Positions 1-64,000 of a stretch of 64,000 bases of DNA are shown here, piece by piece. The stretch is from Rhodosorus marinus CCMP1338 (Eukaryota; Plantae; Rhodophyta): contig JAMWBK010000005.1 of assembly GCA_029953675.1 (NCBI GenBank), forward strand, positions 1,426,001 to 1,490,000, written 5' to 3'. How positions within the stretch are numbered: the stretch's first letter is position 1; each line of letters starts with the position of its first letter. The position numbers were made by a program, and so were the translations under genes. The notes under the pieces were generated by a model. It searched no databases. It was not told the origin of the DNA and saw nothing but the letters and a program-made list of their open reading frames with translations.

Positions 1-258
1 TATTGGACGGTGCGGGGATTGTAAATGTAGGATACCAGTAGTCTTTTATTTGGCTGGATGGTTCAGCGGTCGAGCTTGTGTTTGTTTTTTTTTGTTCGGC
101 TTGGAGATTCGGCACGGGGTCTTAATGGACAGGTTATAGTCGGCACAGCTCTTGCTGAGCGAAGGTCTGCTGCTGTGTGGTGGTTGGGTAAAGGATCAGG
201 CTGGAACGACGCGAGGAAAACTTGAGAAGTTAAGGATCGAACTGTTGAAAAAGGAAAG

Positions 259-1207
259 ATGGCGTTTGTTGGTGGTGTTGGACCGGTGGTGCGCTCCGGT
301 GCGAGGAGATGCTCCGTTGCTCCGAGGATGACCGACAAGGTGGGCACGCCGAAGAAGGGAGATTGCATGATCTCGCCGTCGATCCTGTCCGCAAACTTCT
401 CGAAGCTTGGAGAGGAAGTTGCTGCCATCGATAAGGCTGGCTGTGACTGGGTCCATGTCGATGTCATGGACGGGCGATTCGTTCCAAACATCACGATTGG
501 ACCACTGGTCGTCGATGCCCTGAGGCCCATCACTGACAAGCCTTTGGATGTTCACCTTATGATTGTGGAGCCTGAACTCAGAATTCCTGACTTCGTCAAG
601 GCTGGATCTGATATCATTTCAGTTCATTGCGAGGGTGAATCCACAATCCATCTTCACCGCACAGTTAACCTCATCAAGGTAGGATTTCTAGTTTAATCAA
701 GTACTAGGGTTACAAATGGCTGATATTCAAATATATTTTTCATTCCCAAAGAGTCTGGGCTGCAAGGCTGGTGTTGTGTTGAACCCAGCGACTCCCGTGT
801 CGGCGATTGAGTACGTGATCGAGGATGTTGACTTGATCCTTGTCATGAGCGTAAACCCTGGCTTTGGTGGACAGGGCTTCATCAGTAGCCAGGTCAAGAA
901 GATTGCACAGATCAGAGCGCTTTGCGACGAGAAGGGTGTGAACCCTTGGATTGAGGTGAGGCTATAGAAGGTCACGAGCAAGCGGGATATGCGATTGTCT
1001 CTTTTCAACTGTGGTGTCCCTAACCTTGAATATGTATGTGGATCCAATCTGCAGGTTGATGGAGGTGTAAAGGGCAGCAATGCTTACCTCGTGAAGGATG
1101 CTGGCGCAAATGCCATCGTTGCAGGATCAGCCGTCTTCGGCGCAGACAGCTACGCCGACGCGATCGCTGACATCCGCGCGAGCAAGGCCCCGGCCGCCGT
1201 CGCGTAA
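259..1207 (+). CDS. RPE: Plastid ribulose-phosphate 3-epimerase; 3 exons (introns 679-751, 956-1054)
   Basis: Motifs [48 protein letters not shown] and [13 protein letters not shown] introns restore the frame. N-terminal MAFVG transit peptide. Confidence 0.95.
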
Positions 1208-1651
1208 ACTCACAAGAAAATCCTGTTGCTCTGTTTTGACTACGAAAATCTGATAAAGACATTCCCGCCGACTCACAATTGCCCAATCCCTTATCAGCAT
1301 TTGACATAGTAGACAGCAGCTCAATCCGATCGGGCTTATGGCGTGTGTGTTCTGAGCATTGTGTCTGCCTCGTACCAAGTCCGTAGAAACTCCAGAAATC
1401 GCCCCAACCCTCCCTTGAAGGACACGATCGATGCATCAAAGGCAAGATTCGTATACTGCATCGTCCGCAATCCGAGTTTCCAGTGCAGTCTTAGCATGGA
1501 GGACCGTACTCAAATCAGAATCCGAGTACTGGGGAGACTGTGCACATAAAGGTTAAAAGGGAGACTTCAAGGTTGGCCGTCTGGAACTCAATAAAGTGGA
1601 GTTCGATGTTGACCACAGAGGAAATCAGATCTGCGCTTGTACCGCTGCATC

Positions 1652-1674
1652 CTGAGAGTTTGGTAAACTCTCAG
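1652..1674. repeat. Perfect 10-bp inverted repeat with 3-nt loop (ctgagagttt-ggt-aaactctcag)
   Basis: Read directly from the sequence; arms 1652-1661 and 1665-1674. Confidence 0.85.
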
Positions 1675-2101
1675 CTCACTATTCCCAACGAGCAACAACC
1701 TCGCTAATTAAGCAATGACACTGATCGAACGTGCTATATTGTTGACAGGCTGTGGAGGACATTTCGGGAAACTGCGGTACGAGCTTTAGGATAGAGGTAT
1801 TGACCTTCTTGCCCAATGACTCCACGCCTGAAGCGTGAAGAGAGTCTCCGGCCGGAAACCTGAATGTTTACGTCCGTTGCTCCGTTTCAGATATCGTCTA
1901 AGGACTTTGTGGGTGCACGTTTGATTGAGCGACAGAGAATGGTTCACAAGGCACTTGGGTAAGTAGTGTCCATTCACCTGAAAGTCATTCTTTCATAAAC
2001 TGAACGAGTCCAAAACAAACCCCCAGTGACATGATGGAAGAGATCCACGCTCTAGAGTTAAAGTGTTCGCTGCCAACAGCAGGCAACTGAAGGAGCAATG
2101 A

Positions 2102-2531
2102 ATTCGCATGATCAATAGTTAAGGGTTGGAACTTTACACCCACTATTTTATACTTGCGGAAAGACGCGGAGGGGGGAGCGAATCAGCACATAGAGTTTAA
2201 CTGGCCCACAGTCCAGAAAGTTAGAAATGCTCATTTGTCCAGAGTATTATAGTCGTGGGATTGTTCAAAATGAGGAAGAGCAGCCTTAGTAGTAAATACA
2301 AATATTAAAAGAAACTGCATGGAAGGCCTCAGAATGGAACCTTGAGAACAAATATCACAACCAGCCACCCTTCTCAGCCCTAGATCCTTGAGCTGGCACC
2401 CCTCAAAGCTCGGCAGAGTCCCAGCGAAGCGAATCCTCCACCAGCCACCTTCAAACCAGGCCATATCACTTTGATACCCGAAAAACGTCCTCTGCATTCG
2501 CATGATCAATAGTTAAGGGTTGAACTTTACA
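2102..2531. repeat. Dispersed direct repeat, two copies of 37 and 36 bp (2102-2138, 2496-2531)
   Basis: attcgcatgatcaatagttaagggtt(g)gaactttaca occurs twice, differing by a single 1-nt indel. Confidence 0.9.
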
Positions 2532-2575
2532 TTAAAGTAGTGCTTTCGAGGTCTCAGCTAGAAGGCAAGGATGTT

Positions 2576-3851
2576 ACAAGGTCATGTTTGTAGGAAACCT
2601 TAATTTGTTCGATGGTTTCTGCGAGTCGCATGGTTGCCCCCTTGATAAGCTCTATCTCCTCCTGCGGTATCTCAACACATGGCACATATATGGCGGTATC
2701 CAAGCTTGGACTTTTCAAGGGTTCCAAACGTGGAGTAGATTTCGAACCAGAAATCCCGTCCCTAGACGTCGCGGAGTCCTTCAGAGCGTTTCTGTATAAC
2801 TCTGGTCGATTTCCGATATCCTTCTGCTGCTAGGAAGAAAGGTTTTATTACAAGACAACTGGTTAGGCCATGTTGGCCAACTTTGATCCGAGGGATGAAG
2901 ATCGGAACCTTTCTTACGTCATAGGCTTGTCCCACTGGAACCACATCAACTAGTCGTCGCGAAGTTCTGTCTATAATTTCCCGAAACTGCTCGATTTGCT
3001 CAGAGTCTGCAGCCTGAAGATCATCATACTCATCAGCGTCGCCGGCCCTCCTCACCACGTCCACTCCTCCATATCTTACATCTGCACCATCCCGCTGAAT
3101 CAAACCGGCACTTTCGTTCGTTGCTGGTGCAATTCACCACCAAAACGGAGAGATCATTTAGAGATCTTAACAAGAACCTCCAGAGCAAAAAACAGCTCTG
3201 GGGCAGCCCTTCCTTACCTTCCGGTATGATCCGAAGCTTCTTGAGAAGGTGCTTCAAGAAATCGCAGAATCCTGCGAAGCACTCGTCCATAGCTTTCTCC
3301 ACCAGTTTCCTATTAAACGACAAACCAACAGTGCGAACACAGAGGCAAAAACAGGATAAACAAAATTCAAATACAAAACAGGTTTTCGACAGACATGAAG
3401 GCTTCTCTAGTCCCACCATCCGCACCAACTTTCTCCGACCAACCGATCTTAAACAGTCCATGCATCGCAGCGTAATGGCGCAAGACACCCGAGGAAAGAA
3501 TGAAAATCTGGAAGAGATCGTCCTATCGATGATGGTTTGGTCGGAGCCAAATGTCCATGAGAAAGCTTCAAGACTCAAGCTAAGTATGTTGTTTTGCAAG
3601 GAAAGTCGCTGCTGTGCTAGCTAACAGAAACGCGTCTGACTCAAGAGGTGGTCATATAACCCCCGAGCGAGAGCCTTCCACAACAACACGCAAACGTGCG
3701 TCATCAAGGTGTACAAGTAGGTTTCGGCATAAACAGGAATCAACGTGAATCCGTCTGCCAGATCGCCTTTGGCTACGAATTTTCTTTTGGCTCGCTCCAA
3801 GGGGTGTCCAGGACTGCCATCAAACGAATCCACATCCGTCTGCGCTAACAT
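2576..3851 (-). CDS. Multi-exon hypothetical protein; may extend further left towards ~1790
   Basis: Minus-strand open segments (MLAQTDVDSF...KALARG / LSLEAFSWT...DCLRSV / KLVEKAMDECF... / QKDIGNRPELY...) can be joined through GT-AG sites, with the phase confirmed for the first junction. No family recognised. Confidence 0.35.
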
Positions 3852-4229
3852 TTCTAGGTGATAAGCGAACAACCGCGAGCGAGAACGAAGGGATTTTAGC
3901 CGTCGGGTCTAGTCCTTTATCTTAAGTTTTCTCTCTCTCGCATGTTTCTGAGAGCGATCCAGCGGTTATCTCGCCATAAGGTCGTATTCAAGGAGACCAT
4001 TGCCCGACGCAGGCGCTTTGCGGATCTTCTCGTACCAAGCGATTCGATACCGAGTTTAGTACAATTATGGATGCGGAGGAATTACCTGGATGCGGAGGGA
4101 GTCTGGGGTTTACGAGGGTTGTGGTGGAGGTGTCCGCCTCTGATAAGGATTTGTATTTGTTTTCTCTCAGTGATCTTTCTGAAGGGTAGCTTTGAGTGGG
4201 TCTAGGTTTGGAGGGAAAAGAAGCATAAG

Positions 4230-4475
4230 ATGGGTAAGAGGAAGAAGGCGACAAAGCCCCCGCCAAGGGCGAAGGATCCTACGCTTGAAAAGACCTTTGA
4301 TTGTCCGTTTTGCGGACAGGAGCAGAGTGTGGATAGCTTCATAAATAGGAAAAAAGGAATTGGTAGAGTGGCCTGCCGATCTTGTAAAGCAACGCACGTC
4401 ATGAGCGTGAACACTTTGACCGAGGCAGTCGATATTTTTGCTGACTGGATTGACAGAAGTGTTGAGGTACGTTGA
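4230..4475 (+). CDS. ELF1: Transcription elongation factor 1 homolog (zinc ribbon)
   Basis: MGKRKK...FDCPFCG...CRSC...TEAVDIFADWID pattern. A short last exon after a GT at ~4468 is possible. Confidence 0.9.
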   Translation: MGKRKKATKPPPRAKDPTLEKTFDCPFCGQEQSVDSFINRKKGIGRVACRSCKATHVMSVNTLTEAVDIFADWIDRSVEVR

Positions 4476-4791
4476 CATGATGGACGACTCGGCCGCTGGA
4501 CCGGCTGAGCATGTGTCCCTTTCGAGAAGCTCTAGCGATGCGAACTACTGAAAAAGACTATTTTTATTGAACAGGCTAACCAAGAAAAACAAGATGTCTG
4601 ACTTCTTTTTTAATTAGCTTGCTATTGCAACCTCGAATTGCCGTCATCCTCACATCTTCTTTCTTCTGGAGCAAGGAAATCATGTCTCTCCGAAAGTCCT
4701 GGCGGCTGAGAAACTACAACTGTCGCTGATTATTCGCCCAAAGATTGAGTATTAAATACAAAAAAACGACACACGCCCTCTCTGTGTTCTT

Positions 4792-6169
4792 TTATGATGA
4801 ACTGCCTTGAGAAGTAGCAGACCCATCATCCTTCTCACTCCGCTTGACATTATCTACTCCTCGGCTTAGCTTTGATATCAACCCGTTGCATCCGTCTACT
4901 ACGCTCGATATCATTACACCCAAGGCTGCTTGCCTGGAAGATTCGATACGAAATGCACAATCACAATCTGTTCAGGATAACAAGCTGACAATAATCAGAA
5001 CAGATGCTATGAACGACTGTTTACCTGTATTCACCGCTCGGAAACTGTGCCGTCCTTAGCTTCGGTATTGTACAGTATTGAGAGAGCACCTTGACCTTCA
5101 TCTCTAGCTCCTTTTCCTTCTCCTCCGACATTTTGGTACCGGGGTTGCCAATCTTCATGTAAAGAACGTTGTTGCGACTCTTCGTATCCATGCAGATGAT
5201 CAGTTGGTATTTGTCTACGTCCGCAGGTATGAGCTTTCTTGCTTGATGAATTCTGAGAGCAAATAGGAAATAACGCACGGGGGCTCATCTCGTTAGACCG
5301 CTGCGCAGTTGAACCTGCCAAAGAAGCCGCGTGCGGGCTTCAATGGTAGAAGTGCACGCGTCACACAATATATGCGACGCGGTTTCAAACTTGAAATCTC
5401 TCGTGCAGTGTTGTCGAAGCCCAAGATAGCAGCTGGAGAAGCTCAACTCAAGCGCTACAGTTTTGCGGGTTTCCGAGAGGCTTACGTTATATCAAGCTTT
5501 CGCCGAAACTTCATCGCGTTAACAAACTCTTCAGGTGGATTTCCGCCCGGAATGACTTGGTATCCAGCAGATTCAACCTTGATATACTTGGAGTATCTGT
5601 CTCATGAAGAGAAGGGGAGGATCTTTAGATTTCCTGGCTACGGTAGCCTCGAGCAAATAGGCTTCTCCTCTGACTTACTGCCTCCTCTCGATCAAGTCCT
5701 TCAGAATTGCCTCAGCTACAACAGAGGTTGTCAGGTTGTCTCTACAGACGAACAGGATCCTGAACACCTTGTCATCCGGAACTCTCATTTCCCCGTCTTC
5801 CTGCGGAGTCTGCGACAGATTTTTGAGTTCAGATTCTCAAGTCATAAACTTCAGACAAGAATTCAAGTCTCATGGCAGAGATGTTCTATACCTGACCATA
5901 ATTTTGAGCGCTCTCCCATGCTCGCAAAGCATCTCCAGCTGTTATTTCAGGCCCAGAACCATCGTCAGCACGGGCAAGGACCCCTCTACCGAAACGTCGG
6001 TATCTTGTTCTCTGCAATATGGGAACATAAAACAGGTCATTGAACCTCCAAGAAATCTGAAAATACCAAAAACAAAACAATAAAAGTCGAAGATCCATAC
6101 CGAAGCTTGGCACAGGCCAGCCCTCGATTGTTGAGTGCGCAGCAAACCACTGGCCACAAACGACGTCAT
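4792..6169 (-). CDS. Plastid-targeted low-molecular-weight protein tyrosine phosphatase-like protein, probably catalytically altered; about 6 exons
   Basis: Spliced product: MTSFV transit peptide...RILFVCRDNLTTSVVAEAIL...VESAGYQVIPGGNPP...HQARKL...IICMD...FPSGEY...SSVVDGCNGLISKL. This follows the LMW-PTP motif order. Confidence 0.8.
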
Positions 6170-7258
6170 TTCCCGAACATCAAAACCGCAAAGTCAGAAG
6201 TTAAGCGAAGTCTTGAATCTAACAAGGATCAAAAAGATTCACTAAATAAAGCAATGGAATCTCAGTCACGTGAAAAAAACCTCAGTCAACCTCCCCGTCA
6301 GATCAAACCCCCTCCTCCTCCCCCTCCCCAACCACCAAACTGTCTCTCCTTAGATCTTCCCGAAAACAGCTTCATGTTTGCATGAGGAATGCAGCAGGAA
6401 AGGTTGCAATCCAAAATACTGAAAATTAGAATATATTACAACGTTTTCCGAATTCCATTAGAGAACGAATCATTTTGGATGGTTTTCGGGTATCTTTTTT
6501 TGAACAAAAAAGGCCATTGATCTTGCTAGGTACAAATACTCTAGATTTTGGATGTGTCCTGGATATTTCTAGGCTGAACTCCTCGGGGAATGATTTGTTT
6601 TTTAGATGGACTCTAGATAATAGAATTGGTGTCTAAGTTTTGGTAGTTTTGGGATGCTGAGCGGCGACTAGCTAGGGGTGAACTAGTTCCTGAAGGGATG
6701 TTTTAAGAGCTCAATAGAGCAAATTATCTAAGAACCTGTTGGCTGAGAGCTTGCCGTGCGTAATTAACCCGGTCAGGCTTGCTCTAGGTTTGATACCCCC
6801 CAATGCTGGCCATGGGGTGGCCCCCCCCCGGGCCGAGTCGTCCTCGCTTGTGAATTGGTTCACGTTCTTCTCCCCTCTCATTCCCCGCGGATTATGCTGA
6901 ATATGTTTCCATGGTGAAGTCATTTTTCACCCCCATAGTTTCCATAGCGCGAAGTAGCTTGGACCTCCCGTGCGCCGATGGAGCTCAAAGCCGCGCGCAT
7001 ATCAGCCAAAGCAAGCGTAGAAGCTACGTCAAGAGCAGCTGGGATTCCAAACAAAAATACAAAACAGTCCTACTCACTGAACCAAAAAAAAAAACACGAC
7101 GACCAGAGCAATAACAAAAAGGTGCATGTGGAGAAACAAGTCCAACCGACCGAACCCACTTCTTCCTCACACTTCAGCGCGCCACAGCTTGCGCTCCCAT
7201 GAGTTTCAGAAATATTTCTGAATTTGCGCTCTATTCGGAATCCTCTTCTAACTTTGAG

Positions 7259-8412
7259 ATCACTACTACGTCCCCAGCCAAGTTTTCACGTTCCTCAGCC
7301 TCCTCCAGAGGAACGTCGACGCATAGCTAAGCTGAAGTGCGAGGAAGTTGTCATAATGAACTGGTTCGACTGAGTTTTCGTCAAGGGCACGGGCGCCTAC
7401 GGGTGATCTGGGATTAGCAAACTATCGACGGAAGAGAGGGATAGTTTGCACGATCGAGCCATGGAGGACAATCTGCCTCTGTGGAGGCACTACGTGGGTG
7501 AGGATGGACCGAAGAGAATCTTCCGGCGGACAATGGTTTTCGGTAAGTCAGCTGATCGCGAATAGCAAGTACCAAAGACGAATGCTGCAGCGGCGAAGCG
7601 TCGTAGATTTTTAAATAAGCGTGAGTTGTGTTTAAAGGTTTGAGCGGTGCGATTGTATTGGGGTGTACTGCTGTCGTAACGCAGGGCAATGTTCTTGTCT
7701 CCATGTTGAAAGCTGGATGGAGACTGAGCTATTCGTCGATTTTCGGCTTCAGCACATTGGTAAGACGCGTGGAAACCGTGAAGGTGTTATTCAGGAGGCA
7801 AGCGTTCTAACTTTTGGCCTGCTCGGATTGGGCGTGCAGGAGGTCCTCGAATATCAAAAAAGGGGGAACAGGACTATAAACACAGCTGTTGGTGGTTTTC
7901 TTCAAGGAGCGGGCATGTCTGCGTTTGATCAGAACAAGATCAGGGGAAACAGATTTATAGTTTGTAAGCCGATTGCGTCACTGAAGCACGCATTCAAAGA
8001 CTTCTCACAGGGCTCGATCTTTCGCAACGGGTGAAATTCGCCTTGATGTCTAGATGGGGTCGCGGGAGCTGCCGCTTGGGTAAGCGCGAGAACTGCTTAT
8101 AGTATTTTCTTGCAGTACAACACGACGAGACTGGCCAGAAATCAAGCCCTGGAACATGGCCTTCACGTGAAATCCTTCAGAGAGCGGATGCCACGCTGGA
8201 TGCCGTTGTCCAAACAGGTGGACAGCAACCTTCTTGCACTCAGGGAACGAAACGAGCGTTTGGAAGCAGAGCTGCAACTCATTTCTCATGCTCTCTATTA
8301 CTACTACCACCAGCACCCCGAGCAAAAATCATCGGAGGAGTCGAGCTTGGGCGAGCAAGATGTAACCCCCGACGCGAGAGCGGCTTCTTCAGATAGAGAG
8401 GATCAATCATGA
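7259..8412 (+). CDS. Multi-exon membrane protein, possibly Tim17/Tim22/Tim23 family; 5' end uncertain
   Basis: Exons ...GAIVLGCTAVV...YSSIFGFSTL / EVLEYQKRGNRTINTAVGGFLQGAGMSAF give Gly-rich hydrophobic helices and an R-x4-N-x3-GG pattern, followed by a C-terminal coiled coil. The family call is tentative. Confidence 0.4.
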
Positions 8413-8937
8413 CGACTAACTCCACACAAACCGAAACAATTCTGAGACCTTACCTCAGCACAATTACTTATGAAGCGCTTTCGAGGCTGGTACCTAAAGC
8501 AGGACAATCGGACATGCCCTATCAGCAGGGGACGACGTGTCGTAGAATACGCTGCCAATAATGCCGAGAACAGCTTTGTGGCTCTCCGCTTTCATTTAAT
8601 CCTCCAGATCAAGATCTTGAGAGCTGCTAAAATGATCATCGCTACCTACCATTCAATCACAAAAGGCAACTTCACCTCCAACCTCGCACGTTCTTGTGTT
8701 AGTTAGAAGTCATAGGATCATGACAATTTCAGCATTTCAATACAATCTAAACAATTAATGTCCAAACGGACTCATTCCGGATTACAAATAATTCCTGAAA
8801 ACAAATATTATTTGCCGGTAACGGACTTTTTATTTACGTATTATGTAGATCGTAATTGTGAAACTTTATAATATTCATACAATAGCGTTGCATCGAGCGG
8901 AGATAGTATTCTTGGGAGAATTAGGATAGTTGTGAGG

Positions 8938-9951
8938 ATGATGCGGTCTGAAGCAGATTACTTGACTAAGAAAGAGATCCGGGATCTACTGAAGATCTGT
9001 TTCTTTTATGTAACTATTGTCTGTAATGGAACTGTTCATCGCTTCTGACGTAGGTGCGCTTCTGTCTCGGAAGAATGGACATCCTCGTCAACGGGGAGGT
9101 AGGCTGGAACGGTATCGGCTTTGGGCGCTAAATGTTCCTGCAACGAAGGTTGAAATCGTTGCAGTAGGCGACTGGGAAATTGCCCTGCGTGTACCTAGAG
9201 ACAAAAACAAGCTGCTCGAAGACTACATCGAGGTAAGCGCGATCATAGGCTCGGTTTTCTTTTCGTTCTCTTGTTGATTAGGGGATGACTCTGACCAACT
9301 TATCGACTTAGTGGAATCTTGAAGATCTGTCTCCTGGTGAAAGCGAACGAGTGCCGTACTGGGCAGACCTCTGGCCTTCTGCGCTGGTACTTTCGAATGA
9401 GATAATCTGTCGTCGATCCGAGTTTCAAGGATCGCTTGTTTTAGAAATCGGGTGTGGGTTGGGCCTGTGCGGAATGGCCGCAGCCTTAGCTGGCGCAGAG
9501 TCGGTGAGAACATCTTATGCCCCACAGTAATACGATTATCAAAAACTGACGGGCTGAAAACGCGGCCTAGGTCCTACTATCCGACAATGATCCTCTGGCT
9601 GTCGACGTTGCGAGAATGAATGCTGAGAACAACTCGCGTATCCTACCGGAGGCCACTGTTGAACACAGAATTCTCGATTGGCGGGCGCCGGCAGCGTGGC
9701 CACGTGATTTTGATATTGTCATTGCAGCGGATGTTCTCTACGAACCATCGTTTGCGGACGATATTGCAAACCTGCTTCCGCTGGTCCTCAAGAAAGGCGG
9801 TCGTCTGCTACTGGCTGATCCATTCATAAGACCTCATCGAGAATACTTTCTGGACTCTCTACGAACTCAGGGAAAGTGGAAGGATATCAGAAAAACTACT
9901 GTCTCACAGCAGTCTCAGAACATCGTTTTTGTGACTGCTGTGTTGGGATGA
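8938..9951 (+). CDS. Seven-beta-strand protein lysine methyltransferase (METTL21/Methyltransf_16-like)
   Basis: PYWADLWPSALVL, VLEIGCGLGLCGM, LDW and IIAADVLYE-type motifs across GT-AG introns. Confidence 0.85.
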
Positions 9952-10106
9952 TGGGGATAGGAAACCGAGCAACACTGCGCAGATGGATATCCTCAATGCT
10001 ATCAACCATGAATATTGTATATTAGAACCTCTTTCGGTTTGTTTCAAGTTAGCAATGTGTGAAATGAAAATGCTTCCTCGCAGAGTCGCTGTTGGTGGAA
10101 TTCTTG

Positions 10107-11342
10107 TTAGATACCGGAGAAGAACGCTGGATCATGTACGGTCGTCTTCTTCTTCTTCTTCCGCGAACGCCGTGGTTCTAGTGGTAGAGGCTCTCGAACG
10201 TGGGAGTCCGAGTGGCTGCATTTGATTTCCTCGCCAGTTTCTGACTGTCCCGGTTCTTGCGCAGTATCGTCGCTTTCGTGGTAAAAGTCAGCAACGTCGT
10301 GGAACTTAATAACGTCATCATGGGAACAGGACGCTAGAACGCGCTGATCGCAGGAGAGCGAGAGCCGTTCAATTGGTAGGTCCCCGTGCTTTCCAGCGAG
10401 TCCGAGGAATTTGTTGGGCTGAAGTTGTATGACGCGAATCATGCCGTCGCTCGAGCCCGTGAATATCGTATCTTCGTCCACTTTCACGATCGCGTCAACG
10501 CTGTGCGGATGGCCGGGAAACCTATCGGTTAGGTCAGACCAGTCTGCCCTCGAAAATATGTTCAGGTGACCATCAGAGCTTCCACAAACAACTTTCCTCC
10601 CGCCCTTGACCACTGACAACGACAGCAGCTCGTCATCAACTCCACCAGACATAGTGGAGACCTTCAACCCTGGGCTTCCGTTGGAGTTTGAAGTGCTAGA
10701 GGACATCCTCAGATCCCACACTCCTAGACATCCATCGGCGCTGCTAGTGAGAACACTTTTTAAGCCGTGTCCTAGTTCTGAGATATCGCTGACGTAGTCC
10801 AGATGCTCGTGCCTCTTGAGAACAAAACTTGAGCTCCTCATGTCCCACAGTCGGACCTGGAAAGAAGGATAGACGTTGGTTGAGAATAGGTCCAGAGGGT
10901 TCGCTTGCTGGGGACGGAAACTGAGTGATTCTTCTCCCTTAAGGCCCACCATTCCTTCATCCTCTCCCACTACCATCACGTTGGGATTGCTGCCAATGCT
11001 AGCGATGGCGGTGATGCCAATATCATCACCAGATTTTCTTTTGATCTTCTTCAGGTCTCGCACCCCTCCAGAATCAATATCGATCGTGCAGAACGTCCCA
11101 TCCGAGGCTCCGCAGACAGCGTATTTGCCGTCGACGGTGACGGACACTACGCGAAGTCCTGATGGTACCAGTGAACGTATGGAGTGAACCGGTTCCGTTC
11201 TCCTTTCTAAATTGTACACCGAAAAACTGCCATCTACCAGTCCCAGCATCAAATGACTTGGCGCTTGTGGGTGAAACTTGGCGTCCAAGGCCGAGCAGGG
11301 CATCCTCAGGTCTTCAACTGCATTGTCGTTCTCCTCCCCCAT
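10107..11342 (-). CDS. WDR55: WD40 protein WDR55/JIP5; one 93-nt intron (10857-10949)
   Basis: HLDYVSDI, LTSSADGCLGVWDLR, KVVCGSSDG, DRFPGHPHSVDAIVKVDEDTIFTGSSDGMIRVI and LASCSHD, followed by a basic tail. Confidence 0.85.
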   Translation of the reverse strand: MGEENDNAVEDLRMPCSALDAKFHPQAPSHLMLGLVDGSFSVYNLERRTEPVHSIRSLVPSGLRVVSVTVDGKYAVCGASDGTFCTIDIDSGGVRDLKKIKRKSGDDIGITAIASIGSNPNVMVVGEDEGMVGLKGEESLSFRPQQANPLDLFSTNVYPSFQVRLWDMRSSSFVLKRHEHLDYVSDISELGHGLKSVLTSSADGCLGVWDLRMSSSTSNSNGSPGLKVSTMSGGVDDELLSLSVVKGGRKVVCGSSDGHLNIFSRADWSDLTDRFPGHPHSVDAIVKVDEDTIFTGSSDGMIRVIQLQPNKFLGLAGKHGDLPIERLSLSCDQRVLASCSHDDVIKFHDVADFYHESDDTAQEPGQSETGEEIKCSHSDSHVREPLPLEPRRSRKKKKKTTVHDPAFFSGI

Positions 11343-11561
11343 CTTTTTTCCTTCTGTGCAGGCTTCTGAAGACACCTCCCGTCGGCCACCCAACAACTCG
11401 GGAAACAGACTTTCACCGCCAAAACATCTGCTTTACAAGTCATTCAACTCCTAGCCCTGCAAACTATTGTACTACTCGTCGGTTACGATGGCTTGGCATC
11501 GGCTCCTAACTCGTTACCTGAACCCGCATCATCATCAGAAAGTATTTCTCCGCACACAAGC

Positions 11562-12228
11562 TCATCCAGCGCTCCTCTTTGCTGTAGGAAACCTCTCACT
11601 GGGCTTTTCTAATCCTGGTCGTGAATCGGCCGGTTCCAATACTTCAGTTCGCTCATGGTACCGTTCTAGTTTGCTTTTGAGGCTTAGCCTTTCCAGCTTT
11701 AGTTTTTTGTCCAAGAGACCGAGATAATGTATCACTAAAATATCAATCTGTATCCAGAGCAAAGCCGGGTTTCTACAATCTTGGCCTGACGAATTGTCCC
11801 CTGGCATATCGTTCGGTTTTGCGTGGCCCACAGCGATTCTCTCCAATTTCTAGTACTCACAAATTGGTGGCTTCTGTGGTAGGTCCAAATAGCAGCGCAA
11901 GGTGGATAACCATGATCAGCGCTTCTTTGGATGCTTTGCGGAATTCCTGCTTCATTAATACACCGGCCCTGTGACTCTCAACTGCCCTCAAGCTCCGTCT
12001 GCGTGCGCTGGAGACCGTGTACTCGAGAGAGTTCTCTTCCTTCCAATGGGTCGCGGCGGTGCGTGCCCAAAACCTCAACAGGTGGGCAGGTCGAGCTTGA
12101 CCACCTGACTATATGCTATTGTTGTTCGTCACCAGTGAGGCGTATAGAGGGGTAAATGGTCCAAGATTCGACGATCTAGTGCCTGGTGAACCTGTCCTGT
12201 TCAGACCGGTCCTCTCCACGGTTCATGC
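11562..12228 (-). CDS. Possible small multi-exon hypothetical protein
   Basis: Two adjacent minus-strand ORFs (11857-12078, 11562-11846) with plausible composition and splice signals. No family recognised. Confidence 0.25.
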
Positions 12229-12557
12229 GATAATTATATAATTAACCACTTGAGACAAACTTTCACAATGCAGCAGCCACGGATACTCTGCAATTTCACA
12301 GCGAACCCCTCAGTGAAAGCTAGCTTTTCCGTTTCTCAATTGATACATGCCTCAATTCTTGCGAACTGTGCAATCCACAGAGCAGGAACCTTTCAAACAA
12401 CTACAAGCTGTTGGCAGCTTCGGTGGCACAATGCTTCCTGTTCAAAATGAATGACGTTGAGCAAGCAAGAACGAAGTCCGAAGCCACGAGTTCTACTAAA
12501 TGCACTTAAGGAATACCGCATGTATTCCACACTTCATCACGGATGGCGTACCGGATC

Positions 12558-14744
12558 TCATCCCTCAGGGCTTGCGGATGATTTGTACATTTGGTGGTCT
12601 ATCTTCGGGCATTCGGCAGCAATAGTCTCCCACTTTTGCAGCTTCTCCTTGTAGTATCTGACCCGTTCATCGGCGAGGTTCCGGAACGCAGAACCCAGGA
12701 CCGTCTCAAGCGACTGCCTGTACCTTTGTAGCTCGGAGAACTGTAGGCATAGTGAATTTGTGGTGGCGTAGAAAAGCACTTTTAGCTCCGCTCAGTGCAA
12801 ATGCATGGCGCAGAATCCTCTTACAGTCACGTTAATAACATTTTGGTAATGCTTTCGAAACTCTGCTAGATCGGTGGCCGCGTTGCTGACCGCTTCACGA
12901 AGAGCCTTGTCATCTGCGACGGATTTTTCAGGCTGCTGTTGACGAGACTCTGTCGTCCAAGAGCCTTCTCTTTTCTCGAGCTTCGCTCGGAGCTTTGTGT
13001 AGGTGGTTGCGGCGTGCTCGTATGCTTCCCGCTCCGTAAATCGTCGGCCAAGAATGTTCTTCACGTTCTGAAACATATTTACATAATCTGTGAGAACCTG
13101 CAGGAGAGTGACTGAACCAGTGAGCTTCAAAACTTTATCAATGGGGCTTGTAAGGTGCGATCATCCGAGTTGATACCTCTAAAAGCAGGGACTCTGCCGG
13201 GGTTACGGGAGAGCGGGAGTGAACTGTTTCCTGGAGCCGCGTGTCTTCAAGAGGCTCAAAAGCATCTGCAACCAGAGCTAGCAGGTTTTTTGCTTCCTTC
13301 CCTTCAACCTTCCCAAGTTTCTCGATCGATTTTTGAACCTTGGCCGACTCTTTGCGATGGTTATCAGTGGTTTCCAATGTTAGAATTAGCGATCTTCGTA
13401 TCTCTGTCAACGCCTGACCAAGCGCCTCAAAACTCCTGCATCGGCGAGAGCAAGAAGAAAAGTTAGCAGTCGAGGCGGGTTCCGGACGGAAAAGCAATGA
13501 AATAAATCTTACTCTCGTAGTTGCTCGAGGCTCTTAGCTGTGACATCGCGAGCTAAAGCATCCTCCTCCCTTCCCTTTTTCAGCAAAAAGTCAAGACCTT
13601 CGTCAATACGTCTCCCAATCTGCCAGAATCTATAACTTATCCATCGCAAAAGCTGTTGCATGCCATGCTGCTCCTTCCTAATTCCCAAGGATGTCGCAAT
13701 AGCCTCGTCACCAGGGCTTGTGATCTGTTCACTTCTGATAATCTTCCATTGAGTTGAGCTATCGACACCGACGAAAGCTTGAACCTCCTCTGTGCCGCCA
13801 AGCACTGGGTGAGAGATAACTCTATGGAGATATCGCTCCAAGCTGAACCTTCTGAATTCTTCATAAGAGTCGCCCAGTCGAATGCGAAGTGGCGCATTCA
13901 TTAAATTCGGTAGGAAGGGCACCAGCAGTCCTTCGTACCTAGCGCGCAGTCTTGTGTCCAGCCAGACAAAGTCGGCGATAGTTCTCACTACCGCTGCGGG
14001 CTCGACTGCTCCCTTCGAGGAATCGTCTTCCTCCTCAAGGACTTTAAGAGCAGATACTATAAACAAGCCCGAGCTCTTCCCGCTCCGGTCTGTTCTTGCA
14101 GTAAGCTTTACATCGTTTGGAGATCCTGTACAGATTTTGAAGCTCTTTCTCAGCGCTTGGTTCCGTGTTGCAATCTACTTAGAGGTACCCACAGCTCCAT
14201 CTCACCTGCCGAAGGACATTCGTTCGAACCAATACTGTCATTTACGGTGGGGATAACGAGGTTTGGAAATGTGAAGTCTACGACGGATGCGCTTGAGCCC
14301 AGGGAACTATCCTCCTTCTCGCTTCTCTGACGTAGCGGATCGTCCAGACTTTTAGTCTGCCGAAACAAAGCCCATCAAGAGAGTATCAGCACACGCGAAT
14401 AAGCTCTTCGCGAAGCTGCTAGAGCTGCTTCATACCTTTTTCTGCCTCCAAGCCTCGCCGGGGTCAGTAACCTGTACAAACTTATTCTCAAACAAGCCAT
14501 CGCAACTCTCCCGCCTGCCCTCCTCCAACAAAACCTGTCCCCCACCGCTCCTCGCTCTGTACAATCCATCGAATTCCACAGGTATATTAACTTTAAACTT
14601 AGATTCATCACTGGGTTCATTTCCAAACCCAGACCTTCCTCCCGGTGTGGTACCAATCGATACTTCATCCTCCTCGTCATCCACCAGTTTCACATCAAAC
14701 TCCTCCGAACCATGGAGGGGATGTCTCGATAGAGGGTGATCCAT
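12558..14744 (-). CDS. PX-BAR sorting nexin (Vps5/SNX-like), multi-exon
   Basis: PX signature VVRTIADFVWLDTRL...LVPFLP...RRFSLERYLHRVISHPVL, followed by long helical BAR-like exons. Acidic low-complexity N-terminus. Confidence 0.8.
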
Positions 14745-16013
14745 AGTTTACCTGCCAATAAGTACAAAATAAACCTATTAACCCAAAAACCATTGGCAAA
14801 AACCCCCTCCATTGAGTCCCTCCTCAAATCGTTAGCAAATATCCACCCAAACCCCCCGAGCCTTTATCTTCTTCCCACTCAAAAGCCTGAAAAACTCCTG
14901 ACCTTCAAGCAGAATCAGACATTATTTTAAATTGTGTAATAAAAACGAGGATACAATCATTTGGATGCAAATATTGATTGATATAGTCAACATGGACTCA
15001 AGTGATTGATGAGTCTAAGGATTGAAGGTACCGGGACACTTTCCACTTGTTTGAAATTTTTGCATGCAGACTGGCTGTCAACGTGCCGAACAGCTCTGCG
15101 ATGGCAAGGCTATGAGAATCCTGGATGTGCGAGAGAGAAAAACATGCCCTAAGATCTGATGAACCTCTGTTCAGACCAGACTACTAGGCCCGGGGGAAGT
15201 ACAAAAGCAATACGCTTGGGCAGGATGGAATAGGTTAAAACGCGAGGAGGGTGGTTTGGGTCTGCGCTCATGTGGCCTGTGAGGGTTTCGCTTTAATCTG
15301 CTGGAATGTGGTGTCAGTATGCTGAGCAGCCTCATATTTTGCCAAAAGCGCTCTTCGTTTTGCCCCGCCGCCTTTCATGGACGTGCGCACGACGAGCAGC
15401 CCAACAGATTTCGGTTTGTTTTCATGATATCATGTCCTTTAGGGGGGGGAATATGACGGCAGCTAAACGCCTAGTGCTAAATACCACAAACCAAACAAAC
15501 CTTCGAAAATCCTTCCGACCAAAGTCTGCTGCCGAATCTAACCACCATCCTCCAGGTAGTTTCAAAACAGTACTTTGTACTAGTTGTACTAGGATATTTC
15601 CGAGAGTTTTACGTTCATGTCGAAACTCGCCTGTTTTTTGATAATTGATTTAGTACGTTAAAGTACTAAACTGTACTAGTGTGTTTTCTCAGGCCTTCGG
15701 ACCTGGAAACCGGCTTCTCTGATGAGGAAGAAGGCGGCTTACGGATTTCGATCGGGAGGGCTGCTTGGCGAAGTTGATGGGGGTTTGAGATCGATCAAAG
15801 CGAAGACAGGAAGATTAACGTATATCTTGTTGACTCTCGATGTGATTAGTTGTCATAGATCAACTAGCGTTTCTTTGTTTTCCTTTGTTGTTGGGTTCTT
15901 GTCCGGCACGATGATGGTGAGTTGCCTAGTTTGGATACTCAAGCTGATGGAAAAGGATCGGTTGTTGGCAGTGGCTTTTGGAACTGATGTTGCAATTTTT
16001 TTTCTCGTTGTAG

Positions 16014-17765
<1,752 letters not shown>

Positions 17766-18467
17766 AAAGCGCTGGGCAAAACACTCGCTATTCGAAACTT
17801 TCGTCGTCGTGTGCAAGTGATCGAGTTATGTACGCTCGGCCTGCTGACAAGACCAAAGGGTAGCCCTCCAATGAAATGAAATTCCGTGCAGCGATGAAGG
17901 TGCTATCGCGCGCTATTCTCGTCTTGAGATCTCAAGCTTTTGCCCATCGCGGAACAAGAGCGGTTTAGGGACGACTTGTTCAACCGTCACGCCAGTTCAT
18001 GTTCTTGAAGGAGCGGAGATGTCCGTGAACAAAACTACCAATCCAGTTCTGCTGAAACTCGTTTCTTGTTGTAATAAAGACCTCCCTAAAAGTTTGCTCG
18101 AACAGGCTAAATCCCCCTCGCGTGTCAGTTGACCTCATCAAGTGTAAACAATATCTACAAAGGTGACTTTGATCAGTCAAACTGTACCCGGAGTCTCTGC
18201 CTTTCGAGTCTGCTGCCGCGAAAAAGACTGGCTCTAGTATAGTCTGATCTTCTTCGCGGCGCCGCCTTAGCTACTGCTATTCTGTTTTCGAGGAAGCGCT
18301 GCTTAAGGAGATCTCTCTATGTAGACTACGACGGGAGAACGAGGTGTACTAGCATTGCTCGGGTGAGGTTAGTAACCACCACAGGGGCTTTGGGGGGAAC
18401 TGAACACCCTTGGAAGAGCGCACTTGGTAGAAGATAGGTTAAGCTTGCTTGGCGGTTATCTTCAGTG

Positions 18468-20564
18468 ATGGCTGTCAGATCTGTTGACTTGGATGGGAAC
18501 GCAAGCAAAGTGGTGTGGGGTTCTGTGGATGGGACGGTGAGACAATGGGACATCGGAAGGAGCGAATGGGCAGCCCCGTCGTTTAGAATCTCGGGCATGA
18601 CCCTGAAAAGGGTCTCGTATACACCGAATGGGGACAACCTTGCGCTGGTGTCCGATAAATCGTCTACTGTCGGCGTTTGCGAGGCGTTGAATGGGAACTT
18701 TGTTGACAAGTTCTCCTTCAAGAGCCACTCCAGCGTTGTACAGGATGTCAGCTTCGTTGCCCAGCAGCAGCCTGGAGCGTACATGGCATATGCCGTCACA
18801 GGGGATTCATCGCTCCGTTTGTGGAACGCTACTGAGAACGTGTGCATGCAGAGTTTTCACGGGCACGATCGCCAAGTTCTGTGTTCGAAGCTCTCCAATG
18901 ATCATAACCGACTATTTAGTGGCTCCTACGATGGTCATGTCCGCGTCTGGGACGTCGGGACTGGTGAAACTGTCCTTCTCTTGGAAGGCCATAGGGACGG
19001 AGTAATGGATATCTCAGTATCGCCAGATGAGAATCGTATAGTTGCCAGTACGGGTGATGGCCAACTAATCGTATGGGATGTACTCACGTCGCAGCGAATC
19101 GCAAAGGCAAAGGTTCATCATGGCGGCCCCGCATATTGCGTAGTTTACGACTCCGAGGGGCTCTGGACGGCTTCCGGGGGTCGTGACGGTAAAGTCATAC
19201 TCAGCGATTCGACGAGAAGACTGCGATCCAAGGGAGAACTCGCCGGGCACTCCTCGTCTGTGTTTGATCTTTCTTGGTCTGCAGACCGACGCCTCCTGGC
19301 TTCTGGATCGCGGGATGGCTCAGTAAGACTGTGGGGACTGAACGAGGGGGACACAAACGTTGTTGTTCTGGACAACGCGGAAGATACTTCCCAGGTCCAA
19401 GACAGACATCTAAAAGCATCCTTTCCTCAGGCCGGAGGTGCTGTGGCGTACAGCAATCCTGGTCAGGGACGCTGCCTAGTTTGCTTCGAACCCTACTCCA
19501 CTACCATCCGGATCCCAATGGTTAGTGGGGTATGCGGCCATACGTTCACCTGTCGTCCTTGCTATGAGGAGCTCAAACGGAAGCAGACAGAACCGCAGTG
19601 CCCGCTATGCCGAAGAAACCTTGACAAAGTCGTCCCGAATTTTGAGTTGCTTTCGCTGCTTTCGGAGGGTGACGATCCTGATCCAAGACCTTCGACGGTT
19701 GAAAGATCTTCCCCAGCTCCGCCCGACTGGGTCGAAATCAACTTGGAGAGTTTGATATGGACACAAAGCGAGAGTTCTAAACTTGGCGAGGGCGCGTACG
19801 GGGCTGTGTATAGTGCACTTTTTGAGGGAGAGATGGTGTGTGTCAGAGTGCTTCCGACCAACCTCCCCGAGCTCAAGAATGACCACGTTTCCAGGATGAT
19901 GTCTCTCCGGCATAGGAATGTTGCGTCGATAATGGGTGTAGTGAAAAGAAATAACCAGAACCGAATCATCCTTTATGAATACTACAGCGCTGGCGCACTG
20001 AGAGACGGCATGAAGCACCTTGAGGATATGTCGCATGAGGTCAAGTTGTCGATGGCAATACAACTTTGCAATGCAGTGGATTACCTTCATTCGAGAAAGC
20101 TCTCGCATGGCTCCCTTTCATCGAGCAGCGTGCTTCTCACCGACCACCTGACGGAGTGGGACTCCAGAAGCAAGCTCAAGGTCGCCGATGCTGGTCTTCG
20201 ATACATTGCTAGAAAGTTTTCGAGCCATAGCGATCAATACAGATCTCCCGAGTGCTGGTCCGTCGACCAGCTGAACGGCGGGGAAGGCGCTTTCCCAATG
20301 GATATCTACGCTTTAGGCGTCCTACTCGCTGAGTTATTCTCCGGAAAACCTGCTTGGAAGGGGAGTGCCCCAGCGGACATCCGAACGCTCGTACTAGACA
20401 AGGACGAACGTCCTGAAATTCTCCTCGACGGCATGGAAGCGGTCATCGCCGATACAATACGAAAATGTTGGCAGAAAGACCCGGCAGTACGTCCCAAAGC
20501 TCGGGATGTGCTTACAACCCTGTCGATGATCCCTACAGCTCCAACGATACCGGACGTACCTTGA
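18468..20564 (+). CDS. Intronless WD40 (7 blades)-RING (C3HC4)-kinase-like (pseudokinase) fusion protein
   Basis: Single 699-aa ORF. It carries GH...WD repeats, then CLVC...CGHTFTCRPC...CPLC (19473-19610), then a TKL-like fold (LGEGAYGAVY...DIYALGVLLAELFSGKPAW...CWQKDPAVRP). Confidence 0.9.
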   Translation: MAVRSVDLDGNASKVVWGSVDGTVRQWDIGRSEWAAPSFRISGMTLKRVSYTPNGDNLALVSDKSSTVGVCEALNGNFVDKFSFKSHSSVVQDVSFVAQQQPGAYMAYAVTGDSSLRLWNATENVCMQSFHGHDRQVLCSKLSNDHNRLFSGSYDGHVRVWDVGTGETVLLLEGHRDGVMDISVSPDENRIVASTGDGQLIVWDVLTSQRIAKAKVHHGGPAYCVVYDSEGLWTASGGRDGKVILSDSTRRLRSKGELAGHSSSVFDLSWSADRRLLASGSRDGSVRLWGLNEGDTNVVVLDNAEDTSQVQDRHLKASFPQAGGAVAYSNPGQGRCLVCFEPYSTTIRIPMVSGVCGHTFTCRPCYEELKRKQTEPQCPLCRRNLDKVVPNFELLSLLSEGDDPDPRPSTVERSSPAPPDWVEINLESLIWTQSESSKLGEGAYGAVYSALFEGEMVCVRVLPTNLPELKNDHVSRMMSLRHRNVASIMGVVKRNNQNRIILYEYYSAGALRDGMKHLEDMSHEVKLSMAIQLCNAVDYLHSRKLSHGSLSSSSVLLTDHLTEWDSRSKLKVADAGLRYIARKFSSHSDQYRSPECWSVDQLNGGEGAFPMDIYALGVLLAELFSGKPAWKGSAPADIRTLVLDKDERPEILLDGMEAVIADTIRKCWQKDPAVRPKARDVLTTLSMIPTAPTIPDVP

Positions 20565-21074
20565 TTTGTGGGCCTCAACCACGTATGATTAAGTCATGTC
20601 AAGCGCTGACATATGAAGGGGGAACTTATTTATCCTGAAACGCTTAATTAAATGCACCCTAGATTGCCCCTGACGCGTTTGTATCGCACTGATCTGGTTT
20701 AGAGAGCTCTATGCTTTGCGTTCTTCCGTTGAATGTTTCAACAGGAGGCCCGATTACAAGCAGAGGCATCCCGAAACACACCCATTTCAGGAGATACCAA
20801 GCGACTCCGCTACATGCATCGTGCCTGTCGTCCATACCAGCCTTGAGTCACAACCATCGCGCCGTGGATCACATAGCAGAGGGACTCCGTAACGTGCGCA
20901 AGATCTCAAGATCGATTCCGAAAGGCATAACACAGGTTCTATGGTCGTTCTTTGGGTTTCGTGGGTTGAAATCCCTATAGGTGAACCAGGCCTCTAGGTC
21001 TTAACCGAGAGGATCAGCAACACCCCTCGCATCGCTGTACAGTGCGAGTCTTGGGGAAAAACAGTCAAAATCTC

Positions 21075-21915
21075 CTAGAGGGTCATCTTCAGTCGAAATG
21101 CGTCGCTTCCGTTCAAGTAGTACTTTTCGAGTCTCTTTGCTCGGATGAAGCCGAGGTTGCTGTACAATCTAAGCGCACCTCTGTTGGACTCCTCGGCTTC
21201 CAGGACTACCTCCTCACATCCTGATTCTTTCATCCGCTGTAATGCTGTACACACCAGTTCCGATCCTAAGCCTATTTTTCAGAGGAATTGTGCATGTTGG
21301 TCCTGTTTCGTTCTACCTTTTGGAGAAAACGATTAAATCAACCATGAATCGAGAGGCATGCTTACCACATTTCCGTCGGTCCTTCCTCACAGCTAACATT
21401 GCAATGTATCCTCGAAGGACCCTCTTCGCGGATTTTTCGAGCTTGCAAACAATGCATCCTACACAGTCTTCTCCTTCCATGGCCTAGTCTCAGATGAGAC
21501 ATGGTTGTCGTTGTGAGTCATGAACCGTTTCGAGACTTAAGTGAATCTTGCTGCTCACCAGAAACGAGAATTGAGGCCATTGATTTAGGAAGTATCGATA
21601 GGTGAAGACTGAATACGGCTCGGAGAGATCGGAATCCTACAAAGCAGACACAAGCGGGCCGAGCCGATCATTAGAACGGTTTCCTCCTAAACTGCAGTTG
21701 ATCTAGTTTCAGCTTACTATCAGGGCTTGTATCAACGGGAGCTGATCTTCTTTCCTGTACCTATTGGAAGGAAAACAACCGGCAAAAGGAACATACAACC
21801 CAAGACTTAGCTCAAGAGAAGCGTTCTCGCCATTCGAATCAACCTCAACCAAACGGAGTGGTGCCTGTTCTTACTGCTCGAAGCGAACAGCACTCTTCTC
21901 GCTTGACAACGCCAT
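21075..21915 (-). CDS. NAA30: N-alpha-acetyltransferase 30 (NatC catalytic subunit, MAK3); 5 exons
   Basis: Spliced exons give DLSEPYSVFTYRYFLNQWP, GYIAMLAV and EVVLEAEESNRGALRLYSNLGFIRAKRLEKYYLNGSDAFRL. The gene is absent from the ORF track because its exons are short. Confidence 0.92.
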
Positions 21916-22762
21916 TGAAATAGAAACCTCCCAGGTCGCACTCCTACTTCTCTGGAACCTTCTCTAGTAGATCTTCAATACGAAGCGTTGGTGGAGGAAA
22001 GCAACTCACGAGAGCTCACGAGCTCTTAAGCGGTTCAATCATGACAAATGTTTGTCTTAGTTCATTCCACCGCGTCAATGCCCGTCTTGGGTTTTCCTAG
22101 TTCGGAGGACGTAACAGCACATGTCACCACCTCCTCACATCAAACCTATCTCGAACGCTCTCTTCATGGCTTGTTGGCGTTGGTGAATACCTTATCCTTG
22201 AGCCAGGATCTAACTTGACCCTGGACCCAGGAACATGGTCTAGGGATACGATAAGAGCCAGCGGAAAAAGTCAAGGTCGTCATGACTAAAGATACTAACT
22301 AGTTTGCAGTTGGACGCACAGATTTCCTTTACTCTGCTGCGTGAGGTGCCGCCGGAAAGAAGCGGTTTTAGTGACAAAGGAGATTGCTAGCCGAACTTTC
22401 TCAAAAAAAAAACCGGAAACTTGTCGGTCAAGTATCGTCGAGTCCGGACCTACTGGTCCGACTTGGATTGGAAGCCAAGATCATATGAAGAGCAGCCGTA
22501 TAAAAGTAAGAGAAAAGCTCTTGGAAACCTCTTCACTTGAACGCTGGTCTACGCAATGGTCTGAGCGCTTCGTCGTCTTTCGTATCATACCGTTCAATGC
22601 TGAGAGCAAAAGTGGACTGCTGATTGAAAACCAGACCGCGATCGCACAGAATGCTGCTTTACGGTTATTCACCCTGAGCATCAGATTCCCCTTAAGCGCT
22701 CAGCGCTACTCGATAACTGCTTCCGAACGCCAACCGAGTGTGAGCATGATCGACAGTGCGGG

Positions 22763-24833
22763 CTATTTCTTCTTCCCACCTCGTTCTTTCACTTCCAAAA
22801 TAATATTCGTATCCGGTGCAATGTTGTAGTGAGCAAGCGAGTTGGAATCCTTGAGGAAACCTAGCTTCGTGACTTGAAGCTTTTGTTTGTTTGCGGGCAG
22901 TTTGGTACTCTTCGCCAGAATGACTTTGAGAGCGCCCAGTTTTGCTGTCAGCGGTACCTCCAACGTGATTGTCTGTCCCTGCAGGTCCCAATCCTTGTTC
23001 GCATGCGTTGGCATCTTGACATGAACCTAGTAGCGACAAGTGATCACGATTAAGTTTCGAATGGCGCAAAGGCGGAATGAAGGGAGTAGAACTCACTCTG
23101 ACGGTTGATCCCTGTCTCGCGACCCAGTCTTCCTCTGAAAGAAGCGCTGAAACATCTCCTCCGCCCTGTCCATCCTGAGTTTCCACTCGAGGTCTCTTCT
23201 CAGATGGTTGCTCTGGAGCGTTGACGGCGGCTGCGTTAGCATACGGCATACTCTGGATAGCAAGCGCAAGCACAAAAAAAAATTTGAGTTTTGCATTCGA
23301 GGCAAAAGCAGCTCGAAAGCCAGTGAGCGAGAATAGTGTTCAGACACTCACAACCGGAGGGGCTGGATTCGTCCCTCCAGCTGCAGCTTGTCCCGGAGCA
23401 GCTGGTTTCGGGGCGTCCACAACAGCTGGAAGCGGAGTGGTCGTAAGTGCAGAAGCCACCTGCGGCGGCGCGTCGATTTGCTTCGTATGGAGTGCCTCCT
23501 GCAGATCAGCCCTCCCGAAGACTTCAGTTTTCGCATCGATGAGGCGGCCAAGATTTCTTGCGATTTCGTCATCCGAGGCCAGATTTTGCAGGCGATTCTT
23601 CTCTGCTGCCCTCATGCGCTCTTCCTTGTACTTGGGATCTAGAAGCTCAACCTTCATGCTAGCTGTGGCCTCCGCTACTGGCACGGTCTGGCCGCTGGGA
23701 AGCACGACGTTCAAATCCCGAGCAGGTCGTGTTCCAGATCCGATGTTCGGTACGTAGTCCTTGCGGACTAGGTTTGCCGGAATATCGGCGGTAGCATTGG
23801 AAGCGGCTTGATCCGGCCCTTCATCAATGTCCATATCGTTTTCGTCTGCCATATCTACATCGTCCGGTTCGGGTACAGCAACAGCTTGGCGAGTGGGTGC
23901 CGCCTTCGCTCTCGGCGTCGCCATCATTGCTTGCTCTGGGGCTATAGGGACAGGGAGCGAGTCATCCTCTTCATCAAGTTCAATTGTTTCCACCAAGACA
24001 AAGTCGTGCCAATCGATGAGCTGCATCTGTAGTCGTTCTTCATCCGCATCCTTTGAATTCTCCCTGTCCTTCAAATCCTGCCAATCAAGCTTGTACTGCG
24101 CATCTTCGAAAACGGCCGTCTTGCTTAGGGAGAGCTTTTCAATTCTTTTCTTCAAGCTCTCGTTGGGCTTGATAGTCTTCTCATACATCTCTGTGCACGC
24201 CTGGAAGAGGGCAAAATGCGGGTGTTCCGGTTTCAGGAACGCGAACTCCGGATTCCGATACTCTCTCACGTTCACACCTGCCAGAAACGGCCGCCCACAG
24301 CAGGCTGCGAACTGGGCAGTAAGTCGAATTACTTCGAGTTCCTTCGCTGACGGGATCGGGAGGGGCAGTTGCCAACTAAACTCCTCTGAAGGCGGTGGCT
24401 CGGTAGGGACAGGCCTTGACGCTTGTAGCTTTATCTCCGCAGCTCTAACCTTCGAAATCTCTGCGGCCTTTTGTGTTGTTCCAAGACCCGAAACAGTTTC
24501 CGGCTCCGCTGTGGGAGCAGGCTCCTTCTTCACCTCTTCGGCAGGAGGCTTCTGAACAACTGCATCTTGCTTGGATGGGGCTTCACTCTCCCTTGGCGGA
24601 GGGGGTACCTGTTCCGGAGGCTTAACACCATCAAGCTCGCCCAGGACCTTCTTGTAGTACGGATAGTATGGATCGGTATTCCTCAAAAAGCTACATACTT
24701 CGGACTGCAACTTCAGAATCTTCTGCACCAGCGAATTTCTGTCTTTGGATCGCGACACCGCTCTCGCAGTGGTCTCGATTCTAGTCTTGACCTCATTTGG
24801 GGGAACAACCACTCCACCCCCATTTGCCTCCAT
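22763..24833 (-). CDS. SF3A1: Splicing factor 3A subunit 1 (Prp21): two SURP domains, PRP21 domain and C-terminal ubiquitin-like domain
   Basis: SFLRNTDPYYPYY, VIRLTAQFAA, FAFLKPEHPHF, IDWHDFVLVETI, KVELLDPKY, LPANKQKL...FLKDSNSLAHYN. Confidence 0.93.
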
Positions 24834-25085
24834 GGCCCCCCAAGAACGTGACCAGCAAAATCCAAAATCCTATCGAAGTACCTCTCTCAAAAATCCAACA
24901 TCTCCACTCACTGGAGCTTTCCGAAATATCAGCCGCGCGTTGACTCTAAATACTAATCGTAGTCCTCCTCTTCAGTTGGTCGAACTTTTCCTCCTTACCA
25001 GCGCGCAGCTCTTGTTGAACTGGGTGGACATCGGGATAGACTCCAAGGGGGGAAACTCAGGTGCATTTTCGTCTGCTGAACGAGA

Positions 25086-25556
25086 TCAACGGAACTAATG
25101 CAATGTAAAGAAAAGGTGAGGGATGTTTTCCTTAGGCTCAACGTCCGCTGTGCACCCTTGTTCTTGGCATCCTAAAGGACTGTTTCGCGTAGTGATCGGG
25201 TGCATTCTCTCTGCTAAAGCTACATCGAAGATTATAAACTATTGCAAAATTTAAAAGAGACAGTGCTCCTCTTTTTTGTTTTTGATATGCTGAACGTCCT
25301 CTCAAGTCTTGGTGACATCTCTCCTCCCTGTCTGGTCTCGTCAGAACTTCCTTACCCAAGCCCGCGAAGGGGTCTGGGGGTTGTATTTGCTCGATCAACC
25401 ATACCGAGTGATCTAGTACAAATTCCTTTGCATGCAATTTCGTACTCTGTGCCTACTCCAGCGAATTAATCTTCTCTGTAATGACGCCCAATGCATCACC
25501 ACCCCCACCCAAGACCGTGAACCTCCGTCTAGTTCAGGTTTGCGTCGATACTCCAT
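25086..25556 (-). CDS. Possible small multi-exon hypothetical protein (~85 aa)
   Basis: Three GT-AG introns join in phase to give MEYRRKPELDGG...RLIRWNHSVWLIEQIQPPDPFAGLVYNLRC...; no homology recognised. Confidence 0.3.
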
Positions 25557-25577
25557 CGATAATCACCAATTTTTATT

Positions 25578-25623
25578 CTCCAATACACCACTTTTTCACA
25601 CTCCAATACACCACTTTTTCACA
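25578..25623. repeat. Perfect tandem duplication of a 23-bp unit (ctccaatacaccactttttcaca x2) in a divergent intergenic region
   Basis: Read directly: 25578-25600 and 25601-25623. Confidence 0.9.
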
Positions 25624-25968
25624 TATAAACATATTTTTAGACATGTCTGTCCATAATTAAAATATACGAATAATTATGCATGTATTTTCATGGTATAAAA
25701 GGATAGATGAAATAATTTATACATAAATATTAAATACAGTAGTGTAAAAACAAAACTATTTTGGCCATAAGGTGATGTTGGGGTTTATGTTGGATTTTGA
25801 TTCGTTTGGATAGGATTTGTATTGAAATGGTGGATTTTGGAAGTGTTTTTGATGTTGTTTGGTTTGGATGGAGGGAAATGGTGAAAAAGTGGGCAGACTG
25901 GGCCCGTGTTTGGTGGGTGAGCAGGGAAGTAGACAGCTTGAAGAGATATTCTTTTTGCTGGATCGAAG

Positions 25969-26817
25969 ATGGAAGAAGGTGGAGGCGCTTCCTTAGGAAC
26001 GGAGGAACAGGAGCTGAGGAAATCCTGGAAGTCCAGCGCGAGAGATGTGAGCGAATTGAAACAGAGGGCCCTTGAGTTTCTGACAAAAGTGTGAGTCGTA
26101 ACTCTGTGTTGCTTTTGTTTTTTGGGGGTTGTTTGTATTTTGGCAGGTCGTTTTGACCATGCAAGCTTTGATTGCGATGCTTCAAGGCCTGAAAATTTTG
26201 TTCTTACGTCTTCACTATCTCTTGAAATGGATACGAAACTCGCAGCGACTCTGGTTTGTACCACCCGTACTATTTTGACGATGCAAAACGTGAGTTTGAC
26301 CACGAAAAGCTATCTTAACTTTCTTTTTGGCCTCCCAATCGGGTCCAGTCTTTGAACTGACTCAAGCCGCTGTGTGTATGATCGCTCAGGGGATTTTGAA
26401 CATCTCATGGTTCAGTTCGAATCTATAGAGAAGGTAGGCAACAGGACGTCTCGTTGGGTTCCGTAATTGCCAGGTTTGGCAAAGTTTCCTTACGTTCAAC
26501 TCGCACGGAATTCTTTGAACGATCAAAAGGGTTTGAAACCCAGAACACTTAGGCATTTCTCGAAGCGAGATCTGACGCTGAGTAAGGAACAGCAGAAAAA
26601 GGTAAGGTTCAACTTGTAACCCTTTAAAACTAACCCGTTACTGAAGTCAAGTCATGATTCTGTTCAAAAGGAGCGGGAAGAAAAGCTCAACGCGATTGAA
26701 CAGGAGACTACAAAGATCGAGAAAGGAACCCACGAAGCAGCGAGAATACTCCTGAAGGATGTAGGAACCGATGCGGCTGGTGATGCGAAGATGGGCGCCT
26801 TTTCCGCAAAGAATTGA
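25969..26817 (+). CDS. Multi-exon hypothetical coiled-coil protein
   Basis: MEEGGGASLGTEEQELRKSW... first exon with GT-AG introns; last exon EREEKLNAIEQETTKIEKG...SAKN*. The internal exon structure is uncertain. Confidence 0.45.
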
Positions 26818-26945
26818 GGGTATAACCGTGTCAGCCAGGAATTCTCACGTTCGAGTGCGCTGTGGAGCGTGGAAGGATTCAGTTCTCTCTAGATGGACAT
26901 TGTTGACTATAAAGCGTTTGAGAGAGGGTGCGCGTCCTTCCCAAT

Positions 26946-29900
26946 TTAATAGAATCTTGACATGTCTTGTATACGCATTGCTAAGTCTTCAACTGGGACC
27001 TCAACGAGGAGTGCAACTTTCTCCATAGACGCGTGGTCCAAATCCAAAAACCTCTCGATCAGGTCACCATCCACAAACTTCTTGGCCTCACCGGTGCGCC
27101 TTGTGAGGCAGGTAGTAGAGCATGTAGAGCATGATCAGGGCAAGCTATCTCTAGTTGAGGTGCAAAGAGGACTTCCACTCACCTTTCATTTGAGAACGAA
27201 CGCCATTCCTTATGTTTTATTCCACCGACACCAGTTACAACCTGCCTCATTGCATCCTGCACCTTGCTGAAGAAGTTCCAAGCATCGGGCTTCAACTGGG
27301 CTACTATTCCTAACATTCCGCTCACAGTTGCGAAAATATGGGAATGTAGAACGGGTCCATCCGAGTCCACTTGCGGAGCGAGGTGGCCCCGCCGAATTCT
27401 GTTCACTGACTCTCCAAGGTGGAACTCACCAGCCTTTTCCAATCGGGATCGGTCCTCTTTATACAACGCGTCAGGGTTCCACTGAAGCTGTTCAGGATTT
27501 GACAGTAGCAAAGAACGATATCATCAGTCCGGGCTGCATGTGCAAATTGACGTTGGGTTGAATGGGGAACTCATACCGTGAACATGTTGAACGAGCCATC
27601 GGTACCTATGAAAGTCTTGTTGTCCACCATGGCTACCTCCGTCATCCAATTCGTTTCATAATCACGCTGTTCACAAGACACAAAGCGGGAAAGAGCGTTT
27701 ACAGGCTTAAGGGTCAGCACATAGCTACGCGCCCGAGACGAACCTTGTCATCGACCTTGTCCATACCGCGGTCTCCTCGAGCGCGTTCTGCTCTTCATCG
27801 AATGTGAGCAATCTCATCGATTTGATCATATCGCCCTGCTCGGGACACGTTTTAGGGTACATTCCCTCTTTAGATGCTTCAAGAACACCCGTGTTTCTCT
27901 CCGACAGAGTGATTGCTTTCTCTAGGCTTACCGAAAGAATCCACTTGTCACTGCAGTCAAGCGCCAGTACGAGAATTTGTCCATGTCGGCTGCTGCGCGG
28001 CACAAGCTTCATAGCTTTGTTCTCCCCCTCCTCCCATTTGAGGAGGATCACCCTTCCGCTTACCCCAGCAACTACGCCACCCATGAACTGCTCTATACAA
28101 AACACAAACCCCTTCATTTCGGTCTCAGAAACTAACAGAAGGCGAGCTTCGCCGATAGTAAAGACTAGGATCCTTCCGGTCTCCGAATTCGCCGAACCTG
28201 CAAAACGTGTTAGTACGGAAGAAAGCTCAAAAATCGCGCCGGCCGGAGCGCACAACGTACCCTCCGTGTTGTAAGCGGTTGCAACGACTACATGCTCCTG
28301 GGCATCCTCGGCATCGTCACCAAATGTAGTTGTCAAGAGGCTGCAGCCGGTTTCATTCTCCTGAAAGCTGCAGCGGAAAATGAGAATCTCGCTAGTTACT
28401 GAGGTGTTCAGAAAGGTAATCAGTGAACATGTAGAGTCGTACTTGAACCTATGAAGGACCTGGAAGTCGTTGTTCAGCAACACCACACCGTCCATCTCGG
28501 TCCTTGGAGATCCCGTTTCTTCCCGCTCTGTAGCGCATAAACACAGAGGATAGCTGGCTTCAGGATTCTGATGGTGAAGGACATTCCTCGTGCTTCTTGG
28601 GCAAGTACCTCTTAAGGCATCCTGCTTCTCGAACAGCACCGCAAAAAGTCGAGCCTTTGGAACTCGCGTGATCCTTCTAGGTTGCTCATCAAACGGAATC
28701 GTGCGAACGTGAAACCCTTGCACATCGTCCACGCCACCAATGATCAACGAGTTCTGCACGTAGGACAGGTTCTTTGATGAGATTACGCCGGGCTCGCGGA
28801 CAGCGGTTCTTCCCAGTTCGGATTCCCTACCTCGGTGGCGATTGCCAGGCATTCCGGGAACGCCTCGGAGTCGAACATAGACACCTGCGTGACTTCTCGC
28901 AGGTTGATGTTCGAGCAGAGGAGCTTATGTGACCGGAACGCGTTGTATAAGACGGTTGGTCGATCGCATGCTGCGAAAACGAACATGCGGTCACGATTGC
29001 GGAACGGAATCAAGGTAGCAGGTTGCGTTCCAACGTTGATTCTCCTCTTTTCCGAAAGGATCTCGTCTGGTCTGCCGTTTGTGTTGAGGATGTAACTGAT
29101 CACGTATCCGTCTCCATCCGCGATAAGAAGCATGAAAGTTTCTGATGTGCAAGATTCATTCACGTTGCTCAACAGCGAGTATTCTATTTCCATGCCGGGC
29201 GGATCGGGCAACGTACTTTCGTCGAGTGTTGTAAACAAAACAGATCGAGCAATCAAGTTGCCTCCAAGATTCTCAACGTGGACAGTCTTGAGTTCCGGCA
29301 AGGAAACTAGCTGGACATTGACATCTTTCCATGTGCCAACAGCGGCCCACTGCAAAAATAAAGAATCACGCGACTTTCAGATCTCATGTTAAGATCGTTC
29401 TTGCTCAGCGCCGGCAGCTGAAGACCCACCTTGGCTCTCGGCTCGTCGCCAAGCGGTGTGCAGTCCAAGCAAGACACCTCGTTCTCAAGTTGAACATGAG
29501 CCTGAAGGTGAAAAGTTGCGCAAACAGAAGGATTAAGAGGCCTGCTGCGAGTCCACCATCATCAAAATCAAAGCATCTAGTCTTACCTTTTCGACTATGG
29601 ATTTGCTCTTTGGGTCAATCTCGAAGCATGCGAGATTGCCATCCGAAGTCGCTACCAAAAGTTGCTCAGTATTTCCACTTGCGACTAGGTTGCCAAAAGA
29701 TCATGCAAATGAGCGATTCCGATTGCTTCCTCTGGATACCTTGAAGCTTACCTGTTATTCTGCAAGTACTCGGTGGTTTCCACTCGCTCGTTGAAGTCAT
29801 CGTTTGAGAGGAGAGTAGAATAATACCATCGCCTGTTACCTACGGGAAGAAAATCACGTTGACGTACGAATCTAAGCGGCGGCATCGTTGAAGTGCTTCG

Positions 29901-32220
29901 GAGGATTTAGTCGTACCTGTACTATTGTATCGCCAACAGTATTCGCCGCAAACAGGGTTGGTGCGCTGTGGTTGAAGCCTGCGATTACCGCCTCTTGCAT
30001 TTCTGTGGCGCTTGTCATCTCCAGAATACGAGTCTCTGGAGTAGGAACAACAAAATCTTCAGCAATTGAAGGAGTAGAATTTGGATACCAATCTTCTACC
30101 CAGGGAATTCCTCACCTGTTGTGAACGACTGAACCAAGAAAGAATGGAAGGCGTCCTTTGCCTTTCTCTTCAGGGAGAACATTCCTTTGATCCCCGCAAT
30201 TTGTACAGAGGCCTGAGAATAGGGACGTACTTCTTTTTAGCACTATCGCGGAAGGAATACCTCTAGAAATGCATCTCCAAACCTGTTCAACAACGCTCGT
30301 TCCATTCCTTATGACCCTAAGCGATAACCCTGAGCATGTTACAACCTACATGGATCGATCGCACGCAATGGATCCAATTAACAAGTCAGTATTTCCCGCA
30401 TAAGTCACCCAAAGTAATACATGATCGCCAAGATACGTACAACTTTCCGACTCTGCTTCTCATCTTCGACGAGGATGAAGTCCTTAATAGGGCCTATGTT
30501 CGGGTAGGTTGCCATAACCTGGACAATTAAGAAGTAAATCTGCTGAGCAATCTTCCAGAACCCAGGTTGCAAATTCTCTGCGATCTGCGTCAGGAACGTA
30601 CCCTCAAGTTCATCTTCGACTCGGGATCCATTTCCTTCAACAATTCGATCAACTGGCTATCACCGAACCGACTTCCGATGAACACAAAGCCATTGTCAAG
30701 ATAACTAATTGCCGATGAAATAGAAGTGGTTCCAAGCTCTTCAATTTTCAAACCGGAAACTCTGTTCTGGTCCTTCTCTAACACGAGGAGTCTCAAGGCT
30801 CCTGTGTCGTCACCGAGAAGATATCGAGACCCATCCCCGTCCACGCGGCCTGGTCGGGAGGAGAGCTTTCAGGAAAGCTTGACAAAACATGTATCCGACT
30901 TATCAATCCTCCACTTCTAACTCACCAACGGTCTGCTTCGAAAGAGAGCTCGGGATGCGGACTGACAGCGGCTCTCCTCTTGGCGGGTTGGCAACGTAAG
31001 TTATTGTGTCTTCGCCAATGACAAGAACCCCGCAGAGCGGCGCAGGTACGGCCACAATTCTCGTTCCAAAAGATGCCTTGATTTCTATCTGCCAAACCTC
31101 TTGGGAGGCCTCGACAGGATTTACATCCTAGATCGTTCAAGCTCAGTCTCAGCAGCATATCCAATGACAGACCATTCGATGACTTCACTCTGCAGTACCT
31201 GGTGGATTTCGAGGGCTCTTAAATAGCCACTATCGCGTCCATGAAGACATGCAATCGTTGGCGTGGCGCAACCATCAAGGAACACAATCTCATGAACATT
31301 ATCTCCTATTCGGATGTTGTAAGCCTCCTATTGGGTTGACGAGAGCATTTTGCCATTAGGGGAGGTGCCATTCAAAAAAGAATCCAAACGGCTTCTGCAG
31401 AGCGTCTGAAGTGATTACCCTGGAGTAGTCGGTCGGAATGATTTTTAAGAGACGCTCGTACAGGTACAAACCAAAGCAACGGAGTTGTGGATCTGCTACT
31501 CCTGTCAAACGTGTAAAAAAATTCCTTGTGTAAGCGTAGCGCTTCCCTGCGAGTGTTCCGGAAGAGCAACAACTCGGCATGGAGATATCGACCGGGCATG
31601 CTTTCCACGCGATAGCCCCTCAATTTCGGTCCAAATGAGGGAATAGGTGCGACTATGAAAGTGCAGACCAACCTATTATGTTGTGGTTGTCCAAACGCCC
31701 GATCTTGTCCTTCACATCGCCACCTACCAGAGTCTCACACCTGTTCGTGTTTGCGTTCCATTTGAGCACAAAGAACTTGTATCGCTCAGTCAACACCAGC
31801 AGCTGATCTTGATCGTCGCCCGGGGGTTTACAAAGCTTCATAACAGCGATTCGCCCTGTTGGGAAGGCCAAAACGGAAGGAACAGGGCTGAGAACCCATG
31901 ACCAGCTGAAAGAAGCCCAAGCCCATGGTACGGCGATTCTTACCATAAATCGGAATTTCAAGTGTGTGAACTAGACCCTCGCGAGTGAAAGCATACACAT
32001 CGATTCTTGTTGTTCTTCCCACCAGAAGGTTCCGTTTGTTAGGGGAGAAAAAATTACCGACCTACATTGCGAAGCAAAGCAACAAAAAAAAGCAATCTAA
32101 ATCTGAACAAGAGCTTACGTAGCAACCCGGGAAAAAGGTACCCCGTTCGCTCGCAAAAAAACCAACCTGCGTATGCTCCACGATCGAAGCCTTGTGCGCG
32201 GTGACAACATATGTGTTCAT
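26946..32220 (-). CDS. DDB1: DNA damage-binding protein 1 (CUL4 adaptor), many exons
   Basis: MNTYVVTAHKAS, YLDNGFVFIGSRFGDSQLI, VFAACDRPTVLY, HVRTIPFDEQPRRI, FHLGESVNRIRRG, GVGGIKHKEWRSF, FVDGDLIERFLDL. Confidence 0.95.
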
Positions 32221-32704
32221 TCTTCCGCTCCTTTACTCTCCAGTTTTTCAACCCAGCAAGGCAGCCAAAAGCTGAACCGAAAGAAAAACAAAAGACGAAC
32301 AAACCTCTACACCTGGTCGAGGTGTGCCCGTTGTCTCCAAAATGTCCTCCAATATCCCAACGTAAACAGAATTACTCCTCAGATCAGGAGCAACAAGGAG
32401 ACCCAGCAGTGAAATCAGTTGTATTCTTTCAATCTGATCATATTCTTCTAAGACCAATGCTAAGAATACGTGAGATTCCAAACTATCTCAATCTATACAA
32501 CGATCTCAGTACACATCGATGTTCTTCCCTACCCCCTCGCTCCTCCAATTGCAATGTCATAATCGCTTAGATATTCCGTTGAGAAGCAAGGTAGTGATCT
32601 GGGATAGGGAAGTGGACCATGAGTATCACTAGGGAGCATCATCTTTAGGTTCTAGAGGGGAGCATAGCCTTTATCTAATATTCGAGCTTTAGATCATCTG
32701 TAAA

Positions 32705-33442
32705 ATGTCGACTGGAAGCGATGGACCAGCGAGGTCAATGGAGAAGGTGTCGAGGAAGAGCAAAGGTTCTTCGAGGGCTGAGGCGGGGACGGCGAGAGGT
32801 TCATCCAACTCGGAGGAGAGCGAAGCTGCGAGGGTAGTGATGGAAGAGATCGAGAAGGCGAAGAAAGGTGAGGAGTTGTCCGCTAGATCGCCGGAGGCCC
32901 CGAAGATGGAAAAAGTGTCTGGTTTCTCGAGGGAGCAAATGGAGATGATGGATCAGTCGGAGCTGGACAAAAAGTCCAGAGTGGTTCAGGAGAGGTTGGC
33001 GAAAAGAGAGGTAGAGCTGAAGAAACAGGCGATGCGAATTGAGAAGCTTAAAGCGGAACTGAAGGCGATCGAGGCACCAATGAAGAAGGAAATCTTGGAG
33101 GTCAGAGAAAAGCTCGAGGATGCTAATCGGCGGGAATCCAGGTGAGATACTGTCCCTTACCGTATGCCTCACGCTTCAATCGCGGACGAATGTGGTCTGA
33201 AATTATCCCCATCATCCCATAGCTGCGTCGCGACAGTCAACGAACTTCGAAAAACTCTGTACACTACTGAAACTGAACTCAAGCACATCCGCGAGAACAA
33301 GATGGAGCTCTCGGGAAAACTTTTGGGGATCATGCGAGACTACGAAAAGAGAAAAGAAGAGCGCCTCAACGAGCTCTCGGACCTAGTCGGTGACGAAAAA
33401 CCTAAGCCCAAGGACACTGCAGTCACCTTCGGAGGATTCTGA
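32705..33442 (+). CDS. Coiled-coil protein resembling RAB6-interacting golgin (GORAB/SCYL1BP1 family); 2 exons
   Basis: RVVQERLAKRE...LKAIEAPMKKEILEVREKLEDAN...KMELSGKLLGIMRDYEKRKEERLNELS resembles the plant GORAB-like pattern as recalled; not verified by search. Confidence 0.6.
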
Positions 33443-33778
33443 TCCAACCGGCCGTCAACCGTTACGGGCCAAGCGTTGCAAGTCCGAAACAGTTGCTCTG
33501 GTGCCAAGCGGTTCAGCTTTCGCGAAGCGCATTGCAAGTGTTTGGGACACACAGCCCGTGCTCAAGAGACGAACTGCGCGTGTTCCTTCTTTTGTGTAAG
33601 GCCGCTAAATTATCATTAGAGAAGACTAACAATGACATTTCCAATTGGGGTCCTCGAGGTTTTCGGTCAAGGCGTTGCTATGGTGTGTATAATCCATTGC
33701 TAAAAGGGTGATACACTTAGGGAGTTGGATACATATGTGTATATAAGAATCAGTAAAGTCGGGGTGGAGAGCCTTAGA

Positions 33779-36471
33779 CTACTCTCGCAGGTTAATGTAC
33801 GCGTAATAGTCGAGTGTGGCGTTTCTCCTGGCCAGTTCCCCGGCATGAGTAGTGAGCTGTCTACCGCCTCGCCGAATGCTGGGGGTGTCACCTGCTTTTC
33901 AAATGGGAAGTCAGAGCTTAGCTGCAATGGAAGTGAACTCCCACGGTAGACCTTACACTTGGACACGTACTTGGTCGTCCTCCGAGAGTGTACTCAAGCT
34001 CTTGGATAGACGTCATTGTCTTCCTTTCCTGCGTAGTGAAATCCTTCAAGTAGACCTGCTCCGCTCTTTTCCGGTTGCGGCGATCATCGCCGAGAACTTC
34101 GAGGTCTAAACGCGAAAAAGACAAAGCCAAGTACTCGAGAAACGAAGCACAGCTAGTGATCTGGGCGAGCATCCATCGCTTTGCAATGACGCTTTGCAGG
34201 GCCAGCTCCGGAGGCGGGCATAAGAATCCGGTCGTTGGCCTTTCCCCATTGTTCGACTGTCCGACCAGCTCGTATTGACCTTTTCAAGGAAGAATATGTT
34301 GAACAGGGGTAAATCAGTCTCGGCGCTCCCGAGGTATCTGTTCCAGAACCTACCCGACAAGGCTTCAACAGATAGAGCATTGATCGCGGATCGGAGATCT
34401 CCCCTTGAAGCCGACGCGATCGAGCTCAAAAGATCAGGTGATGCATTAAGATTCTCGCGAAAATTGATTCGAGAAAGAATCGCACGTATCTCAGTCTCGT
34501 CGACCTCACTCATGTGAATCCAAATCGACTTGAAATCCAATTTTCTGGCAGTTGAAATGTGATCGTTGCAGGTGACTATTATAGGGCGGGTTCTCGTCTC
34601 GCATAGCATTTGCAGGCTCTGCCAAAAACCCCGCTCATCCTCTGCAAGCTGATCAACCTCCTCGAAAAGGATCAGTACATTCCTTGGTTACATCACAGCA
34701 ACACGTATGAATGAGGGTTGGCGGATCATAGCAACCGCGAGCGAGAAGGCATAAAGCTTGCGCACCTGTTAATCTCGCTTCCAGATCGAATTGCTTCAGT
34801 CGATGTTACCTCACTGACCTCGGCTAGTATGCGTTTGCCCGTTCTTTAAGCATGAGAAGGCAGTCCAGTGAGAAACACTAAGAGCGCAATAATTTCGAGA
34901 GCAGTTTCATGTATCGGGATCCCGGAGGTTCTTACCTACAAATACCAGCGTTTATCTCATGGACAACGAAACCCAGCTGACCAGCGACCGCGTAAACCGA
35001 TGCAGTTTTACCACAGCCGGGAGGTCCTGACAGCACCTGGACAGTAGTCCGACGAGAGGAGTTTGGTTTAGACACGAATCAGTCTCAGTTGAGGTCTCCA
35101 CCAGTTGGTAAGCCCCGTACCAGTGCAGAACATCGGCCTCTTGCTTTGGTTGATGCTTTTCTAGCTTTTGAACCATCTCGGTGCCAAGACTCCAGCCACC
35201 TGAACATTTCAATTCCACATTTTGAGGGGACTTCACTCGAGGTTTTTGGCCTGTACTTCACAAGCAGTTCCTCGCTTGTTGGTACTGAGCGCGGTCGCTT
35301 AGCTGCTCTTTTTCTCGGACCTAACAGCTTAATGTCGGACCCGATTTCTTGCCTGCGTTGCCTGGAGGCGTCGGTCCACATCTGCTCCGCAAGTCGTTGA
35401 AGTTGTGGGTTCCGAGGTCTTGTTCTGTTTCCTTTCGATTCGGCGCCAACGTGAACAGTAGCATTGTTGCATTCCCATGCGTCCCGACCCTCCGGGCAGC
35501 TCTCGTGCCTGTCGTGGCTCTCTGACTCGGAATGACGTCTCGTCTTCCGCTTCAAGAAGAACGGGTGGTAGTCGTCGCAGGACGCAGCAGGCGCGGGGCT
35601 CTTTGAAATCTCCTCAATCAGGATGACTTCCTGAGTTCCGGAGGTCGTTTCATGCGGAGATTCAGAGTTCCCGGCGGTAAACGATTCTTCCTGGACGAAA
35701 CCTTGCTTATTGGTACTCAATAGGACTGCGATTTCCCCATCAAGCTCTTGCTCATCGCCACCTGCAAGGGCCGGGTTCAAAATATCATCCCCTGCATGTC
35801 TCCCAGTCGAACACGGAGGTACTAAAACGTCCTCTGCTCGCTCTGAGTTGTGATTTTCCAAGTCACTCCCCGGGCCCTCTCCAGCGTTTGGGCAATTCAC
35901 CGTTTCTCGTAGCTGCGCATCATCACCCGGAACACAGCTTCCTAGCGGCTCTCGGGTTTCAACCCGTGACTCGGCCGCTTGACAATCTGTGCGCGATTGT
36001 GGCCCGGGCTTTCCTTGTCCGCTTTCCCGAGGTGATCGCTCTACTACACCTCGCACGAGTGCATTGCAAGCGATTTGGTTGCTCAGTTCAGAACCTGCAG
36101 TTGATTTCGAAACTCCTCCCCGACAATGCTGTTGGAGGGTCAACTGTTTCAGATTCGTGGCACGGGGATTCGGCACATCGTGGCTATCCCGAAACCGACG
36201 ATTAGATGCAGCCCCAGATGTTGAAAGCCACGACGTTAGTGCCCGGTGCTGTTGTTGTGCGGTTTCAATCGATGTCTTCGAGGTCCCTTTAGGATTGATC
36301 TTCCCGCCTTTCGTAGATTTTGAGGGTTTCTGGTGCCAGATTCCATCGTGAAATTCCTTGCTCACGGGCTTATCTATAGTCACAAATAAAACTTCGCCCC
36401 ATTAGTGTACATACGAAGAGCGCAGCTATCATTGCAGTTCACTTACCGTCCAATGCTTGAGAGCACGCCAT
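33779..36471 (-). CDS. ELG1: ELG1/ATAD5-like alternative RFC large subunit; 3' end approximate
   Basis: LSGPPGCGKTASVYAVAGQLGFVVHEINA, LILFEEVD...RPIIVTCND, GDLRSAIN. Long disordered N-terminus. Confidence 0.75.
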
Positions 36472-36947
36472 TCAAATCGACACACGCGGCAAGCCAAGCG
36501 ATCTTCTCCGAAAGCCAGACCCTCACGCGGGTGACAGGTCGGGATGCTCCGGCAGCTCCAGCATTCTACAGCAAGTGCAGACGACAACTCGCAGACAATA
36601 GAAAGTTTACCAACCCCACTGTTTTTTCTTTTTTTCAGGCACCTACCGACCCCGGGATCCCCGGGTTCCAAGCCTGAACCTACCTAGAACAAAACGTAGC
36701 AGAGCGAACAATCAATTCCACAATCCAGAGTTCTTCTCTGTTACGATCTCGAACATTTTCCAGCGCAAGATGAAAACATTTGGCTCGCGATACGAACGTC
36801 CCCTCCCAGTTCCGTCTTGACGAGAGTCTCCTACCAGCCCAAAGGTCTAATCCGGTGCATAACCTACTGACCCATCAAGGATTTTGCATTACCTTGGGTT
36901 TGTATTCGTCTCCATTTCCGTTAACTTCTTGAAGCGTCAAGGGTACA

Positions 36948-36986
36948 ATTTCCCGGGAAATATATGACAGCCTGTCATATATTTCC
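36948..36986. repeat. Perfect 31-bp palindrome (15-bp arms, 1-nt spacer; 36956-36986) overlapping a 14-bp palindrome (36948-36961)
   Basis: ggaaatatatgacag-c-ctgtcatatatttcc and atttcccgggaaat, read directly. Confidence 0.95.
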
Positions 36987-37876
36987 AATTTCGGATTCGA
37001 ATTGATTGAATATAGAAAAGAATAGCCCAAGGTCCTGGTTATGTTGATTGATAGTGGTGATCGCGAGTTGAAGAGCTTGGTGTTGCTCGCAGCTTGCGGC
37101 AGCTACGAGCTTTGTTTGTTACCGCTGAAGTCAGCTCTAAATGGTTAAGAGGCTGCTTCGCCAACCGATAATTGCGCTGCGCTTGCATCTGCTGCGTGGC
37201 TTTTTTGGCTTGCTGAGTTGTGTAGACACAAGTTAGGGGTTGAAAAAAAGTATTTTTTTGTACAGGTATGCGGGGTCTGGAGGACTATTGTGGACCAGGA
37301 GGGTACATCGGGGTGCTATGAGAAACCTTTGCGACGTCTGACGACAGCATCTCAGCCAACCTTTCGCTTCCCCTCCAGCGATACACATTTAACAGAGAAG
37401 AGAGCGAAGATGGACCCCTTCTCGTCTAATCTACAACCTTCCTCTTAAGAACGAACTTGCTTCGTACTGGACACAAACTCTGCCAAACAAACACGGACAT
37501 CGGAGCGCCATAAAAGAGATTGTCAAGCTCAGCCACTTGTGTCCACTTCTGGATCGAACGGTCCCAACCCGCATCTTCCCGTCGTTCTGGACAGCGCGTA
37601 GGTGACAGACTGACGACTTCATTCCAAAAACCAAAAACCGTACACACCAAATTCCCAAATCCACAAAGACGCTTGCTGTGGAATTTAGCGTCCTTCGACG
37701 TTCAACAGACATTTCCCCAGCCGATTTCTACGGTATGAAAAAAACAACAAACAAATGTGCACTGTTATGCTTTTGCTCGAGGAAACTATGGGCTTGGAAA
37801 TTACTAGCACCTACTCACTGTACAGTAGTAGCTCCTCCAAGCGGGCGGCACACCTTCACCTGGTGGAGTTTGCCCC

Positions 37877-38279
37877 GTAATCTGATTCTTAAGAGCTAGG
37901 TATTTGATTAAGCACCCTCTTTGGGGTTACGTTACGGGGAGAACCCTTTGTGTGTTTGTATTTTATCTAGAGAAGGAGCGCACCGGGGACTCCAATTGTG
38001 ATAGGCGCGGAGAAGTATACACTTTTTCATACTATCGTACTTTATTATATTTTATGCTTCTATATCGTATTTTCACCCTTTTTATACTTTCTTATATATT
38101 GTTTAAAACTTTAGATATACATACATAAATAAATATAATAAATATATATTTATATATATTAGGGTTGGGCAAGAGGGTCGGGTTTTTCGTTGTGTACCCC
38201 TCTAAACCCCCATGTTTTCGAGGGTTTAACCATTTGAGGGTCGTAAGCAGCGAAAAGCCCGACCCTCTTGGCACAACCC

Positions 38280-38310
<31 letters not shown>

Positions 38311-38594
38311 TTGTATATTTATATGATATATATAAGCAAGTACTAAGAAGGGATAAAAATAAAAATTCGATATAAGAGTAGAAAATTTAATAATGTACAA
38401 AAGTATGATGAAGCATAAATTCCTCATAGGCTATCAGGAGTCTCTCCCCACCCCCCACACCTTCGGTCCGTCCGCTCCCTCTCTGGAACAAATACACGCA
38501 CACACACACCATAACCTTCCAGCTATCTCGCCCGCAAAAGGTCTCCCCCGAAAACCTAACATAATCTAATACCAAGTTTTAGTAGTCAGATTAT
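37877..38594. repeat. Long imperfect inverted repeat (fold-back), ~720 bp, centred near 38220
   Basis: The left arm aligns to the reverse complement of the right arm throughout: 37877-37910 with 38561-38594, 37925-37985 with 38465-38550, 38020-38100 with 38330-38415, and 38161-38193 with 38247-38280. Confidence 0.9.
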
Positions 38595-39722
38595 GAGACC
38601 AAGGCAACGAAAATTGAACTAAGATAACTTTAGCTGGAATCCTGTAACAGAGGGCCTCCGAATTGACCCTACCAAGGGTTAGTGGCAACCCCCCCACCCC
38701 CCCCGCGACCAGCTCGATTGAAGAATTCATTTTTAGCGTCACCCCTACGTCAACTACAAAAATTGAATATTATAATTTAAAAAAAAGATATTCTGGAGCC
38801 ATCCGTAAATTCAGGAGGATGACGTTTACCTAGTATTCGATGTAAGCTCCCCCAAAACACTAGTTAACTGTCACCTGTTCTTTTGCCTTGTGGGTCTATA
38901 AATCCGCTTTTTTTATTACTTGATTTCATATACGACTAGATGACGTTTAAATACTGAATTTATGTTCTCGTCCAAGCGTCACCCTCCTCTTTTCCTCGTG
39001 AGCGTCGAAAGGGCGGTTAATTGTTCTAAAATATAATATCCTAGTTGCTAATAGAATGATACAAATATTTGTGTTGAACGTATTAGTTTAAGTATCACAT
39101 ATTATTATTTTAATAATATCTTTATTTAGTTTAAAAATAAGATAGATACATCATGACACTAAAATTGTTTTATTGGTTTCGCTGTCTTGGCTAAGCTCCC
39201 AGCTAAGTCAGCAGCAGCTTTTGGGGGTGGTGTGGGGCAAGAGCGAGGCAGGAGTACAGAGGGGAAAGATCGTGCAGAAGGTGAAGTGTCGATGTTACTA
39301 GTTAAGTTTGGCTGGTAGAACTCGGTGGGGGACTTTCGCGACCTTTTTTTTTTGCTTTGTGGTTGGTGTGTTTGTTAAAGTTTGGTTTCGTTGGGCAGAA
39401 GTGTAAGGACTTGCTGGCTTTTGCTGGCGGACAAGATCTCCTGTGCAAGTAGCGGGGTTGAAGCGGGGATTTGTACTGGTTTGCTTGATTTCTCGAACAG
39501 GATTGGACTCATATTTGAGGTCATTTGGTTGGGCGCTTTTTTTCCTATCGGGATAGAGTTGTAAGGGCAAGAGTGGGCTTTCCAGGGGGTCTTGCAGGAT
39601 GTCGTGGTGGAGTTGACACTTCAAGTTTGGCCTAGGGTCTGCTTAGCTCGAGTACGAGTCTCTAGTAGTTTGGAAGCACAAGGTTTTGCTCGTTTGGGGG
39701 GAAGTTTGGCGAGGTGCAGGAT

Positions 39723-41952
39723 ATGGTAGAATGGTGGCGAATTGTTGTTGCTGTCGTATGCTTGTGCTTATCGGGCCTGTTTTCAGGCCTGACGTTGGGG
39801 CTTTTCGCCTTGGATCTAACCGATTTGGATATCCTCCTTGATTCTGGTACTGAGAAGGAGAAAAAGTATGCCAAAAAAATTTATCCGCTTAGGAAGCGCG
39901 GGAATTATTTGCTGTGCACGCTTTTGATTGGAAATACCGCTGTCAACTCGGCGCTGGCTATTGTTACAGCTGAGCTGTTTGGAGGTGAGTACCTCTTTGA
40001 AGTCTACATCAGCCCGTAATGGAATCTGCAATGCTTCCGCTGGATTGTCTAATTTCTGGTTGCTGTTATCCGATGGTGATGTAGGAATCTCGGGTTTCCT
40101 TGCTTCAACATTTCTAATTCTCTACATTGGAGAGATTATCCCACAATCTGTTTGCCATAAATATGGACTAGTTATTGGTTCATACGCAGCTCCGTTGGTG
40201 TACCTGTTTATGCTGCTGACTTTTCCACTGTCCTGGCCAACTGCCAAAGTTCTTGATTGGTTCCTCGGAGGGGAGTCTCCTGTTAGGTTTGTTTTGAAAA
40301 TCCATACTGCGTATGTCTCTTTGCTTCTCTTAAGCTCTTCCTACTGCTCTGTTGTAGATATGATAAGACTCAGCTTCAGTCGCTAGTAACTCTCCATGGG
40401 TCGACTGCAAAAGCAACGCTCTCAGAGGACGAAACACGAATCCTGAATGCTGCTTTGATGTTTGCCCAGAAGACCATAGAACAAATCATGACACCACTAT
40501 CAAAGGTAGATCGACGACAATCGTGATACTGACACTGGCTCTCAACAGCTTAGCTTGACTGTTTGCTGTGATCCATTCCCATTCGATAGGTTTTTATGTT
40601 GGAAGTCCACCAGCACCTCGATTCGAAAAATCTGCTACTGGTGTTCCAATCTGGACATTCTAGAATTCCTGTTTACGAGAAGGATAGGCACAACATTCTC
40701 GGAGTTTTGTTTGCGAAGGATATTCTGCTGATTGACCCCGAAGATAACATCCCAATTTCGACCGTGATGAACTTTTTCAAGCGCGAGCTGAAGTATTCCT
40801 TCAATGACACGCGGTTGGACAAGATGCTCAACGAGTTCGAGACTGGTCGAGGCCACCTGGCTGTTGTACAAAAGGTTATTAACTTTGGACGAGGCGATCC
40901 ATACTACGAGACAATTGGGATTGTCACCCTAGAAGACGTCATTGAGGAACTGATTGGGTCGGAGATCGTCGACGAAACCGACGTGTACGAGAGCAATAGC
41001 TCAACGAAGAAGATGAACAGAAAGCGGTACATAGACTCGGACGTCCTTCGGCTTTTCTCGCATGATTCTTCAACCACTAGCTTGCAGGATAATGAAGTGC
41101 TAGCAGTTTCCAGCTTCCTTTCCACTCACATAGAAGAATTCTCATCTCGAAAGATCCCGGTAAGTTTGCGCCCAACTATTTGGTTTGTGAAGGCGATGGT
41201 CTGACCTTGCTATTCGACGCACGAATTCTATGTAGCCGGAAGTGCTTCGCCAACTTCTCAAAGAGTCGCGTATTGTGGAGCATAAGGAATCACCAGCCGC
41301 CGCAGCTGCAGCTGCCAGTTCTGATATTGATGACGACAAGAACATGCTTGCAGATGGAATTTCGGGTTCGGTGGTTAGCAAGGATGACGATGGACCGGAC
41401 AAGGGGATCGTTGGAACTTCGTCTCTTGAGCTAGGCGCCGAAGAATCTGATGAGCCTCTGCTGGTTTACAAACGAAACGTTCCCGCAATGGTACTAGATC
41501 TGCACCCATATGGGAATATGCACGTTGTCATAGATGCTCAACTCACATTCCCTGACACATCTTTGGCGCTGATTTGTTAGGAGGCTACACTGATCATCAC
41601 TGGTCGTTTAGAAGTATTTGCTGGGTCTGATGGAATTCATTCCGAGGTTGGACCATGGACACTACTCGGTTCGAAGGCACTGGTGAACGAACTCTATCAA
41701 GCGGACTTTACGGCCAGAGTCATTGAGTACCCCTTGCGTATGTTGAAGATTCATCGAAAACAGTACCGAAACGCTATCAACAGGACCAGAGCTGATAGCT
41801 TTGTTGGAAAGTCTTTGTTTACCCCAGCCGACTACCTGAGACCAGGTAGACCTAATTTCGAGGACGATGCGCTCGTTGGGCGTGCTCACCCGTCGTCTCG
41901 AGAGTCAAGTGATATTTACAGCGAGGATGACCGTGACGAGGACATTCCGTAG
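39723..41952 (+). CDS. CNNM: CNNM/DUF21-CBS metal transporter-like protein with C-terminal cNMP-binding-homology domain
   Basis: LSGLFSGLTLGLFALD, NYLLCTLLIGNTAVN, GEIIPQSVC, SGHSRIPVYE, GIVTLEDVIEELIGSEIVDETD. Confidence 0.9.
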
Positions 41953-42144
41953 GGTTGTTGACGCCCTTGCCACGTTTGTGAATAGTTTGTTGAGTTTGTG
42001 AAGAGCACAATAAGGGGAGCTGTTCAAGCAATTTTTTCCTTTCTGAAGTTAAAAATGGGTCACGTCAATTTCTATGATTAGTCTACAGGCTGATCTATTG
42101 TCCGAAACGCATTTTCTCGCTTAATGAGCTTGGAGCTGCGATAA

Positions 42145-44008
42145 CTAGGCGAGACTATACTTCGGGCCACCACCACCCTCAGGAACGCTCCAATTGATGT
42201 TTTGGCTAGGGTCCTTGATGTCGCAAGCTTTACAATGCAGGCAGTTCTGAGAATTTATCTGCAGCCGCTTTGAGCCGTCCTCCTTCTCGACGTACTCGTA
42301 TACCTTAGCTGGGCAGTATCTACAATGGCAACAACATTGACGACCAGCAGCTTAGATTAGTTTGTGGAAGCATTGGCGTCGAAAATGGAAGATATTCTCA
42401 ACTGGGTTTGGCCGCAGGTTTTCGTCCTTTTTATGCCTACCTCTGCTCCGGGCCGTCGTAAACAGCAAGGTTTAGTGAGTTCATGCGTGCAGCGTCTCCG
42501 ACCTTGAGATGGACTGGCTCATCGTGGTTGTGGTTTGTTCCACTCAATGCGAGGTTCGACAACAGGTCAAAAGTGAGCTTGCCGTCCTTTTTCGGGTACT
42601 CAATTGGTTTGTATTTGCTGGCTGCTCCAGTGCTTTCGTGATCAGCCTCTCCGTGCTTGAGGGTTACACCATGCCATCTACCCTTTGACACATAGGCTTC
42701 AACTCCTGACACGGCGAGCCCGGGCAGCATACCATACTGAAACGCAGGTCGGTAGTTTCGAACGGCGTGCAGCTCGCTGTATACCCAACTCCCTTTTAGT
42801 GCCTCCTCGTATCCTTCTAACGAAGTAGTGCTCTCCTCCATGGCAGACGTGACAGAATCTGCTGCAAGAATGCCGCTTTTCATTGCCGTATGCGTTCCCT
42901 TAATCTTCGGTACATTCAGAAATCCAGCAGCACAGCCAAGCAGAGCCCCGCCGGGAAAGTAGAGCTTGGGAATACTCTGAACACCTCCCTCGTTGAGTGT
43001 CCGAGCTCCGTACTGAATCACCTGCCCTCCCTCGAACGTGCTCCGCACCGTAGGATGCGTCTTCCACCTCTGGAACTCCTCATATGGAGACATGTACGGA
43101 TTTTTGTAGTCGAGGCTCACGACAAAGCCCGTTGCAACGCGGTTCTCGTCCATGTGATATAGGAAAGCCCCGCCGTATGTCCAGTAATCCAAAGGCCACC
43201 CGATAGTGTGCATGATGGTTCCTGCCTTGTGCTTGCTTGGGTCAATTTCCCAGACCTCTTTGATACCTAGTCCATACGTTTGATGCTGAGCATCCTTGCG
43301 AAGATCAAACTTGTCGACCACCTGCTTCGTCAGCGATCCTCTTGCGCCTTCTGCCAGAAGAGTATAACTCCCTTCTATTTCAACGCCGCGTTCGTACGTG
43401 CTCTTATGCGTGCCATCCTTGCCAATTCCGAAGTCCCCCGTGGCAACCCCTCGAACCGTTCCTCGCTCGTCATAAAGTAGCTCGGAACCTGAAAATCCCG
43501 GATATATCTCAACACCAAGCGCTTCGGCCTTGCTCCCTAGCCATCTCGACAGCTGCGACAAGGAGATTACATAGTTGCTGGCATTGTGCATAGGTGGGGG
43601 TACGGGAAGCCGAATCCCAAATCCTTTGAAAAGCCAGTAAAATCTGTCATCCACTCCTCCCTTCAGTTTCACTGGACAGGTCTCGTCGTTCCTCCAGTCG
43701 GGAAGGAGCTCAGAAAGTCCCCGAGGATCGAGAACATTCCCAGATATAATATGAGCCCCGACCTCTGAGCCCTTCTCCAGCACACATACAGAGACGTCCT
43801 GGTCCTTCTTCTGAGCGTTCTGCTTTAGTCTAATCGCTGCACTCAAGCCCGCAGGACCACCACCAACAATAACAACGTCATATTTTCCCATGGACTCCCT
43901 AGCCGGGAGTTCGTTTGCCCCCTCAGGAGCCCCTCCGGATGAAAAACCCCTCCCATTCAACCTCGTCAATCCGCGCAAACCGCGTGAGCAAACCCTCAGC
44001 CCATTCAT
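42145..44008 (-). CDS. ETFDH: Electron transfer flavoprotein-ubiquinone oxidoreductase; 2 exons
   Basis: [71 protein letters not shown]. Mitochondrial-type presequence. Confidence 0.97.
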
Positions 44009-45122
44009 CCCGCCAGCTTTTCCTATCCACTCATCCAGGAAACTTATAGGAGGACAAAAGAATTTCACGGGTTTCCACCAGCCTTAAGAAAAACAAAAAA
44101 AAAACTCAACGAGACGACTATGAACTTACTCAACTAAGAACACGAAGGCACAAACAGCTCAGTTAGAGAGAAACTAACATAGCAAAATGACTACTCATGA
44201 ACCCCTTCTTCCTGAACTGTGGAAACCCTCCACCCTCCCAAAACGGAGGAGGGCTTTTCTGAGAGCGCTTTCCACCACGCCGGTTGGGAAGCGTGAGGTT
44301 ACACGCCCTCTACTTTCGCGACTCAGCAATATCTTAGGAGTTTGGTCCTCTTAATTATCAGGTGATTTGATCTTCTAGGTAGTGTAGGTTGTCACTAGCT
44401 TCATGGCCTCTTTCGTAGCGACCGGGCTGGTCTTGATAGTCTCGTCACGGAGCTGTGGTTTACTAACTAGTTTATACGGCGGGTGCGAGTTCGAGGACAG
44501 GGAAAGGGAAGTCACAAGTTTGCTACTACGACTAACACTTATTGGTACTCTCATGGCTATGAAGTGCCACCCAAGACTTGTCCCTCAGGAGCGTGCGGTT
44601 CATCGCTCATGAGCTTTGCTCCTGACGGTAGGCTCGGAGTCCGCGCGAACAGCCAAGGATATTGTGAATTCATGACCCTTTTTGTGCTCTGACTATGGGA
44701 TCCCTTCGCGCTACAGATTCTCTTGAACCCTTCCCAGTCCGAAACCCGACTCAACTTGCTAGTAGTGGCGCTTGGAGCATCAAGGGACTTTCGGCGCAAT
44801 GAAATCACTGTCATGGGACGCTGAGGGTATGCTCCTGTTCGTTGCTTGCGCTGTATGCTTCCCAGTCTCCAGTTTCTAGGAGCCAATCTGGTATTCAGTA
44901 GAAGCAATGCTCTGGTTAAGGCAAAAGGTCAACACAATGACCCTGGAGTTTATGTCAAGAGTTAGATAGACTGTTCAAATTCTTTCTCACATCAGGTTCG
45001 CTAATCTGTGCCTAGATTTCTGAGCTGAAAGTTGTCCAAACTCCCTTTTAAGTACCGTGACAACGTCGTGGACCGTCTCACAGTGAAGCCTGCCCCACCT
45101 ACCCAGCTCTCTCGTTCTCCGC

Positions 45123-46544
45123 TTAAATAGACCTTCCAGACTTCAACCGTGGGTAGAAGAGAGCAGTTATGACCAAGGTGAGGGTCATGTAAATAGCCAT
45201 TTCACTGAACACGGAAAGTCTTCCAAAGTTATTCCAGCTGATGCCGGCCGCTGTTGCGAACAACAACCTCGCCAGGCTTCCTGCAGCTGAAAACAGCCCA
45301 AGAAATCCTCCCGCCGGAAGCCCTGCCAAAACCTTCGAGAACAGACCGAGGATAGCAGTTTGGCCCACCGGATACGAAATGCTCCAGATCAGACCAAGGA
45401 CGGAGACCCAGACGACGATAGGCATTTGATCAGCGAAAAGGAGGAACAACACACTCGCAACAACCGCGACGACTAGTCCAACAAGGACCAGGAGCCGATC
45501 GCTGAAAGCCCTTGAAATTGGCTTGAACGACACGTAAACAATCAAACCAATGAATCCCAAGCAGGAGACGTAGTACGAGGCGGTTGACAGAGACACGGAG
45601 AACTTCTCCATTATAAACGGTGCGGCTACGGTCTCGAGCTGCGCAACGATTCCTCTGAAAGCAACGTTGATGACGAGGCATACAGAAAGCGCAACGAAAT
45701 CTGGCCTCGCTCTAGTAGATACACTTGAACCGTTCCTATTTGAGGCTGTTGCGGAAGAAGCCGTTGCGTTCTGCGCCGAATTCGGTGGTGGGTCCTCATA
45801 CATGGTCATCAGCACCGCAATCGCGATGATATTGGCGAGTATTAGAAAATAGCCCGGGTATCGGTACTCGTTCAGACTGAATGCTCCATGTCCAATCTCC
45901 GGGAGGGTCGCCATCAGTCCCCCTGCTCCTGGAAGGCACGCGAACCCGACAAACTGCAACGCTGAGAGGTACGCAAAATGGTAGGTTCTACGTTCTCGCG
46001 GAAGGGATCTCGTGACATGCGCCCTGCAGACACTCATTGTGGCGGATCCAAAGCCGATTACTGTTCGCGCAAGCAGCACAGCCCATTTGTTCATTGCTCC
46101 GGTGTACATAACGTTGCCTAATATCTGTAAGAAGCTGCACGCAACTAACACGATCTTCATCGAGAAGTTGTCAGACAAGAACCCCAATGGTACTGTGGAA
46201 ATCATTCTCCCGAAAGAAAAACTTGCAACCAGCACCCCGAGAAACGATTTCGACCCGTGCAGCGTCTCCAAGAAGGGCCACTGCGACGGTAAGACAAGTC
46301 CCCGCGAACCTTCAGAGACCAAAGTAACCCAGTACACTACCACCAACGAGATCCAATCCAGGTTCCCTTGCTCTCGACCGCGAAGCCCGGTCCAAGCATT
46401 CGCGAGGTTCTCTCGAGAACTGCTGAATAACGAAGCGTAGTACGATGAACTCGCTCGGACTTCCTGAGGGTTCTCTAAGTTATCCGCATTCAGAGCGCCA
46501 TATCCGTCCGGAACCTTCTTATCTAACAATCCCTCAGCATCCAT
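45123..46544 (-). CDS. Major facilitator superfamily transporter, MFSD8/CLN7-like; intronless
   Basis: About 12 hydrophobic helices; FSFGRMISTVPLGFLSD, LLARTVIGFG, LFSKVL. Confidence 0.85.
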   Translation of the reverse strand: MDAEGLLDKKVPDGYGALNADNLENPQEVRASSSYYASLFSSSRENLANAWTGLRGREQGNLDWISLVVVYWVTLVSEGSRGLVLPSQWPFLETLHGSKSFLGVLVASFSFGRMISTVPLGFLSDNFSMKIVLVACSFLQILGNVMYTGAMNKWAVLLARTVIGFGSATMSVCRAHVTRSLPRERRTYHFAYLSALQFVGFACLPGAGGLMATLPEIGHGAFSLNEYRYPGYFLILANIIAIAVLMTMYEDPPPNSAQNATASSATASNRNGSSVSTRARPDFVALSVCLVINVAFRGIVAQLETVAAPFIMEKFSVSLSTASYYVSCLGFIGLIVYVSFKPISRAFSDRLLVLVGLVVAVVASVLFLLFADQMPIVVWVSVLGLIWSISYPVGQTAILGLFSKVLAGLPAGGFLGLFSAAGSLARLLFATAAGISWNNFGRLSVFSEMAIYMTLTLVITALFYPRLKSGRSI

Positions 46545-47636
46545 CTCTGGTCTTTTTCTCCCCCTCCCAAAAAATTTCACAGATCTACAACAACCGACGA
46601 TAAGAGCAATAATAATACAAAACACCACTTTTATGTGTCGCCTCAGCGAACGACCAAATCACACAAGAAAGCAAAAGCACGATACGCTTACAATCAGGCC
46701 ATCCGCAACCAGCCCGCCAATCCTCCCTCCTCCCTCCTGCCCAACACCCGAGCAAACCATTGCCTCGCAATTCCTCCTTCCATCCCAACGGAAATTCTTC
46801 CTATCACCACATCGCCAACGGCGAAATCAGCGATGAATTAGAGCAATTCGCTACCAATACAGCCTGCAAATAAATATTCACTTTACAAGAGGAATAAAAG
46901 AAACAGTCCAGCGCAAGTTCCATTGAATAATCAAGGAAGGACACGTGCTATAGTATAATTAGCTTTTGGTTTTCGTGTGGAACGCTTGGTGATACTTAAT
47001 TGGATACTATTTCGGAAATGACGCGTGGTCTTGTTTTATTGGTATTTAGGTTTCAATGGAAGTTTGAGTGTCAGAGTGGGTGGGACACCGCGTGGGCTTG
47101 GACTCTGACAGGCGTGTGAAGGTCATTCGTGAGTTGAAACAAGAAAATACGTGAAATGGAGGAGAGTTAAGAATTACTGACTGCTACTCCTGCCCCTCAT
47201 CGATGGCACTCTGTCTCGCAACGAACGTTGCTGTGTGAGGACCAGGACCTAAAGAGTAGCGAACGAGGAATCTCCATAGTTTGGGGATATAGGTGAGCTC
47301 GGACTCCCAAGCATAGCGCCAGGCGATGGCTCTGCGTATGGGACCCTGCTCTTCATGGCGCAGTTAACGAGGAGGTATACAACCCCGACGGCAAGAGCAC
47401 CCGGAGTGAAGATTGGTTTGGGCTCGTTCAGGTGCAGAATGTGCTGGCAAGGTTACCTCACAAACTATGGTACAGTCGGATAGGTACTGTTGAGACGGTT
47501 GCGGGTCGCTTTGATGAGAACACACAGACAGCAACCAAATGTCGCAGTTTGGGCGTGTTTTAATTTGAATCTTGTTGCTTTAGTGTAAGTATCAGATGAG
47601 GAGCCTGAGCTCTTGAACCTGGATGCTGTTTTAGTA

Positions 47637-48648
47637 ATGGTAGCGAGTGCGAACCAGAGATTTCACGGAAAAGTTGTTGCAGTGACTGCATCAACTGACG
47701 GGATTGGGTATGCCACGGCCAGGCGTCTTGGAGACGAAGGCGCGACGGTTGTTATTTCCTCAAGAAAGCAGCGCAATGTTGACCGCGCTCTCGCTCAGCT
47801 GCGAGCCGATGGTATCCCGGTCGTTAAGGAATTGCACCAGGGTTTGCCCGCGGGGAGTACTGATCAGAGTTTGTTCTCTCGTTTTTAGGAATAAAAGCAG
47901 ATGGTCTGACCTGCAATGTCGGTAGGAAGGAAGACCGGGAGAGGCTTAGGGATTTCATTGAGCAAAAACACGGAAGACTAGACGGCCTGGTTCTGAACGC
48001 TGCCGCGAGTCTGCATTTTGGTCCCGCGCTGGAGACGTCGGAGGCAGCATGGGACAAAACTTTCGATGTGAATGTCAAGTCCACGTTTCTCTGTTGTCGA
48101 GACCTACTTCCACTGTTGGAATCTGGGGGTTTGTGATTGAGTTTCTAGCTTTTTGTTGCGCCCTTGTCGTACCCTTCCATCTGAGCCTCAGATACCAGTC
48201 TTCCACATGTTCCTGATGCAGGCTCTATAGTAATTGTAGGCTCAATAACTGGCTTCGAGCCGGACAGCAACATTGGAGCATACTCCATCACGAAAACTGC
48301 GCTCTTGGCCTTGTCAAGAGTTCTAGCGAAGGAGTTGTCCTCACGGGAGATCAGAGTAAGTAACAGATTCCACTTTCATATCTACGGACCAGGAGGCAAC
48401 CGCACTTCAATCTAAAACTGAGTCGTCTCGACTGGCTTGACCAGGTGAACTGTATTGCTCCAGGAATCATCAGGACTCGGTTCAGCGAACCTTTAGTACA
48501 CGCTGGCTTGCCCAAGAACATGATCATTGACCGGCTAGGGAGACCGGAGGAAATTGCGGCATCCATAGCCTTCCTAGTAAGCGACGATTCGTCTTACATG
48601 AGTGGAGAGAGCCTGACGGTCTCCGGCGGAATGCAGAGTCGGCTTTAA
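47637..48648 (+). CDS. DHRS4: Peroxisomal short-chain dehydrogenase/reductase (DHRS4-like)
   Basis: [20 protein letters not shown] catalytic motif, [16 protein letters not shown]-terminal PTS1 SRL. Confidence 0.88.
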
Positions 48649-48750
48649 GTATGCTGGATGCTATTCCCCGTAGAGCATTTTGCTTTACTGTTTTAAGTAG
48701 GAATCACTTTTCACCACGGGCTGTGCACGGCGAGCGATGAATAAAAACGG

Positions 48751-49497
48751 CTATTTCAGCAGTCTGAACTTTTTGAAATAGGGCTGGATCTCGCTCTTGT
48801 GATATGGCTGGCGTGTTTCGTTGATGTCACATCGATTGTTTTCAGATGATAGGCGACATGGAGTATTGGTTAGCTGTGTGTTTTGCTGTTATAGCATGCG
48901 GGGTGGAACGTGCGGTGGGGCACAACAGTGCTCGCGCTACGCTCACCTTCGTCGCAAGTGCTGTGCAGATATTTTCAGGATGTTCTCGCCAGAGCGCGTA
49001 TGACTTGTCCGCGTTATCGAGTGTTTCCGCGAGCTTTATCATTTCCGCTTCGTTCTTCGCACCGAGCACGACAGTATGCATCTAATTCGAAGGAAGCCAT
49101 CATCGAATTAGCTCTTGAGTCCGGGCTTCCGGTTACGTATACTGCTCTTCAATGCTGTCGGCAAGGAGTATCCTAAACTAACCTGATTGGAAATGTCTCC
49201 ACTGAATGAAGCTGAGGTTTCCAAACCTCCTGATTGACTACAGTATTTTTTAGTATCCTCGTCTTCTCTGTACGTCCACAAGGCACCCACAGCAGCATGC
49301 ACCCCTTGCGTAATCACACTGCCGAGCGGCCATTGCATATCAGTCATCAAGTCACGTCGCACCAGAACGTACTGGAGCATCGGCTCCTCGTCCAAAGACC
49401 CAGCAGCTGACATAACGTTTACCCTCTGTCGAGAGCAGATCTGTTCAGATCGGCGAAGTACCAACGAACTTCCAGTTGACCTCAGGAACGCGACCAT
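48751..49497 (-). CDS. PTRHD1: PTH2-family peptidyl-tRNA hydrolase domain protein with N-terminal transit peptide; 3 exons
   Basis: LQYVLVRRDL...WPLGSVITQGVHAA, MHTVVL, LWREHPENICTALATKPYHKSEIQPYFKKFRLL. Confidence 0.85.
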
Positions 49498-49718
49498 TCG
49501 TTAACAATGTGGATCACTTATTCCAGCCCCATGAGCACGACACCAGAGAGATCTTCACATCACAAAGATGCAGACCGGGAACTAAGCTATCATTTCATCT
49601 CTCTCGATCCAGTTCCGATCTCATCAGACCTTACCTCCAAGCCAGGTTTTTTTTAGCGTCATCCAATAATATGTTTTACGACATAGATTTATTTATACAA
49701 ATTGTGTATTTTGGAAAA

Positions 49719-50650
49719 TTAATTTAGGTAAATACCGTGAAGCATACCCAAAATATTTATGACGCTTAAGATGTTTTTATACATAGACCTTGCTGCAAAG
49801 AAAGTTGGCATGGCGAGCTCGAGTTCTTTCTCTCTGCTTTTTAACGCGTTAAGTAACACAGAAGTTTGTACGTGGTGTTGAAAACTTCTGGACCTACGCG
49901 TCCGCCATTCTAACTCCCTGTAGCCCTGCAGCACGTTGTCTGGGTCGAGGTCCATTGCACGTTTTGCGATTGCAGTGTATCTACCGTGTCGAAAAAGCTC
50001 TCGATCTCTGCAATTCTTCCTTCTAGACTGCACCTAGTATGAGTCGAGGTCTTCTGCATATTTTTTTTCTCTACCGTACTAGAAAGGCTATAGATCTCAG
50101 TCCGCCATTCGTCTTCTCGTTAGCACTCCGTACAGGTCGAAATCCTCAGGAAAAACTCACCTCCTTGATTCTATGGGAGTTGTGGAAAATGGTAATAGCT
50201 CCTCATTCTGTTCTATGTGTAGTTCACTAACGGACAAGAAGATACAAAAACTTGTAACAATTCTCCTCATCAACTGTTCCTGTGGTTCTGGTGCGGTTCT
50301 GGTGCGGTTCTCGTTCAATCCTCTTCGATCGAGTTTGTTGAAAGAAACTGAGACTGAGTCCGCGTTGGACTCGATTGACTAGCTCACCAGATGCCCCTCC
50401 CAGATTCTGTCATCTACTCCAAATCAGATAACGATCAACATCAAGCTTAAATCAGCTTGTTCTTTCCAGCTGTCTCCTCAGCGCCTAGACTACTTGGGGT
50501 AGTTCCCCTTTTGCTAAGTAAGCGCCTTCCTCGTTTTTTCACTGGGGCTCGCACTGTCTTCCGTTGTCTTTGCATTCTCCGCGAAGAATTTCAGAGTCTA
50601 GCTATTTTGAATAGCCAGCCTCTGCCTCTGAAGCATGGGTTTGTCCAAAC
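49719..50650 (-). CDS. Possible multi-exon hypothetical protein
   Basis: Minus-strand open segments bounded by GT-AG sites (e.g. ...QEQLMRRIVTSFCIFLSVSELHIEQ...) plus ORF 49719-50033. The frame joins were not resolved. Confidence 0.25.
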
Positions 50651-50811
50651 CTCAATCAAAGTAGTTGCTTCAGATCGTTTAGGTTTGATCAGCATTTGAC
50701 ATTTGCGAAACCGATAAAATGTGGTCCACTCATTGTGTTAAGCAGTTCAACTGTTTGCTTTTCAGAATCCGTTGAAAGGGATGAGAAGGATCAATACGAA
50801 AAGCGGCTGTA

Positions 50812-52874
50812 ATGCAAGGGTTTGTGGGTCTTTGGAAGCATCAAGTGGGTGTTAGAGGAACGACACGGAGTATATGCGGTCGCGAGGTTGATCGTATGCT
50901 TCGGGTGAGTCGTCGCCTGATGAGTATGGTGGACGAAACGCGGATTTCTAGATTGAACGACGAGGATGTGAGAGGAAATGGAAAGTTTGTTCTGTATTGG
51001 ATGCAGGAATCTGTTAGGTCGAGGTACAATCATGCCCTGGAGTACGCTGTAGAGCGAGCGAATGAGGTCAAGGTACCGCTGCTAGCCGTTTATGGTGTTG
51101 ACGAATCATTCCCGGAGACTAACGAGAGGCACAAGGCCTTCCTCTTGGAAGGGCTCGCAGAAGCTCAAAAAAATCTTGGGCGACGAGGCATTAAGCTTCT
51201 GATTGTGAACCACCCACCGAAGGAGACTGTCAGCAAACTGCAGAAAGACGCTGCGTGTGTTGTAGTTGACAGAGGATATGTGAGAATAGTGAGGGAGTGG
51301 AGACAGGAAGTAGCAGAAGCAAGTACTTGTGCGGTCTTCCAAGTAGAGACTGATGTTGTTGTTCCCGTCGAAGTGACATCCAATAAGGAGGAGACCGCAG
51401 CCAGGACTATTCGAAAAAAGATTGAGGGCCGCTTGGACACGTATCTGAAGAAAGTTCAGGAGGTTCCGCTTGAGCATGACTCTCCAGAAAACGTTGACCT
51501 GCATGGATTACAGCTACTGGACATTAGCGACATAGAAAGTGCATTGGCATCGCTTTCTTTGGATTGTTCCGTTTGGAGGGTGCGTTGGTGCACTCGGGTC
51601 TCTGGATGCGGAGCTCACCAATACCTGTGGAAAACGCAGGTGATCTGTTGAAAGGCGTTCAACTGACTAAGTTTTATCTGTTCTCGCAGGTGAAAACTTT
51701 CCTAGGAGGTGAAGATCAAGCCTCAAAGCAACTCCAGCTGTTCTTGGATACAAGACTCAAGCATTACGGAAAGCGGAACGAACCCAGTGTTGACATCACA
51801 TCGAATATGTCCCCGTATCTTCACTATGGCAATATTTCTCCTATTGAGATCGCCCTCAAGGTATGAAGCAAGAGCCCAAGTCCAAGCGCTTCCTACTTCT
51901 TAACGCGTCCGTTTGTGTTCTGCAGGTGCGGCCACTGAGGAAAAAGTATCCGGACGAAGTGAAGTCCTTTCTAGAAGAGCTTATTGTCCGGCGTGAGCTC
52001 GCGTTTAATCTCGTCTTTTACAATGATGCGTACGACAGTTTTGATGTAATCCCGAATTACGCGAAAATCACGTTGATGGAGCACGCTGATGACAAGCGGC
52101 CGTACCTATACACAGAGGAACAGCTGGAGCGAGCTATGACCCATGATATTTACTGGAATGCTGCTCAGGCAGAAATGGTTCTCACTGGAAAAATGCATAC
52201 TTACATGAGAATGTACTGGGGCAAGAAAATCCTTGAATGGACTTCTGGCCCCAGAGAGGCTTTCGATATTGCTCTAAGGTACCGTATACTATACTTATCA
52301 CTTCTATTGTAACAAACCAGGACCTTCTAAGCCAAACGACGTGCTCCGTCTTGTTTTGTCGCCCTCAGGTTGAACAACAAGTACAATATTGATGGAAGAG
52401 ATCCTAACTCGTTCACAGGCATCGCGTGGTGTTTCGGGTAAGGTGACAGCTTTGAGGCGATTGCCTGATGCGAGAAGCTTACTCAGACAGGTCCTGCAGC
52501 CGCTAATCCTTCGTAAAATTTCATCCTGTAGGAAGCATGATCAAGGCTGGGCGGAGCGAGAGATTTTCGGCAAAGTCAGGTACATGAACAGTGCTGGACT
52601 GGAGAGGAAGTTCGATATGAAAGTAAGCTGGAAGCTCTGATTTTCAACCACACGATTAATTGAAAGCTCAGCAGCCATGCGATGGCTGAAGTTAACACGC
52701 TCCCTGAATCTTTAGGGATATGTTCGTAGGATAAATAAGATCCGAAGTGGCCACGAAGGCTGGGAGAACCCACCAGGCTTATTGAAGTATTTCAACAAAC
52801 GCTCAGCAGATTTGAACGGGTTGTCCAAACCCAGCAAAAGAAGGAACAACAAGCGTTCGGGGCTACCGTTCTAA
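50812..52874 (+). CDS. PHR1: Class II CPD photolyase; about 6 exons
   Basis: [95 protein letters not shown]. Confidence 0.95.
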
Positions 52875-53746
52875 TGCAAAACGCGAAGTTGGAATTTTTG
52901 CGGCGCGGAAGAGCGCTTGGCGAAGATTCTTGTAGTGCGCCTTATGTGGTTAGTAGAAATATCATTCGCACGCGTTTTGCCTTGTTTTTTCGACCGATAG
53001 TTTACATTATATTACAGTAGCTCATTGCATGAACTGCAGCCAGCCTCTTTTGGTTTCAATCTCAAAAAGGACTAACGACATCGACGCGTTTTTCCGGGCG
53101 AGGTAGCACAGCGCGCGTCCAAAAGACACGACCCGTGGCTAGCACCAACCAAAATGATGAGCCGTTCAGAGCGTTATTCTTCTAGCATCCCTTAAAGACA
53201 AAGCTTCAAACCGTTTCGCTTAACCACAATGGATTGCGTAGCTGAACACCTTCGCTTCAATGGGTCAAAGCATATATAAAAAACAAAATAATAATATTTC
53301 TCATTAAAATAACTAATCCTCAATGTTTGTACCTTATTAAAAATATATATAATAAATCAAAGAAATAATTATTGCTTTAGGTCTATTAGAAGTATATCCT
53401 CCATATATGTACATTTATTCAATAACTTATAAATGTATTATGTTATAAAATAAAGAATTATTTGATAATCGTAGTTTAGCTTCATTTTATTGGTTCTATA
53501 GATTCCTATGGCAGAAGTGTTTTCTCGTTTGGATGCTATTCTTGAACGGATGGGAAGAGCCAAAAGCTGCGAATAGCTGACGAAAGTGCTTTGGATGGGA
53601 CCAGTTGCTATCTTGGGCTTGTTATGGATGAAGGTGATCGTGCTGAAGGTGAAGAACTGGAGTGAAAAAGCCCTTATAAGCATTTCGTTCAAGTTGCATG
53701 GGAATGAGACCTAAGTATTGTACATAATTGTCCTAAGTTTCGAGCT

Positions 53747-55054
53747 ATGAGGGGCGTGGGAGTTTCACGAGCGCTTTTTCTGGCGCTGGTCCTGACGATC
53801 GGCTCGGCTCTGGAGGAGGAGACCGGGGCATGGATGGGAAGCAGTGAAGAAGTAGTAAATATCGCGTCGGAGAAGATTCGATCCCATGAGGGCAGTGGCA
53901 GTAAGACCTCGGACGCGAAGAAGTTGGCTACAGCCGTTTTGGCGGACCTCGTGACGTTGAACAATACTTTCGAGACTGAGAAGAACAAACTGGAGGAGTC
54001 GGTTCTGGAGCATACAGTTCTGGAATCTACAGTTAATCAGATGAGCTCTGAGGCCAAGCTTAAGCAGAAGACTGCTGAGAAAGAGAAACAAATGTTGGAG
54101 GCTGCGAAGGAACAGAACAAGCTCCTCGAGAAACAAATCAAAGAGTTGACTGATGACCGTGAAGCTCAGGAGAAATCTAAAAAGGAGCTGGAAGAACTCG
54201 TTGAGAAAATCAAACTCAATCTTCACAGAGCGAAGTTGCAGCTCGACACGCTGTCAGATACTCAAGTGGAGAACTGGGTCAGGGCGAAGATCGACTCCTT
54301 CGGGCAGATCCTCGGTTCACCCGAATCGTCATCTGTGCTGACTGATGTATTGGACGGAGTAGAACGGTTTTCTAACGAAGCCTCAGGAAACTTTTACCGA
54401 CTTTCTGAGAACATCGACAAGACAACTAGGTTTCCGGCGATTGGCTTTCTGACGTCATTAATTATTTTCGCTATACCAGTGCTCCTGTTTGGGTATCTGA
54501 TGAATCGGGTCTGGAGGAGGGTCAACATCCGCGGGGTGATCCTGGTGATGGATACGGCGTTGCTGAGCTATTTCGTAACATGCTTGATTCTAGCGCTGAT
54601 GCGGTTTAACGTACAAAATTTGACTCAAGCTAGCCGAAGACAAGTTTTGATGGTGCAACTGCTACTTGCATCGATCACACCCATACTAGCCGTGCTGTCT
54701 TTCGTCTCCGCTGTTTTTGGGGCGTTGAGGAGGGAGAAGCTCTTCTATAGCCTCCATTTCATCAGTCTAGGGCTCGTGGTGGGACTCATTTCGGACCATT
54801 GGAGTTTAGATTCCGTTAGGATCTATGCTCCGTCGTCCTATAGCGTCCTCTGGTACCTTTTTGTCTGCCTAAGTTTTGTGGGAAATATCGCGCTCACATT
54901 GAACGCGCGGAAAATCGCCTCGTCGGAGGTCCTGGCTAGCGACATGCAGGACTTGGTCAACGCAGGCGGCGCCGCATTGGGTCTGTCGACCAGGCAATCT
55001 GCAGGTCTACCTTCACGAAACTTGGTCTACCCGCAGTACCCCAAAAAGTACTAG
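53747..55054 (+). CDS. Intronless membrane protein: signal peptide, long coiled coil, about 5-6 C-terminal TM helices
   Basis: 435-aa ORF; hydrophobic N-terminus, EK-rich heptads and hydrophobic C-terminal segments. No family recognised. Confidence 0.7.
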   Translation: MRGVGVSRALFLALVLTIGSALEEETGAWMGSSEEVVNIASEKIRSHEGSGSKTSDAKKLATAVLADLVTLNNTFETEKNKLEESVLEHTVLESTVNQMSSEAKLKQKTAEKEKQMLEAAKEQNKLLEKQIKELTDDREAQEKSKKELEELVEKIKLNLHRAKLQLDTLSDTQVENWVRAKIDSFGQILGSPESSSVLTDVLDGVERFSNEASGNFYRLSENIDKTTRFPAIGFLTSLIIFAIPVLLFGYLMNRVWRRVNIRGVILVMDTALLSYFVTCLILALMRFNVQNLTQASRRQVLMVQLLLASITPILAVLSFVSAVFGALRREKLFYSLHFISLGLVVGLISDHWSLDSVRIYAPSSYSVLWYLFVCLSFVGNIALTLNARKIASSEVLASDMQDLVNAGGAALGLSTRQSAGLPSRNLVYPQYPKKY

Positions 55055-56501
55055 CCGGTTCGAACACCCAGGCCCTTGAAAAGATGACTGCTAACCAGGA
55101 AGACATGGTTTTGTACAGATGTTTGGATAATAAACAACGGGAACTGAAATGCTGACAAGCGAAAGCTAGCCTTCACACCCTGCATATACACTCAGGTTGC
55201 TGAGTTGGACGAAATCGGAGTTAAGGGTGGGATTTTGAATTGCGATTCATACTTTTCTCTGGTTGAAGAGACCCAGAGCGGCGCAACTCAAATTTCCAGT
55301 CTTGCTTAAGAGCAAACCAATCCAAAACTAGGAGTCGACTCCAGTTGTTCCTTGTTCCTTGAGCAACGTTAAAGATCAGCGTCATAAGCTTGTCGATGAC
55401 CATTATCATCATAGCTTTTAGCCCGATCGCTCAAAGGTCAAAAGGTGGGTTGAAAGACATCACCTCAAACGGCGTTTTCCATTCCAAGAACTCCTGGGAA
55501 CTATTTCTTGGAATGCTTTAAAGCGATGTCTTACAACTCAACACAGCGGAACTCGATGAGGGCATTCTGACCCAAAGCCACGTTGTTAAGGGTGATCGAC
55601 AAGCACGACAAGGCTGGACATAAGGTTGGCGCAAGGAGCAATCAAAGGTGAATTTTTCCACGCGGGACAAGAAAACGGGAAGGGGACCACGCGACCGCGG
55701 CGAGAAAATGTAGATATCACGTACCAAAACTTCAAAAAAGGTTAAGCTAATCTAGCTGCCAAAAGTCCTATACAAACGAAGCCGTGTACTACCACTCACA
55801 ATCGTCGTCCAACCCTAAACCCAAAACGAGCCCCATTAAAAAAGCTCCAAAAAGTCTTAAAATTCTTAACTTATAAACCAATGAAGTGTCCGTATAAGGA
55901 TATATTCATTGAATATCTATCAATATCTATCAATATATCCATTCTATCCAATAAAATATTGACTAGTAACAAGTCAATCATTTTAACGTGAGATGTTTTT
56001 TTATTGTTTTTGGAAGGGTAAAAAAATGGACCGTGAAAAAATCTGCGAATGCTGTTTTGTCGCTTTTTCTGCCGATGAAGAAGTGGACTTCTTGGAGAAA
56101 GAGGTGATGATGGTGGGGGTGGCTTCAAGAGACGATTTGGAGTAACCGGAAACCAATTTTAAGGGTCTTTTGGGGGGTTTGATTTTGTTCATTTATAGAC
56201 TCTTGATCGTTCAGAGGTTGGTTTGTTTGTGGCTTTGTTTTGTTGACTGTCTTGCGGCCGGGGGAAGGGCGGGGTTTGGTGGTTTCTGGTGGTTCGTTGT
56301 TTGTTTTGCCCTTCTTGTGTCGAAGGGTGAGTTGGATTTCCCGTTTGCTTGTTTTCTTTTTTTTTGGCGGTTTTGAAAGTGGATCGAGAGTTTGGACTGA
56401 TCTTCGACTTTTCTTTTGCTTTTGTTTTAAATTGGTTGGCATGTTGGTAGGTTCTGTTGTTTTTTTTGGTGTGCGTACGGTGATTACATGGTGGGATAAG
56501 A

Positions 56502-58409
56502 ATGGACCAAAAGCTGGTTTACTCTGTCTTGGAGTTTCTTGAGAATGGAGCGAGGAGCGGAGAAAACATTGAGGTAGCCTCGCAGTGCCTAGCGGATGCT
56601 TACCAGCTGGATCTCAAGAATGAAGAGCAGCGGGCACAACTTTCAGTACAGCCGCATTCCCTCCTGGAGGTAAGGTCTTGAGATCCCGCATTTGTCGGTC
56701 ATTGGATTCAGCAGTTGATTTTAAGCGGGCTCTGCGCGTGCTAGGTATTCGAAGCGGGACTAGCATCCCTAGCGGCTGGCAACAAAGCGGAGCAGCCCAC
56801 TGCGCCCAAGAGCACTTCCACCAATGAAGCTTATGACGCTGCGTTCTCGAAGTTCTTGTCCTCTTTGAAGAAAACGAAGTTCTTTGATGGAGTAGTCGAG
56901 GGTAAGCACATCGCTTGGACCTCAGTTATTACATCGATTCCTGTATGCTGTCTGATTAACGACATCCCGCCATTGCCACTGTTCTGCCACTGTTCTCAGG
57001 CTCTACCGAATTTGACAATCGGGTGAACAAGGCCAAAGCCAAATTCGATGAAAAATTCGCCAAAGTAAAGGATTCTCAGACGAAGACGCCTCCGACCACG
57101 GCCAAGGCCGCCCCGGCCGCTGCGACAGCTCCGAGCTCAACTCCTGAAGCAGTCGAGCCAACACCAGTTGAAAACGACGCTGCTGCAGCTTCGGAAGCAA
57201 CGAACGATTCCAGCAAACAGTTCGCGGAGGATGGAGTGTACGAATACCGCTCCCAAAAAGCTCTGAACAGCAGCTCTTGTACTGAGACGGAAAACCTTGA
57301 TTCTCACGTCCAGGGACGTCGAAGCAGCAGAGGTCTTGAAGAACGAGGGCAATGCTGCAATAAAGGAGCAAAACTTCGAACTGGCGTTGGAGAAGTATGA
57401 CAAAGCTATCGAGATCTACGACACAAACGCGGTTTACTGGTGCAATCGAGCCGCCGCCAAAATTTACCTTGGCAAGTATATGTCCGCCGCCGATGACTGC
57501 AATATGGCGATTGCGCTGGACCCGAAGTATGTGCGAGCAAGGGAACGTCTCGCGAGTGTGTACAGGCACCTCGAGATGCCTGAGGAGCAAGAGAAGGTGC
57601 TTCGAGGTGAGCAAGAAAGTTTCTGCATTTCATGCTGCTCGAAATCCGTGCTCTACTTTGCTTGGTTGTTCCCCATGTACTGAAAGTTTAAGCGCGTGAA
57701 TTCTGCAGAGGCTCTTGCTATCGATCCTATGAACGAGCGCTTGAAGGCCGAAATCGACGAGCTCACTCGAGCAGCAAGTGCACCGAGATCAGCCGCCCCT
57801 GGCGGAATGCCCGGAATGCCCGGTGGAATGCCCGGTGGAATGCCCGGTGGAATGCCCAGTGGAATGCCCGGTGGAATGCCCGGTGGAATGCCCGGTGGAA
57901 TGCCACCCGGCATGCCTCCAGGTGGACCCGACCTCAGCGCCCTGCTTAACAATCCACAGATTGCGCAAATGGCAAATCAGTTCATGCAAAGTGGTGGACT
58001 GCAGCAAATGATGAATAATCCAGAGATGATGCAACAGGCGATGAATATGTTTGGCGGAGGCGGTCCAGGTGGACCACCAGGTGCTCCAGGCGAGGGTGGA
58101 ACCTCAGGTGAACTGAGAACCATTGAATGGTTCATCGGTCCGGCACTTTGCCTATGCTGACCGCAGCCATCCTATCGACGAACAGGTGCACCGGATGCTC
58201 TTCGTGATTTACAGGAAGGCAGGGTTCCGGAGGGAGTACAGGATGCACTCGAGAACAATCCTCAGCTCGCCGGCTTGGCGGAAGAAATTCGACAAGACCC
58301 GAGCGCAGCAATTTCTCGCGCTATGAACGATCCGGAGCTCATGAGCACCATCATGAGCACCGCCGGTAGTTTGTTCGGAGCTCCACCACAGGAGCCACCA
58401 CCGAGCTAA
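56502..58409 (+). CDS. SGT: Small glutamine-rich TPR co-chaperone (SGT/Sgt2) with GGMP repeats and STI1-like C-terminus
   Basis: N-terminal dimerisation motif LVYSVLEFL...[15 protein letters not shown]: [10 protein letters not shown]...YWCNRAAA...[10 protein letters not shown]-terminal [11 protein letters not shown]...[12 protein letters not shown]. Confidence 0.88.
57819..57902 (+). repeat. Coding tandem repeat, 7 x 12 bp (cccggtggaatg = PGGM)
   Basis: Seven consecutive units, one carrying a g>a change. Confidence 0.95.
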
Positions 58410-60098
58410 GGCATGTTTCCGACTTCCTTCCGCTGTAATTAAAGATATCGAGATTCTAGCGTTGGCTTTTCGCCAGAGCAGACCCTACTGCAGGCGAGAA
58501 GACTACCTCTGGGAATGTATCTTGTGAGATGCTGGGAAGATTTGCTGCCACAGGTCCTGTTGCTCCCTTCTTGGAACGCGCAGTGGTAGATGGAGAGAGC
58601 AACTCATCGGGTTGCGAGGTGAATTTTAGGTATCGGTCGGAGCCGTTTGAACTCTGTTCCGTCAGGGTTTCATCCCCAGTAAATGAAGGGTTCAGATAAG
58701 GTTCTCGACCAATTCTCTGCGCGTCCTTGTTTATACAAACTTCTGCTCATGGATGCAAAGTGGATGTCCGGCTGTAGAACTAGAATCCATTTCCAGTCTG
58801 TCAAAAAAGCCTCTATATCATTCGAATACCAAAGCAGTCGATTTTCAGGTTTCCAGAATCATAACATCAAATTAATAGGAATATCAGAAGCAATTCTCCA
58901 ATTATATCGATACTGTTATTTTTGTAACCAATGAAATTACTCCCACTCGTCCTCATCCAATTACCAAGCATGTTGTTGATAAAATCATCAAAAACGGCAA
59001 ACATGAAATCATGAATTACGAAGCAAATTAGCTTTTTTTAATTTGCTTCGTGGAAGGGGACATCGACCGTGTTCAAATGAGAGGTGGTCTGTTTATGGCC
59101 GCCTTTCTCCGAGCAACGAGGAAAGCCTACTCCTGCATCAACTCGCCAACTCCGATCGGGTGTTCCTCAACGCTGCGTAGACGTAGCCGAGGCTGCACAG
59201 AGAATATGTGAAGATCTGATCCCAACAACGAAAAGACCTAACCCAGCCACCGGGAAGTTGTTTTGGTTTCAGACCATCCCGGTCTGTGTCAAAGAGCATA
59301 GAAAGGGGAGTCCAAAGTGTGCGACTGCTGACTTATTCGTAAACACTAATAACTAGAAGCTGCTTGCACTCCCATATGCCCTTTGCTAAGAAGTGCAGCC
59401 CCGAGAATCTGGCATTCCAGAGGAGGCTTTGAAGTAACTCTCCTTTTTTCAGAGGACGATGTAGTTGAAATACCCAAACCCGAAACTGGTGGGGATGGTG
59501 CAAAAGCGACCGGAGTAGATAGAAAATTGAATCCACAGAGGAATCATCTAGGAGTTTAAAGATTAGTTTGATGTGAAGAGACTCTCAGATCGTTTTTGCA
59601 AGAACGTGAGTTGAAGAAGCTTGTTGATAGTCAGGGAGTGAGGAAAGTTAAGTGGGAAGGAGGTTCTCCTCTGCCGTGTGGGGATCTGTTTTTTTTTGAC
59701 TTTCTAAGCGACTTGAGAGTTTTCTGGTTTTCTTGGGGGGAGGTTTGAAAGGGAGTGAGTTGAGTGGGTTGGGGTGGGGGAAGGTTGGAGTTAGAAGCCA
59801 TCTTACTTGTTCACGCAGTTGTAGTTGAGTTTTTATCGGCTCTGGTGTGATTTTTCGAGGGGGCGGAGTAGGTTTGCATTGGGAAGGTGAATGATTTGGG
59901 GGCTTTGTTGGAGTCGGGGAAGACGTAAAGGAGAGGGAAGGAGTGGCGTAGGGTTGGGGAGGCGACCATGGCGGGAGTTTGTTGAGAGTATTTTGAGTGG
60001 CTTGGTTGGAAGGACTTTGGTTGGAACGACTTGTACGGGGTGAGATTGGTGTGGTTTTTTGGCCGGGGGGCGCCGGTGGGGGTAGCTCTGGTTTTGTA

Positions 60099-62199
60099 AT
60101 GCTCTTTGGATCCCTTTCGGTTGAGGAATGGCAACAACTTCTCGTGGAAGGAGGAAGAGGACCTGACCTGAGTGTAAGTTGGCTAGGTCTACCGATCTAC
60201 AGAATTAGAGTATTGGAGCCTTTTATGAAAGTACTGAAGCGAACTTGGTGATCGTTAACTGAGAATTCGCAGGCCTCGCAAGAGGAGCAGCACTTGCCGG
60301 AGGAAGAGAAGGTGCGAGAAGCTGTGCAAGCTTTTGGTACCCGCCGTTCTGCTCAAGCATATACTGCGGGAAACCCGCAGTTTGGCCAAGTAACTTCTCA
60401 CATCAAGGCAAACGGGTTCACCGGTTTCCATGCCCAAGGGGAGGGCATCAATGGATTGCAACTGCCTCAGAAGTTCCAGAGAAGCGCAGGAAGACAATCG
60501 GGAACGAGTGCTCCTCAAGTAAGAGAGTTGCTTCGCGACCTTTTCGGCATCCGCGTTTCACCTTCTAAAATACGTCAATTTCTTCCGCGCGAAAGGTACC
60601 AACAACAGATGGGCAAGAGCCAAAGAGCATGGATGTTTCAATGGAAACGTCGTCAACGACAATGTCAAGCAAGCGGAGCTGGGCTGTTGTTGCTTCGTCC
60701 GGTTTACCCAAGGTAAAGCCCGAGGATCTAACAGTAGTGAACGGGCAGGAGATCAAGGGAAGGACGAAAATCCTTGCGAGTAGTTCAGCAAATTACAGGT
60801 CCGCGAAGGAGCCCGTGAAATATTCGTTCTCTCTTGAAGATCACGTTTTCAGTTTGTTTGGAGTTCAGCTAGTTACGACGGTGGACAAGAGGATTCCGAG
60901 AGGGCTAGTCAATGGAGGGAACCGATGCTTTGTCAACGTGGTGATACAGTCACTTCTTTCTTGCTTGCCTTTTCGCCAGCTCCTTGTTACCCTCGAATGC
61001 GTGCCCCCGGACGAGAAAACGCCGCTTCTGGAGAGTTTTGTATACCTCTCAGCTGAATTGTTCAAGGATGAGGGTGACTTTAAGAGGGGTTTGGAACCAG
61101 TGAGACCGGACTTCTTCTTCGCGAGGGCACCGAATCCCAGTCAAGGTAGGTCCAGGCAGTAACGAAGCGTGAGAGACAGTGCACTCATGCCCATGACTAC
61201 TTTTACAGGCCGCGGCTCGCGTGAGGATTCCTTCCTAGCTCTAATGACTGGTGACAGCCAGGAGGACGCTCAAGAGTTTCTGGTACACGCGCTTGATCAG
61301 CTACACGAGGAGACTTTACCAGGGAGCGTTGTCAAATCCACCACCGTCGATGATGACGGTGGTGGGTGGCATGAGGTCGGCCTACGTGGACGTAACGTTG
61401 TTGTACAGAGGAATGAATTTGTTCCATCCTGCATCTCGTCTATATTCGGGGGACTGCAAAGGAGTGAACTTCGACGATATCAGCAGAAACCTTCTGTAAC
61501 TAGAGAAGTAAGAGGCCCAAAAAACGGCCGCGAGCTTCAACTCCGTCCAGGTTTTGACAGTGGTCCTTCGTTTTGACTAGCCCTTCATGTGCCTTCAGCT
61601 AGACATAGAAAATTCGCACGTGCTGAGACTTGAAGACGCGTTAACGCTTTACTTTGAACCTGAATCATTAGAGGACTACACCCTCGAGTCCTCCAAGGAA
61701 ACTGTAGAAGCAAAGAAGCATTATACATTGGATAGACTTCCGAGAGTGCTCATTCTGAACTTGAAGCGGTTCTCGTACAACCCGGAAGCCCGTCAAGGAA
61801 CGAAGATTATGAAGCGGATTGACTATCCCGAGGAACTAGACATCCAACTGAGCTTTTTGTCTTCGAATTTTGTTGCTCCAACACCTGAGCAGAGGAAATA
61901 CAAGCTGACTTCGGTAAGAGCCTACAACCATTTCTGTAGCCCCCGCTTGGTACACTGGTGAACACGATGATTAAGAAAAAGGCATCTCTTGTGGACAGGT
62001 TGTTACACATATTGGTAAGGATATGGTTGGAGGGCATTACACATGTGACGTGAAAATAGGAAACGAACAGGGCGAGAGAATAGCTGGTAGCGAGTGGCTG
62101 CACTGCGATGACAGCACAATTTCTCCGGTCAATAGGAATGCTGTGTTCAATAGCCAGGCGTACTTGCTCTTCTATACAATTGCCGCTGACGCTAGATGA
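60099..62199 (+). CDS. Ubiquitin-specific protease, USP10/UBP3/UBP24-like; multi-exon
   Basis: Cys box GLVNGGNRCFVNVVIQSL, QEDAQEF, LPRVLILNLKRF, His box HIG...GGHYT, WLHCDDS, AYLLFY. N-terminal MLFGSLS. Confidence 0.85.
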
Positions 62200-63293
62200 G
62201 ATGAAAGCAGACCCTGACCTCCCGCTCGAACGATCCCTACCAAGCTGACCTCGTCTAATTTCCGACTATATATATCTGAGGGCTATTGCCGAGTCAAGTC
62301 CCTTCCATGGGACAAGTTCGCGAAATGCAGTAATGTTGCCATGATGATCGATTAATATGTAAAAGAGATGTCCTCCGGTACTGCTCCTTATCCTGAGGTT
62401 GGGCTACTGCCCTAGACTTCCCGATGGCGTTCTACCGCTTCTCCTGCCTCTCCCCCTGTACCAAAGCGCTTATCCCCGTGGACTGGTAGGTTGATGGGCG
62501 CGTTCGAGCAGATGACGAGGCGTGAATCCAACATCTTCATTCGAAGACGACGACCGTTGTGCTTCGCTGTTCAAAAATTTCGTCGCCTACTAGTTTCAAT
62601 CGTCCATACCGTTCTTAAGGATCATCGGAGGCGGACTCAAGCGGGGAGAAGCCAAAGAAGAGAGCGAACTCTCGCGCTTTCCGGGCCACGTTGAGGAAGC
62701 ATCCGAACGGAACTCCCAAGTTGACCCAGCAGGAGAAACTCACCGCTAGAAAAGCAGCCATGAGGCCCCTGCTCCAGCCTGTCTGAGGGTGCCGGTTTGT
62801 AATTTCTGAGCTTCACACCGAACGCCCTGGAAGATGATGAGATGATGACGGCCAGATCGTCGGATTGATGCAGCTTCAAATCTTTTCGTTTGCATGAAAA
62901 GCAGTCATCCACGCGACCCTTCCTCCAGCATCAACGCTCTCACATGAGTCGAGGAGAACCTCAGAACTTCAGCTTCCATCGTGAACGTTCGGGTTTTTGT
63001 AGATTTATTAGAGTAGAAGTCTTCATGTCTTCCTCCTCCGCTCTGGGCTTCATACGCTGAAACGTTTAGGAAGATGAGGATCGACGTGTTGGGTTGATAG
63101 ACTGAACGTAGAAGAAGAGGGGCCCTCATACGATCGGATGCTTTTTAACTCCGGTTTTGTTTCTTGCTCATTGGTTATTGATCTATGAGTTCGTTGTTTT
63201 GAAGAAGCAGCTCGTTTTCGAAGTTTGAGGATTTTTTTTTTGTTTCGAGAATGCGGATGTGGATGTCAAGATCCGTTTTGAGCTTCTGAAAGA

Positions 63294-64000
63294 ATGGCTA
63301 TAAAGAGATTGCGGAGAGCTCGGAGGCCTTCGGATGGTGTCCGTGGGATGTTTGTTGAAGGACGGGCGACTGCAAATGGGTTTGATGGGCGCGTGAGTTA
63401 TCGACTGAAACTTGTGCTTGTCTTTACCATCTTCTCGGCGGCTGTTTTCTTGCTTTTGGGAGACTTCGGCACGGTCGGTCGACAGAACTCGGCCGCTAAT
63501 ATCTTTGGGGATCTACCTTCGAATCATCCAGAAGAGTCGCTTTTGCTTGAGAGGCATCGGACAGCAGGTAGCGAGCCTCACGGCGTGGTAACGATTAGCT
63601 TGAAACCGATTTGTTTCTTGAAAAAGTTGTCCATCCATTCTGACTGTGAATTGTTACCTCGCAGGCGCAGGAGGACCGGCCAGTGGACCCTGTCCCAAAT
63701 GGCGACAAAGTCAATCAACATAAAACCAGTTCCGAATCGGAGGTGAAACCTCCTTCTGATCTGGGTCAAAGAATACCTAACACTGAAGCGGCAGGAAATA
63801 ACACTGGTTCTAACGCCGGGGAAGGTGTAAACGCATCTATTTCACTCGCGAACGAGCCGGCTCAAGACGAGCACACGGAAGGCAACTCAACCGGTTCATC
63901 CGGGCAGGACTTGGATACGTCAATAGATGACTTGGAATACAAATACGTGACAGAGCAAGAGTACGTCTGGGCTCCAGCTGAGGGAGGTTTGTCAGGCGAC
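63294..64000 (+). CDS. Type II membrane protein, truncated by the window end; possibly a glycosyltransferase
   Basis: Basic cytosolic tail, a single TM (LVLVFTIFSAAVFLLLG), a low-complexity stem, then YVWAPAEGGLSG at the edge. Confidence 0.5.

Follow-up and report, generated by a model that had tools for sequence, protein, structure and literature searches.

The human palindromes PATRR11, PATRR17 and PATRR22 are near-perfect and stay AT-rich right through the centre. Inverted repeats also occur as small-RNA loci, as in the hpRNAs of Drosophila, the IR-siRNA loci of plants and the young MIRNA genes that derive from inverted duplication, and a further group, the fold-back (FB) elements and long-TIR MITEs, is recognized by two long arms that form most of the element and by discrete ends. 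The palindrome described here has both such arms and such ends. It lies in the genome of Rhodosorus marinus CCMP1338 (Stylonematophyceae, Rhodophyta; assembly GCA_029953675.1, contig JAMWBK010000005.1), within a stretch of 64,000 nucleotides that we call the window and whose coordinates are used throughout; the contig coordinate is the window coordinate plus 1,426,000, and the palindrome occupies 1,463,878–1,464,593 of JAMWBK010000005.1. An initial annotation of this DNA had offered two readings, a hairpin RNA under RNA-level selection or an old fold-back, non-autonomous element. We consider the palindrome to be probably a non-functional relic of one inverted-repeat-forming event.

A 716-bp palindrome without coding capacity

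Gapped alignment of the left half with the reverse complement of the right half, carried from 37877/38594 inward to the core, pairs the arms 37878–38206 and 38234–38593 from end to end, in agreement with the ~720-bp fold-back palindrome with two reverse-complement arms that had been described. Its length is 716 bp, or 718 bp if the additional G/T pair 37877/38594 is counted, and the earlier coordinates hold to within one base. The local alignment score is 140 compared with 22.1 ± 3.2 for dinucleotide-preserving shuffles (z = 37), and each segment is significant alone, with z values of 7.8 for the outer part, 11.8 for the AT-rich middle and 16.5 for the core. In a tiled self-complementarity scan of the 64-kb window the palindrome scored 136, the runner-up 29 and the 99th percentile 26. 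A repeat search of the same 64 kb found no further long inverted repeat, and blastn of the palindrome against the window returned the self-match and no second copy. The symmetry ends sharply on both sides (flank-vs-flank scores of 18 and 22, with shuffle means of 17.5 and 22.7); neither the 300-bp flanks nor the whole of the remaining intergenic flanks align better than shuffles. The features of the locus are as follows.

33779–36471, minus strand: left neighbour, AAA+ / RFC1-lid (ELG1-like) gene, 735 aa, NCBI gene model, pointing away from the palindrome
37878–38593, no strand: whole imperfect palindrome, 716 bp, defined by the end-to-end gapped arm alignment
37878–37885, no strand: left terminal inverted repeat TAATCTGA, perfect over 8 bp, with ~77% terminal identity onward to ~37912
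37886–38010, no strand: left outer arm segment, of genome-like composition (37877–38010: 46% GC)
38011–38159, no strand: left AT-rich arm segment, 16.8% GC, ending in an ATAT-type microsatellite at 38115–38159
38092–38427, minus strand: spurious low-complexity ORF, 111 aa, with an ATG start, spanning the centre; not a gene
38160–38281, no strand: GC-rich core, 52% GC, TAGGGTTG...CAACCCTA, a 122-nt hairpin
38170–38193, plus strand: main 24-bp helix, 5' side, pairing with 38247–38270, with T opposite G at 38183, 38190 and 38193
38198–38240, plus strand: asymmetric apical region, containing CTAAACCC and GGGTTTAA
38247–38270, plus strand: main 24-bp helix, 3' side
38282–38419, no strand: right AT-rich arm segment, 16.7% GC, starting with a degenerate (TA)27 at 38280–38334 (TRF)
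38420–38585, no strand: right outer arm segment (38420–38594: 50% GC), carrying C-rich and CA-rich insertions that the left arm lacks
38586–38593, no strand: right terminal inverted repeat TCAGATTA, perfect over 8 bp
39723–41952, plus strand: right neighbour, CNNM/CBS metal-transporter gene, 602 aa, NCBI gene model, pointing away from the palindrome

With a GC content of 36% in a 49% GC genome, the palindrome is built of three nested parts. The left outer segment differs from its partner mainly by large indels, which bears out the mismatches and indels that had been noted in the outer parts of the arms. Inward of these lie the AT/TA microsatellites seen previously, the ATAT-type tract on the left and the degenerate (TA)27 on the right, and between them the core. 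The make-up of the core stem is exactly as first reported: one true mismatch (G/G, 38169/38271), one bulge and three T-opposite-G positions (38183/38257, 38190/38250 and 38193/38247). Both of the nested inner helices were also located, at 38198–38202/38236–38240 and 38203–38209/38222–38228; together they flank a 7-nt internal bulge and close a loop of ~12 nt (38210–38221).

The palindrome sits inside a 3251-bp gap that separates the divergent RFC1/ELG1-like (minus strand) and CNNM (plus strand) genes; for the former, RFC1-like AAA+ lid domains are the only domain basis for the ELG1-like label. The divergent arrangement noted earlier is thereby confirmed, and the gap, previously called the largest gene-free interval, is the widest among the 21.9 kb for which annotation was seen. 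An ETF-QO gene (protein KAJ8904897.1) is also nearby in the window. The palindrome is found where the window is most AT-rich at the kilobase scale (37.6% GC), at a point 46% along the 3.19-Mb contig, in a genome (31.19 Mb, 49.03% GC, assembled from Nanopore and Illumina data; PMC10250338) with a mean of one gene per 3.7 kb.

Several other features of the region were observed. Between the RFC1/ELG1-like and CNNM genes, ~485 bp upstream of the former's annotated start, positions 36956–36986 form a perfect 15+1+15-bp palindrome (GGAAATATATGACAG-C-CTGTCATATATTTCC), which has no sequence relation to the 716-bp palindrome and could be a putative dimeric factor-binding site. Just upstream of the CNNM start, the stretch 39200–39700 has a strongly positive GC skew (+0.37 to +0.50) and a negative AT skew, and there are poly-C tracts at 38445–38460 and 38688–38703; both the skewed stretch and the tracts probably reflect 5'-UTR or promoter composition. 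AT islands (≤22% GC, >140 bp) occur at 25610–25770, 39005–39189 and 53248–53505 in a window of 48.5% GC, one of them only ~420 bp beyond the right end of the palindrome. The islands have no real sequence similarity to the AT-rich arms and may be common to the intergenic DNA of R. marinus in general. At the next nearest CNNM locus, that of Galdieria sulphuraria, we found no shared synteny and no comparable gap. There (BPMW01000002.1) CNNM is called as two adjoining genes (115 and 348 aa) that have a SET/zf-MYND gene and SecA as their neighbours, and because of these different flanks the R. marinus order RFC1-like, CNNM, ETF-QO is not conserved in G. sulphuraria.

The palindrome has no coding capacity. 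The initial annotation had stated that no ORF is present, which is literally incorrect given the 111-aa ATG ORF on the minus strand, and yet holds in substance, as this ORF has no Pfam match, no gene call on record and no homologue among 5.8 billion proteins. Negatives for R. marinus from this protein search are weak: when a 202-aa exon of the CNNM gene was used as the query, its own annotated 602-aa protein was absent from the results and the best match was from Galdieria (58%), and since the locus's own protein was not returned, such negatives are unreliable. Exact look-ups of the palindrome ORFs among transcript-derived gene calls were empty, a result that is uninformative as to transcription. 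The mirrored 74-aa ORF of the left arm was considered as a gene fragment and rejected, its sole match being a spurious one to a tandem-repeat/satellite translation.

At the nucleotide level, plasmid and phage collections gave no match to the palindrome and a viral collection gave none (0) to a 19-mer of the core. Among JGI metagenome contigs the core 19-mer was found at 15 loci, 10 of them from one project. We rejected these as relatives, the common sequence being only 19–25 nt within an unrelated bacterial repeat and hence a chance match. The repeat is itself a conserved element of ~95 nt, present on at least 10 metagenome contigs (Ga0326733/Ga0326734/Ga0316208) as TTGGGCGTGCCCCAAGAGGGTCGGGCTTTTCG...stem-loop...CACTGCAATCCCTCACGC; it has no Rfam match at gathering scores, its source is probably Flavobacteria, with a Flavo-1 RNA on one contig, and it is unrelated to the palindrome apart from the chance identity. 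A MMETSP transcript labelled Rhodosorus marinus (JGI 3300017118, Ga0186320_104643) is 89.5% identical in nucleotide sequence to CCMP1338, as measured across the ETF-QO gene (window 42289–44192), and strains named R. marinus thus appear to have diverged at about species level (~10% in this coding region). The 19-mer scan was accordingly discarded as a test of expression, an exact 19-mer match not being expected at 89.5% identity.

Origin of the palindrome

The sharp ends, non-coding sequence, ~20% diverged arms and AT-rich interior make the old fold-back, non-autonomous element the better of the two readings originally offered. On sequence evidence we would tentatively regard the palindrome as the dead relic of a non-autonomous element of fold-back/MITE type, an assignment that we place somewhat short of probable. 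The analysis shows that the palindrome exists, where it ends, that it is unique in the window, and that it has neither coding capacity nor a strand bias; its transposon origin and its neutrality are inferred. The element would have landed between two divergent promoters, possibly at a TA, and a single event would have given two arms of ~330–360 bp around a short asymmetric centre. The arms would then have gained ~20% substitutions and many indels in a roughly uniform neutral decay, with microsatellite slippage prominent in the 17%-GC middle segments. The observed divergence between the arms is a p-distance of 0.20 (K2P 0.23). The strong hairpin formed by either strand, as RNA or as DNA, would be a by-product of the palindromic origin, and not a selected RNA structure.

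The termini were inspected for a target-site duplication (TSD). No direct repeats of 3–10 bp were found at offsets of 0–3 beside the termini, and the flanks GTTTGCCCCG and GAGACCAAGG are unrelated. The earlier statement that no TSD is present therefore stands for lengths of 3–10 bp; it needs qualification in that a flanking TA/TA exists if the element is taken as 37880–38591, although this pair is ambiguous as a TSD because it is self-complementary and indistinguishable from the repeat itself. The lack of a 3–10-bp duplication also excludes a MULE-type TSD of 9–11 bp, and the published RepeatMasker table for this genome contains 0 MuDR-IS905 elements (PMC10250338 source data), such that the description of the palindrome as MULE-like had to be abandoned. 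Tandem sub-repeats of the arms, a strict FB character, were sought with TRF, which returned only the AT/TA microsatellite and a few two-copy repeats. None of the large ORFs of the window has a Pfam transposable-element domain.

The repeat background of the genome bears on the fold-back reading in both directions. Repeats make up 15% of the R. marinus genome, with CRE LINEs at 9%, LTR elements at 1.3% and classified DNA transposons at 0.03%; the last comprise one hAT-Tag1 family and zero Tc1/mariner, MuDR, PIF or piggyBac elements (PMC10250338). A further 4.03% is unclassified interspersed repeat, in 6757 pieces belonging to more than 200 small families that are typically 5–25% diverged (PMC10250338), and given this fraction a short, diverged, unclassified element is unremarkable in R. 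marinus. Against a transposon relic stand the single copy in 64 kb, the lack of an unambiguous TSD, the near absence of classified DNA transposons and the lack of structured FB sub-repeats in the arms.

The same anatomy is explained equally well by a local inverted duplication that never involved a mobile element, and the present data do not separate the two origins well. In this scenario a replication template switch or hairpin-mediated repair at a cruciform-prone (TA)n would have copied ~330 bp of intergenic DNA in inverted orientation, giving a PATRR-like palindrome that has since diverged enough to be stable. The objections just listed to a transposon, namely the single copy in 64 kb, the missing unambiguous TSD and a genome nearly devoid of classified DNA transposons, all speak for such a duplication, as do the AT microsatellites that adjoin the centre of symmetry and the genome-like GC content of the outer arms (46–50%). 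The AT-rich islands of other intergenic regions are of comparable composition (≤22% GC), which implies that the raw material is native. However, where a PATRR is AT-rich at its centre, this palindrome has a 122-bp GC-rich hairpin whose loop is asymmetric; its symmetry breaks off with equal sharpness on both sides, each end bearing the perfect 8-bp terminal repeat, and this genome alone does not reveal a single-copy parental sequence. We therefore hold a local duplication to be possible, if on balance doubtful. The fold-back/MITE relic is favoured over it because of the discrete, equal ends and because short unclassified repeats abound in the genome.

The core hairpin

The initial annotation had singled out the core as much better conserved than the rest of the palindrome. 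In successive bins along the arms the substitution-level identity is 0.77, 0.77, 0.82, 0.70, 0.84 and 0.81, compared with 0.87 in the core stem. In absolute terms, 34/39 sites (87%) are identical in the core stem and 210/268 (78%) in the rest, a difference that is not significant (Fisher p = 0.29), and the claim of superior conservation could not be sustained. The outer parts look worse mainly as a result of indels, and the cleaner look of the GC-rich centre comes only from its not being microsatellite-like. As the similarity at the centre does not significantly exceed that elsewhere, there is no need to suppose that it was homogenised, as had been proposed.

A second claim was that the core is maintained by wobble pairing, with differences between the arms that are G-U-compatible on the plus strand and would be A-C mismatches on the minus strand. 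Across the whole palindrome there is no strand bias in the mismatches: 15 are G-U-compatible on the plus strand and 11 on the minus strand (p = 0.56), and outside the core the counts are 12 and 11. Within the core alone the count is 3 on the plus strand and 0 on the minus strand (two-sided p = 0.25), and the wobble argument consequently lacks statistical support. Folding of both strands gave a divided result. As RNA, the 131-nt core (38155–38285) has a minimum free energy of −78.0 kcal/mol on the plus strand (z = −11.7) and −68.2 kcal/mol on the minus strand (z = −8.4), which favours the plus strand, whereas at the full length of 718 nt the minus strand folds slightly better (−274.0 vs −268.5 kcal/mol). 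As DNA, the same 131-nt core reaches −42.8 kcal/mol. A stable stem-loop does not discriminate between readings, since any palindrome yields a large negative z on both strands. No Rfam family was matched at its gathering score; the best match was mir-4650 with 33.4 bits vs a threshold of 80.7, and all the matches were of the generic miRNA-hairpin type, far under their gathering scores.

These data bear directly on the reading of the palindrome as a long hairpin RNA gene, a source of hpRNA or siRNA or a young miRNA precursor on the plus strand with Dicer-like processing, in which selection tolerating G-U wobbles would keep the core paired. The greater stability of the core on the plus strand and the three of three core-stem transition differences that are G-U on that strand fit RNA selection, and to this extent argue against neutrality. 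Also counted in its favour are the placement of DCL1/AGO1 loss in the Cyanidiophyceae only (PMC9812998) and the report of small RNAs in the unicellular red alga Porphyridium (PMC12026948). The strand signal nevertheless comes from three sites and is not significant, it vanishes outside the core, and it is opposed by the full-length fold; the core is not significantly better conserved, the large z values are those expected of any palindrome, the Rfam matches fall far below threshold, and the 64-kb window contains no target or parent gene that resembles the arms. We thus consider a hairpin RNA gene unlikely, and the proposal of RNA-level selection is not borne out by the p values, the full-length fold or the Rfam search. 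The more specific prediction from the sequence, a plus-strand long-hairpin RNA locus whose core would be kept paired by G-U-tolerant selection and diced into small RNAs, appears rather improbable.

The composition of the core raises the alternative of a composite structure, in which an older, AT-rich palindrome would have received a younger 122-bp palindromic MITE (38160–38281) in the (TA)n tract at its centre. TA repeats adjoin the core on either side, the change in composition is sharp (52% vs 17% GC in the surroundings), and the core termini TAGGG...CCCTA fit the YARNG pattern of hAT-type elements, hAT-Tag1 being the sole classified DNA-transposon family in the genome. On the other hand, the core arms (87%) are not significantly above the outer arms (78%), so there is no sign that the core is younger, an 8-bp TSD would be unreadable inside the microsatellite, and the core has no second copy in the window, with no viral matches to its 19-mer and only chance metagenome matches of ≤25 nt. 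A composite origin seems quite improbable.

The core does contain the telomere-like words that had been pointed out, each as a single unit. Three of the 12 matches to the plant-type telomere 8-mer in the window fall inside the core, where they reduce to two independent single units that pair with their own complements. For non-cyanidiophyte red algae no telomere repeat type is established (PMC3622300), and the words in the core are probably coincidental. We considered CTAAACCC as a telomerase-RNA template and rejected it, as the word is paired with its own complement in the palindrome and comprises only about one repeat unit. Elsewhere in the window, at 55811–55822, there is an interstitial plant-type telomere-like 12-mer (AACCCTAAACCC, within CCAACCCTAAACCC) that resembles a telo-box; this site and the left edge of the core have in common the 10-mer CCAACCCTAA (the reverse complement of TTAGGGTTGG, 38159–38168).

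The palindrome might act in cis as a DNA structure, for instance as a cruciform that takes up negative supercoiling between divergent promoters, as an origin of replication or as a centromere of the small, AT-rich Cyanidioschyzon type. In favour of such a role are its position between divergent genes, within the widest gene-free gap seen and the kilobase of the window with the highest AT content, its place 46% along the 3.19-Mb contig and the stability of its DNA hairpin (−42.8 kcal/mol). Islands equally AT-rich are, however, present at 25.6, 39.0 and 53.3 kb, a gap of 3.25 kb is not extreme at one gene per 3.7 kb, arms of 78% identity extrude poorly as a cruciform, and data on centromeres or origins of R. 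marinus are unmentioned in PMC10250338; such a role is very unlikely. That the palindrome arose as an artefact in the Nanopore-based assembly, or came from an organelle (NUPT/NUMT), is scarcely credible: the assembly does combine ONT data with Illumina polishing, NUMTs are reported as abundant in the R. marinus genome and the 17%-GC segments are organelle-like, but chimeric fold-back reads yield near-perfect palindromes and not ~20% diverged arms with many indels, and a NUMT is made unlikely by the mitochondrial minicircles of R. marinus, which are described as GC-enriched, non-coding regions included, whereas the arms are AT-rich.

Significance and comparison with known systems

As a decayed fold-back relic, the palindrome would be one more unclassified, degenerate fold-back repeat in a genome with 4% unclassified short repeats, and its import would be modest. 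The lesson that it carries is that a striking 'wobble-maintained' hairpin can rest on three sites. More would follow if a family of such elements existed genome-wide, which would constitute a new type of DNA transposon in a genome almost free of them. Likewise, a true hairpin-RNA locus would be the first described in the Stylonematophyceae, an early-diverging mesophilic class of red algae, and if its stem were processed to small RNAs, this would bear on the reach of RNAi-type pathways in early-diverging red algae. The strains labelled R. marinus are useful comparators because of their ~10% divergence, which would make possible a clean comparison of presence/absence and covariation.

Among the known systems, non-autonomous MULEs share with the palindrome terminal inverted repeats of a few hundred base pairs, but the palindrome has no 9–11-bp TSD and its host has no MuDR elements. 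The inverted-repeat small-RNA loci resemble it in that a transcript of it would form a long imperfect hairpin of comparable size, with a core of ~120 nt that has pre-miRNA-like dimensions; the palindrome differs from them in that its arms do not resemble any target or parent gene of the window, there is no signal of strand-specific conservation and no Rfam family is matched. The likeness to FB-type elements and long-TIR MITEs lies in the pair of long inverted arms, which make up almost the whole element and leave a short non-palindromic stretch between them, the lack of coding capacity, the AT-rich interior, the discrete ends and the intergenic position. In contrast to those elements, the palindrome is single-copy in the 64 kb, has neither an unambiguous TSD nor tandem sub-repeats, and has no identifiable autonomous partner in a genome almost without classified DNA transposons. 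With the PATRRs it shares a length of several hundred base pairs, very AT-rich arms (16.7–16.8% GC in the middle segments) with GC-richer distal ends, and the character of non-coding, cruciform-prone DNA that is not obviously a transposon. Unlike the PATRRs, however, it has a centre of 52% GC that forms a hairpin around an asymmetric spacer, and because the arms are only ~78% identical the R. marinus palindrome should be much more stable than its human counterparts.
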